Assembly: GCA_964016885.1 (NCBI GenBank)
Contig: OZ024741.1
Location: forward strand, 135,222,001-135,286,000
Length of the DNA: 64,000 nucleotides
Source of the DNA: Eledone cirrhosa
Taxonomy: Eukaryota
Reading direction: 5' to 3'
Shown here one piece after another: positions 1 to 64,000 of the stretch. Both the position numbers and the translations under genes were made by a program. The notes beneath the pieces are model-generated. The model saw nothing but the letters and a program-made list of their open reading frames with translations, was not told the DNA's origin and searched no databases. How positions within the stretch are numbered: the first letter of the stretch is position 1; each line of letters begins with the position of its first letter.

Positions 1-487
1 TCAGAATAAAGGCATATATTAGCCTATCTAGAATATTTTTATGTATAATAAACATACATATAGCTTCATATATAGTTTGTTTACAAAATCTATTAGTGAT
101 ATCGCTAGCACAGTATATTATACAGGTGGTTAGTTTTTATGTTGCATCTATTAGCAACGCAACCATTTTGATTTTTCACCTGTGAAATTGCAGGTATTAA
201 ATAGGACCATTAACTGCGTCAATATCCTCATTGTAGGAGAATCTGCGAAAGCTCGCCACCGTCTCTTCTTTCAGACGGCTTCATTCTTTATAAAAAAGCA
301 CATTTCATTCATATAATTTCTACACCCACCCACGAAAAAAGTGTTCATTTATAGTATTGTAACTATGACTAGTGCATGTAGAACCTAGATTTCTACTTTA
401 CTAACTTGAACAAAGAAGATTTCTGTATGACTCCCACTATCATTTGTCAATGAAATCAAAATACATAGTTAATACATTTTCGTCCCT

Positions 488-1530
488 ATTTGTGATATGT
501 ATGTGCCTGTGTGAATGTGTGTGAAATTGTGATATGCATGTAAATGTGTGTGTATTTGTGATATGTATGTGCCTGTGTGAATGTGTGTGTGTGTGTGTTT
601 GCGTATTTGTGATATGCATGTGCCTGTGTGAATGTGTGTGTGTGTTTGTATAATTGTGATATGCATGTGCCTGTGTGAATGTGTGTGTGTTTGTGTATTT
701 GTGATATGCATGTGCCTGTGTGAATGTGTGTGTGTGTTTGTGTAATTGTGATATGCATGTGCCTGTGTGAATGTGTGTGTGTGTTTGTGTAATTGTGATA
801 TGCATGTGCCTGTGTGAATGTGTGTGTGTGTTTGTGTAATTGTGATATGCATGTGCCTGTGTGAATGTGTGTGTGTTTGTGTATTTGTGATATGCATGTG
901 CCTGTGTGAATGTGTGTGTGTGTTTGTGTAATTGTGATATGCATGTGCCTGTGTGAATGTGTGTGTGTTTGTGTATTTGTGATATGCATGTGCCTGTGTG
1001 AATGTGTGTGTGTGTTTGTGTAATTGTGATATGCATGTGCCTGTGTGAATGTGTGTGTGTGTTTGTGTAATTGTGATATGCATGTGCCTGTGTGAATGTG
1101 TGTGTGTGTTTGTGTAATTGTGATATGCATGTGCCTGTGTGAATGTGTGTGTGTGTTTGTGTAATTGTGATATGCATGTGCCTGTGTGAATGTGTGTGTG
1201 TGTTTGTGTAATTGTGATATGCATGTGCCTGTGTGAATGTGTGTGTGTGTTTGTGTAATTGTGATATGCATGTGCCTGTGTGAATGTGTGTGTGTTTGTG
1301 TATTTGTGATATGCATGTGCCTGTGTGAATGTGTGTGTGTGTTTGTGTATTTGTGATATACATGTGCCTGTGTGTGTGTTTGTGTATTTGTGATATGCAT
1401 GTGCCTGTGTGAATGTGTGTGTGGGGTGTATTTGTGATATGCATGTGCCTGTGTGAATGTGTGTGTGTTTGTGTATTTGTGATATGCATGTGCCTGTGTG
1501 AATGTGTGTGTGGGGTGTATTTGTGCGATA
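488..1530. repeat. Minisatellite, ~45-47 bp unit (ATTTGTGATATGCATGTGCCTGTGTGAAT(GT)nTTGTGT), roughly 22 copies
   Basis: TGCATGTGCC recurs at 801, 848, 893 and onward; unit length varies with the internal GT run. Explains the His/Thr-rich ORFs 440-1735, 469-1224 and 486-1400. Confidence 0.95.
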
Positions 1531-1589
1531 TTATGTGTGTACCTTTTCTATTTGAGAACATTTGTGTGAGTGTGAATATGTTGGCCGAA

Positions 1590-1910
1590 TAATTAAGAAA
1601 TTCGCTACATAACCATAACATCCGAGGTTTGATCCCACTGTTTGACATCACGCGGAAAGGGTATTTATCATTACTCCAGTTTGACTCATACATCGTGAGG
1701 AAAATTGGACAGATGGAAACTGTATGGAAGCCCATCGAATGGACTGTACCTCTAATTTATAGGCCCAGTCTTGTTAAACACTGTCACGCCCAATCTTCTA
1801 GATAATTATATTAAAAGTCCACGTGTCTGTGAAATGCTCAGCCACTTTCGTTATAATTTTACGAGCAGGGAGTTTCGTTGATAGAACAACTGGAACACTC
1901 ATTGTTCAAT
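1590..1910 (+). mobile_element. Decayed tRNA-derived SINE pieces (family C head plus family B tail)
   Basis: B-box-like GGTTTGATCCC followed by GACAGATGGAAACTGTATGGAAGCCC; later GAAATGCTCAGCCAC...AATTTTACGAGCAGG, shared with other copies in the window. Confidence 0.55.
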
Positions 1911-2074
1911 CGGATATAGTGTTATTTCATTTGATATCCGTGATAAAACGCTATTATCATGTCCGCTAATATCAAATTTTGAAGGTTTTCAAGCCTAACA
2001 TGACAACTAAAGTAAATTTTCGTTCGTTATTCCAACATGTAGTTCAAACTCATTGTGGGTTTTGTTCTAGTTTA

Positions 2075-2330
2075 CTACTGGGAAGGTATGAAGTGCGTTC
2101 AATTCCCGGCGGCGTGTTTTGTCCTTGAGCGAGGCTCTTTAATTCACGTTGATCCAGTCCCCTAACCTGGCAAAAATTGAAAGGGCCAGCCATCGTCACG
2201 CAGAACCCACTGAAAAATACGTTAAATGTACAAGTGTTTCTGGAATGCTCAGTCGCTTGTTTGTAAATTTCATGAGCATAATATTCTCTTGCTCTAGCAA
2301 ATTGGAGTACTCCTCGTCGAAACCGACAGA
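2075..2330 (+). mobile_element. tRNA-derived SINE, family B
   Basis: GTTCAATTCCCGGCGGCGTG...GTCCTTGAGC head and GGAATGCTCAG...AATTTCATGAGCA body match copies at 52045, 40060 and 49450. Confidence 0.7.
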
Positions 2331-3679
2331 ATTCCAATACACTTTTGTCACTAATTCTGTTACAATCAATTTGGACAATAAAACAATCCGTCTCCGACGA
2401 TTATTTGATTTTACCTTCTAAAAAAATCATAGAATTTGTGGTTATAATTTCTGTTTACCCTAGCTTGGCACAGCACCACGTTGTAAAGCATTTTTAATCA
2501 GTAAATGTATTTTTTTTAAATGTTCTATATACCTTTTTTCCCTTATTTTATTTAATAACATATTCAGTGAGACATGTAACGAATTTTTCTGAGTGTCAAA
2601 TACGTTGCTTAGTAAGTATTGGATGTTCACAATATATCAATATAACATTAATTATATAGGTTTATTGCCTCGCTTCGTTATTTTTATATTTTTATTTACT
2701 TTGTAAGAATCTCCGACGCAATAAGACGTTAAATATTTAAGTTTCATTTTCATCAATACTAGATTCATTTCAGAGTAAGTAATAGCAATAGTAACCGGAT
2801 CGATAATACAGTAATCAGAACATCAAATAACAGAATAGTATGCACATGCGCAAATATACCCCGAAATAAATATATATTTAAATGCATTTATCATTGAACT
2901 GAAGATAAATAAATCTGTTATCTAAATTCAATTATAAGAAGATTTATTCAATATATTTTGAATAAAATCAGTTTCTTTTCGAAATTTCATCTTTCGTTTT
3001 TACCTCGCTTGGCTAAGTTAATTATCGATTTGTTTAAGCTGCTCCGATATCGGCCAAACACACGACTGTCATACTGCTTTGAACAATACCTTTTATGTAA
3101 ATAGCACCGAGCTTCTATTGACCAACAGGGGAATGTAAATCATACCAGTCTCACATTGTAGAAGAGAACGTATGTATTCCAATGATTGGCGTTAACGGCG
3201 TATGATTTATTTCCTGCCAAAGGGTTTATGTCAATAAATTGCTATATTTCACTAACAGTTTATTGACCCTTTCTCTCGAATGTCGAAAAAAAAAAAAAAA
3301 AAAAAAAAAAGGCGTTATCTTCTTTTTCCAGTGTCCTCCTCCATCCAGTTCGGATAATGAATCATTGTATTAGAAAAATTGAACGCTAAAATAAATGTAA
3401 ACCTTTGTAGATAATTAAATTACGACTACATCTGGATGTAATCTCCTCCTAAATATATTAGCAGATCTGAACAATAAAATTAGTCTATTTTTTCCATTAA
3501 TTTTAGTTGTGTGAATTCAAGGGGGAGTAAAACTACTTAAAAAAAAAACTGATGCAGTTTTAGATTTATTGAGTATTTCATGTCTCACTTCAAATATATG
3601 TTTTTTGTAATTCTAATTTTGTTATTAAAGCATTTGTAAAAAATGGAGAAGCTGGGAGAGGTCTTTAATGTCATTTTCC

Positions 3680-4210
<531 letters not shown>

Positions 4211-4468
4211 CCTATCTATTGTAATATTTTAATTATCTCTTTTAAAGCCATGTGTTCAAATTTCAGTGAGATCAATTTCATCATTTATTTGCCTGGCATC
4301 AATAAAAAAACCATCGAGTATATAGGTATAATGAAGACGATTTAATCAACTACACTTCGAATAAACCTATGTGGAGTCTTGTATCAAGGTGATAAAATTA
4401 TATTTTGGATGATAATATGAAATTATATAATTTCATATTTTCATAATATCCCTCAATTCTCTCTCTCT

Positions 4469-4542
4469 AACCCTCGGAGAAATGGAAAAAGATGAGTATT
4501 GACGTACGTCAATACTCATCTTTTTCCATTTCTCCGAGGGTT
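4469..4542. repeat. Perfect 74-bp palindrome
   Basis: AACCCTCGGAGAAATGGAAAAAGATGAGTATTGACGT|ACGTCAATACTCATCTTTTTCCATTTCTCCGAGGGTT, no spacer. Confidence 0.95.
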
Positions 4543-4675
4543 CTTAACCCCACTATCAGGCTAAATAATTTTCTTTAATTTCTTTAGTCAAAATACGGCG
4601 ATAGCTTATATTTATAATTTCAAACTCGCTCGCTGTTTCGAAAATATTCTTACTATATGTATATATATATATATA

Positions 4676-5173
4676 CTAGCCGTATTACCCGCGCCGTGGT
4701 GCGTTTGACACATTTTTTTTGTAAGAAAATGATGATAGATTTTAAATCAGTGATATAATTTATGGAGAAAAACTCTGCATTTCAATATTACTCAATGTGA
4801 AATGTAATGCATGAAAAATTTGAAAAACTTCTTTTTTGTAATATATCAAATCAAAATTACATTATTAAATCTTATTCTTATTTTGTTTGTTGTAAATAAT
4901 TTTTTTCAAAATATCAATTCAAAACTTTTGTGAATAGGCATCATATCTTGTCATTTACCTATGGTTTAAATTTCATATAAATCGAAGGGAAAACATTTTC
5001 AGCGGGGGTTTTTGTGCCCCCGGCGAACCCTTTGATTAAAATGAAATATACTTATCCAAGTACCCTGGGCAATGTAGTTTCAGAATATATATGCTTATGG
5101 GGGTCTATCTCCAAAAACATAGGAGCAGTTCGTAAACAAACAAACAGACAGGATACAACTTTATATATATAGA
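4676..5173 (-). mobile_element. Non-autonomous Helitron-like element
   Basis: Minus strand begins A|TCTATATATATAAAG...CTGTCTGTTTGTTTG and ends with GC-rich subterminal sequence (GCACCACGGCGCGGG) plus CTAG|T. Inserted between A and T with no TSD, the canonical Helitron termini. Confidence 0.75.
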
Positions 5174-5176
5174 TAG

Positions 5177-5247
<71 letters not shown>

Positions 5248-5609
5248 TGTTTGTGTGTATGGGTCGAGAAATATCAATCAATCTGGATTATTCCTGCAAT
5301 TATGATATTCCTACTCCACCTAGAGGTGTTTAAACGTGTTTTAATACTCAAGTATTTCTACATTCATAGGTGTGCATATCATTTCAAAAGCTTAAATACT
5401 TCAATCGATAAATTGTCAAAAAAAATGTCACGGTAACATAAATAAGTGAAAATATGTCTAATAAACGTTAGTTGAGTCAAAAATGAAGTGGCAAAGTAAA
5501 TTTATAAGATCATACCTAATATTCAAAAACGTGCCAGAGGTCATCATAGCATTAATGTAAAATTAATTGCGCTTCTTCTTCAATAAATTAGAATCAAGAT
5601 AAAATAATG

Positions 5610-5790
5610 ATTTCTACTATAGGCAATTTTGGGGGAGGGGAAAGTCGATTAAATCGACCCCAGTGCGTGACTGGTATTTTATTTTATCGACCCCGTAAGG
5701 ATGAAAGGCAAAACTAACCTTGGCGGGATTTGAACTCAGAAGGTAAAAGGACGTAACTCTATGCTGTAAAGTATGGTGTCCGACGCTCTA
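5610..5790 (-). mobile_element. tRNA-derived SINE, family A (octopus OR/OK-like; exact family not verifiable)
   Basis: Reverse complement has B-box GAGTTCAAATCCCGCC and body CTTTCATCCTTACGGGGTCGATAAAAT; more than 12 copies in the window. Confidence 0.8.
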
Positions 5791-6350
5791 TGGTAATTAT
5801 AGAAGAACCGAGGGGAGTGACTGTAGAAATAATATTAAGTGAAATTAGCTTACCACGCTTACCACGTTATAGTTCATGACGGAATCGAATTAGTTCCGCT
5901 AATCATATAGCAGGGTGCCTTAGATTCTTAAATTGACAATATTAAAACATAATCCAACAAAAGAAAGACAGTTTATTCAATATCTAAGTTTCATAAATAC
6001 AAGAAACATTTCAAAGTAATAGTAACTGTATCGAAATTACAGTAATCAGAACATGATATAACTCACATGAGCAAATATATCTTGGAATTCCTGGCGGTGT
6101 CGTAGAGTCTCCATCGCAACAGATCTTACGATATCTACACCCAGTGAAGCCCTTCCTATTCCAAATCTGAACCCAGCCGATTTCTTCTTCTTCTTCTTCT
6201 TCTTCTTCTTCTTCTTGTGAAAGACAGAAAGAGAGAGAGAGAGTGAGAGAGAGAAGGGGAGTGTGTATGAGAGAGAGAGAGAGAGAGTGAGAGTGTGTGT
6301 GAGTGTGTGTGTGTATATGTATATGTATGTGTGTGTGTGTGTGTGAGAGA

Positions 6351-6394
<44 letters not shown>

Positions 6395-6599
6395 AAATCA
6401 GTAATAAACTGGTCTTTAGTGACCATGAAAGGATTAAAGGCAAAGTTGACGTCGATGGGGTCAGAAGACACCGCAGAGCATTTTATCCAACTTTGTAAAT
6501 TCTCCTTACGGGCTAATAGCATATGGAAGTAAAGTGTTTAGGGTGCACAGTTATGAATAGAAACATGGGAAGCCATAAAATACTGATATATCGTAATAG

Positions 6600-6785
6600 C
6601 CTTGTTAAGTCCACAAATGCCTAAAACATGAAAAAGCCAGCTTTGTAACACAACATGTTACACTGAACCTCTCCGAGAATTACTTTAAAAGTATACAATA
6701 TGTTTGTGGGAATACTCAGCCACTCGCACGTTAATTTCGCGATGAGGGTATTTTGAAACATACATCGTTGGAACCGACGGAAGTT
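6600..6785 (+). mobile_element. SINE family B 3' part
   Basis: GGAATACTCAGCCACTCGCACGTTAATTTC...GAACCGACGGAAG. Confidence 0.6.
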
Positions 6786-7747
6786 CATTTAATTCTCCCC
6801 CAAATAAGTTAACAAAATAAGCATAAATGTGTTAGCGTAAAATACAAGAAATTACTGGTTGATTTGATTTTCCTTGGAGACAATGTACATGATAATTGGA
6901 GAGCAATGTAGATGAAAGCTAATTCGATCTATCGTCTCCAAGAAGTGCGCAATCCATGATACATATCGATTTTTTCATTAATGCGTCATAGAGTTAAGGC
7001 GAGGTTGTGCTTCACTGCGGAACATTAAATAAGTCCAAAGGTGTCCATATATGTCTTTCGTTGTTGTCGAAAAAAAAAATATATATCGTTTCATTCCTTC
7101 TCCAATTTGTTTTACAGAATTTTCCGATACTACACAGTATTTCTTCTAAACCTGCATTCATATTACTTACTTTGACTAATTCTATGCTTCCGACCTTCCA
7201 TACTTTTCGCTCGAATTCTCTCCCCTTTTGTGTCCAGAGGTTCGTTTGTTCAGTCTTAAGGCCACATTTCTTTTGCTAAACCGAGTTCATTGTTTGATTA
7301 GCAGTTTATTTTATTGACTCCAGGAAAATGAAAGGTAAAATTGATCTCAGTGGGATTTGAATTTAGAAAGAAAAAAGCCGCAACTAAATATCTGCAAGGC
7401 ATTTTGATCAACGCTGCTAAATTTAAGCTAGGAGATAATGTATATAAAACAGAAAAAAATTATACCAAACAATCACCGGAGCTAGATTCTGAAATGTCAT
7501 CCAGTAGGCAGGTTATATAACATATATAGGGAGGATGGAGTTGGAGAGAGACTGGCGAAGTTTAGAGTTTAAAGATGAAGTTCTAAAGGAATAATAAGAG
7601 AGAACGAGAATAAAAACTCTATTTTTCCAATAACTTCACCGAAAGTAGAAGAATCACTTATAGGAATTCACAGATATATTGACCTTCTCAGATCCATCGA
7701 TGTGCGGAAACCTTTAAAAGAGAGACACTCAAAACAGTGTGTGTGTA

Positions 7748-7783
<36 letters not shown>

Positions 7784-8179
7784 TGTGTGTGTACGTGAAT
7801 GCGTACGTGTGATATTTGGTTTATTGAATTTTTAACACATATCAAAAATATATAAATATATACACACAGACATGAATATATATATATATATATATATTCT
7901 TTTTCTGATTTCAGTGATTAAACTGGAGCCACGCTATGTATATATATATATATGTTATGTAATAAACAACATAAGGCAATTATTTCATTTACCAGTGTTT
8001 TCTTAAAAGCAAACAAATTTTGCTCAATCATTATAATGAAAAAATCCTGGTCTATTAAGCTCTGTTACCTACATAGAGCACTCTTTTTTCCTGGACTTTT
8101 CCGATGGAATTACTTCATTTACACATATATATATATGTATAGTAATAATAATAAATATATATATATATATATATATGTA

Positions 8180-8435
8180 TAGTAATAATAATAAATGTGA
8201 AGACTAAAATCCAAAGAGGGCTCGATAAGGATTATATGTACAAATATATATAAAAACTGTAGAGCAAATATTTATTAAAATAACAGATTAAAGTTTAAGC
8301 AAAGAATCATTGCTTTCACCCTTAGCGGGATCTTCTGAAACTAAAAAAAAATCAATCTACGTCGACAGATTGATTTTTTTTAGCTTCAGAAGATCCCGTT
8401 AAGCAACGATTCTTTCCTTAAACTTTAATCGGTTA

Positions 8436-8443
<8 letters not shown>
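8180..8443. mobile_element. TA-embedded inverted-repeat module (PLE-terminus-like); second copy at 59031-59259
   Basis: Arms 8273-8358 and 8366-8443 are inverted; the unique left segment GAAGACTAAAATCCAAAGAGGGCTCGATAAGG is shared with 59049. Confidence 0.8.
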
Positions 8444-8489
<46 letters not shown>

Positions 8490-8497
8490 CATACATA

Positions 8498-8562
<65 letters not shown>

Positions 8563-8884
8563 CTGTGTATGCTTGTAAATATATATGCATGTATATGTAT
8601 GCACACCCACCCACACAAACACACACATACACAGTATACAATTTTTATGACAAACAAAGAGAGAAAAGTTTCAAATATGTATTGCCTGTAAATTAGTAGA
8701 GAATATACATATTACTAAAAATATTTAACCTTTCCACAGAAAACATTGTTTCTTCCTTTCCGGAGGTGGGAGCTTAGTTTTGATAGCAGAGCTAACATTT
8801 GTATTGCAGATTAACCTATCACATAAATCCATATAGATATGTAGATGAAAATACTAATATTATCAGTAGTTATATATTCCACTT

Positions 8885-8953
<69 letters not shown>

Positions 8954-9003
8954 GTAAGATACTTGGTATGAAATCGTGTGTTGAAACAGATATTGTCTGT
9001 TAG

Positions 9004-9123
9004 ATTAAATATTTAGAGTCTGCTATGTATTGAGTACCTCACTTACTGTGGTTATCCCCGATTGAAACCTGGATGCACACACACACACACACAAATGTAT
9101 ATATATACATATATATGTATATA

Positions 9124-9163
<40 letters not shown>

Positions 9164-9327
9164 TATATACATATATATATATACATATATATATACATAT
9201 ATATATATATACATATATATATACATATATATATATACATATGTGTGTGTGTGTGCACCCAGGTTTCAATCGGGGATAACCACAGTAAGTGAGGTACTCA
9301 ATACATAGCAGACTCTAAATATTTAAT
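9004..9327. repeat. Inverted repeat (~75 bp unique arms) symmetric about a (CA)/(TA)/(TG) microsatellite; related copy at 21165-21330
   Basis: ATTAAATATTTAGAGTCTGCTATGTATTGAGTACCTCACTTACTGTGGTTATCCCCGATTGAAACCTGG and its reverse complement at 9258-9327. Confidence 0.9.
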
Positions 9328-9479
9328 ATAGAAATGGCTTCTACAAGACTAGAACTGTTTCATTCGAAGGATATCATCAGGAAAGCCGACTGTCAATGTT
9401 ATTGACAGTCGGCTTTCCTGATGATTTCCTTTTGATGAAACAGTTCTAGTCCTGTAGAAGCCATTTCTATATTAAATAT
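9319..9479. ncRNA. Palindromic module carrying a hammerhead-like core in each arm
   Basis: Plus arm CTGATGA (9418-9424)...GAAAC AGTTCTA GTC (9437-9451), mirrored on the minus strand; stem II is imperfect. Confidence 0.5.
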
Positions 9480-9706
9480 ATATATATATATATAATAATA
9501 CAAGCGCGAATGGTTACTCCTTCATTACGTTTATTGGTTGGTGACGCGCGTTTAGCTACTGATCAACTCAAGGTTCGATCTGTATCGATCTAACCCGACT
9601 CTTATTATACTACACTCTGTCTAGCTCTACACCTCGATACTAACGTGAACCTAAACATCGAGTGCTCACCCGGGTGAACCGACAGTAACTCCGCGTTATA
9701 CTCCCT

Positions 9707-9941
<235 letters not shown>

Positions 9942-10179
9942 TATATATATGTATATATATAACGGAATTATATTTGAAACGTGGCGAGCGAAGTTTAGAA
10001 TAATTGAAATAGAAATAGAATCTTCACCGTAATACTTTTGACTATATAGTATAATAAAAAATATTACGGTGAAGCTTCTGTTTTTATTTCCACACACACA
10101 CACCCATACATACACCCACACACATACACACACACACAGACACACACACATACACACACAGACATATATATTATATATT

Positions 10180-10346
10180 TCGTTTCTGAATTTGTTTAGC
10201 AAGATTCTTTATCTGAAAACGTGTGTTGAAACCGATATTGTTATACTTTGGGAGGGTCATGTTGCCAATAAGAAACACACGCACCAGTTGCTTTCACTTC
10301 GTGTGTTTCTTATTGGCAACATGACCCTCCCAAAGTATAACAATAT
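10180..10346. mobile_element. TA-embedded inverted-repeat module; relatives at 8950-8997 and 14520-14865
   Basis: Arms 10235-10280 and 10300-10346; shared segment GCAAGATT..TTATCTGAAAACGTGTGTT...TTGTTATACTTTGGGAGGG.CATG.TGCCAATA. Confidence 0.8.
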
Positions 10347-10840
10347 ATTATATATATTGTGCGTTTTCACGTTTGTTACAATAGAACTTAGGATGAATAT
10401 CATTATCAACATTGCTGTCATATTTACTGCACATATAACAGTATCCGTTCGCTATAACGAATGAGTCGGCGACACAATGACGACGTTTGCTGCGGTAATA
10501 AGTCTTTCCGGAGCTTGACAAAGCGAAATATAATAAAGGGAGATAACAAGCTACAAGAAACTAACAAACAAAATCCAAAATATCTGACTATAACATACAA
10601 AGTTTTTGCCTGAAGCTTCATCTGATAAGTGACTCCGAAATATATTAGGAATTATAAGAAGTTGTTAATATAGCACATTTCTACTGTAGATTGAATAAAC
10701 TGTTGAACGTCTAGTGTAAATATATATGTATATATATATATATATGCGTGTATATGTATATATGTGTATGTGTTCATGTATATGTATGTGTGTGTGTATT
10801 TGTGTATTTATACATATGTAAATATATATCTATGTATGTA

Positions 10841-10883
<43 letters not shown>

Positions 10884-11121
10884 AATTGTGTTGTGTTGTG
10901 TTGCTATGTATACGCTTTTATAACTATTGACATTTATATCCTTTTAAAAAATAACTTGTCTAACACAAAAGATACAATAAGAAGATAAAATATTTAAACG
11001 ATAGCGTTTGAAATAATGTTTTGAACAAATAATTGTTGTCAGAGACAAATATATGGTAGGAGGCGGTGAGATGGAGCATTATCGACGAACAGTGAGCGAT
11101 ACACACACACACACACACACG

Positions 11122-11254
<133 letters not shown>

Positions 11255-11257
11255 ATA

Positions 11258-11300
<43 letters not shown>

Positions 11301-11329
11301 GTATATATGTATATATAAGTATATATATA

Positions 11330-11693
11330 GTGAGGGAGAGAGGGATAAGGTTGAGAAATAAAGAGAGAGAAAGAGAGTAAATGGAAATGGTGGGAAATGG
11401 GGAGTGAAGTATAAAGAGGAACAGAGGTAGTGAGAGAGGGAGAAATACAAAGAGAAAACTATGGAAAGATGAGAGAGAAAGAAAAAAAAAGATAAATAGC
11501 TGGAGAAAATAGATAAAGAAAGTGCAATATAGAGGGGAATAGAGAAAAGAATAATATGGAGGATGAAATAGAGAAAGAGAAGATATATAGTGAAAAATAG
11601 TGAGAAATGGGAAAAAAGAGAAATAAAGAAACAGAGAGGGGAAATTGAGAGATGAGAGAGGAAAATGGTGAGAGGGGTAAATAGAGGATAGAA

Positions 11694-11772
<79 letters not shown>

Positions 11773-11955
11773 CTGGAAAGAGGGTGGGAGAGGAAAGAAA
11801 GATAAAGAGGGAGAAATAGAGGGAGAGAGGAAGGAGGGAGAGAGGAAGGAGGGAGAGAGAGAGAGAATGACTGGAAAGAGGGTGGGAGGGGAAAGAAAGA
11901 TAAAGAGGGAGGGAGGAAGGGGAGAGAGAGAGTGAGAGAGAGTGTGAGAGAGAAG
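11330..11955. repeat. Polypurine (GA-rich) low-complexity tract with (GA)n
   Basis: Strongly purine-biased plus strand for ~620 bp. Confidence 0.9.
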
Positions 11956-12048
11956 CAGTTTTCTAATAAAAGTAAATGAAGTACGTCTGTAATAGTAAAT
12001 GTAGATTTCAATAGAAAAAATATGAAATATCGACAGCAGTAATAGAAG

Positions 12049-12252
12049 CATCATCGCCATCGCCATCATCACCATCATCATCATCATCATCATCGTCATC
12101 ACCATCGTCGTCATCATCATCGTGCTCATCAGTATCATCACCATCGTTATCATCATTGTCGTTGTCATTATCATCGTCGTTGTCATTGTTACCGTCACCA
12201 AATTCCTCATTATTATCACCATCATTGTCATCATCATCATCATCATCACCAT
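12049..12252. repeat. Degenerate (CAT)n/(CAY)n trinucleotide repeat
   Basis: Direct reading; source of the poly-Met in ORF 10960-12366. Confidence 0.9.
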
Positions 12253-12429
12253 TAAAGCTCCATTTGTCTGTGAAATGCTCAAATATTTAACCGTTAATTT
12301 CCTGAGCAGGTTGTTCCAGTTGATCAAATCAGTTGAAATACTTATCGTAGAAACTGACGGAGGCAAGATGTTTCGTTGATCGATTCAACTGAGCCACTTG
12401 TCCTTGGAATCGATAGAAGTCCAACAATA

Positions 12430-12655
12430 ATAGTTTAGGCACAAGCTCAACAATTTTGGGGGAGGGGAAAGTCGATTAAATCGACTCCTGTGCGTTACTG
12501 GTACTTTATTTTATCGACTCCGTAAAGACGAAAAGCAAAGCTAACCTCGGTGGGATTTGAATTTGGAACGTAAAGAGCCACAACTCTATGCCGCAAATCT
12601 ATGCCACAAAGCATATTGTCCAACGCTCTAGCAATAGTGCTAATCCACCTCGCTC
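12430..12655 (-). mobile_element. SINE family A (preceded by family B tail pieces at 12260-12420)
   Basis: GGCACAAG...GGGGAGGGGAAAGTCGATTAAATCGAC...CTGGTACTTTATTTTATCGAC...GGGATTTGAA. Confidence 0.8.
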
Positions 12656-13204
12656 ACCAGAGAGCAAAAAGGAATTTGAGAAAATCGAATATCTGATAAA
12701 CCGCTTTGTCAATTGAGATGTTTGGTTACTAAATATTTCTCTAGATATATATTTGTTCCACTCAATATCTTTTCACTCAAGCTTTATTTTGTAGAGAAAT
12801 AGAATTGGCTTTATTTCACTTTACTTTAGTCATTGTCTATAAAAACTATGAAGTGGATTACATAGTAAGTGGGACAAATTTGAGCGGTAACATCTCACCA
12901 GTAACATTTGAATAGTGACAACAGACAACAACATAGAATATAACAATATATATTAACATTTCATTCTATGGTTCGTGCTGTTACCGTTGTCTACGGCAAA
13001 CATGCATACATATATATATAATAATATATTTCGGTACTTATATAATAATTACTGCAATAACATGAATACACAGCCCCTTCTCTCACCTGGGCAGAGTTAC
13101 CATTAGGCATGCCTATAATACAAAGTATTAGGCTGTTCACATTTATTTAAAAAACAAAACATCTCAATAGTAAATCATCCATAATGGGTATATATATATA
13201 TATA

Positions 13205-14480
13205 TATCTTGGTTTGGGTCAAAGATAATTTCCATTTTAGTGAAATAGTTTATTCATGAATAATTTAGCAATGAATTAATTCCATATATATTCGCCATTA
13301 TTTTGAATCACCTCTTGCCATTTCACAGGTTGCTTATTGATTCCTCTCGAGTAAAATTCATCTGGTTTCGTGCTCAAGAGGTTTTCCATAAACGTTTTCA
13401 CCTGATCTTCTTCAATTTTTTTTTTGCCATTCAGAGTATCCTGTAGAGAACGAAAAAAAAAAGATGGAAATCACTTGGTGCAAGGTTTGGTAAATATGGT
13501 GGTTGGGGGAGAACAGACCAGCCTAAATCCAATATTTTTTTCCTGTGTGATTCTTGCTGAATGTGGCTTTGCATTATTACGGACAAGCCCAACGTTTCTC
13601 CTGTTGACGAGTGCGGTTCGTTTTATTAGAAGATTTTAATTTACACGTTGCAGCTGTTGGGAGTGTAAGTCTGCAATGAGTGTCAGATTGCGGTTTAAAA
13701 ACTCAAAATGCGTAATACTGCAGTGATCCCACCATACACACAGCATAGCTTTTCTTCCATGCAGCTCTGTCTTTGGGGTAGGCTGCGTAGATTTATCCTT
13801 GTCAATCTACTGCCTTTTGCGTTGACCATTGACATAAAAGACACATTTTTCATCACCTGTAATGATATTCTTGAGAAACGGGTTATTTCTCTGCTTTGAG
13901 GGAAGACTTGTAGCCATGAACATACGGTATTCCTTATTCTTCCCAAATAAGAGTATGAGGAACCCAAACGCACAGCTTGCTAACTTTTCCTGTCTTTTCC
14001 AAGTGGTGGCAGATTGTAGATTGGGATGCGTTGAGGTTAAGTGCTAATTCTCGAGTACTTTTGCGCGGATTACATTCCGTCAATTCTTATAAAGCATCTT
14101 GATCGAGGTCTGATGAGCATGCTGGTCTGGGTTCATCTCTCAATGATGTATCTCCAGAACGAAACTTTGAAAACCAGTTTCGGACTTGGTGGTCGGTAAT
14201 GACACATTGGCTATAAACACTACAAAATGTCTTCGCTGTTTCTGTAGTGTTTTTGTTATTCTTAAACTCCCAGAACGTTACGTGTCGAATATGCTCTTTC
14301 AGTTCCTCCATTTTAGGGGCGTAAATTATGATGCGCAGTCTTTCAGTAATAAAATAAGAATGACCGATGTAGACTATCTCTAATCAGGTAATTTGCAGTT
14401 CAGTTTAAAACATTTGAAGTTTGAAATGTGTGGTTACAACTAAAAAAAAAAAGAAAATTATTTATTACACAACCCATTAT
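13205..14480 (-). mobile_element. Decayed full-length mariner (Tc1/mariner, DD34D-type) transposon, transposase pseudogenised
   Basis: N-terminal HTH MEELKEHIRH...NWFSKFRSGDTSLRDEPR (14087-14311); IITGDEK; RNNAKPH (2nd Asp lost); PYLPNLAPSDFH (YSPDLAPSD motif, ~13465-13500). Multiple frameshifts. Imperfect TIRs TTGGTTTGGGTCAAAGATAATTT / AAATTATTTATTACACAACCCATTA in TA context; ~1.28 kb. Confidence 0.9.
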
Positions 14481-14519
14481 ATATGTATATATAGATATGT
14501 ATATATATACTTAGTTTTC

Positions 14520-14865
14520 GAATTTTTTTTGCAAGATTTCTTATCTGAAAACGTGTGTTAATACAGGCGTTGTTATACTTTGGGAGGGCCATGCTGCCAA
14601 TACAAAACACTCGCACCTGTTGGTTTTCGCTTCAATTTATTATAAATTTCCGGTTGGCAGGGTTGGTTCGATTACTGGATGGTTGTTTATATATTGTCAA
14701 AGCTTTTTCGTCACGAATTCTGTACCTCCTAAGTGACTAGGGTTTTACACAGAATGTGTGATGAAAGAGCTTTGATAATATATAAACAACCATCCGGTTA
14801 TCGAACTAATCAACTAACCAGACAACCGGAAATTTATGATAAATTGAAGTGGAACCAACAGGTGT
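14520..14865. mobile_element. Inverted-repeat module (diverged arms 14615-14722 / 14750-14865), same family as 10180
   Basis: CACCTGTTGGTT...AAATTTCCGGTTG...GGATGGTTGTTTATATATT versus AATATATAAACAACCATCC...CAACCGGAAATTT...AACCAACAGGTG. Confidence 0.8.
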
Positions 14866-14867
14866 TA

Positions 14868-14968
<101 letters not shown>

Positions 14969-15143
14969 GGTTATGCACGAGTGCATTAAGGTTTTCCAGG
15001 ACACAGTGTTATGTACCGTGTAGGGGAAGGTCAGCTTACAACAGAGTGGTGCTCAACGAAATGCAGAAAATAGGTGTATATTCCAGTTTAGCTATACTCC
15101 GGGGCGTGTATAAAGAATCAAAAAGATATGTTCTTTTTGATTC

Positions 15144-15291
<148 letters not shown>

Positions 15292-15867
15292 CGTGTGCGT
15301 GTGTGTGTGTGTGTGTGTGCGTGTGCGTGTGTGTGTGTGTGTAACTTCTAATGATTTACTCACATAGGCATACACACACATATATACACTGCATTTCCCA
15401 TCTGCCATGTCTCTATAATAGGAAGTTCCCTTTCAAATCACAAGAATCTGGGTTCTAATACTACGGTTTTCTCTGTAAATAGTTACTTCTTCAAAGTTAT
15501 TCAGAACTTTAAACCTATGTCATTTGTATATATCCAAGAAATAAATTAGGAAAAAAAATATCATTTTGATCTTTAATCACTTTCATGTGCCAGTAATCAA
15601 CATCTCTTAAGCAAACCAGCAATTTATCAAATTACTAATTTTCCACTCTGTATGATTGTCCTTATATCCAATAATTCTGGTATATATATATAGCACACCT
15701 ATCCTGGGCTCCAAAAATGAAATATGTTCAATGCTAATGCCGTTATTATTGACATGTGTCAACTGGTTTTTAATATTCAGTATCAATATTTAGGATATAT
15801 ATATATACCTATTACAATATACACAACCAATTGATGCGCCTTTACATAAATATCATATATTCAGATT

Positions 15868-15944
15868 AAATTTAGGCTTTTCACTAAATTAGGCTTTTCA
15901 CTAAATTAGGCTTTTCACTAATTAAATTAGGCTTTTCACTAATT
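15868..15944. repeat. 17-bp tandem repeat x4 (AAATTAGGCTTTTCACT)
   Basis: AGGC at 15874, 15891, 15908, then a slightly longer fourth unit. Confidence 0.9.
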
Positions 15945-16409
15945 ATGACAATTTAATTCCGATGAATTAACTAAGGTCCCACGTTTCATCATCCCACCAG
16001 GTGGAATCTAGGAGAAGTGCCATTTACCAGAGTTAATTAGAAGTAGCTCAACTAAACCTAAACCAGAAGAAATAAATAGAGGGCCCTGCAGTACCGATGC
16101 AATTATCTACGAAGCTGTTTTTACCTTCTCAAAATTAAAGCTGAGTACCGTGCACAAAGATTATGGTAGAAAGTAAATTGAAACACCGCTATTTCAATCA
16201 TACTTCGTCTTTTAATTTTTAAAAACGAAGAGTGAAATAAATAAAATTATCCAACTATATTTGGATATTGAAAAAATCTGGCACTACATTCGATATCTCC
16301 TGGAAACCACTTGAAAATGCAAATTGAATATAGATGGTACTAAAACCTGTTGTTCATTTATCACTGAGAAAAGCTCAAGTTAAGAAGGTTAATAATTATG
16401 GTCAGTAAC

Positions 16410-16870
16410 TAAATGTCAGAAAATAAAATGTATATAACTGCAAGCATTTTGGGAAGTTCCTTGGCTGAAGTTAAATTATTCAAAGCTACAGTGGGATCAA
16501 TCTTACTATATTCCAGTGAATCAAGGTCGGTGACAATACCTATAACTGAAGTTTTAGATGTTTGCTACATACGAATGCTAAGAAGGATAAAAATAAAACA
16601 TCCAACCTCTTGAGTGTGTTATGAATAAACTTCTGTACGGCAATCTCCGACCCATTAGCCATACCATCCGTGTCAGACTTCTTCAACTTGCAAGTCATGT
16701 CATGAGAAGCAACGAACCAACTACTTTTACTATGCAAGTTCACTAATGTGAAACGGAAACGCAGAAGACATCTCAAAACATTAAAGAGAGTCATTGAGGA
16801 AGATACAAAATGATTCGTTGAAAATCTGAGGCAATTTATTTTGGATCGTGTGAGATGGAAAGGTTTTATC
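16410..16870 (+). pseudogene. Old RTE-clade LINE 3' fragment
   Basis: VKLFKATVGSILLYSSES...LDVCYIRMLRRI matches the post-RT region of RTE LINEs; ends with DRVRW-like sequence. Confidence 0.65.
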
Positions 16871-17914
16871 ATGTCACTACAAAGAAGTGGATGAATTTAG
16901 TAGTAGTTGTTGGTTGAAACGAAACCTTGTGAGTGAAATAGGGTAAGCAGAAACTTCGTTCAGGCCTTATCAGCGCGGAAAGCAGACGTAAAATGATGAT
17001 AGCGATTACGTTATTCATGTTGTCAAGAGTGTTTTGAATGAAACGAGTCGTATTTACTCTTCCCTCCACATTAGAGACTTTATTCTTGCATGAGAAATCA
17101 ATAAATAAAGGAAATACTTAATTGAATTAAGCCTCGCTGGTACAAAATTATGTTTCACCAACAACTCAACAAGTTCCCAAATAAAATATTACTGTATAAT
17201 TTAGCAAGTTTTTCTAACAAAACCAGATAATAAAGATAGTATCAAATTTGACATTTAAATAAAATATTATCAATAAAATTCATCTAAAGCCGTATAACAT
17301 AGAATACAAAATTCTTTAATGCCTATAAAATTTTGAGATAAAATTTAATTAAAATATCTATAAAATAATCTTTTACGTAAGATCTATTCCCTTTTGGAAT
17401 TTCTTTAGAGATTTCTACAAAGATGTTTACTGAAGCCGAGTAAATTTCCTTAGTAGATAAATTCATAATAAAAATTTACTGTCACAAATTTCTTGTTAAT
17501 AAAATTTTTGTTTGATTTTTTTAAATGTAAATTTTTATATATTTATATGAAATAGAAAATTTAAAGTCCACGTTTTTTTTTCAATCGTTATTTCAGCCTA
17601 AAGTAGAATTGCGAAACGTCATAAACATATTCCCTCCATTTATTGCTTTTAATTATCACTGTTTTTAGTTTTGCCTATGATTGACATTAAGACCAGTTTA
17701 GAATCTGGTCCCTCAATCTGTCATTAGGGTCCCTTTGATTTCTTTATGAGAGCATTATATGTATCTCAGTATCCTATTGAGAGTAAGTATCTGTTGAAGA
17801 TGAGCAAAAATAATCCTGAAATACGCATAAATTATTCTTGCACGGATCTGTGATATGATCCCAGCTTAAAATATTCTCAGTGAGACTGCTTGTTCTATCA
17901 CATTACTAGTTGTA

Positions 17915-18037
17915 TCCATATATACAACTAAGATCAATGGAAGGAAGCTGCGGAAGAGAAATACCTAGAAAAACTTTGTCTGAAGTAGTGAGAGCTGACC
18001 TCAGATTGTTAAACCTTATAGAGATGCCGAAGGATCG

Positions 18038-18040
<3 letters not shown>
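17915..18040 (+). pseudogene. RTE-like LINE extreme 3' coding fragment
   Basis: MEGSCGREIPRKTLSEVVRADLRLLNL...KDRN resembles the G-R-RGRPRKTW...V..DL...DR terminus of RTE ORFs. Confidence 0.6.
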
Positions 18041-18101
<61 letters not shown>

Positions 18102-18258
18102 ATACATACATGCATACACACATACACATACATGCATACACACACACATACACACACACTCACACGCACACACACACAACCACACCCACACCCACATATA
18201 TATATATACAGGTGCGTGTGTGTGTAATCATACATACGTAAAACTCTACTGTAAGGTG

Positions 18259-18289
<31 letters not shown>

Positions 18290-19299
18290 GCCACGCAAAT
18301 AAGGAGACCACATTGTACGGTGGGATATGAATGTTTACATCAACCTACAACAACTACAACCAACCAAATATACAACAACAACAAAAAACAAACGCAAAAT
18401 AATCTAAATAATTCACGCAAGTAGACAGTAGCGCGCATGTTTATTGATTTCTTACTTGCACTACTTTGTAGGCAGCATAGAATATTTTCTGCATATGAAA
18501 GGAATAATATATCTGCCGCGAATTCTATAGGATTTCGTTGTGATCTAAAGAAGAAAGAAAAAACCACAACGACTAAAAATACAAAACCAATCTAAAAAGG
18601 TTATGTTGAACGTGTCATAAACAATACCTTCTCTGCTAAATGACATATGTGTTAACCAATCTAATCGTTATCAAATTATCATGTCTCAATTTTAAAAAAG
18701 ATTCTTAATTTATTTCAAGCTTTTTAAAAATTTCTTTTTGTCTTTGTTCGTATATTCATTTAATTTTTATATATATATCCCTCAAGGTACCGTTCTTTTT
18801 TTAAAAACACACCTTTGTTTCTCTCGTTCTTTAGATCTTTTTTTATTTAATAAAATATGAAGTAACTTATTTTTTGTTTCTAGACTTTGCCCAAAGAAAT
18901 GTCTAGTCATCTTTCCTCATGTTTGAAATATTAACTTAACCATATTCTATGGGAGAGAAGTAGTGGGCTGAAGTAATGGCGAGAGAAAAGGAAGAACATT
19001 ATCCTTTACTTAAAGAAATCCAAAAGTCGATCCCATCTAACGGAATCAATATGACGGCGGCATATGATCTAATAGATCGATGGTTCATATCACGCTGTTG
19101 TAACTGCAAAGCTTAGCCGTAAATACGTACCAATCCTATTGAAAGCGCTCTTGTTCTTCTTAAATCTTCTCATTTTAAAATGTTCATTGTTATTAAAACC
19201 GTCCATCCGAATTTTACATAAAATCCCTTTTCTAAATTATAATCCAAATTATAATCTAAATTATAATCTAAATTATAATGCAAACACCAGGTGCATAAT

Positions 19300-19585
19300 G
19301 GTTTCTCATTTAGGCACAAGGTCAACAATTTTGGGGGAGGGAAAAGTTGATTAAATCGACTACAGAGTGCAACTGGTACAGAACATACGGGTGGTGAAAT
19401 GTACGTGTAAGTGTGACTAGAATGGCCCTTGAATTACAGATACAGTTGACTTTTTGCCAGCTAAGTGTACTGGAGCAACGTGAAATAAATTGTCTTGCTT
19501 AAGGACATAATGTACCACTGGGTGTCAAACACTCGGCCTTACGTTTGTAAGAAGAACTCCCTAGCCACTACACCAGGTACCTTTC
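19300..19585 (-). mobile_element. SINE family A tail plus family B copy
   Basis: GGCACAAGG...GGGGAGGGAAAAGTTGATT followed by CTGGAGCAACGTGAAATAAATTGTCTTGCTTAAGGACA. Confidence 0.7.
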
Positions 19586-20441
19586 CGAGAGGGGAAGTAC
19601 TTTTTAACTCTAAAATTTAAATCAGCGTAATTTGGCAGTTGGAGATATAGAAAGTGATTTATAAAATGAAAAATGAAGTGCAATTCATCAATATGGTAAT
19701 GTCGAGTAATCAGTCTTGACACTTCAACAGAGAAGTTTAAGACAACAGTCGCCGTCTCCAGGGGTAGTTTCCTTGAAGGATAATGGAAAGAAAAAGTTTG
19801 TGGTATTATGAGGAATGTGTTGAATATTTCTAGCTACGTCATGTCATTTCTTCTCGCAAGAAATAAAATATGAACGAATTTTGATATAATTAAAATGGAC
19901 GTTGTTTGTGGAATGCCATTAGTAAATTATGTAAGCGTTAGAATAGAAGTGTTAATCAACGGTCGATTTAATTGATTTGAATGCAGAAAGTAGTTGGTGT
20001 AGAGTGAACATGTCAGTGGAAAGGGAAATTAGTTTTGAGGTGAGAAGATTTTACTAGTAATACTATTTAAATCTGACTGAGCCAATAACAATCTCAAAGG
20101 ATTGAATTAAAATTTATCACAAATTTCACCGCCATGAATAACCGGACAGTTATGTAAATTATTTCCCCAATTGTTAAATTTCTTTAAACCATTTAGAAAC
20201 ATTTTTTTATAAACGGTGGTGGACTTAAATGGTGACTTGGTTTAATACCACCATCACGTCCTTGGGTACTTTTAGAACAAGAAATTATGTTAAAAATATT
20301 TAGATAAAATTTAGTATACAAATAACTTCTTGCTTTCCTCCTACCAAACTTGATTCCCCAAACAGGTCATAAACATCGCCTTACCTCTTCTGATTAATTA
20401 ATAAAGTAAACAGAAAAACTGCAACGACATGCACGCGCGCG

Positions 20442-20481
<40 letters not shown>

Positions 20482-20493
20482 CATATATATATG

Positions 20494-21069
20494 TAGTAAC
20501 CCCCCCGCTATATCGTGGTCCCACTAGATCGCCGATTTTCCTTTCGAACGTATCTAATTTCGTATCGTGGTAATCCTGGCTACATCGCAGATTTTTCGTT
20601 AGAACATATCTATTTTCTTATCGCGGTACGTACGTCTGAATAAAAAGTGGTTAAATTTTGAACTTATTAAATAAGTTTCGATGTGATTGAAGTGTATAGC
20701 TTTAGGAAAGGGCATCTTTAAGGCTTTAACTATAACAAAATGTCTATATTTTTCATTCCATTACTGGTTTACTAATTGTGTTTTTCTCTAATCTGCTACA
20801 AATCCTTCATAGATTGACGGGAGATGGGCAAGCGGCTAACGTGGTAATGTTCGTCATTAGCAACTAGTGATACGATAGTTGGTGATGATTTCTACATGAT
20901 CGTTACTGTCTGTATGTTTTAATGAGTTTATATGTACTTAAAGCGCGTATGAGAGGTATTTTAAGACCTTAACGATGAAAACAACGGTTGTCTTTATGGT
21001 CTCTCTATATCGCAGAATTTCATTTATCGCGGTTGGTTCTGTAACGTATCCTCCGCGATAAACAGAGGA

Positions 21070-21075
<6 letters not shown>
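20494..21075. mobile_element. Tigger/pogo-like MITE (Tc1/mariner superfamily)
   Basis: Imperfect TIRs TAGTAACCCCCCCGCTATATCGTGG / CCGCGATAAACAGAGGATAACTA, subterminal TATCGC(G/A)G repeats, TA-repeat flanks. Confidence 0.7.
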
Positions 21076-21161
<86 letters not shown>

Positions 21162-21387
21162 TGTGACCTGGGTTCAATCGGAGCTAACCACAGTAAGTAA
21201 GGTACTCAAACATACAATGTTTAATATAGTCTACGACTCCACATGGAGTAATGGGTTATATATATATATATATATATATGTTTTAAGTACCTTACTTACT
21301 GTGGTTCGCCCCAATTGAACCCGGGACACACACACACACAGATATATATAACCCATTATATATATATAATGGGTTATACATATATAT

Positions 21388-21547
21388 AGCATAGAGTTAT
21401 GGCCCTTTACGTTCTGAGTTCAAATTCCGCCGAGGTTAACTTTGCTTTTCATTCTTACGGGGGTCGATAAAATAAAGTGCCAGTAATGGACTGGGGTAAT
21501 TGCTGGCCTTGTGCCAAAAGTAGAAACATTATTTTGAAAATATGGCT
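21388..21547 (+). repeat. Local duplicate of 24021-24181 (SINE A 3' part plus its unique flank) inside TA tracts
   Basis: Shares private variants and the post-SINE flank TTGAAAATATGGCT with 24021-24181. Confidence 0.8.
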
Positions 21548-21571
21548 ATATATATACATATATATATATAT

Positions 21572-23525
21572 AAGACGAATACAAAAAACGTCCTCATTCG
21601 TTCATCGGACAAGGCAATTTAAAACAGTGGAATATTTGAAAAATCTCCTCAAGAAAGGCAAAAGTTTAACGGGCAAAAAAAAAAAAAAAAGAATTTAACG
21701 GGCAAAAAAAAAATATATATATATATGGGTATGACACAAGACACATTCAAAATACGTTATTACTCACATGTCGCATCTTTCCGACATCCTGAAAAAAAGA
21801 TTTACAACAGCTCTGGCTAGCAGAATATGGGATTTGAAAGACCAAGGTATCCAATATAAATTGGATTGGTCAATTTTGAACCAATCTAAAGAATATGCAA
21901 GAGGAACAAGAAGATGCACACTCTGCATAAGTGAAAAATATTGGATTTTACAGAACCTTAACTTGCCTAAATGCAAAAACAGAAATTTTCACCAGTTGCC
22001 CACACATGAAATCACATTTGCTTTCCAGCTCATATAAACTTAACTCACTTTCAGATACTTATCCTCCATAGACTCTTATTCTTCACTTTCCTTAAATTAT
22101 CCTCTTTACAGACTTCCCTTTCTGATTTACTTTCATTTTTAACTTTATTTTTATTTTTATATTTATTTTTACTTCACCTCCACCAGTGACCCTGCCACCT
22201 ACTTTTTGATTCACTTACCTAATATCTTCACATTCCACATTTTACTTCCCCATTTTCTTTCACTACCTGATATCACATGTCACTTGCGTTTTCAACTCCA
22301 GATATATTCTGTTGTTTCGCAGCCGCCTTTATATTTGTACTCATTTATTCATACGGCTGGTTTATAATTTGTATCTATGCGTGTGAGTGTGCATGTGTGT
22401 GTATGCGTTCTATATATGTATACGAACGCCTCCGTATGTGTGCGTGTGTGTGTATATATGTGTGTGTATGTGTGTTTTTATATCTATGTTTTTTACATAC
22501 TTATATATACGTGTGTGTGTGTGTATGGGTGAATGTATGTGTATATGTATGTATGTATATATATATATGTATGTGTATGTATGTGTGTATATGTATATAT
22601 ATATATATAGTCAGGTACGTACGTGTGATTAGATATACATGTGCCGATATATATATATATATATATGTGCTTCGTGTGTATGTATGCGCGCCTCTGTATG
22701 TATGTACGCATGTATGTGCTTTTGTCTGTACGTATTTATATATATATATATTTATATATATATGTGTGTACGTACGAACCTATGTTTGTTTTCTTTTTTT
22801 CTAGTGTTAATTTATTATTGATAACATCTCCCTCTTACTTTCTCTTTGATTAAAAAATTTTTTCATTCTCATATATTGTTTCATTTTTATACGTGTATCG
22901 AGCCTCAGACTGACACTCCTTTGACTAATACACTCCCTTCCCTGTATATCATTCGCATATATGTGATCGCGCGTGTGTGTGTGTTTATACGCGTGCTTTC
23001 ATACTTGTATGTGTATATATTTAATACCTGAATCTGTATGTATGTTAACTATATTATCTTACAATTTCTTTTTCAACTTATATTATATACGTATTTGTGG
23101 TCACACACACACTGATATGCTTTCCCTCATATATGTACTTACGCACACATTTTCACTATACACATGCATTTGTACATACACAGATATGTACATTTGTGAG
23201 TGAATATACACACATTTATACACATACCCTAACTATATTTCCTTATTTTTTTTATATATCTCTTGCATTACTTTTATTTATATATTTTTTTTGCCCGTTA
23301 AACTTTTGCCTTTCTTGAGGAGATTTTTCAAATATTCCACTATGTTTTAAATTGCCTTGTCCGATGAACGAATGATGACATTTTTTGTATTCGTCTTATC
23401 GGGAAACCTCTGGTAATGAGGTAATTATATTGAATTGTTTATTATACATTAAATTTAGCTCTGGTACTTACATAGAGCACTCTTCACTCCTATGGCTTTT
23501 TCAATTTTCAACGGAAACTTCAATA

Positions 23526-23527
<2 letters not shown>
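21572..23527 (+). mobile_element. 5'-truncated Penelope-like element (GIY-YIG C-terminus plus long 3' UTR/pLTR) with inverted pLTR piece at its 5' end
   Basis: GMTQDTFKIRYYSH...KRFTTALASRIWDLKDQG...RRCTLCISEKYWIL (21727-22030). Colinear with the reverse complement of 59308-60960. Segment 21572-21712 is the reverse complement of 23283-23398. TA tracts at both ends. Confidence 0.9.
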
Positions 23528-23596
<69 letters not shown>

Positions 23597-23984
23597 CATT
23601 AAAAAAGATGATGATATTACATACATTATGTCATCCGGGCACACGAGTAGAAGGACGCGTTTTTTTGCCCGTAGCATATCACAAAATCGGATTTTCATCT
23701 GTCATTGGTGCCATTGCCTTTCTCTTGGACAGCACCAATGGTGTGGAGTGCGGAGACCCGTATGCATGGACAACTGCAAGCAACCTTACCCGGACTTGTA
23801 CCTCGGAGGAGAACTTTCTAGGTGCAAATCCCATTGTCCTTTGTTACCGAAGAGGTTTTTACCGTTTACCCTTATATATGTATATACATGAAATTTATTT
23901 TTAGAAGCTCAGCAAGTTAACGAACATTCGAAAATTTACACAAGTGTAAATTAATGTCTACAACATATATATTTTGGACGTATT

Positions 23985-24510
23985 AGCAGAATCGGTAGAG
24001 TGTCAGACACAATGCTTTGCAGCATAGAGTTATGGCCCTTTACGTTCTGAGTTCAAATTCCGCCGAGGTTAACTTTGCTTTTCGTCCTTACGAGGGTCGA
24101 TAAAATAAAGTGCCAGTAATGGACTGGGGTAATTGCTGGCCTTGTGCTAAAAGTAGAAACAATTATTTTGAAAATATGGCTTAGGAAACATGTGGTTCTG
24201 AAGTTTGAACCATTGCCTTGGGAAAATGTCTTCTACTATTGTCTTGAATTCACCAATACACTGTGAATGAAATTGGTTGACAGAAACAGCGTAGATGCTT
24301 ATGTGTGTGTCTGTGTGGCCCCGTCTGTATCCAGATATGTGTTTGTGTCGTGTAAGTTAGCAGTTTCACAAAAAAAAAAAAGAGTTTGATAAAATAAATA
24401 CCAAACCTGGAAAAAATATGTATTGTAGTTGATACAATCGACTAAATACTTTCAAGATAGTGCCCCAGCATGGTCGCAGTCTAATGATTAAAACCAAGAA
24501 AGGAGTAAAA
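23985..24510 (+). mobile_element. SINE family A (23985-24170) followed by decayed family C copy (24185-24510)
   Basis: GCAGAATCGGTAGAG A-box-like and GAGTTCAAATTCCGCC B-box; then CCTTGGGAAAATGTCTTCTACTA...GTGCCCCAGCATGG.CGCAGTC. Confidence 0.75.
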
Positions 24511-24768
24511 TATTGGTTTCATGGTATTGATGTCAAATAACTATTTCATGTTAAATTGTTAAAGAGAAAATGTTGAAGAATAAACCATCTTTCTTTGTGA
24601 GGATGCCATAGGAGACAGCGGAGAAGATATATGAGACAAAGGAGAAAAATGTACACATAAACATAAACACATATAATACATCAACAATACTGTTACTATA
24701 AACATTAACATATGCTGTACTTCAGTATAATAATAAGACAATAGCGTACACATTATGTATATATAAAT

Positions 24769-24799
<31 letters not shown>

Positions 24800-25263
24800 A
24801 TTTCACTATATATATATATATATAAATTACTTATATATTATAAATATATATAACATTATATATTTATTTTTATAAGATATATTTATATTTATTTTCAAAA
24901 TTGTATCAATTTTAGTTGTATTTATAGAGCGTGAATCAATACTGTCTTTTATTAACATTTGAAAAACGTAAACATCGTAAATAATCATTTTCAGTTTGAA
25001 GATTGAGAAAAATGAGGACATTAACGGGGATATTTTACGAATTATAAGAATATTTAACAATAGAAATAGGTATAAGAAAACACAGAATAGTAGAATAATG
25101 ATAGCCTGTCATGAAAGACTCTGAGCTCGATGTTCTCTATACAACATATTTAAGGCTTCCATCGTTAAACAGACACAGACGCGTACTCATTTACATTACA
25201 TAGACACATTCATACACATAAATGTTAATATATTAACATGAACGTTTGTATATACATACGAGC

Positions 25264-25450
25264 ATACACACTTATGTACTCATGTAACACACATACACGT
25301 ATACACTTATGTACTCATGTAAACACACATACACGTATACACTTATGTACTCATGTAAACACACATACACGTATACACTTATGTACTCATGTAAACACAC
25401 ATACACGTATACACTTATGTACTCATGTAAACACACATGCACGTATACAC
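25264..25450. repeat. 36-bp minisatellite x5 (ATACACTTATGTACTCATGTAAACACACATACACGT)
   Basis: Direct tandem copies; the ORF track shows the 12-aa repeat [12 protein letters not shown]. Confidence 0.9.
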
Positions 25451-25529
25451 ACAAACGCACACTTACACGCGTACGAAAAGTAACACATACTCATATATGC
25501 AAACCTATACGTATACATGCACTCACAAA

Positions 25530-25637
<108 letters not shown>

Positions 25638-26284
25638 TAAATACACACACAAACACACACATACATATATATATATACACACTTACATATACACATATAC
25701 ACACATACATGGATATACAAATTTACAAGCATGCACGCATACATGCTTACACTCATATACACAAACATACTACATACAAGCACACGAAATTACATGCTTA
25801 CGCAAAGATTTAGACATCAACATACATGCACATAGACACATACATAATGACACACATACTCAAACACACACACTCACATATACACAATAGCATACATACA
25901 CACATATATAAACACACACCTACGCTAATTAACAATCTTACACACAACCATGCATATACAAAAATATACAAATTTATACATAACTACATACATGCATATG
26001 CGAAAAACATACACCCACGTACACGTATGTACAACATACATATACATAACCTCACAAACACACAAGCAGGCAGCTCCAAAGTGCTTCTAGTACAACTTGT
26101 TTCACCTATGAACTGATTATGTATAAGCATGTATGTACACGTGATGTATGCACAGAAATCAGCGATAACGTACACGTACGCATATAGTTATGTACGCATG
26201 TGTATGGATATGTATGTATATATCTGTGTGAATATGTATGTGTATATGTGTATGTGTCTATATGCATATAAATATACATGTATG

Positions 26285-26499
26285 CAGGGCCGTCTTACGC
26301 CGGGCAGTTGCCCGGGGGCCCCACGAGGATAGGGGACCCATACATGTATGCAGGGCCGTCTTACGCTGGGCAGTTGCCCGGGAGCCCCACGAGGATAGGG
26401 GGCCCCATTTGTATTTTTATTCCTGTGAGTGGTTGTGTAGGTAGGGGCCCAAGTGCTCTGCTTTGCCCGGGGGCCTATGATGCTGTTATGACGGCCCTG
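26285..26499. mobile_element. hAT-like MITE (26351-26499) with tandem duplication of its left end (26285-26340)
   Basis: TIR CAGGGCCGTC / GACGGCCCTG; 8-bp flanks CATGTATG / CGTGTATG (7/8 match), the TSD length typical of hAT elements. Confidence 0.8.
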
Positions 26500-26890
26500 C
26501 GTGTATGTATATATAAATATGCAAGTGCGAATATGCACGCGTGTATGTATATATATATGTATGTATGCATGTGTGTATAGGTATGGGTGTATGTATATAT
26601 GGTATATGTATATATATATCTATATATATATATATAAATATATGTATATATATTTGTATATATATTTGTATATATATGTATGTATATATATATTTGTATA
26701 TATATATATATTTATTTAGGTTTGTTGGTTCAGCACTGGATAGAACTGGTCATTCCGTATGGTCAACCTCGATGTAATATTAGGGAGAGCACACAACGTA
26801 ATGCAACTCATCCGTCTTCGTTAGTGTAGTTGGTGGTGCGAGTACAGAGTTAATTATTATAAAACAACAGGAGGCTGGACTGGTGTAAAT

Positions 26891-26926
<36 letters not shown>

Positions 26927-27297
26927 GTATACATATATATATGTATAAATAAATATATGTATATATATTTGTATATATATATATATGTATGTATATATAT
27001 ATTTGTACACACACACACATATACATTTTTATATGTATATATATATATACACATGTATATATATATATATATGTGTGCATATATATATGTGTGTGTGTAT
27101 ATATATGTGCGTATATAAATGTGTGTATATACATGTGTGTTTGTGTGGTGTGAGTATGTATATGTGTATATATATTTGTATAGATATGCATGTATATATA
27201 TATATATATATATATATGCATATGTATACAAATATATATACACATATACATACTCACACCACACAAACACAGGTCAGAAGGTCAGTTAGCTGGAACG

Positions 27298-27425
<128 letters not shown>

Positions 27426-27435
27426 TATATATGTA

Positions 27436-27504
<69 letters not shown>

Positions 27505-27506
27505 GA

Positions 27507-27544
<38 letters not shown>

Positions 27545-27687
27545 GACCGTTCCAGCTAACTGACCTTCACCAAAATTCTTTGAAAAGTTCAAGAGGTCGC
27601 AATGCTCCGCATACCCTCAGAGGTATTAATTAAAAACATTATTACAATTATTACTATATATTATATATATTGTTTGTTCGGAGATCT

Positions 27688-27747
<60 letters not shown>

Positions 27748-28009
27748 TGTGTGTGCATGTGTGTATTTAATCCAGCCACATGCACTTAAGTTTAAATGAC
27801 CAGGTTCTTCTGTTGATCGAATAACCGAAACAATCATCGTCGAAACAGACGGATGTCCACTCGATGTCACCCCGTTTCTGTTTCGTGCTAGATGTACCCA
27901 ATGAATTTTACTGTATATATATATATATATATATATGTAGGAGGTGAATTTTTATTATAGCACAATAAAGCATTGCAATTATCGGATATATTGATTTAAA
28001 ACTTCACTA

Positions 28010-28147
28010 TTCACAAGTGTTTTTTAAGCTTCATATCATGTATCCCTATTTTATCTGATTAGAACGCAGATATCATCCCATGATGATATTTGTTTTTGAA
28101 ATGCGCATAATAAAATACTTGGAACTCTTTTAACCATCTTTTGATCT

Positions 28148-28150
<3 letters not shown>
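28010..28150 (+). mobile_element. Second copy of the 30270-30410 hammerhead-bearing module, core mutated (CTGATTA)
   Basis: TTTTATCTGATTAGAACGCAGATATCATCCCATGATGATATTTGTTTTTGAAATGCGCATAATAAAA. Confidence 0.8.
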
Positions 28151-28202
<52 letters not shown>

Positions 28203-28206
<4 letters not shown>

Positions 28207-28400
28207 AACGAGTAGGACCCCGACGGCTGAGCTCAGGCCGTTTCGACGGGTAATTCTGGACTCCAGAATTAGCCGTCGAAACGGCCTGAGCTCAGCCGTC
28301 GGGGTCCTACTCGTTCCTACTACCCACTCTACTACCCTAAGTATTGAGTACTTTGGTGCGTTATGGTCCACCTGGTTCCTTACCACATTTCCTTCGTTAT
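28203..28400. mobile_element. TA-embedded palindromic module (arms 28203-28319) plus unique tail; reverse-oriented copy at 43487-43691, fragment at 34510-34550
   Basis: TAGGAACGAGTAGGACCCCGACGGCTGAGCTCAGGCCGTTTCGACGG / reverse complement; each arm holds the hammerhead 3' half GAAACGGC-CTGAGCTCA-GCCGTC. Confidence 0.85.
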
Positions 28401-28455
28401 ATATATATATATATATATATAGTGAGAAAAACCACAGACCCTCCATCTCAACTCA

Positions 28456-28493
28456 CCTTTTGAAAAGCAGAAGAACTGCGAAACCGGTAAAGG
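28456..28493 (+). ncRNA. Minimal type-I hammerhead-like motif, degenerate core
   Basis: CCTT TTGAAAA GCAG AAGAA CTGC GAAA CCGG TA AAGG: stem I CCTT/AAGG, stem II GCAG/CTGC, palindromic stem III ACCGGT, GUA site. Core is two transitions from CTGAAGA. Confidence 0.6.
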
Positions 28494-28562
28494 AACCAAA
28501 TAAATATATATATTTAAAAAAAAAATAAGACTTCAGTTGCATTTTCGATTTCATCTCTTTTT

Positions 28563-28646
<84 letters not shown>

Positions 28647-28657
28647 TTATACATACA

Positions 28658-29400
28658 TCTGTATATATAAAGCTAAGGATGTCTGTGTGTGTGTGTGTGT
28701 GTGAGTTTGAATCCCTAAAACTCGAGAAGCACCCAACAGACTTTACACATGTAATACTTATGTTTCAGTGTTCGGAGCAAAAAAAAATTTCAAATTTTCA
28801 ATGCCCCAGGGACCGCATTAGGCGATTTAGCGATCTCCCTCTATAATTCTTAGTCTTTCTCTTTTTAGATAGATACATATATATAACGTCGCGCCCTTAT
28901 AATATCTGTCTGTATATCTGGCTGTCTGCATTACGTCACTTCCCTGAGGATGTCTGTGTGTGTGTGTGTCTGTGAGTTTGAATCCCTAAAACTCGAGAAG
29001 TACCCAACCGACTTTTTTTAAACTTTACATGTGTATTACTTATGTTTCAGGGAGTGTTATGCACATAACCTTTTGATCTCCTAGGACTGCATTAGGTGAA
29101 AAACTGCCTCTTTTCAACTTTTTAGGGTTTTTTTGAGGCGTTACGTCAGACCGATTTTCTTGAAATTATAACTATGTATTAGTCAGCCTCTTCTTCATAC
29201 CGTGAGCAAAGAAAATCTAACTTTTTTATGGCCTAGGGCCTGCATTAGGTGAAAAACCTCATTTTTTCAGCTTTTTAGGGCTTTTTTGAGGCCTTACGTC
29301 TAGCCGATTTTCCCGAAATTTAAAGGTATATTATGCACATAAACAAATTCATTTTCTTGATCCCCTAGGGCCCGCATTAGGTGAAAATCTGCATATTTCC
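28658..29400 (+). mobile_element. Helitron-like non-autonomous element 5' part with internal repeats
   Basis: Starts A|TCTGTATATATAAAG then GTCTGTGTGTG (same 5' style as the element ending at 5173); internal duplication 28677-28770 / 28947-29050; motif TAGGG.C.GCATTAGG(T)GA recurs at ~28808, 29082, 29235 and 29366. No 3' CTAG end found. Confidence 0.5.
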
Positions 29401-29639
29401 TGCTTCATCGAGGAAAATCTTAAAGATTATCCAGCCATCAGAGTATTCGGTTTATTTTCTTTACATATTGTCCAGGCATGCAGTTTTTCCACGATTACGT
29501 CTGTTGGCGGCCCGCGTTCCAAAATCCTGTGATTGGAAAAGGTTTATATCACTGCCGCTCTTCCCTTTAATTTCTCCTCGGTTACCCCTGTGCACCTTCT
29601 CGATACAAAGTGTTCCTTGCCTGTTAGTCTAACCGTTAT

Positions 29640-29965
29640 CTCATTACATCTCTTGTGTACCTAAAATGTACATTGTGTACATCGTATGAAGTTTATTTCA
29701 CTCCCTTTCTACATATTGAGTAGGGCCACTTCCCTGAAGGAATCAGGGTCCTTTCTTCTTTCCTACTCAGCAGCACTTTAATTTTGGGTAAGTTTACTCA
29801 CAGACCTTCTGATTTCAAATTCTGTTTCCACAGTCGGATCTTATTTTCTATTTCTTTAATGGATTCATTTAAAAGGACCATATCATCTGCATAGAGAAGT
29901 TCGCGACTTGATATTCATTTCAACAAACTTTCCAGTTAAATAACATCAATGACTGAGACCCAAAG
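29640..29965 (-). pseudogene. Very decayed LINE RT fragment
   Basis: Reverse complement of 29878-29902 reads ELLYADDMV (RT YADD motif). Confidence 0.45.
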
Positions 29966-30130
29966 AACAATAATAATAATAATAATAATGGTTTCTTATA
30001 TAGGCACAAGGCCAGTAATTTTGGGGGAGGGGAAAGCCGATTAAATCGACCCAGTGCGTGACTGGTACTTTATTTTATCGACCCCATAAGGATGAAAGGC
30101 AAAGTTAACCTCGGTGGTATTTGAACTCTC

Positions 30131-30409
30131 ATATTTGCGTTCTCATCAGATAAAAGGCATGATATGATGCTTAGAAAACACTTGTTAACAAGGTAGTGTC
30201 TAATCAACATAAATAAATTTAAACGGATTTCCAATCTTCTATATCCGTTTAAATTTATTTATCATATGTTAACAAGTGTTTTCTAAGCATCAGATCATAC
30301 CTCCCTATTTTATCTGATGAGAACGCAAATATCATCCCAGGATGATATTTGCTTTTGAAATGCGTATAATAAAATACATGGAACTTTTTTAACCATCTTT
30401 TAATTTCTT

Positions 30410-30410
<1 letters not shown>
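30131..30410 (+). mobile_element. PLE-terminus-like module with inverted 5' copy (30131-30228) abutting a truncated SINE A (29990-30130)
   Basis: ATATTTGCGTTCTCATCAGATAAAA, GATGCTTAGAAAACACTTGTTAACA and ATAAATAAATTTAAACGGAT all recur inverted at 30243-30332; ends in (TA)n. Confidence 0.85.
30308..30374 (+). ncRNA. Type-I hammerhead ribozyme motif, intact core
   Basis: TTTTAT CTGATGA (30314-20) GAAC-GCAAATATCATC-CCAG-GATGATATTTGC-TTTT GAAA (30357-60) TGCG TA TAATAAAA; long stem II, minimal stem III, GUA site at 30366. Confidence 0.75.
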
Positions 30411-30484
<74 letters not shown>

Positions 30485-30490
<6 letters not shown>

Positions 30491-30869
30491 CAAAATATTA
30501 ACAATTGAAGATATTCACATAATCAAAATATATGCTTTATTATATATATTTCGAAGGTACTGTGTTGTTTTTTTTCCAGTACGTCCTCGTCAGATAAAAT
30601 ATATGATTTGATATATGGCATACCTCTACGGTCTTGATATTTCAATTCCAGTATTGGCAGTCAATAGGACGTACTGGAAAAAAGAAACAACACAGTACCT
30701 TCGAAATATATATATTAAAGCATATATTTTGATTATGTGAATATCTTCATTTGTTAATATTTTGAATAACATTAAAACTCCAGGAATATTTCCTTGTTGA
30801 GTGTTTTTAATCTATTGTAAAACTGTATTCATTGTGTAATCAATTAACCATATTAATATTAGTCTTTGG

Positions 30870-30915
<46 letters not shown>

Positions 30916-30983
30916 CAAAATATTAACAAATGAAGATATTCACATAATCAAAATATATGCTTTATTATATATATTTCGAAGGT
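30485..30983. repeat. Inverted repeat 30487-30587 / 30666-30768 with a third partial copy 30911-30983 after a TA tract
   Basis: TTCAAAATATTAACAA.TGAAGATATTCACATAATCAAAATATATGCTTTA...TTTCGAAGGTA in three copies. Confidence 0.9.
30533..30599 (-). ncRNA. Type-I hammerhead ribozyme motif, intact core
   Basis: Reverse complement: TTTTAT CTGACGA GGAC GTACTG-loop-CAGTAC CTTC GAAA TATA TA TAATAAAG; same stem I/III layout as 30308 with an unrelated stem II. Confidence 0.7.
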
Positions 30984-31028
30984 AAAGTAAAAGAATATAT
31001 CTCTACACGAGCATACTATTTTTTGACC

Positions 31029-31125
<97 letters not shown>

Positions 31126-31176
31126 TGAGGTCAGAAAATAGTATGCTCGTGTAGAGATATATTCTTTTACTTTACC
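30980..31176. repeat. Inverted repeat symmetric about (CT)n(AT)n(AG)n
   Basis: GGTAAAGTAAAAGAATATATCTCTACACGAGCATACTATTTT.TGACCTCATCTCTC / GAGAGATGAGGTCAGAAAATAGTATGCTCGTGTAGAGATATATTCTTTTACTTTACC. Confidence 0.9.
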
Positions 31177-31549
31177 GTGTGCTTGTTAGGGCATCATTTG
31201 TGAAGGGATTTACTAAACTTTAATAGCCCCATTAAACTTTCAGGCACTAATTTTATCATCTACGAAGGCAAATTGTGTAAAGTGGATCTGGGCTAATTCA
31301 GTCAAAATCTCACAAAAGACACACAGAGGGAGGTGGATAGACAGAGCAGAAATAGCACAAAAATGGATAAATACGCAAGACAAGATAGAAAACAATGTCC
31401 GCCTGGTTCCAGTAATGTAATAATCCGGTTTCGATATACACGTACCGACAGAGAAAATCGTTTCTCTACCTCCATTATATATTCATAGGTCAAGTAACTG
31501 AATAGTTGTCATTAGCAAAGCAAAGACACAGACAGACACACTATCTCTA

Positions 31550-31592
31550 CCTCCTCCTCCTACTACTACTACTACTGCTACTGCTGCTGCTG

Positions 31593-31667
<75 letters not shown>
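31550..31667. repeat. (TAC)n/(TGC)n trinucleotide repeat
   Basis: Direct reading; a similar tract lies at 41590-41777. Confidence 0.95.
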
Positions 31668-31668
<1 letters not shown>

Positions 31669-32789
31669 ACACGCACACACATATATTTATATATACGTAC
31701 ATAGATACTTGTGTGTGTGTGTGTACACCATTGTGTAGAAATGTTTATGTGTGCATTAATATATGCATACATATATTGTGCACTGCTATCCAAAGGTTGG
31801 CTGTATAGACAATGTATCTCCGATTCAATATCATTATTTGTATTTGTGAAATGAATGCAGCAGGGGGAAGGAGGGGAGAGAGAAAGAGAGAGAAAGAGGG
31901 TTATATAGAATACACACCTAGTCAATAATGAATGAAATATTTAATAAAGGGTATCACCGAAGTAGATAATTGCTATGATTAATATTTATACCTCGTTGAA
32001 GGGTTTTACTATAGCACCCAACCACATGTATTGTTTCATTGTTTGATCCGGTTAAGCACAAGCGATATTAAACGATCTTTTATATTCTTTTTGCTGTTTT
32101 GTTTGTTAGTTGGTTTTTGGCTTTAGTTTTTCATCTCGATCCTATTAATACGACATGCTGGCGGGACGAAAGCGCGGAGATAAATACCTTGCATTTATAT
32201 AAGTGTCTGTGATAGTTTATTTATATATATATTGTTTTAATATATTTTGTATATAGTTCTTTCTTTAGGTTTTGCGTGTTCTGCTTCGGTGAATAATTTG
32301 ATGAATATATTCGATATGGTTCATTAAATCTGGCACCAAATAAATGAATAAATTAACTCTCATTTGTAGTCAAAACTTTTCAATTCATCACATGTTTCTG
32401 ATATGATCCTAAAATCTATATTTTTATCTAACTGGATATACAAACAGGGCCGATGAACTCCTCGGAGTCAACAGCCATCCACCCTAACTATGGGTTAAAT
32501 AGTCTCACCAACACGCAATTGGCCAAGGCTACATCACTGACATGGCCAAAACAAAACAGAAAGTGGTGGATGTGGATGTCAACCAGAGAGGGGTTCCAAC
32601 AGGCGTGAAATAGCCTTTGGATTGGATTAGATTGGATATAAAATTAGAAACCATGTTTGTCAGTTATTTGTAGGTAAAATTTTAAAGATAAATATACCCG
32701 CCTCGAAAAACCACACTCACACAAAACAAACACATACTAACACCTATCTATTTATATTTGTGGGTGTTTGTATGTTCGGAAGGCAATGC

Positions 32790-33150
32790 ACGAAGGAAGG
32801 GTAGACTTTGAAAAAAGCCGTATAGAGCTCAGCAGTGTGCTTGAAAGACCATTGAGATCAGTTTGTGTATCTTGTGCTGCAGATCGATTTGACTTGTAAA
32901 GAATGTGACCGGTTATGTCAAAATAAAGCAGGCCTTAGAAACCATATTCACAAGGACCCTGTCATCTATGCATTGTATGGCATTTCTGTTTGCAGGGAGT
33001 GTGGAAAAGAATGTGTCCATCAGTTAGTGAACTGAAACGTCATATGAAAATGCACCAAAGCAGCATCAATACGCTTAGTGCGAAAGGACACCATCGTTGC
33101 GATATGTGTGCAAAAAGTATGTGGGTCCTTATCGAGACTAAAAATCTACG
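32790..33150 (+). pseudogene. Decayed RTE 3' end with C2H2 finger remnants, related to 56490-56936
   Basis: CKECDRLCQNKAGLE..., CRECGKEC...LKRHMKMH and HRCDMCAK, compared with CSVCARLCLSRAGLESH / CQTCGRECKSAGGLKRHAKVH. Confidence 0.6.
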
Positions 33151-33210
33151 TCCTTGCTGTTCATTTTTAGGAGTGTCAAGCGATAGCATTGCTCGACATC
33201 TAGTTACGAC

Positions 33211-33267
<57 letters not shown>

Positions 33268-33271
33268 ATAA

Positions 33272-33336
<65 letters not shown>

Positions 33337-34381
33337 AAATGCGCGCGCACACATTTCATAGCTTAGCGGTTCGTAAAAAATGCGATAGATAAAATAATTA
33401 CTAGTCACTAGATGCTATGATCGTCTGAATCTCTTTAAGGTCATGCCCCGGCATAGCCACAGTTTAACAGCTGAAACAAATATAAGAATAAAACACATGC
33501 ACACATGTATATATATATATATATATACTGTAACTCGTTAGGTGAAGTCAAATAAACCATAAAAGGATATTGGAACCGGATTGCAAACCTGGTTTACTGC
33601 GTACCTAAAACTAAACAACCATTCAATATATAACTTTGAAACTGAACATTGTGTCATGAAATTTGTTACAATCGATTTTTGTTTGAAAAGAATTAAGATT
33701 GTTTACCAATAAAAGATTTTTTATCAAACAACATGTACTTTTAATTTTTCATTGGATTCTTTGTGATCTACACAATGCCTAAAACATGGTTTTGTTTGTA
33801 AAATTCTTAATTTATTGTTCATTGTTATGAAGATTTAACTCAAAGAAGACAACACTGCCTATACAAATATGGTTCCGATTTTGAAAAAAATTTCTTGATG
33901 TATTATTTAATTGGTGTTATTATTTTTATATAATTAACTATTTGTTAATTAACGTATTCGATTTCAAATGACTTTCCTCCGCCTTTTACCGTTTCCTTCA
34001 ATTCACTGCTCCTGTTGTATTTATTGTTGTTTTGTTGTTTAGCCACAGGTCATTTTTCAATGAACAAATGTATGATCTCAGGCGTTTCAGCTCTAACCTC
34101 CCAGTTTTTGTTTCCACGCACTCTATCTATGACTATGTTACTCGACTTGTCCATTTAATCGCTATTCTATTTCTAGAATATCATGCGGTATCGTAGAGCT
34201 TCCACGCTGACTTGTTTACTGATTTCATCGTGTGGAGTGGTTTAAGTAACTCAGTCCAAAGTTTCGAACTCTGGCTAAGGCAGGCCATTGAAAAACATAT
34301 AACATGGATCTGTTATTTTTATCTAAAGACATTTTTTCCAATTCCATCCCGCCCGTCCCCTCAATCTTATTTCTCATTCTT

Positions 34382-34417
34382 TCTTCTGATGAAGGACTAG
34401 CGTCCGAAACGTTAAGA
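34382..34417 (+). ncRNA. Minimal PLE-type hammerhead ribozyme motif
   Basis: TCTT CTGATGA A GGAC TAGC GTCC GAAA CG TT AAGA: stem I TCTT/AAGA, stem II GGAC/GTCC, palindromic AACGTT stem III. Confidence 0.75.
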
Positions 34418-34551
34418 CCCTCTTCCTGCTATATCTGAACTAAGCCTTCAGTATTAGAATGGCGGGAATCTAGCTGAACTTATCAAGGGGTACAGTCTAT
34501 ATATGGGCATGCTGTCGAAACGGCTGGAGCTCAGCCGTTGTGGTCCTGACT

Positions 34552-34606
<55 letters not shown>

Positions 34607-34712
34607 ATACAGTATGTTGAAAAGGAAACACACTAGAGAGAGATACAGTGCGCTATCAATAAAAAAGGGAAAAACCACCAGTGTATGGAATCTATAACCG
34701 TTAATGTATCGT

Positions 34713-34785
<73 letters not shown>

Positions 34786-34861
34786 GTATATATATAATAG
34801 AAAAAAAGATAAAACAGTGGAAAATAACAGCAAAACATTTATTTACAAAAAAAGAATTTAT

Positions 34862-34899
34862 CGTACCGGTTTCAGCCACAAGGGCTTCTTCATGCTACG
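34862..34899 (-). ncRNA. Minimal hammerhead-like motif (core ATGAAGA)
   Basis: Reverse complement: ATGAAGA AGCC CTTGT GGCT GAAA CCGG TA; lies in an AT-rich module next to a (TA)n tract; stem I is weak. Confidence 0.5.
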
Positions 34900-35510
34900 G
34901 AAGTGTATAAGAAAATTTATAGTATAAGAATATGATATAAAATAACATGGTTTACATACATATATATAGAAGCGTTCACACTTTTGTTTATCACTTTCTC
35001 TCTTTCTCTTCTTGGTGGTGACTATAATTGCAGCATTTGTAGTGAAAGTAGCAGAGGAGAACTAACTCGTTCTATGTTCTTGGCATTGACCTCGACTGTA
35101 GTGGTAGTAGTGGTAGTAGTAGAGAGGAAGAAGGGGAAGGAGAATCAAGAAGTAGAAGAAGAAGAAGAAGAAGGGAAAGGGGAGATGTGTGGTAGTAATA
35201 AAAAGGTTATATCAAAGAAGGAAGAGAAAGACGAAGGAGTGGGCGAAGCAGAAGGGGACGACCGGGAGTTGTAGTAGTAATAGTATACCTATTAATAGTC
35301 GTAAAGGGAGCTGTCCGAGTGACCTTAAAGTTGAATGAGGGAGTAATTGTTTCTAAATATCTTAGTACTTCTGTCGGTAATGCTCGCTTTCTTAGTTTGT
35401 TAAAAAATGACCTGCAGTGTGATTGTTTCTAAAGATATCTATCTTCCTTAATTTGTCCATTGGTGTTAATGTTGGGTGCTCGTTGAAGTTTATATATATA
35501 TATATATATA

Positions 35511-35585
<75 letters not shown>

Positions 35586-38500
35586 AAAATTTCGCTCTAT
35601 ATGGCTGAATACAATAAATGTAATCTGAGTTTTTCGAATATTAATAATAAGATTCGATTCGTTTGCAATTTTGCAAACAAGCCTCAATTTTATAGCCATG
35701 TCAGTAGAATGAACACTTTATTCTTGCTCTTGTATTGGTATGCGAACAAAACTGCAGACACTAATGTTTCTGGGTATCACCCTTCATCAGTACAGCTCAC
35801 TGTTCATCTGCCAAACTGTCAGAGCTAGTGAAAATATATGCTATTTATGTTCATGCACTGAACAAAGGTGCTATGAAAGATTTCAAGGCCCAAACTTGAC
35901 CAAACCTCCAGAATACACGAGGCATCAAATTAGCGACCGTTCACCATGCGCTTACACGAGTTTATAAGATACTGTTAAAAGTAAAGTTTGCTATAAATGC
36001 GTGTTGACGAAAAAAAAAAAAACGCAATACAACAAAGGGAAATAACTCCAAGATCGACCACATGTTTGTGTTCGTATACTATAGTGCCAGTATTGTGGAA
36101 TACAATATAGAAATGGCAATATTTATTAATGTATGAATTAGAGTAGGTTAAAAAGAGTATTATGTAAGTGTGGAAAGAGAAGGAAAAGATATAACGGAAG
36201 CATATAAATCAAATTTAGGAGGTTGAAAATCAGTCAAATTTGTTTAGAATTTGCACTTAGCAAGCAGTTGCTTTGAGACGTACGCATCCCCTAAAAATTT
36301 CGCTCTTTGTGTGCAAATAAATATTCTTCGGTGATGACAAACCTTGTAATATCTTACATTTCTCATTCAGACAGAGACGACATTTTTTGGTACCGTTGGT
36401 GTAATGACTGGATCTTTCAAGTATTTTTAAAGAGATCTTATGTGGGGACTCCTTACTACTTTAATTGTCAGACTTTTTGTCATGGCTTTACTGGTTCTCA
36501 TACCAGGATTTCTTTCGAAGTACCAGTGAAGTACCAGTAAAGTACTAGGTAGATTTAATCGACTTATCCCCCCCCCCTCCTAAAATGTTGGCCTTGTGCC
36601 TAAATTAGAAATCAGTATTTGACAGAAGTGAAATATTATTTAAAGCTATGACATATAGTTTTAGCTGGGCTTGTATGAGGCTGTATTTCATAGGAAGGTT
36701 CTCGTGTGTTTTAATGACAGAGCCCCAGTATTTTGAAAAGCAGCACGCAATGAAGCGTTTGCTCAAAATCACTGTACCACTTGGTCTAGAAATCGATCCC
36801 ATCACCACATGGTAGTGATTTCAACACATTAATCACTAGGTTACTGGTTCTAAATTATCTGGAATTTTACCAATAGTTCTAGCCCAAAACATTTGACTTC
36901 TGAGAAATGATTGAGATATTTTATTGCTGTAGAATGAACATAATTTACGATAGGATGTATTGTGGAGAAGCTATTTGTCATCGGGAACCATAAAGTTTGT
37001 TAAAAGTAAATTATTATTTCGATCTTAAACGTGCAGGACATATTAAAGCGGGGGAAAACGTACAAGGGATTTACAGTCGTAGTATATCATTGGTAATTAT
37101 TTTGTTGTTTAGCTCTATGTTGTTGTATGATCAGAGGCATTACTGTCTGACGATTCCACCATTTTGTGTGATATATCAGGGATCACAAGATTGTTCAATA
37201 TGTTGTGCTGTTTTGTTTTAGAGTGTAGAAGTGTGATTGGAAGGATATTCAGCTTTTATATTGAGAAAGGTCAGAAGAAACGTAGAATTTCCTTTGTAGT
37301 TGCTGAGCCTCTGGTTATCCATGGTCCAGCAGACCTATGATCAAAGCAATACAAGCCATAGGCTGTAGAGTGCTGCTCTATACATTGCATTGTTTTATCT
37401 TATATTTATTATTAGTCGCATCCCTATACCCCTTTTCTTATCTATTCAGACGTCAATAAAATATATATCACTAATAAGGTGATAAAGTGACATTCATTAG
37501 AACGCCGGGTAGAATAATTTGCTCTAGTTATTCCGGCTTTTTTTGTTCCGAGTTCAAATCCCACTCAAATTAAGTTTGACTTTAATGCTTTTGAGGTTCA
37601 CAAAATAGTGTACCAGTCGCGTACAGGTTTCAACTCCTTCTCTGTATCAATTTCTCATTTCTCTCTCACCCTCTATAATTCTCTGGTAGAAATCAGTTCC
37701 AAACTTAAGAGAGATGGATTCCGACAAGTCGAAATGTCTGAGATACGCTGTATGTCAGAGCACGGCCCCTACGACATAAACACTTAAGCGAGTACGGCAT
37801 AGCAGTATTATATTCAATCGGCAAATACCAGCTACGCTAGAAAACGGACTTTGTGTCAAAAGAACTAAGATTGTGTTCGTGTTTTGATTTCTCTATCATG
37901 GCAATCTCTGCAAATCACAAAATCCCCCCAGTACGTTGAAGATTAGTTAGCGATAACACTAACACAAGGAGATTGAGAATAAATGGTCCATATACACCTT
38001 TATTCTAAATATTGAAAATTAGAAAATATAGTCACTAAAACGCAAATAATAGTTGATAAATATAATGATTTAAACAAATCGTGTAAAATACTTTGTGAGA
38101 CGAAGAAAAGTGAACAGGGACACCCGAGAGGCGATTTAACTGTTATAAACATTATCAACTATTATCATAGTTATCTGTATCTGTATTTTGGCGAATATAT
38201 TTTCAAATTTCAAATTCCTCAATGCTTCGTAAGTCAACCAAGTCTTGTTTACACTTCTAAAGATTAGGTTTACTACTGAGAAAAGCGATAAGCTTATTAT
38301 CGTATCTCAGTTTATTCATGTAATCTATTTTCACTTCCTATAAAATCTGATTTCTTGTTTATTTAAGACCCCCCCCCAACCAAAACAACAACAACAACAA
38401 AAAACAAAAAAAAAAAACAAAAAAAAAACAAACAAGCAAACCAATATAATCCTTGATAACGTTATTGTCGAGCAGTGATAAAATATTTGTAAGCGAGGTC

Positions 38501-38611
38501 AAGATATGGTTTAGATTTACAGCTTCGTGCTATGTTATTTAACAGCACCTTCTTTTAAATCTCGAAATAGATGATGTCTTAACATAAAACATTGATTTCG
38601 TTAATCTGTGA

Positions 38612-38822
38612 AGCCACGTAGCTTAGTGGTTAGGTTGTTTGACGCACGATCGTGAGTTCGATTCCCGGCGAGGCGTTGGATTACAACTCATTTTTGGCAG
38701 CTAAATGGATCGGAGCAACTGGAATAAAATGTATTACTGTAAGACGGAACGCACTGCCAGTGTAATCGAACTACCGCATCTACGATCCTGAAATAAACAC
38801 CTTAAACATTACGCCACGCATC
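38612..38822. mobile_element. SINE family B: plus-strand head joined to a minus-strand copy
   Basis: GCTTAGTGGTTAGG...GAGTTCGATTCCCGGCG, then CTCATTTTTGGCAGCT...GGAGCAAC...AATCGAACT...CTTAAACATTACGCCACGC. Confidence 0.6.
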
Positions 38823-39114
38823 TTCAGTTAAAAGTACATAACAGTTAAATCCAAACCAATCCTGTGAAATAAAGACGATTACATTGGCACTCATTTTTCC
38901 GTCTGCGATTGTGGTGTGTCACTATAAATATTGATTTTTAACATGATATATGACAAGGTTTTATAAAATATTTTACTGACTTCCATAAAGTAAATTTATT
39001 AACAGTTTCAATCATTCACATAAGATGTTTTTTCAAACGTAATGTTGATTTATTTAACGTCTCCATTACAGTTGTTTTTAAATGTTTGTACGTGTTGGGA
39101 TATTGATGGCTTTT

Positions 39115-39590
39115 GACAAAATTGGTAGAGAACTGTCAGACAAAATGCTTTTAGCATTTCGTTACGGACATTTACATTCTGCGTTCAAATTCCACCGAAG
39201 CCAATTTTGCCTTTCATTCATCCGAGGTCGATAACATAAAGTACCAGTCAAATAGTGGGGTCGATCTAACCGACTTTCCCCTCACCCAAAATTGTTGGCC
39301 TGATACCTAAATCAGAAACCTTTATTATTTGTCTGCATAGGGGTGGTGAAATGGCGTCTCAGCAGAACGTCGGACAACATGTTTACGGCATAAAGTTACA
39401 GGCTTTACTTTCTACGTTCAAATTCCGCCGAAGTCAATTTCATACTTTCGAGGTTGATAAAATAAAGTACCAGTCACGTACTGTTACTTGACTGGTACTA
39501 TATTTTATCGTCAAGTACTGGTACTTGACGATATAATCAACTTTCCCTTCCCTACAAATTTCTGGCCTTGGGTCTAATTTAGAAACCATC
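39115..39590 (+). mobile_element. Two adjacent SINE family A copies
   Basis: B-boxes GTTCAAATTCC at ~39183 and ~39416; GGTCGATAA..TAAAGTACCAGTCA bodies. Confidence 0.75.
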
Positions 39591-39947
39591 ATGATTATTA
39601 TTTTATTTTCCATTTGTCTCTGGTTGGTTTTTAAAATTGATCTTCTTAAGCACTTTTGTGTCAATTGTTACTAACAGGTATTTAGCTTTCTTCCTTCCTT
39701 TGTTTGTTTGTTTCTTTCTTTCTTTCCCAGCAGTGATATTAAGTATGTCTTTTAATTAGTGTTCATTTCCATCCTTCTTAATGGGCTTTCAGGCCAGATA
39801 TAATAACATTCTAACTAACGGTTGGCAGGTTTAGATTAATGTTTACATTTTCTAATAATGCTACTATACAGCATGTCTTTTCTCCCACACCTTAGACGTC
39901 TATATAAACAACACACACACACACATACACACACACACGCGCGCGTG

Positions 39948-39980
<33 letters not shown>

Positions 39981-40657
39981 ATATATATCCTTACATAAAT
40001 GCATATTCAAATCCATGCCAACTCATATATGCACAACAAAGTCTGTTTGTATGAAGATGCGCGATGTAGTGCTGGGTTCAACTGAAGGTAATAATGTCAT
40101 GTGTTCACTTCCTGGCTTTATTTCACTTTATTTCACGAGACTCCAGTCTATTCATCTAGAGGATTACAACGCTGAATCTCTCTGAGAATTACATTACGGA
40201 TGTACGTTAATTTCACGAGCAAGCTGTTCCATTGTTCGAACAACTGAAACACTCGCCGTCGGAGGTTCAACACAAACTATCCCATGTGCAGTTTCCTCTT
40301 CATATCCTTAGAAATGTTTGTAATAGTTTCAGATGCATGTACTGTCCCGTAACTCCCGAGGGAGTCTTAGGGGCGCAGTGTTGACCTACGGCATTTTGGG
40401 GGCATTTCTTTCTAAAACTGGCGGAGCCCATCTCTTCTCCTGGCCTGAATACAGCAGATGTTTTCCAGAGAAGTATAAAGAGAGTGAGAGAAAGAGATAT
40501 AGAGGAATAATCGATCCTATTACTTGACTGGTACTTTTTATCGACCTCGAATGAATGAGAGACAAAGTTAGTCTCTCAGGGAGCAGAGAGCCGAAACGAA
40601 TACTGCAATACATTCTATCCAACGTTTTAACGACTCTGCCAATTCGCCGCCTATTTC

Positions 40658-41020
40658 ATATAGATACACATAAACAAATACATATTGAAGACCATACCAA
40701 ATCCCTCACATATGTACACTTATATTTGACATAGAATTGTATGTAACAGCTTCACATAAAGATACATAAACAAATACATATTGAAAACCATGCCAACCCT
40801 CTCCTATATGTACAATTATATTTGACATAGAATTGTATGCAACAGCTTTATATAGATACACAAACAAATACATATTGAAAATCATAACAACTCACTCACA
40901 TATTTACACTTATATTTGACATAGGATTGTATGTAACAGCTTCATATAGATACACATAGATTTATACATATTCTAAACCATACCAACCCTCTCCCATATT
41001 TACACTTATATTTGACACAT
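40658..41020. repeat. ~95-bp minisatellite, ~4 copies
   Basis: TATATTTGACATAG(A/G)ATTGTATG recurs with its G at 40734, 40830 and 40924. Confidence 0.85.
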
Positions 41021-43422
41021 AATTATCAAATCAATCCACTAAGTCTATTTATAATAATAGCTGAGAACTGGGAACTGAAAACTGTTTCTTTCAATATAAC
41101 TCATTCTTAAAGGATATCGATACATCCATCCATAGTTCATTCACAGAAATCAATATGACGTTTGCATACTTTATATTATATATGCGAGTCCTGTACCAAA
41201 GAAAATGTGTGCTTAAGCGAACTCATCTCGTAATGTTTCTATGCTTCTTAGCTGAGATAGTTTGTCTGTTTATTAATTTATTTTTTAGCTGAATCAACTG
41301 CTGTTTAGTGATGGATCGTATTATTGTTATTAGTATTTGTTTTTTACCCTCCTAGAAAACTGGCTGCATGTAAGAAATGAATCGACTTAAAAGCAAGAAA
41401 TAATTGTATCATACTGTTTCTTTACAACATAGCTATTACATCGTTCTGTCTTTTTCTTGTCTTGTCTTTGCTGTGTATGTTTTTTTAATTAAACTTTCTC
41501 TCCTCTGTTCTCTTCTTTCTTCTGCAAAAGCTTACACACATATTTAAAACATACATACACACACATATATAAAATCTCTTCCTTCGTCTTTACTATTACT
41601 ACTACCACCACCCCCACTACTACTACGCTGACAACGACCATCACCACAACCACCACCACTACCACTACCACTACTACTACTACAACTGCTGCTGCTGCTG
41701 CTGCTGCTACTACTACTACTACTACTATTACTGCTGCTGCTGCTACTGCTACTACTACTACTACTACTACTACTACTCGTTGTTTTGGATTGCAGAATTA
41801 TGCTTTGAACGCTTCATTCATATTTTGTAGTTGTTCTGGTGCTACTTCATGTTTCGTACCTTTGTTGTGTAGCATGTGTGTTGTATGCTTTGTCAGTTGT
41901 GTTATTTTATCAGGCAGTTATTGTATAGAACGTGTTGCATGTTTTGTCACATATGTATTTTTATTGGGTAGTTATTGTATAGAATATGTGTTGTGTACTT
42001 TGGTAGATGTGTAGAGTATATTGTTGTTATAGGGTAAGGATTGTATATAGTATATGTTGTGTTCTGTTACTGGGTAAAAATTGTTTGGCTATGTGTTGTG
42101 TTATATTATTGGGTAAAGATTGTATATGTATGGGTTTTATTGATTGGGCAATCAGTGAATAGAGTATGTGTTGTGCAGAGAATCTGCTGTTTGAGTTTGT
42201 GCTATAGAATTGAAAGGGCCTTTTAGGTTTGTGCTGATACACACATACAAAAATCATTATTTGACAATTTTTCAGTAACAGGATATAATTCCTCTTATAA
42301 CTATGTCATCATTATCACAAAAGAGATAAACTACGACCTATTGCTGGGTACATATTTTATCAATACCAGTGCAGTAAATCTCAAAATCGAACTCAGTAGG
42401 TTATGATCTCAAACATTATATAGGATTAAATAGAATCTAATTCAGTGTTCAGTTATTTGTGTTAACGACACCGAAACATACTTTTGGTTAATAATTGTAT
42501 TACAACATTTAATATTACATATTATTCATAGGGATCTCTTACTAATTCTCATCATTTCAAATGTGTATATAGAATATAAACGATGTATTGACGGATTTAA
42601 CTTGATATTGAATAGAATATATTTTCGATATCGTTTTGAAGTAACAACGAAAATACAATTTAGATAATAAGAGGAAATATTTATACTATATCATAAAGAT
42701 CGTTGCTATAATAATATTTGCAAGCTGGTTAATGTGTTATTAATTTAGTTAGGTCTAATTGTGCCACGCAAGGCTTCAACTTACAGTGAATAGAAGGTTT
42801 TTGTACAACGAAATAGTAAGGTAGAAGAGTGATTATAGTGGAGAATCTCGATTTCTTTGAATAACTCAAAACCAGCAATGCAGTGAAATATGGACAGGGA
42901 TATATTGAATTGCTAGAGAGGCATGGCATTATGTATGCAAACAAAAGAATAGTAGATTGATGGTTAGTGCTAAAGAATGGCGTTGGTGGAAAGATTGGGA
43001 AGAAGCCAATCTGTTATAAGAGGTAAACAGGCTGTGGTAGTAGTGAGAGAAGAAGCAACAAAAAGATAGCATCAAGAAACAGGAATAAAGATGGCAGACA
43101 AAAATATATCTAAATAAATCCATATCATTAAGGAAAGGGGCCTCCACCGGTCATGACAGGCTATGGAATGTGCACTTATGATTGACTGACTATGAGATTG
43201 CCTCTTCAAACACAAGTCTGGACAGGGCCTTTTAGTGAAAGACGAACAAACACCCATGCATGCAAGTCCACTAGCTTTGTCCAAAGGAAAGGCAAAGGCT
43301 CATACAGTGTGGCAGCAGTGACATCAAAACTAAATTTTTCCAGCTGTCTTGTGCTAGGACACAACGCGCCACTCGATCAGGAAATTGATCTCGCGACTTT
43401 ACGAGAGTTTAAAGAATTGCTT

Positions 43423-43486
<64 letters not shown>

Positions 43487-43487
<1 letters not shown>

Positions 43488-43691
43488 CGAAGGAGTTGTG
43501 GTAAGAAACCAGATGGACCATAACGCACCAGAGTACTCAATACTTAGGGTAGTAGAGTGAGTAATAGGAAAATGTATGACCCCGACGGCAGAGCTCAAGC
43601 CGTTTCGACGGCTATTTCTGGACTAGAAATAGTCCAGAAATAGCCGTCGAAACGGCTTGAGCTATGCCGTCGGGGTTATACATTTTCCTAT
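43487..43691. mobile_element. Reverse-oriented copy of the 28203-28400 palindromic module
   Basis: Unique part is the reverse complement of 28320-28400; palindrome 43564-43691; enclosed by a further IR GAGTTTAAAGAATTGCTTAAATT (43405-43427 / 43712-43734). Confidence 0.85.
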
Positions 43692-44329
43692 ATGTATATA
43701 TATATATAAAGAATTTAAGCAATTCTTTAAACTCTCTCCTAATAGATGTGAGACAAAGTGACATAATTGCTATTGTTGGATCACCATCGGTTCGGGCGGC
43801 CCGTTTTCCATTTGTTTGACCAATAGAACAGCCTGCTCGTGAAATTAACGCGTACATGACTGAGCATTCTACATACACTTGTAGGTCTCAGAGAAATTCT
43901 GTGTGACACAGTGTGACAAAGTTGTTTTTTAAATTTCAGCTGCAACTCATTTTTAACAGCTGACTGGAGTAGTGTGAAATGAAGCGTCACATTCAGACAC
44001 AATATACCGCCGAGAATCGAATTCACAACCTAACCAGTTAGCCAGGCACCATGACGGTATATTGTTTGGAGAAGTAATATTGTAGAGTTGAAGAGAGCTT
44101 CCAGCATTATTAAAGAATGAAGTAGTAGATGTAGACAATGTATAAACATTTCCTTTGATATTTAACAATGTCAAGAATAGCAATTCTTTTGTTACTGCAT
44201 TCGCATCCAGCTTACCTTGTCATTTATAACTCAGCGTTCGGTCTGCCAGACCATTAACACTTCAGCGCTCGGTTTACCTTGCCATTAACACTTCAGCGCT
44301 CGATCTGTCAGACCGTTTACACTTCTTCT

Positions 44330-44700
44330 TCTTCTTCTTGGGAGGATTCTGGGACCAGAGTTTCAGAAGCAACCGCCCCCAAGCGAGACCAGCTGGTCTC
44401 ACGGAAGTTATTGAACCATCATGTTCGAGGTCTACCCCTGGGTCTTTTGCCGGCTGGTTTTGTCCAGCGATTCTTTCCTGAGACATTCTAACCACATCCC
44501 CATAATATCGGAACCCCATTTCGGCCGCTTGTATTCTCGATCGTATTCTTTCGGTTATTACCCAAGATTCATGACTATAGGTAAGGGTGGGCACGAATAG
44601 CGTTTTTAGCTTTTACTCCTACTTCCATTCTTCTGATGACCGAATGCTGAGATTGACGCACTACTGCACCAGCTCCTGCAATTCTTGCACTTAATTCAGC
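44330..44700 (-). pseudogene. RTE-clade LINE 3' fragment with (AAG)n tail
   Basis: PTLTYSHESWVITERIRSRIQAAEMGF...GKRPRGRPRT.W; upstream AELSARIAGAGAV-like segment. Confidence 0.75.
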
Positions 44701-45187
44701 CTCCTACTTTCCATCTCTCGAGAGTTTGATAGTTTAAATACTGGAGAGATAAAAATTATTTGCAAATCTCTTAGTACATTCTTCGAGTAGTGTATCGATT
44801 TTATAAATGTAGGAGTATGATTGATTTTTTTTACAGAAAAAGGTTTTAGTCTATAGCATTCAGTGTTTAATTAAACGGTATACATGTCAAACTTTTAAAT
44901 GAAATTGTTAGACGAAGTAAATAATTGGCATTATAGAAAATATTCTGAAGTTGACATAGGTTGCGTGACAATACAAATCAATTTTTCAGAGTTCATCTCA
45001 TTGATATGGACAGCTATGAAAGTATTCTCACTTTAGGCAATAGGTTGTGTGACAGTACCTTCCTCCTTAGTACTATAACTATAGCATTAATGATCAATTC
45101 TATATTCAAATTGTTAAACACACAGTCTCTGTTGTCATGTTGAGACTTGCCCTTTGGCATTTTAAAAGCCGAAAGCTAATATATACC

Positions 45188-45294
<107 letters not shown>

Positions 45295-47445
45295 TCTAGT
45301 TTCAAATATAATATCTATCTTGATCTGTCAGGTAACTACTATTTTATTTTGAGCTAGTTCCATTTTCACCGGGAATACTGCAAGTTTACTATTCTACAGT
45401 TTTATATGTACCTGCTTATTATTTCTCTTAGTTCTCTTGTATGTATTTCATTCTTCACAAAGTTATAATCTTTGTTTCGAAAGAATATATCACAAGATAC
45501 ATATTTCTCTTTCATCCATCTGTCTCACTATTCTCTAATTTTCATCATGGTTTCTTGGGATGAAGTTTGATGTGAGGTAGTCAGTTGTACTAAACTACCA
45601 TTCTTAGGTGGTTGACTGGCAGAATTGTTTGGGCCTCGGAGGAAATGATTTGCTGTATTTATTGCAGCTATTTAATATTCTGAGTTCAAATCATAACGTG
45701 GTCAACTTTGCTTTTCCGGGGTCGTTAAAATATACACTGGGATCGATGTAACCGACATTCCCTTCCCCAGCTCTCAGATCACTGGCCTTGTGCTTAAATT
45801 AGAAGCCTGTGTAATAACACATTTGCCTGTATTTTTAGCTCCACATTCCTGTGAAAGTTTTAATGTATGATAGTGATACTAAAGTGCCAATCTAGAGTGG
45901 TTGGTTGGTACAGTTGTTAAAGTGGGACACAATGCTTTGCACTATATGTTACGGCCCTTCATGTCCCGACTTCAATTTCCAGACCTTATTACGTAAATAC
46001 GGGGTACCATGTTTAATCTGTATTTGGCTAGTGTTGATAGGTAAGCCTAACAACAGTATATTAATAGGATTTATACAGCAGTAGATAAAAAATCCTGCTT
46101 AATGGAAATTGCTGCCCACATTCTATATTAATTCAAACATAATTATAAGCGGACACTTGAATTGAGTGTGACCCACGAGAGCAGTTCATTGGATGGCTAC
46201 AGGTCGCGCAATGTGTGTAATTTGCAATCATTCGAAGATCTAGATATCCGCGAATATTGTAATTCCGGGGAATTAGAGAAATGCTTATCCTTTTTTTTTT
46301 TACTGCCACTCATTTCTAGTTATGGTTTCCAAACACAGTATAAGTATAAAAACATTTTACATTGTTAAAAGGAACAGAGGGACTGTTTCTGCCTCCATAA
46401 TGTGTTTTAAGGAAGAAAGAAAGGTTCGTGATAAAGGTTTGGTAGCAAAGAAATTATCAATAATGTCTCTTAGGGATTTACCCTGAATAATTATAACCTA
46501 ACCACTGTCCGTCTGGTAAAATGAATAATTCGGTACGAATCTGGAACCAAACGTGCCTGAAAATAGGTGTTGTACTTATGTAGTAGTGGAATCAAAACGA
46601 TTGATCCAATCCAATGACTGATCCATCTATGGCACTTTAACCCATGTTATCAAATCACTTGAACTCGTCATGATTTTATGACACAAAACACTTTATTTCA
46701 AAGTGTTTGTATTTATCTAAAACGTTTCCATAATAGGTTCATGTAATAACCTTTGTTAAATTATGTTCCAAATACTAAATAATGAGAAAGTTAGTCTTAA
46801 TTACTAAATCCTACTGAATTCTCGGTTACTTTGGAAATGTTTTGAAAATCATAAGCAGTTGCTTTCATTGGAAATAATGGTAGAGCTGATGTTAATTCTA
46901 TTAATTCTTCATTTTAAATAGAAACTATAAAAAAAGGATTAATTATGAATTGTTTATGCAGTAAAATAATTTAAGTAGAACCTTCTTTTTTTGTGTTATC
47001 TTTGCATGACTCGTCATGGGAAATCAGTGCTGAGACTGCGTTATTTGGGAGGAATATGCTGCCATGTTTAGTTTAGTTTCATTTCATTGATCATGTAGTT
47101 AATCCATTAATCAGATGGTTAATCAACCAATGAACTAATTATTTAATTGTCAAAGTCCTTTAATCACGAGTTTGTGACCTTATCAATAGCTTATGCTTCT
47201 TATTTCCCCTTTATCCTCATTTATTTAAACTTTCCTCCATATTTGTTTCTGATATTTTCATCTAAGTACATCAATGTTTGCTTTACTTTTATTCCTCTTA
47301 GCGGTAACCTTATGTATACCATCATATTTATTGATTGTTTAGAATAAACCATGTGTATATGAATGTTAACGAACAAATACTTTGATTTTTGTCAGAATAA
47401 AAAATGGTGTCAAATTCTCATTACAGAAATGTTATGGCAATATGT

Positions 47446-47557
<112 letters not shown>

Positions 47558-47846
47558 AATATATATATATACACATATATATATATAATCACATATTATT
47601 TACAATTATATATATCACATTTTAATATACAATTCCGCAACAAAAGAAATTATCTGTACTCTGCTGGGAAATTCCATCTGGAATTTCTTCGTAAGCAATG
47701 GATATGCATATACTGCCTGTGTGTGTGTGCGCGCGCGCGTGTGTGTACAAGTGCGTGTGTATATATAGGTATAATACATTTGTATATATTTATGTATTCA
47801 GGCATATCTTTCTCTCTCTCTCTATCTTTCTCTCTCTCTCTATCTT

Positions 47847-47879
<33 letters not shown>

Positions 47880-47884
47880 ATATA

Positions 47885-47985
<101 letters not shown>

Positions 47986-48023
47986 GTATATAAACATATG
48001 TATATATATATATGTATATAAAC

Positions 48024-48122
<99 letters not shown>

Positions 48123-48124
48123 CG

Positions 48125-48170
<46 letters not shown>

Positions 48171-48171
48171 C

Positions 48172-48206
<35 letters not shown>

Positions 48207-48734
48207 CATATATATATATATATATGTCTGTATGTGTGTGTATTTGTTTGTGTGTGTGTGTGTGTGTTGCTTGAGATATGGATGATAAGAATGTATTGCT
48301 TTAGTTTTTCTTTATTTTTATTAATTTGTAAGAATTTACAGTTAGAAATTTTCTGTCTTTATTTATTCTTTTCTTTCTCGCTGTATATTTTTACCTGTGT
48401 AGATAGGCAATTATTTCTATAAAAAAAAACTCCAAAAACATTTACACTTGGCGAAACCTTCTAACGGTATCAGGTACATTCGTACGATATAATTATATGT
48501 TATATAATGTTAGAGACTACTGGAATTGGTATCTATGGATCCTCAAATAGCATTAGCACCAGATCCGTCTATTAAAAAAAAAAACGCCAAAAACAATTGA
48601 ATTAATGGAGAGAAAGAAGAACGGATATACAAAGGTTACAGATTGAAAAAATTATTGAAAAACGCGAGTGAAACTAGAGCAATTATATATTTGAAATGTG
48701 GAAAGTTGTAGTCGCTACAATGTAGATAACTATA

Positions 48735-49082
48735 ATAATTGTTTCTACTTTTGGCACAAGGCCAGCAATTATCCCAGTGCATTATTGGTACTTTATTTTA
48801 TCGACCCCCGTAAGGATGAAAGGCAAAGTTAACCTAGGCGGGATGTGAACTCAGATAATAAAGGGAAGTAACTCTATGCTTCAAAGCATGTCGTCCGACC
48901 CTCTACCGATACTGCCAATAATAATTGTTTCTACTTTTGGCACAAGGCCAGCAATTATTCCAGTGCATTACTGGTACTTTATTTTATCGACCCAGTAAGG
49001 ATGAAAGGCAAAGTTAACCTCGGTGGGATTAACTGTGCTGCAAAGCATGGCGTCCGACCCTCTACCGATACTGCCAATACTA
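48735..49082 (-). mobile_element. Tandem pair of young SINE family A copies
   Basis: Two near-identical units AATTGTTTCTACTTTTGGCACAAGGCCAGCAATTA...CTCTACCGATACTGCCAATA; the second has an internal deletion. Confidence 0.85.
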
Positions 49083-49764
49083 ATAATTGGTAATTACAAA
49101 TATTTGAATAAAGTAAGTTAATCACGTATAGAGATGGACAAAAAGGACATGTCGTCTTACTACATATTTTTACCATTCCCAGAGGTACTTTGTTCGATTT
49201 AATCAATCATATATACTTATCAATTATTATTATGGTTATCTGCATTGTAGTGACTATATCTTCAAATTTCTTATTATTTCGCAATTAAACTTAACGTTAT
49301 TTACTATTCTATTTGTATTTATGTATTTTTTCTTTGGTGGTTGACCTCGGCCTAGTTGCCTCCCTTGTGTTCAACACCATCATGCATTGACCTTGGTAAT
49401 AGTAATTTTCGATTCTCCTCCCTTGAACTAACGAACGGGGGACTTCCATCAGTTTCGAAGAGGAGTGTCCCAGTTAATCGATGAAAGGAACAGCTTGCTT
49501 ATGAAATTAACGTGCAATCACTGAGCATCCCACAAACACGTATATCCTTAACAGAATTAAGGAGAGTCAGTGTGACACTGCACGTTATAAGGCTGACATT
49601 GGATTACAGATACAGTCCATCTTTTATTAAAGTGTTACAATGCCTGGCTCATTGAAAATAATTTTCCAGCTGAGTGGATTGGAGCAATGTGAAAGATTGT
49701 CTTGGAACATAGATTCCAGAAACACGTGAAACCTTAGGGTAATTCTCAGGAAGATTCATGACGA

Positions 49765-50392
49765 TGCCGCCTATTTACATTACGGGTGGTCACAATGTGG
49801 TGATACAATGCCGACTATTTAAGATACGGGTGGTCACAATGTGGTGATACAATGCCGACTATTTAAGTTACGAGTGGTCACAATCTGGTGATACAATGCC
49901 GACTATTTAAGTTACGAGTGGTCACAATGTGGTGATACAATGCCGACTACTTAAGATACGGGTGGTAACAATGTGGTGATACAATGCCGACTATTTAAGT
50001 TACGAGTGGTCACAATCTGGTGATACAATGCCGACTATTTAAGTTACGAGTGGTCACAATCTGGTGATACAATACCGACTATTTAAGTTACGAGTGGTCA
50101 CAATCTGGTGATACAATGCCGACTATTTAAGTTACGGGTGGTAACAATGTGGTGATACAATGCCGACTATTTAAACTACGGGTGGTAACAATGTGGTGTG
50201 ACAATGTCGACTATTTAAACTACGGGTGGTAACAATGTGGTGTGACAATGTCGACTATTTAAGTTACGGGTGGTAACAATGTGGTGATACAATGCCGACT
50301 ATTTAAACTACGGGTGGTAACAATGTGGTGATACAATGCTGACTATTTAAACTACGGGTGGTAACAATGTGGTGAAACTACGGGTGGTCACA
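49765..50392. repeat. 44-bp minisatellite, ~14 copies (TGCCGACTATTTAAGTTACGRGTGGTMACAATSTGGTGATACAA)
   Basis: TGCCGACT at 49809, 49853 and onward; no spacers; embedded in a minus-strand family B SINE (49720-50530). Confidence 0.95.
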
Positions 50393-50871
50393 CAGTGGGG
50401 TGCAATATATATATTTTTTAACACTTAGTGGACAGCAGCAGTGTAATATACAGAGTTTTGCAGAAAGAGACAACGTGCCGCCACGAATCGAACACATGAG
50501 TTTACCATAACCACTAAACCACCCGCCTTCACACTTTTAGAAATATGGCTTATAAATTAAGATTATATAGCGGAAAGGACAGCTTTCCAAACAATTCAAA
50601 GATTATGTAGTGGAAAGCTTTTAAAGTTGTTTTCCGCTAAGATAAAAGCAGAAAGAACTGGAGTTCAAAACATTGTATATTCTACGGCTGTGAGTTTCGT
50701 TTGATCTACGAGTAAAAGTATGTTTTGATTACGATCTGTACTATTTGCTATCGGATGAACATTGGAAACCGAAAGAAAGCATTGGCATATAAGGATTATA
50801 ACTGATCAATATGTAGTGATGGTGTTTATAAAATTCAGCGAGAAAGGAAATACATACATATATATATATAT

Positions 50872-50949
<78 letters not shown>

Positions 50950-51289
50950 GCTCACACACATATATATATATATATATACATACAGAGAGAAAGAGAGGGG
51001 TGGCGAGAGTGCATTAAAGAAAGATATTTAGATATATATAGATAATGAAGTTGGGTTGTATATTGCTAGGCATAAAAATAACAATATTTAATGGTACAGT
51101 GATTGTGTCCATGTAGTAGAGTCAATTTTCTTGACTGGCATTCTTTAAGTTTCGCCAAAAGCACCGACTAATGATACGATCAACCAAGATTATATGTATA
51201 AAGGTTCCAAATTAGACGTTGAAGGTTCATATCTCCCAAGGTTCATATCAACAAAGATTATATATATATATATATATATGTGTGTGAGC

Positions 51290-51322
<33 letters not shown>

Positions 51323-51609
51323 CACACATGTGTGTATATATGTGTGTGTGTGTATATATATATATATATTCTATGTCTATATTCACATATATATCGCTAT
51401 TTCAGAGCATTTATTCCAATATATATATAAAGAAACAAATAAATATTCTTAAAAAGACTTCAGTTGCATTTTCGATTTCATCTTTTTTCCTTATACACAC
51501 ACACGCAAACACACACATATATATATATTGAAAATATAGAGGACAAAGACAATGGATACAACAACGGAAGGACGGGCAGTAACATTTCGAAATATCATAG
51601 CCACCAGAA

Positions 51610-51790
51610 TAATTGTTTCTACGTTTGGCACAAGGCCAGCAATTACCCAGTACATTACTGCTACTTTATTTTATCGACCCCGTAAGGATGAAAGGCAAAG
51701 TTAACCTCGGCGGGATTTGAACTCAGAATGGCAAGGGCGGTAACTCTATGCGTCAAAGCATGGCGTCCGACCCTCTACCGATACTGCCAA
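51610..51790 (-). mobile_element. Young SINE family A
   Basis: Near-identical to 48735-48920 and to the reverse complement of 55770-55955. Confidence 0.85.
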
Positions 51791-52044
51791 TCAGAATAAT
51801 ATAAATACGAGGGTGAATGTAATCGATTATTAAAACTAGAAGAGTCGGAATATCAAGAGGAAAATAGAATTTAAATGGTACAGGATAGTTAAAACTACTA
51901 TTTGTGCTACACATTGAACGTAGAAGATATACAACATCAATAAATTAAATGAATTCTCAATTTTATACCTTAATGATTGTATGACGTGAATAAGAAGAGA
52001 AAAATTCATAAGGATTCTTATTTATACGTTCTTATTTCATGTAA

Positions 52045-52375
52045 GTGAAGAGGCTTGGTTTTGTGGCAAGGGGGTTCGGCTCACGATCGTAATGTCTGGA
52101 GTTTGTGTCCAAGGGGGCGCGTTGTGTCCATGAGAAAAATACGTTAATTCTCATCGCTCAATTCCTTTCAGGTGGAAACGAATGAGTTCTATCTGTAATT
52201 CAAAGCGCGTGCTTGTCACATACTATGTCGCGCTAAATCTCCCTCAGAATTATATTGAGAGCAGACATTTTTGTGGAATGCTCAGCCACGTACATATTAA
52301 TTTTACGCGCAGAGCCTGCTCCGTATTTCAAATAACTGTAACACTGGTTGTCGGGACCGACGGAGGTTGAACAAC
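52045..52375 (+). mobile_element. Full-length SINE family B flanked by long diverged direct repeats
   Basis: tRNA-like head GGTTCGGCTCACGATCG through tail GACCGACGGAG..GAACAACA; flanks 51903-52044 and 52389-52521 align. Confidence 0.8.
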
Positions 52376-52643
52376 ATTCACTTCACCTTGTGCATATATA
52401 AGATAAACAACTTTAATAAATTAAATAAATGCTCAACTTTATACCTTAATGACTGAATGACGTGAATATGGTAAGAAAAAATCAATAAAGCTTCTTATTT
52501 ATATGCTTTTATTTCGTGTAATTTCCCAACAGATGCAGTTTTGGTTTTGTGTGTTTGTTTGTATGTTTATGCCATTTGCACGACATATTTTAGCGTGTAA
52601 AACATTACTTATCAAATTGGCGTCTCTAGCAATTCTCACAATG

Positions 52644-52875
<232 letters not shown>

Positions 52876-54550
52876 TATATATATAATGTGTGAGTGTTTG
52901 TGTTTAGCTATATATTTTATTACAACCATTCACCATCATTTCGCCTCGTTCTTACATTTCATTTATTTTTGTTCTTGCCATTAGATTGCAAAGTATAAAA
53001 AAAAAAAAATATTTTTTTTCGATGCGATATAGCTTTTATTTCTTTTTAATATGAATATACCATCATTTTCTTCGTCGTTACCAACATCATCACAATTACC
53101 ATCCTCAACTTCCTCATTAAAACCACCGCCACCATCATTATTATTATGCCTATTATTATTATGATTATTATTTGTTTTCATCCGAGAAATGAATTGAATA
53201 AGTATTTATCATAGCTTTATTAATTCAATTTTCTATTGTCCCTTTCTTATGTTGAAGATAGAAATCTCTTCTCCTTAATCTATTAAAGCTGTTTTCGTTA
53301 TTCTCATGAATCATGTCACTTTTCCCCTTTTCAAAAGGATTCTCCATAATGGTTCAACACAAATGGAGCTAATTTTCTGTTAAGTCCTTGAATGAAAAAA
53401 TAAAAAGGATAATTTCTTTATTTTTCAAAGAAATCAATAATGCAACTGGGTAACATATTTTTCAGGCAAATTTCAAAGAATCTTTGTCATGGAAGTTATT
53501 CAAGAATCTTCTGTACGGTTTACGAATAATTGCACTTCAACGTCTTAAGTGGTATTGATTTTTGTTCTTTACTTATGTAGAAGGCCACAGATTTACAAGA
53601 AAAGCAACAAGATCATGCACATTTAAGCATAAATCAAGGGCTTTGCTGGAATATTTACCATATTTCGCGGCGTCAGAGATTCTCCGATGTCATGGATGTT
53701 TTCCCATTTTGGGTTAACTACTGTAAAAAAACAAAAAAAAAACAAAAAAAAAAAACAGAGAAAAATAAGAGACCTATGGCCCTGAGATGCAGGGTAGATT
53801 TTCCAAACTTCATTATCATTGTTTAACGTTCGTTTTCCTTGAATGGAAGGTTTGGATGCATTGTCATAGAGCAAGCCAGTCGGATCCACTGATCTCTCAA
53901 ATGGACCGGGTCCTCATCTAGCTTACACGTTCGAGCACGCAACCCAATACGCCAGGTATTATATAGTGGTACCAGCACTAGACAGGGCGCTATGTCCTTG
54001 ACAAAACTGTGAAGCCCTTTCTTCTCTTTGAAATAGAAAAAAACCCCAGAAAATAAAGGGCTTCTACGCCTGGAAATACGGTTATTAAAAAAAGAATCAC
54101 ATATTTAGAAAACCTAGTGATATCTTCTCTGCGTGGGAAAAGTTTATTTATTTTTCTTTTTGTAAAAATACTTTCTGGCGAAGGACTTTCAATTTGATAC
54201 GTCAACATATTCGTCTCTCAGTAATAAAAACCTACCAATTTCAATGGATAGACTGTTTGCTTTTTCTGAAAACACAACATCCCATTTGTTTTATCAATTT
54301 AAAAGAGTTTTCAGCATGGAGTTGATTGAATAAAATGTTCTATACGATTTCCAATTATTTCATTTCAAGTACTTAAGTAGGATTGATTTCTTTATCTATG
54401 GCTTTGTGATTATGGAGTTTGCTTTAAAACCACGTGATTCTGGGTTCAGTCTCGCTGCTCGGCATCTTAGGCAAGTACCTTCTACTATAGTCTCGTGCCG
54501 ACAATCCCTTTTAAGTGGAGCTTAGTGTACGGAAACTACAAATGTTCGTC

Positions 54551-54587
<37 letters not shown>

Positions 54588-54988
54588 TATATACAAATGA
54601 ATATATGATAGGGATAAACACTGATACGAGTATACATGTGTTCGTATTGCAAATGACCAAGTTAGCTAGATTGAAAAATACTAATTAAAATAATACCATT
54701 TGCCTGTCTCGATTTAAAATAATAAATCAATAAAAACAAACATATATTGGCAAAAGCCGTGATACCTGGACAAATTTAAATTCCAAATTTCAAATTTGTT
54801 TCGCAACAATTAAGTGAAAGTTCCTATTTCTGTGCTCTTCTGCAGGTATCCAGAAATTGGTAAGTTTCACTTCAAAATACTTAGGGATACTGAGAGAAAT
54901 GTGTTTTTTAACGCACATGTGTCACAGTGTCTAGCGCATTCTATACTCGTGCCGCTAAAAATAGCAGCCGGTTTTATGGGACTAAATA

Positions 54989-55486
54989 TTAGCTCAACGC
55001 TTGGAGCCGAGAATATTATATATAGAGTTATAAACTCAAATAGTCTTTTACAATTAATTAGCTCAAAGAAAGGAATATTTCCGAGCCGTGTAATACAAAT
55101 GAATATATGATAGTTTATAACTCTATATATAATATTCTCGGCTCCAAGCGTTGAGCTAATTTTGCTTCTAAGAATATCTATCTTGGTATTTTTTCTTAGA
55201 ACCCCCTTTTGTGACAAAAAATTCCCCATTCCCCTAAATCTGAAATTTCTGCTAGGGATGGAATTAATAGTTCAATAACTCTGAATCTTCTTTGTGACAA
55301 AAAACAAGATCAATGCTGATGTTTCTTCTAAGAAAAAATATCAAGATAGATATTTTTAGAAAACAATCTGTAATTCCTGCTAGGGATGGAATTAGTACCT
55401 CAATCTTCTTTGTGGGAAATAAACAAGGTCAATGTTGATGATCTCTTCAAAGAAAAATACCAAGATAGATATTCTTAGAAGCAAAC
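54989..55486. repeat. Composite of inverted (54989-55036/55113-55160; 55161-55200/55450-55485) and direct (55248-55365/55378-55485) repeats
   Basis: ATTAGCTCAACGCTTGGAGCCGAGAATATTATATATAGAGTTATAAACT and its reverse complement; two TGCTAGGGATGGAATTA...CAAGATAGATATT.TTAGAA units. Confidence 0.85.
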
Positions 55487-55769
55487 TCCCGCCCCGGTCA
55501 ACTCTAAGGTCACCTTGCCTTTCAAACCAATCCTAGCTGGAACTTGTATCCACTCCTCAAAGGGCTACACTCAGCAGCCTGCCAACACCCTCTCCCATCC
55601 CTTTCTCCTCTCCCCTCCTCCCTCTACCCTCTACCCTCTCATACCTGTCATAACCAGGCGAGAAGCAGAGTAGGAGGGACACATAGAAATAACTTCTATG
55701 AAAGAATATGTATGTGAAAATTAATTAATTATTTTCTTCCCCTTTTTATTTTCTTTTCATTGCCTTCAT

Positions 55770-55955
55770 CTTGGCAGTATTGGTAGAGAGTCGGACACCA
55801 TGGTTTTTAGCATAGAGTTACGGCCCTTTATGATCTCAGTTCAAATCCCGCCGAGGTTAACTTTGCCTTTCATCCTTACGGGGTCGATAAAATAAAGTAC
55901 CAGTAACGTACTGGGGTAATTGCTGGCCTTGTGCCAAAAGTAGAAACAATTATTA
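55770..55955 (+). mobile_element. Young SINE family A
   Basis: TTGGCAGTATTGGTAGAG A-box-like and AGTTCAAATCCCGCCGAGG B-box; ends in an (ATT)n tail. Confidence 0.85.
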
Positions 55956-56489
55956 TTACTATTATCACTATTTGTACAAATATGCAACATAACAATATTC
56001 TGCAGATCTGCAATTGACAATGCATATAATGCTGAAACCAGTATTGTAAATAAATTGATGTTTTCATATCTCTCTGAAAAAAATCTCTTCAACATTTTCT
56101 ATTGAAAGAATCTTTTTCCTTTCTACTATTTGTTTTTATATATATTAACTCGTGTGTTACTTTTCTACATTCCATATATATATATATGATGGCTGCCCCC
56201 TCGTTATCAAGGATGGCCATTGCACGAGGAGAAAAAAACATATTAATAAATAAATAAAAAATAAAATAAAATAAAAAAAAGAAATATATATATATATATA
56301 TACACACATACACATACATATATACACACATACATATATACACATAAAAAAAAAATTAATAACAATAATAATAATAATAACAACAATAATAATAACGACA
56401 ACAACAACAATAATAATATACATATACATATATACATATACACACACACACATAAACATATACATATACACACACACACACAATAGCAA

Positions 56490-56936
56490 CTAACAGCGCT
56501 GCGATCGGATGTGGCTTTTTAGCTCAGCCAATGATCTAAAATGTCTTGCACAGAGTCGGCAACCAAAACATTCACTGGGAATAGCCGGCTGTGGTTGGAG
56601 TTCATGTACTTTTGCATGTCGCTTGAGCCCTCCTGCTGATTTACATTCTCTACCACATGTTTGGCAAGCATGATGAGTAGCACCTCCAACAGCAGCCTGG
56701 TAGTCAACCACTGGTCTTACTTTATGACTGCGAAGATGACTTTCGAGTCCAGCTCTGCTTAGGCAGAGTCTCGCACAGACGCTGCATGTCAGCACCATAG
56801 GAGGACCCTCGCCGTCTGGAAGTGCAACAGCAATGCCCTTCCTCACATCCCGCTTTATTTTCTCGTATGCGATTCGAGATGCCTCAAAGGCAACTTTTCC
56901 CTCATATACATCTCCATTTATTACGATCAGCAGCAA
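56490..56936 (-). pseudogene. RTE C-terminal extension with three C2H2-type zinc fingers (second frameshift)
   Basis: CSVCARLCLSRAGLESHLRSH; CQTCGRECKSAGGLKRHAKVH; CRLCARHFRSLAELKSHIRS(Q). Confidence 0.85.
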
Positions 56937-57852
56937 TATTTTCCCATGTATCAGCAGAGATGTTAGCGTTTTTCAAAGAGGCCTTCAAGGAATCCTTATA
57001 CCTCTTTTTTGGTTTATGTGGCGGACGTTTTCCTTTAACCAACTCTCCATAAAAGAGTTGTTTTGGTATTCTAGAATCCTTCATCCTGGCAAGGTGACCA
57101 CTCCAACGGGGTCGTTGCTTAAGCACAAGAGCTTCTATACCGTCACACATAGAGCTTTCCAAAATCTCGACATCACTGATGTGGTCCCTCCAGTGAACGC
57201 CATGGATCAGTCTGAGACACATCTGATGGAAACGCTCCAATTGCTTAAGGTGGTGTCGATATGTGACCCAGGTCTCGCAGGCATAAAGAAGACAAGAGAG
57301 CACACATGCCTTGTACACCTTCACCTTTGTACTCCTGCATATGTCTCGCCGACCCCAGAGTCGCCTTTCTAGCTTTCCGAAAGCATCACTTGCTTTCCTA
57401 ATCCTAAGTGAGATTTCACTGTCAAGGTTGCCGTATCGATTGACAGTGCTTCCCAGGTAGACAAAGTGATCAACCACTCCAAGTCGTTTACCATACATAT
57501 AGATATTTGGTTCAGTGTACTGCTTACCAGGAGCAGATTGGTACATGACGACGGTTTTCTTGAGACTGACAGTCAATCCTAGGGCAGTGCAAGCGTCAGA
57601 AAATGCATTCAAAATGTGCTGCATATCACTCTCTGTGTGCGCTACAAGATCGCAATCATCTGCATACAAGAGGTCTCTTATTATTGATGTAAATACTTTT
57701 GTCTTTGCAGCAAAGGGCCTGATGTTAAATATGCTGCCTGAGGTTCGATATCGGATGTAAACACCATGCTCGCAATTCCTGAATGCAATACAGAAAACCA
57801 TTGCAAAGTATATGGCAAACAGGGTCGGTGTTGGAATATCCCCCTGTTTCAC
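56902..57852 (-). pseudogene. RTE reverse transcriptase, C-terminal part (frameshifted from the upstream piece)
   Basis: KQGD.PTPTLF, LLYADD, FVYLGS, LLYACETW, RWSGHLARM, RIPKQLFYGEL. Confidence 0.95.
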
Positions 57853-57875
57853 TCCATTTTTTTTACTGAGATAGG

Positions 57876-58680
57876 CTACGACATGTTACCTCCGACATTA
57901 ACCCAAGCCTTGATGTCGTCATGGAAAGACCTAAATAAAGCAAGGAACTTATCAGGGAACCCAAATTTCTGGAGAACCTTCCATAATGCATCTCTGTTAA
58001 CAGTATCGAAAGTTTTTGTCAGATCGACAAAAACCTGATACAGATCCAAACCTTGTTCCATGCACTTCTCCTGGAGATGTCTAGCTGAGAAGATCATATC
58101 AGTAGTGCCGCGTCCAGCACGAAAACCAGATTGACTTTCAGGAAGAACACAATCTGCAATGTGTGTCAGCAGACGGTCCAGAAGCACCCTACATAAAACT
58201 TTCCCTACGACAGAAAGCAATGATATACCTCTGTAGTTCCCACAATCATTCCTGTTACCCTTTCCCTTGTACAAGACCACCATTACTGCATCTCTCCAGT
58301 CCTCAGGTACGGATTCATTAGCCCATATCCTGCCAAACAAAGAGTGAAGATATTGCAGGAGTCTCTCACCACCATATTGTAGGAGCTCAGCATGTATGCC
58401 ATCCATACCTGGAGACCTTCCACTGTTCAGCTTCAAGATAGCTACTGCAACCTCCACAAGCGTCGGAGGTTCTGCGAGAGCTACTTTCACAGGGCTTTCT
58501 GGAATGAGATTGAAGAAAACTTCACTGACGACAGGCGGCTGATTCAAAAGATCATCAAAGTGCTCTCGCCACCTTCGTAGAATTTCCTGTGAGTCACGAA
58601 GAAGTTCTTTGCCATCCTTGCTGCGAAGCGGTGTCACCAGATAAGAAGACGGTCCATAAACCTCACGCAAGAGACTGTAC
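57876..58680 (-). pseudogene. RTE reverse transcriptase, N-terminal part
   Basis: RWREHFDDLLN, GRSPGMDGIHAELL, YKGKGNRNDCGNYRGISLLSVVGK, LPESQSGFRAGRGTTDMIFSAR, FVDLTKTFDTVNR. Confidence 0.95.
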
Positions 58681-58763
58681 AACATTTTCTATTGAAAGAA
58701 TCTTTTTCCTTTCTACTATTTGTTTTTATATATATTAACTCGTGTGTGACTTTTCTACATTCG

Positions 58764-58818
<55 letters not shown>

Positions 58819-59030
58819 CTTTCCCTGAGTTCAGTCTTTTTCGTTGGTATGGCAATGCGGCTGGACTGCCGGTCGCTATATTTGATTTGCAAAGCTGTCT
58901 AAACATATTGTTATAACCCTGGGGTATTATTCTCCATCGAGTGCTAAAGCTACATTCCGAATCTGCATTCGTTAGCTTAGCCGCAGCCTAAAGCTTCGTT
59001 AATGCTGTACTAAAATTTGTATATATATAT

Positions 59031-59251
59031 GAGTAATAATAATAAATTTGAAGACTAAAATCCAAAGAGGGCTCGATAAGGATATATATATATCAAATAT
59101 ATAAGAACCGTAGAGAAAATATTTATTAAAATAACAGATTAAAGTTTAAGCAAAGAATCGCTGCTTTCACCCTTAACGGGATCTTCTGAAAGTTTCAGAA
59201 GATCCGTTAAGGGTGAAAGCAGCGATTTTTTGCTTAAACTTTAATCTGTTA

Positions 59252-59259
<8 letters not shown>
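59031..59259. mobile_element. Second copy of the 8180-8443 module; hammerhead-like arm
   Basis: Palindrome 59124-59259; arm consensus CAGAAGA TCCC GTTAA GGGT GAAA GCAGCGA TTC; (TA)n on both sides. Confidence 0.8.
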
Positions 59260-59312
<53 letters not shown>

Positions 59313-60605
59313 TGAAGTTTCCGTTGAAAATTGAAAAAATCATAGGAGTGAAGAGTGCTCTGTGTAAGTACCAGAGCAAAATTTAATGTATAATAAACAA
59401 TACAATATAATTACCTCATTACCAGAGGTTTCCCGAATAAGACGAATACGAAAAACGTTCTCATTCGTTCGTCGGACAAGGCAATTTAAAACATAGTGAA
59501 ATATTTGAAAAGTCTCCTCAAGAAATACAAGAGTTTAACGGGCAAAAAATATATAAATAAAAGTAATGCAAGAGACATATAAAAAAATAAGGAAATATAG
59601 TTAGGGTATGTGTATATGTATATAATATGTGTTGAAAAAGAAATTGTAAGATAATATAGTTAACACGCATCCAGATACAGGTATTAAATACACATACGAG
59701 TATGAAAGCACGCGTATAAACACACACACACGCGCGGTCACTTATATGCGGAAGATAAAGAGGAAAGGGAGAGTAATAGTAAAAAGAAGTGTCATTCTCG
59801 ATATATGTATAAAAATGAAACAATATATGAAAAAAATGTTTAAATCAAAGAGAAAGTAATCAATTAACACTAGAGAAAAGAAAACAAACATAGGTACGCA
59901 CGTACACACATATATATATGAAAAAATATTTATACACACAAATACGTACAGACAAAAGCGCATGCATGCGTACATACATACACACGAGGCACGTATATAT
60001 ATATATATATATCGCCACATGTATATCTAATCACACGTACGTACGCGACTATACATATACACCCATACATACATATACATATACACACATATACATACAC
60101 ATACACATACATTCACCCGCATACACACACACACGTATAAATAAGTATGTAAAAAACATAGATATAAAAACACACATACACACACATATATATACGTACG
60201 CACGTACACATACGGAGGCGTTCATATACATATACACAACGTATACACACATAAGCACACTCACACATATAGATACAGATTATAAACCAGCCGTATGAAT
60301 AAATGAGTACAAATATAAAATCGACTGCGAAACAACAGAATATATCTGGAGTTGAAAACGCAAGTGACATGTGATATCAGGTAGTGAAAGAAAATGGGGA
60401 AGTAAAATGCGAAATGTGAAGATATTAGGTAAGTGAATCGAAAAGTAGGGGGGGGGGGGGGGGTTACTGGTGGCTGTGAAGTAAAAATAAAAATAAAAAT
60501 AAAAATAAAAATAAAAATAAAAATAAAAATAAAAATAAAAATAAAAGTAAATCAGAAAGAGAAGTCTGTAAAGAGGATAATTTAAGGAAAGTGAAGAATA
60601 AGAGT

Positions 60606-61208
60606 TTATGGAGGATAAGTATCTGAAAGTGAGTTAAGTTTATATGAACTGGAAAGCAAGTGTGATTTCATGTGTGGGCAACTAGTGAAAATTTCTGTTT
60701 TTGTATTTAGGCAGGTTTTTGGTGATTTAAGGTTCTGTAAAATCCAATATTTTTCACTTATGCAGAGTATGCATCTTCTTGTTCCTCTTGCATATTCTTT
60801 AGATTGGTTCAAAATTGACCAATCCAATTTATATTGGATACCTTGGTCTTTCAAATCCCATATTCTGCTAGCCAGAGCTGTTGTGAATCTTTTTCCTGGA
60901 TGTCGGAAAGATGCGATATGTGAGTAATAACGCGTTTTGAATTTGTCTTGTGTCATACCCACATATCGTTTGCTGGTGGCTGGTTGGTTGTTGCTGATGG
61001 TTGTCACTTTAGCCGCATATACAATGGCTTTGGTGTTGCATTTACCTTGTAATGGGCATTCACTTTTGACTCTACAGGAGCAATTTTGATGTTCTCTGGG
61101 TGATTTCTTATTGATGATATAAAATTTAATAGGTGGACCGCAGAAGTAGTTAATGTTGACACAGTTTCTATTGAAGATCTTATAGTATCTATATGTTCTA
61201 GGGTTGTC
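60606..61208 (-). pseudogene. PLE linker plus GIY-YIG endonuclease; frame open for 200 codons
   Basis: My upstream extension of ORF 60606-61007 reads PRTYRYYKIFNRNCVNINYFCGPPIK...NCSCRVKSECPLQGKCNTKAIVYAAKV...YVGMTQ...RRCILCISEK...LNTKTEIFTSCPH. Confidence 0.85.
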
Positions 61209-61835
61209 CTAAGTTGTTGTATAGGTATTTTTATAGCCCGCTGTATGCCATTTTCTATAAGTAGAGATAGGTATTTTTGTTTGAGCAAAAATTCTCTCAG
61301 TTCTGTTAGGCGTTTGTTCCTGGTATTCGTATCTTCTAGAATGGTACAAATTCTTCTGGCTAGGCAGTATGGCATGTTGCGTTGTGTATGAGGTGGATGG
61401 CACGACTTAAAATTTAGATATTGATGGGTGTCTGTGTATTTATAGTATATATCCGTGGTAATGGTGGTGTAGTTTTTGATTACCATTATATCTAGGAATA
61501 GTAATTTGGTACTACTCATCTCTTTTGTAAAATGGAGAGCTGGGTGTAGGTTATTCAGAAGGATATTGAACTCATCCAGAGTATCTAGAGATTCTGTCCA
61601 GATGATGAAACAGTCGGCATGGTATCTCTTCCAAGACTTTTCAATGTACTTGCTAAATTCAGTACTATATTTTTCCTCTATTTCTTGGTAGAGTTGTTGT
61701 TCTATGTATCCCATTACAGAGTTCGCGTAAACGGGAGCAAACTCGTTCCCATAGCTGTACCGCTAATTTGGATGTAATTCTTTCTATTGAAGAAGAATGT
61801 GTCGTTTTCCAGAATAAGTCTGACTGCGTCTAAAC
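61204..61835 (-). pseudogene. PLE reverse transcriptase core/thumb (Neptune-like motifs), frameshift near 61740
   Basis: LILENDTFFFNRKNYIQISGTAMGT; APVYANSVMGYIE; LLNNLHPALHFT; TDIYYKYTDTHQYL; PYCLARRICTI. Confidence 0.85.
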
Positions 61836-61930
61836 AAACCGGAAATGTCTGCACTTAAACGTATACAAAATGTTAAAACAATAATAATCAAACAAGCAGA
61901 TAAAGTGGGGTGCAATTGTTATAATGGAGA

Positions 61931-62079
61931 CTCTGGTCTCTTCCCCTTCCCCCACTGTCCCCGGACCTGCAAGTCAAGGATCAGCCTCCACAGCCACCTT
62001 CACACCCACGGCAGACGGGAACAACAATGAAGAAGATGTCATCATCGTTTACGATGGACAACCAAGATATATATATATA
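61931..62079 (+). mobile_element. RTE LINE extreme 3' end (single C2H2 remnant plus terminus and (AT)n tail)
   Basis: FPFPHCPRTCKSRISLHSHLHTH, then GTCATCATCGTTTACGATGGACAACCAAG(AT)n. Confidence 0.75.
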
Positions 62080-62402
62080 GTAAATGAGTGAAGAATTCTG
62101 ATGATTTGGTCGGGTATCAACTGTAATTAAAATCGAGTGAGGTAGCTTCTTGCGATCAACGATTTTTAGACACACCGGACTAATGAAACAATTGTGAATA
62201 CTTTGAATAAACCCTATTGTACAGCCGACCACGTTATTCTTCACTCATTTATAATTATTACTCCAAGAACCGCTTACCCAGGAACTTTCTTAAATCGGCC
62301 ACCAAACTTCTTATTGAGTCAAACAACGCCGAATGTTAAAATTATACTCGATACAGAGTACTCATAACCTCTACTTGGATTACCTTAAACGATATCTTAA
62401 CT

Positions 62403-62439
<37 letters not shown>

Positions 62440-62440
62440 G

Positions 62441-62577
<137 letters not shown>

Positions 62578-63114
62578 CAAGTTGTGTAATTCACAAAGAA
62601 AAAACATACAGTTTCTTATATACTGTATATAAGATATTATTGATGTATAGGGTAAATTTTAAATGTTACTAATGACGTGTGAATAACTATTTCTATACAT
62701 CTTAATATGTTATAATTCTCCAATTAACTTGTCTTTTGATTCCTCTGCATAAAAATATGTTATACTTTATAGATTTGCCTGCCACTTTCTAGAATACTTA
62801 ATTGCACACGTAACCTCAAATTTATTTGTATTAAGGTATATTGATAAATTTTCCTCCTTTCCCCCCAACTATTGCGTTTCAATAAATATCAATAATTTTT
62901 AATTGAGATAGATTAGATATGGATTTTCATAGCTTCGCAATGTTTCTTACTATATATGTTCGATCAGTGTATGATGATAGTGGTAATGTCAATCAGGTCG
63001 ATTTTACACACCTACTGACCCAGTTTAAATATGAACAACATTCAAACATACTCCTCTCTTAACTGTTTTGATCTCATTACATCCCTGTTGATATTTAGAT
63101 TCCTACTCATGACT

Positions 63115-63810
63115 AGTAAAGCTACTTGACTTAGCGGTTACCGTGATGGGCTCATGAATCTAAAGTCTGGAGATCTCTAACTAGGGGGAGCAAGACACTT
63201 TACTTCACATTGCTCTAGTCCACTCAGCTGGAAAAGTAAATTGCGATGTAAATGGTGCCAATTCGTATCAGTTTTTGCTTTCTTTTGGACACCATATAGT
63301 GTATATACACCATATATTATATAAAAAGAAGTGATACCGTATCACGTATGCATCTTCAGTTTATGTAATAAGCTGAAGATGCATAGGTGATACCGTCTTT
63401 CAACGTTTGTATAATATTGACACACCGATAGTACCCACGTCATGGAATACTTACGCCTGATTACACTACAGTCAGTCGATTGCTGGATCAACCAACACTG
63501 ATTACTTGGAATTATATATATGTATATATATATAGCGTATATGTAATGTATTTGTTGCAACGACATTATATAAAGTCTATGTTGTGTATATATTGTGTAT
63601 ATATTGGTTGTGATGACGCAAGTGCTAAGGTGTATTAGCCTCTGCGTTTCCCTTGGACAACATCGGTGCCACGAAGAGGGGAGACTGGCGTGCATGGGTG
63701 ACTGCTGGTCTTCCACAAAACACCTTGCCCTGGCTTGTGTCACAGAATGACAGACCCACGGGTAAGTTAGTCAATCAATTGTGCGGAATATAAAGCCAGT
63801 CTGAACGGAA
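63115..63810 (+). mobile_element. Decayed SINE (family B-like head, distinct tail also seen at 23700-23870) flanked by long direct repeats
   Basis: GACTTAGCGGTTA...GAGCAAGACACTTTACTTCAC.TTGCTC.AGTCCACTCAGCTGG head; tail CCCTTGGACAACATC...TGCATGGG.GACTGC; flanks 62984-63111 / 63824-63947. Confidence 0.65.
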
Positions 63811-64000
63811 GTGTGTTATTTGCTAATGCGAATCAAATAGACTTTTCACAGCTCCTGACCTAATTTAAATTTGAATAACTTTCAAGTATTCTCCTGTCTT
63901 CTATTTAGCATCATTAACATAGTGTTGATATTCAGATCGTTCTCATGGATACAATATTCACACATTTTCCCCACGGTATTCAATGCTTAACTCTCCCATT

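Follow-up and report, generated by a model that had tools for sequence, protein, structure and literature searches.

Among the Penelope-like elements treated by Craig et al. (2021; PMC8557442), the Hydra clade is marked, in the accessible text of that paper, by RWK and DKT motifs and a divergent motif 4 in the reverse transcriptase (RT), by a CxCx5C linker, by an endonuclease (EN) without CCHH but with CxxC and CxH motifs, and by (TA)n as its target. The same text gives a CX2-5CxxC linker as common to Neptune and Nematis, treats Neptune as paraphyletic and puts forward an ancient exchange of EN between Penelope clades as a hypothesis. For L1, target deletions of 1–10 kb and microhomology at 5′-truncated joints are described in the accessible parts of PMC11702581. 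No earlier report of a Neptune-Hydra chimera was found in the literature searched, most subscription papers and bioRxiv supplements lying outside the search; the accessible parts of PMC13282606 and of 10.64898/2026.07.22.740005 hold nothing on chimeras.

The window analysed here (64,000 nucleotides of contig OZ024741.1, positions 135,222,001–135,286,000, of Eledone cirrhosa, which has a (TA)n-rich genome of 3.0 Gb) contains a Neptune-type RT joined to a Hydra-type EN. The fusion is a single-copy, out-of-frame and dead join of two ordinary, abundant Penelope-like families, called family N (Neptune-type) and family H (Hydra-type) below, both of which are complete families with an EN or RT of their own. 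The two parents, the breakpoints, the microhomology, the copy number of one, the frame and the dead RT were all established directly. In order, the whole unit consists of (TA)n, the Hydra part and a Neptune piece pointing left, a Neptune piece and a LINE tail pointing right, and again (TA)n:

59257–59308, no strand: (TA)n target, adjoining the Hydra-type copy on its 3′ side (TRF array 59257–59312; the family H terminus adjoins at 59309)
59309–60605, minus strand: 3′ UTR of family H to its natural 3′ end, from alignment with family H copies
60606–61203, minus strand: end of the family H ORF, with thumb tail, CxCx5C linker, GIY-YIG EN without CCHH, CxxC and CxH; open to the stop and 5′-truncated
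61201–61203, minus strand: CCC microhomology at the N/H joint, 3 nt, out of frame, from comparison of family N and family H copies with the window
61201–61833, minus strand: family N piece A, RT motif 4 to thumb, without the 5′ part and without 1.24 kb at the 3′ side
61833–61928, plus strand: family N piece B, a 96-bp inverted arm from the DKG region, its source lying about 565 nt upstream of piece A
61929–62066, plus strand: 3′ end of a LINE (family R), 5′-truncated and bluntly joined to piece B; an RVT_1 domain lies upstream in family R locus L083
62067–62079, no strand: short (TA)n at the LINE 3′ end, the right boundary of the unit, read from the sequence

The locus thus arranged resembles the complex L1 insertions in the accessible parts of PMC11702581 in having same-orientation pieces from different RNAs and opposite pieces joined at their 5′ ends, and further in the microhomology of 0–3 nt and the kilobase target deletions seen there. 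It differs from them in its Penelope-like enzymes, in its (TA)n target and in drawing its pieces from three retroelement families.

The RT motifs listed in the first-pass annotation were all recovered on the minus strand, namely GTAMGT, FAPVYAN (once a 1-nt deletion near 61743 is allowed for), HQYLNFKSCHPPH, PYCLARRICTI and QQLRTT, as were, in a different frame, those of the EN, PRTYRYYKIFNRNCVNINYFC...CSCRVKSECPLQGKC...IVY...YVG...CILCISEK...CPH, with a stop at 60606–60608. Its description of the RT as Neptune-like and of the EN as Hydra-like also holds on comparison with the motifs in the accessible parts of Craig et al. (2021; PMC8557442). Chance resemblance is ruled out, as each half has many genomic copies at 94–99 % identity, and the two sets of copies belong to different families. 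The junction itself was correctly noticed, but the Hydra-type part does not start at 61208: family N copies match the window to 61201, with a few chance bases beyond, and family H copies match it from 61203, which puts the true joint at the CCC at 61203–61201. Around this triplet family N reads GGACAA-CCC-AAGG and family H ACATTT-CCC-TAGA, while the window reads GGACAA-CCC-TAGA. The codon phases of the two halves differ by one base, making the joint out of frame. Counted from the SCHPP that both families share, the break falls after 68 residues in family N and 95 in family H, with IPF at 78 in the former and IWF at 69 in the latter; about 35 residues, the IPF/IWF motif among them, are missing at the joint. 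Overlooked in the first reading were the change of RYLDD to RYHAD, the absence of RT motifs 1–3, the inverted 96-bp Neptune piece at 61833 and the LINE 3′ end at 61929.

A query spanning the junction found, besides the window, 39 scored matches that covered its RT side only, and all 29 of those fetched run on as ...GGACAACCC-AA... into a linker of their own. Long family N copies have their own CCHH-type EN, a C-terminal GIY-YIG domain (PF01541; LIYCIKCPNC...YVG...VH...GH/NH), and carry both the CX2-5CxxC linker (KCNDSRCGTC) and the DKG motif (QADKGG). The RVT_1 domain of family N scores 27.6 bits in Pfam, just under the cut-off, and a GIY-YIG match is obtained as well. By eye, motif 4, thumb and linker are nearer to the Neptune rows than to the Nematis, Poseidon or Hydra rows of the alignment in Fig. 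S7 of PMC8557442, as far as that source is accessible. The putative placement of family N in the Neptune clade, made from motifs compared by eye, holds. The RT piece of the window shares 91 % identity with family N, and 28 % over 61 amino acids with family H. It lacks motifs 1–3, carries the 1-nt deletion near 61743 and has RYHAD for RYLDD; this RT is dead. Among the best 40 scored of 1086 candidates, the closest other copy of piece A is 94 % identical, and no closer genomic donor sharing its private changes was found in that set. Family N also has a young subfamily with open frames of at least 775 amino acids and near-zero divergence; at loci L095–L113 many of its copies differ by 0–0.3 %, and several form close opposite-strand pairs. 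The pair L171/L172 stands head to head with an inverted and partly duplicated internal block (reference positions 2283–2850). Head-to-head inverted copies at the 5′ end, which the accessible text of PMC8557442 describes for the Neptune clade, occur in family N too, whereas the window differs in having two internal pieces only and no 3′ end.

The EN-side query gave 39 best other copies that are 96–97 % identical and begin at 61203. Upstream of the equivalent of 61203, family H copies read ...LDKHFPRTHRYYKIFNRN and carry their own RT, with MRWKA (in the DNA of L115–L118), FSDKTKN and the divergent motif 4 FDVSMGSFDSADVC (L072). Their linker is of the CxCx5C type (CSCRVKSEC), their EN has no CCHH (IVYAAKV...YVG, with no Cys between), and CxxC and CxH surround the conserved E and N (RCILCISEK...LN...CPH). 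The targeting of (TA)n is seen at 59309, where the 3′ end of the element adjoins the array. By motif comparison, the putative assignment of family H to the Hydra clade holds. By eye it is close to Hydra-1_Obim, a member of that clade, but it measures about 3.6 kb with a long 3′ UTR as against 2.5 kb for that element in the accessible parts of PMC8557442. The window copy differs from elements of the Hydra clade in being 5′-truncated and fused to a foreign RT. Its EN found no real match in the family N protein, and Pfam returned none for the Hydra-type EN or RT. A hammerhead-like stretch near 59400–59480 contains core-like words recognized by eye only (fold z = −1.4; no Rfam hammerhead match), and the Rfam matches at the locus are miRNA-like only and below gathering. 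A second family H insertion, 5′-truncated and with a short inverted arm of its 3′ end, lies at 21570–23590 of the window.

Genome-wide, the 32-mer across the joint has one match at up to two mismatches, whereas the parental words have 499 (family H, 28-mer) and 387 (family N, 25-mer) exact matches. In 78 fetched loci with 81 family N matches there is no case of a continuation into the Hydra EN. Likewise, 119 fetched loci with 121 family H matches show no Neptune RT in front of the match; the samples have a few copies in common. Of the two outcomes offered in the first-pass annotation, a one-off recombinant is therefore the correct one; its alternative, a domain-swapped lineage, was refuted by this genome-wide junction copy check, with one copy joined out of frame at non-homologous positions. 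That a lineage with Neptune RT and Hydra EN had been propagated, the window being a frameshifted copy of it, might be read from the two breaks, which both lie in the thumb-linker region and miss a homologous crossover by no more than about 35 codons. Against it speak the one copy of the joint in 3.0 Gb and the sampled parental matches, the exactly three C in both parents, by which the frame is accounted for without a later indel, the loss of about 35 residues including IPF/IWF, and an RT without motifs 1–3 and without the catalytic motif. The single copy, the phase shift, the missing residues and the defective RT exclude a propagated hybrid for this assembly, and we give such a lineage almost no credence.

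An assembly artefact or a chimeric long read could also leave a single joint. No read or contig spanning the joint is among those listed for four sequencing runs, and a second haplotype is absent from the assembly; however, these runs do not test the joint, since no more than 24 % of the words occur in them and the private alleles of the locus are mostly absent. Over the public runs the best share of locus words was 0.24, with no RNA run among the matches listed. The two unrelated families share a microhomology of 3 nt at the joint and not a long overlap, which argues against an artefact, as do the private substitutions on each side of the joint and the recurrence of like fusions elsewhere in the genome, and this explanation seems very improbable to us.

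The remaining parts of the unit bear on how it arose. Pieces B and A correspond to reference positions 1597–1691 and 2255–2883 of family N; they overlap by 1 nt at 61833 and stand in the order expected from twin priming. Inverted arms without a 3′ end, in the same twin-priming order, are native to both families (L028, L144, L145, L140 and L079), so that piece B needs no special cause. The joint between piece B and the LINE (61929) is a second foreign joint and is also single-copy in the genome. Family R, which we take to be RTE-like from its motifs, is followed by (TA)n at the identical base after its 3′ end in all ten family R loci listed. Because the elements target (TA)n, a target duplication is not recognizable at the locus. 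Neither the window nor the next 9.9 kb contains the 1.24 kb of Neptune 3′ sequence that piece A lacks, and simple nesting of one element in another without a deletion was rejected on this ground. At 59020–59256, between (TA)n tracts, lies a head-to-head palindrome of a very abundant short element; it was tried as the Neptune 3′ end and rejected, as it is not the family N 3′ end. Beyond the right boundary (62080–62399) lies another short repeat, bounded by (TA)n and containing an inverted repeat; in L117 a relative of it is fused to a family H 5′ end. On the minus strand at 56740–58688 there is a broken LINE with an RVT_1 domain, presumably RTE-like, which is 5′-truncated at a (TA)n.

The two halves were compared for their divergence. 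Outside CpG sites, the Neptune pieces differ from the family majority at 23 of 685 positions and the Hydra part at 24 of 1296 (p = 0.043). Strictly private changes number 16/723 against 13/1321 (p = 0.031), and with larger samples 13/723 against 6/816 (p = 0.067); for the coding parts alone the contrast is non-significant (p = 0.15–0.21). The terminal branches measure 0.033 (Neptune) and 0.017 (Hydra), and a branch as long or longer is found in 2 of 17 position-ordered Neptune copies and in 11 of 29 Hydra copies. The Neptune part is thus about 1.8–2.4 times more diverged (p 0.03–0.07, depending on the sample), and it contains a frameshift, as opposed to the open Hydra ORF. Judged by these differences, the Neptune part seems the older of the two, although a Neptune subfamily outside the sample, or a diverged transcript, could have inflated the age gap. 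The Hydra part (59309–61203) is rich in transitions (21 of 26 substitutions; p = 0.008 against other family H copies); the transition/transversion contrast between the halves (p = 0.009) arises from this and was set aside as evidence.

The first-pass annotation had left the origin of the joint between a template switch and a deletion; the divergence leans towards a deletion, without settling the choice. The history that we think probable is a later Hydra insertion at an older Neptune tail, with loss of the 1.24 kb of Neptune 3′ sequence through a microhomology join at CCC. A short LINE tail would already have stood in a (TA)n. A Neptune copy would then have inserted next to it by target-primed reverse transcription, 5′-truncated and with the end of its 96-bp twin-primed inverted arm joined to the LINE stub, after which a Hydra copy may have entered the (TA)n of the Neptune tail in matching orientation. 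In the last step, either the Hydra cDNA end would have annealed to CCC within the Neptune copy, so that the deletion formed part of the insertion, or the DNA between the two copies may have broken later and been repaired by microhomology-mediated end joining; these two variants cannot be told apart on present data. No empty, pre-deletion or second-haplotype allele was found in the assembly in a search with the right flank. Against this stepwise route, all four pieces are oriented like cDNA growing inward from two (TA)n ends, and a single event takes fewer steps.

Such a single insertion, in which (TA)n-primed reverse transcription on a Hydra RNA jumps at CCC to a Neptune RNA while the other DNA end primes further upstream on the same Neptune RNA (twin priming), has perhaps one chance in three by our judgement. 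One Neptune RNA would account for the order and orientation of pieces A and B, the joint carries its 3-nt microhomology, and same-orientation insertions from two RNAs are documented for L1 in the accessible parts of PMC11702581. A template switch predicts equal ages, however, against the excess divergence of the Neptune part, and no diverged donor with the Neptune private changes was found among the best 40 of 1086 candidates. The sense orientation is equally expected under a deletion: a later element targets the (TA)n with which an earlier one ends, so that orientation cannot separate the two. It is on the age evidence that stepwise insertion with a microhomology deletion is favoured over the switch.

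How usual such fusions are was judged from 89 position-ordered family H copies (90 fetched, with one duplicate dropped). Eight of them reach the locus edge, 7 are full-length with an upstream tandem end and 74 are truncated. The 5′ side of the truncated copies is an inverted H copy in 33 cases, a microsatellite, mostly (TA)n, in 24 and other DNA joined directly in 17. These 17 of 74 direct foreign joins without (TA)n become 13 when 4 that are doubtful by eye are removed. Family N was not found within 400 bp upstream of any position-ordered family H copy. In L132 (1 of 89), the 5′ end of an H copy is fused in the same orientation to another, 3′-truncated Hydra-type family through a microhomology of 2 nt, and the divergence of the two parts is alike (6.0 % vs 6.8 %, p = 0.64), which counts in favour of template switching. 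In L041 (1 of 29 top-hit loci), the H 5′ end is fused in the same orientation to another, 3′-truncated Penelope-like family through 3 nt, and the partner arm is more diverged and so looks older (5/173 vs 14/1448, p = 0.044), which counts in favour of the stepwise route. L117 and L231 are candidate fusions of like kind. With these other direct fusions in view, L132 and L041 included, the joint in the window belongs to a by-product that recurs in the genome. Two of the 29 top-hit loci had suggested that truncations cluster at the Hydra break, but such a hot spot found no support in the 90 position-ordered copies, the 5′ ends of which are evenly spread.

It is conceivable, though doubtful, that Penelope-like RTs jump between RNAs of different clades during insertion, with the joint in the window, L132 and L041 as fossils of such jumps. 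If they do, chimeras made in one event would supply the starting material for those RT-EN domain exchanges that the accessible text of Craig et al. (2021) proposes in the deep evolution of Penelope, and a rare in-frame chimera could found a new clade. Were template switching to hold over many loci, it would offer a present-day mechanism for the exchange of endonucleases between Penelope clades, and this genome, in which families have been amplified recently, would be suited to a test of cross-clade switching. On the most likely reading the import is little: hundreds to thousands of copies stand against this single dead junction, and several retroelements of the genome crowd into the same (TA)n; the fusion is a dead accident and no new hybrid element. 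Such loci also carry a warning, as consensus builders can create false Neptune-Hydra "hybrid" families from them.

Two further repeats were seen joined to Penelope-like copies. A short palindromic repeat lies at 28200–28421 of the window. At L026/L146 and L053 this repeat occurs again, there joined directly to a family N copy and to a family H copy, in each case at the truncated 5′ end. In L041 (positions 330–645), L261 and L262, an inverted arm of one and the same non-coding repeat stands head to head with a 5′-truncated third Hydra-type family at nearby positions; by eye this repeat has hammerhead-like words. The query itself favoured loci with this pairing.
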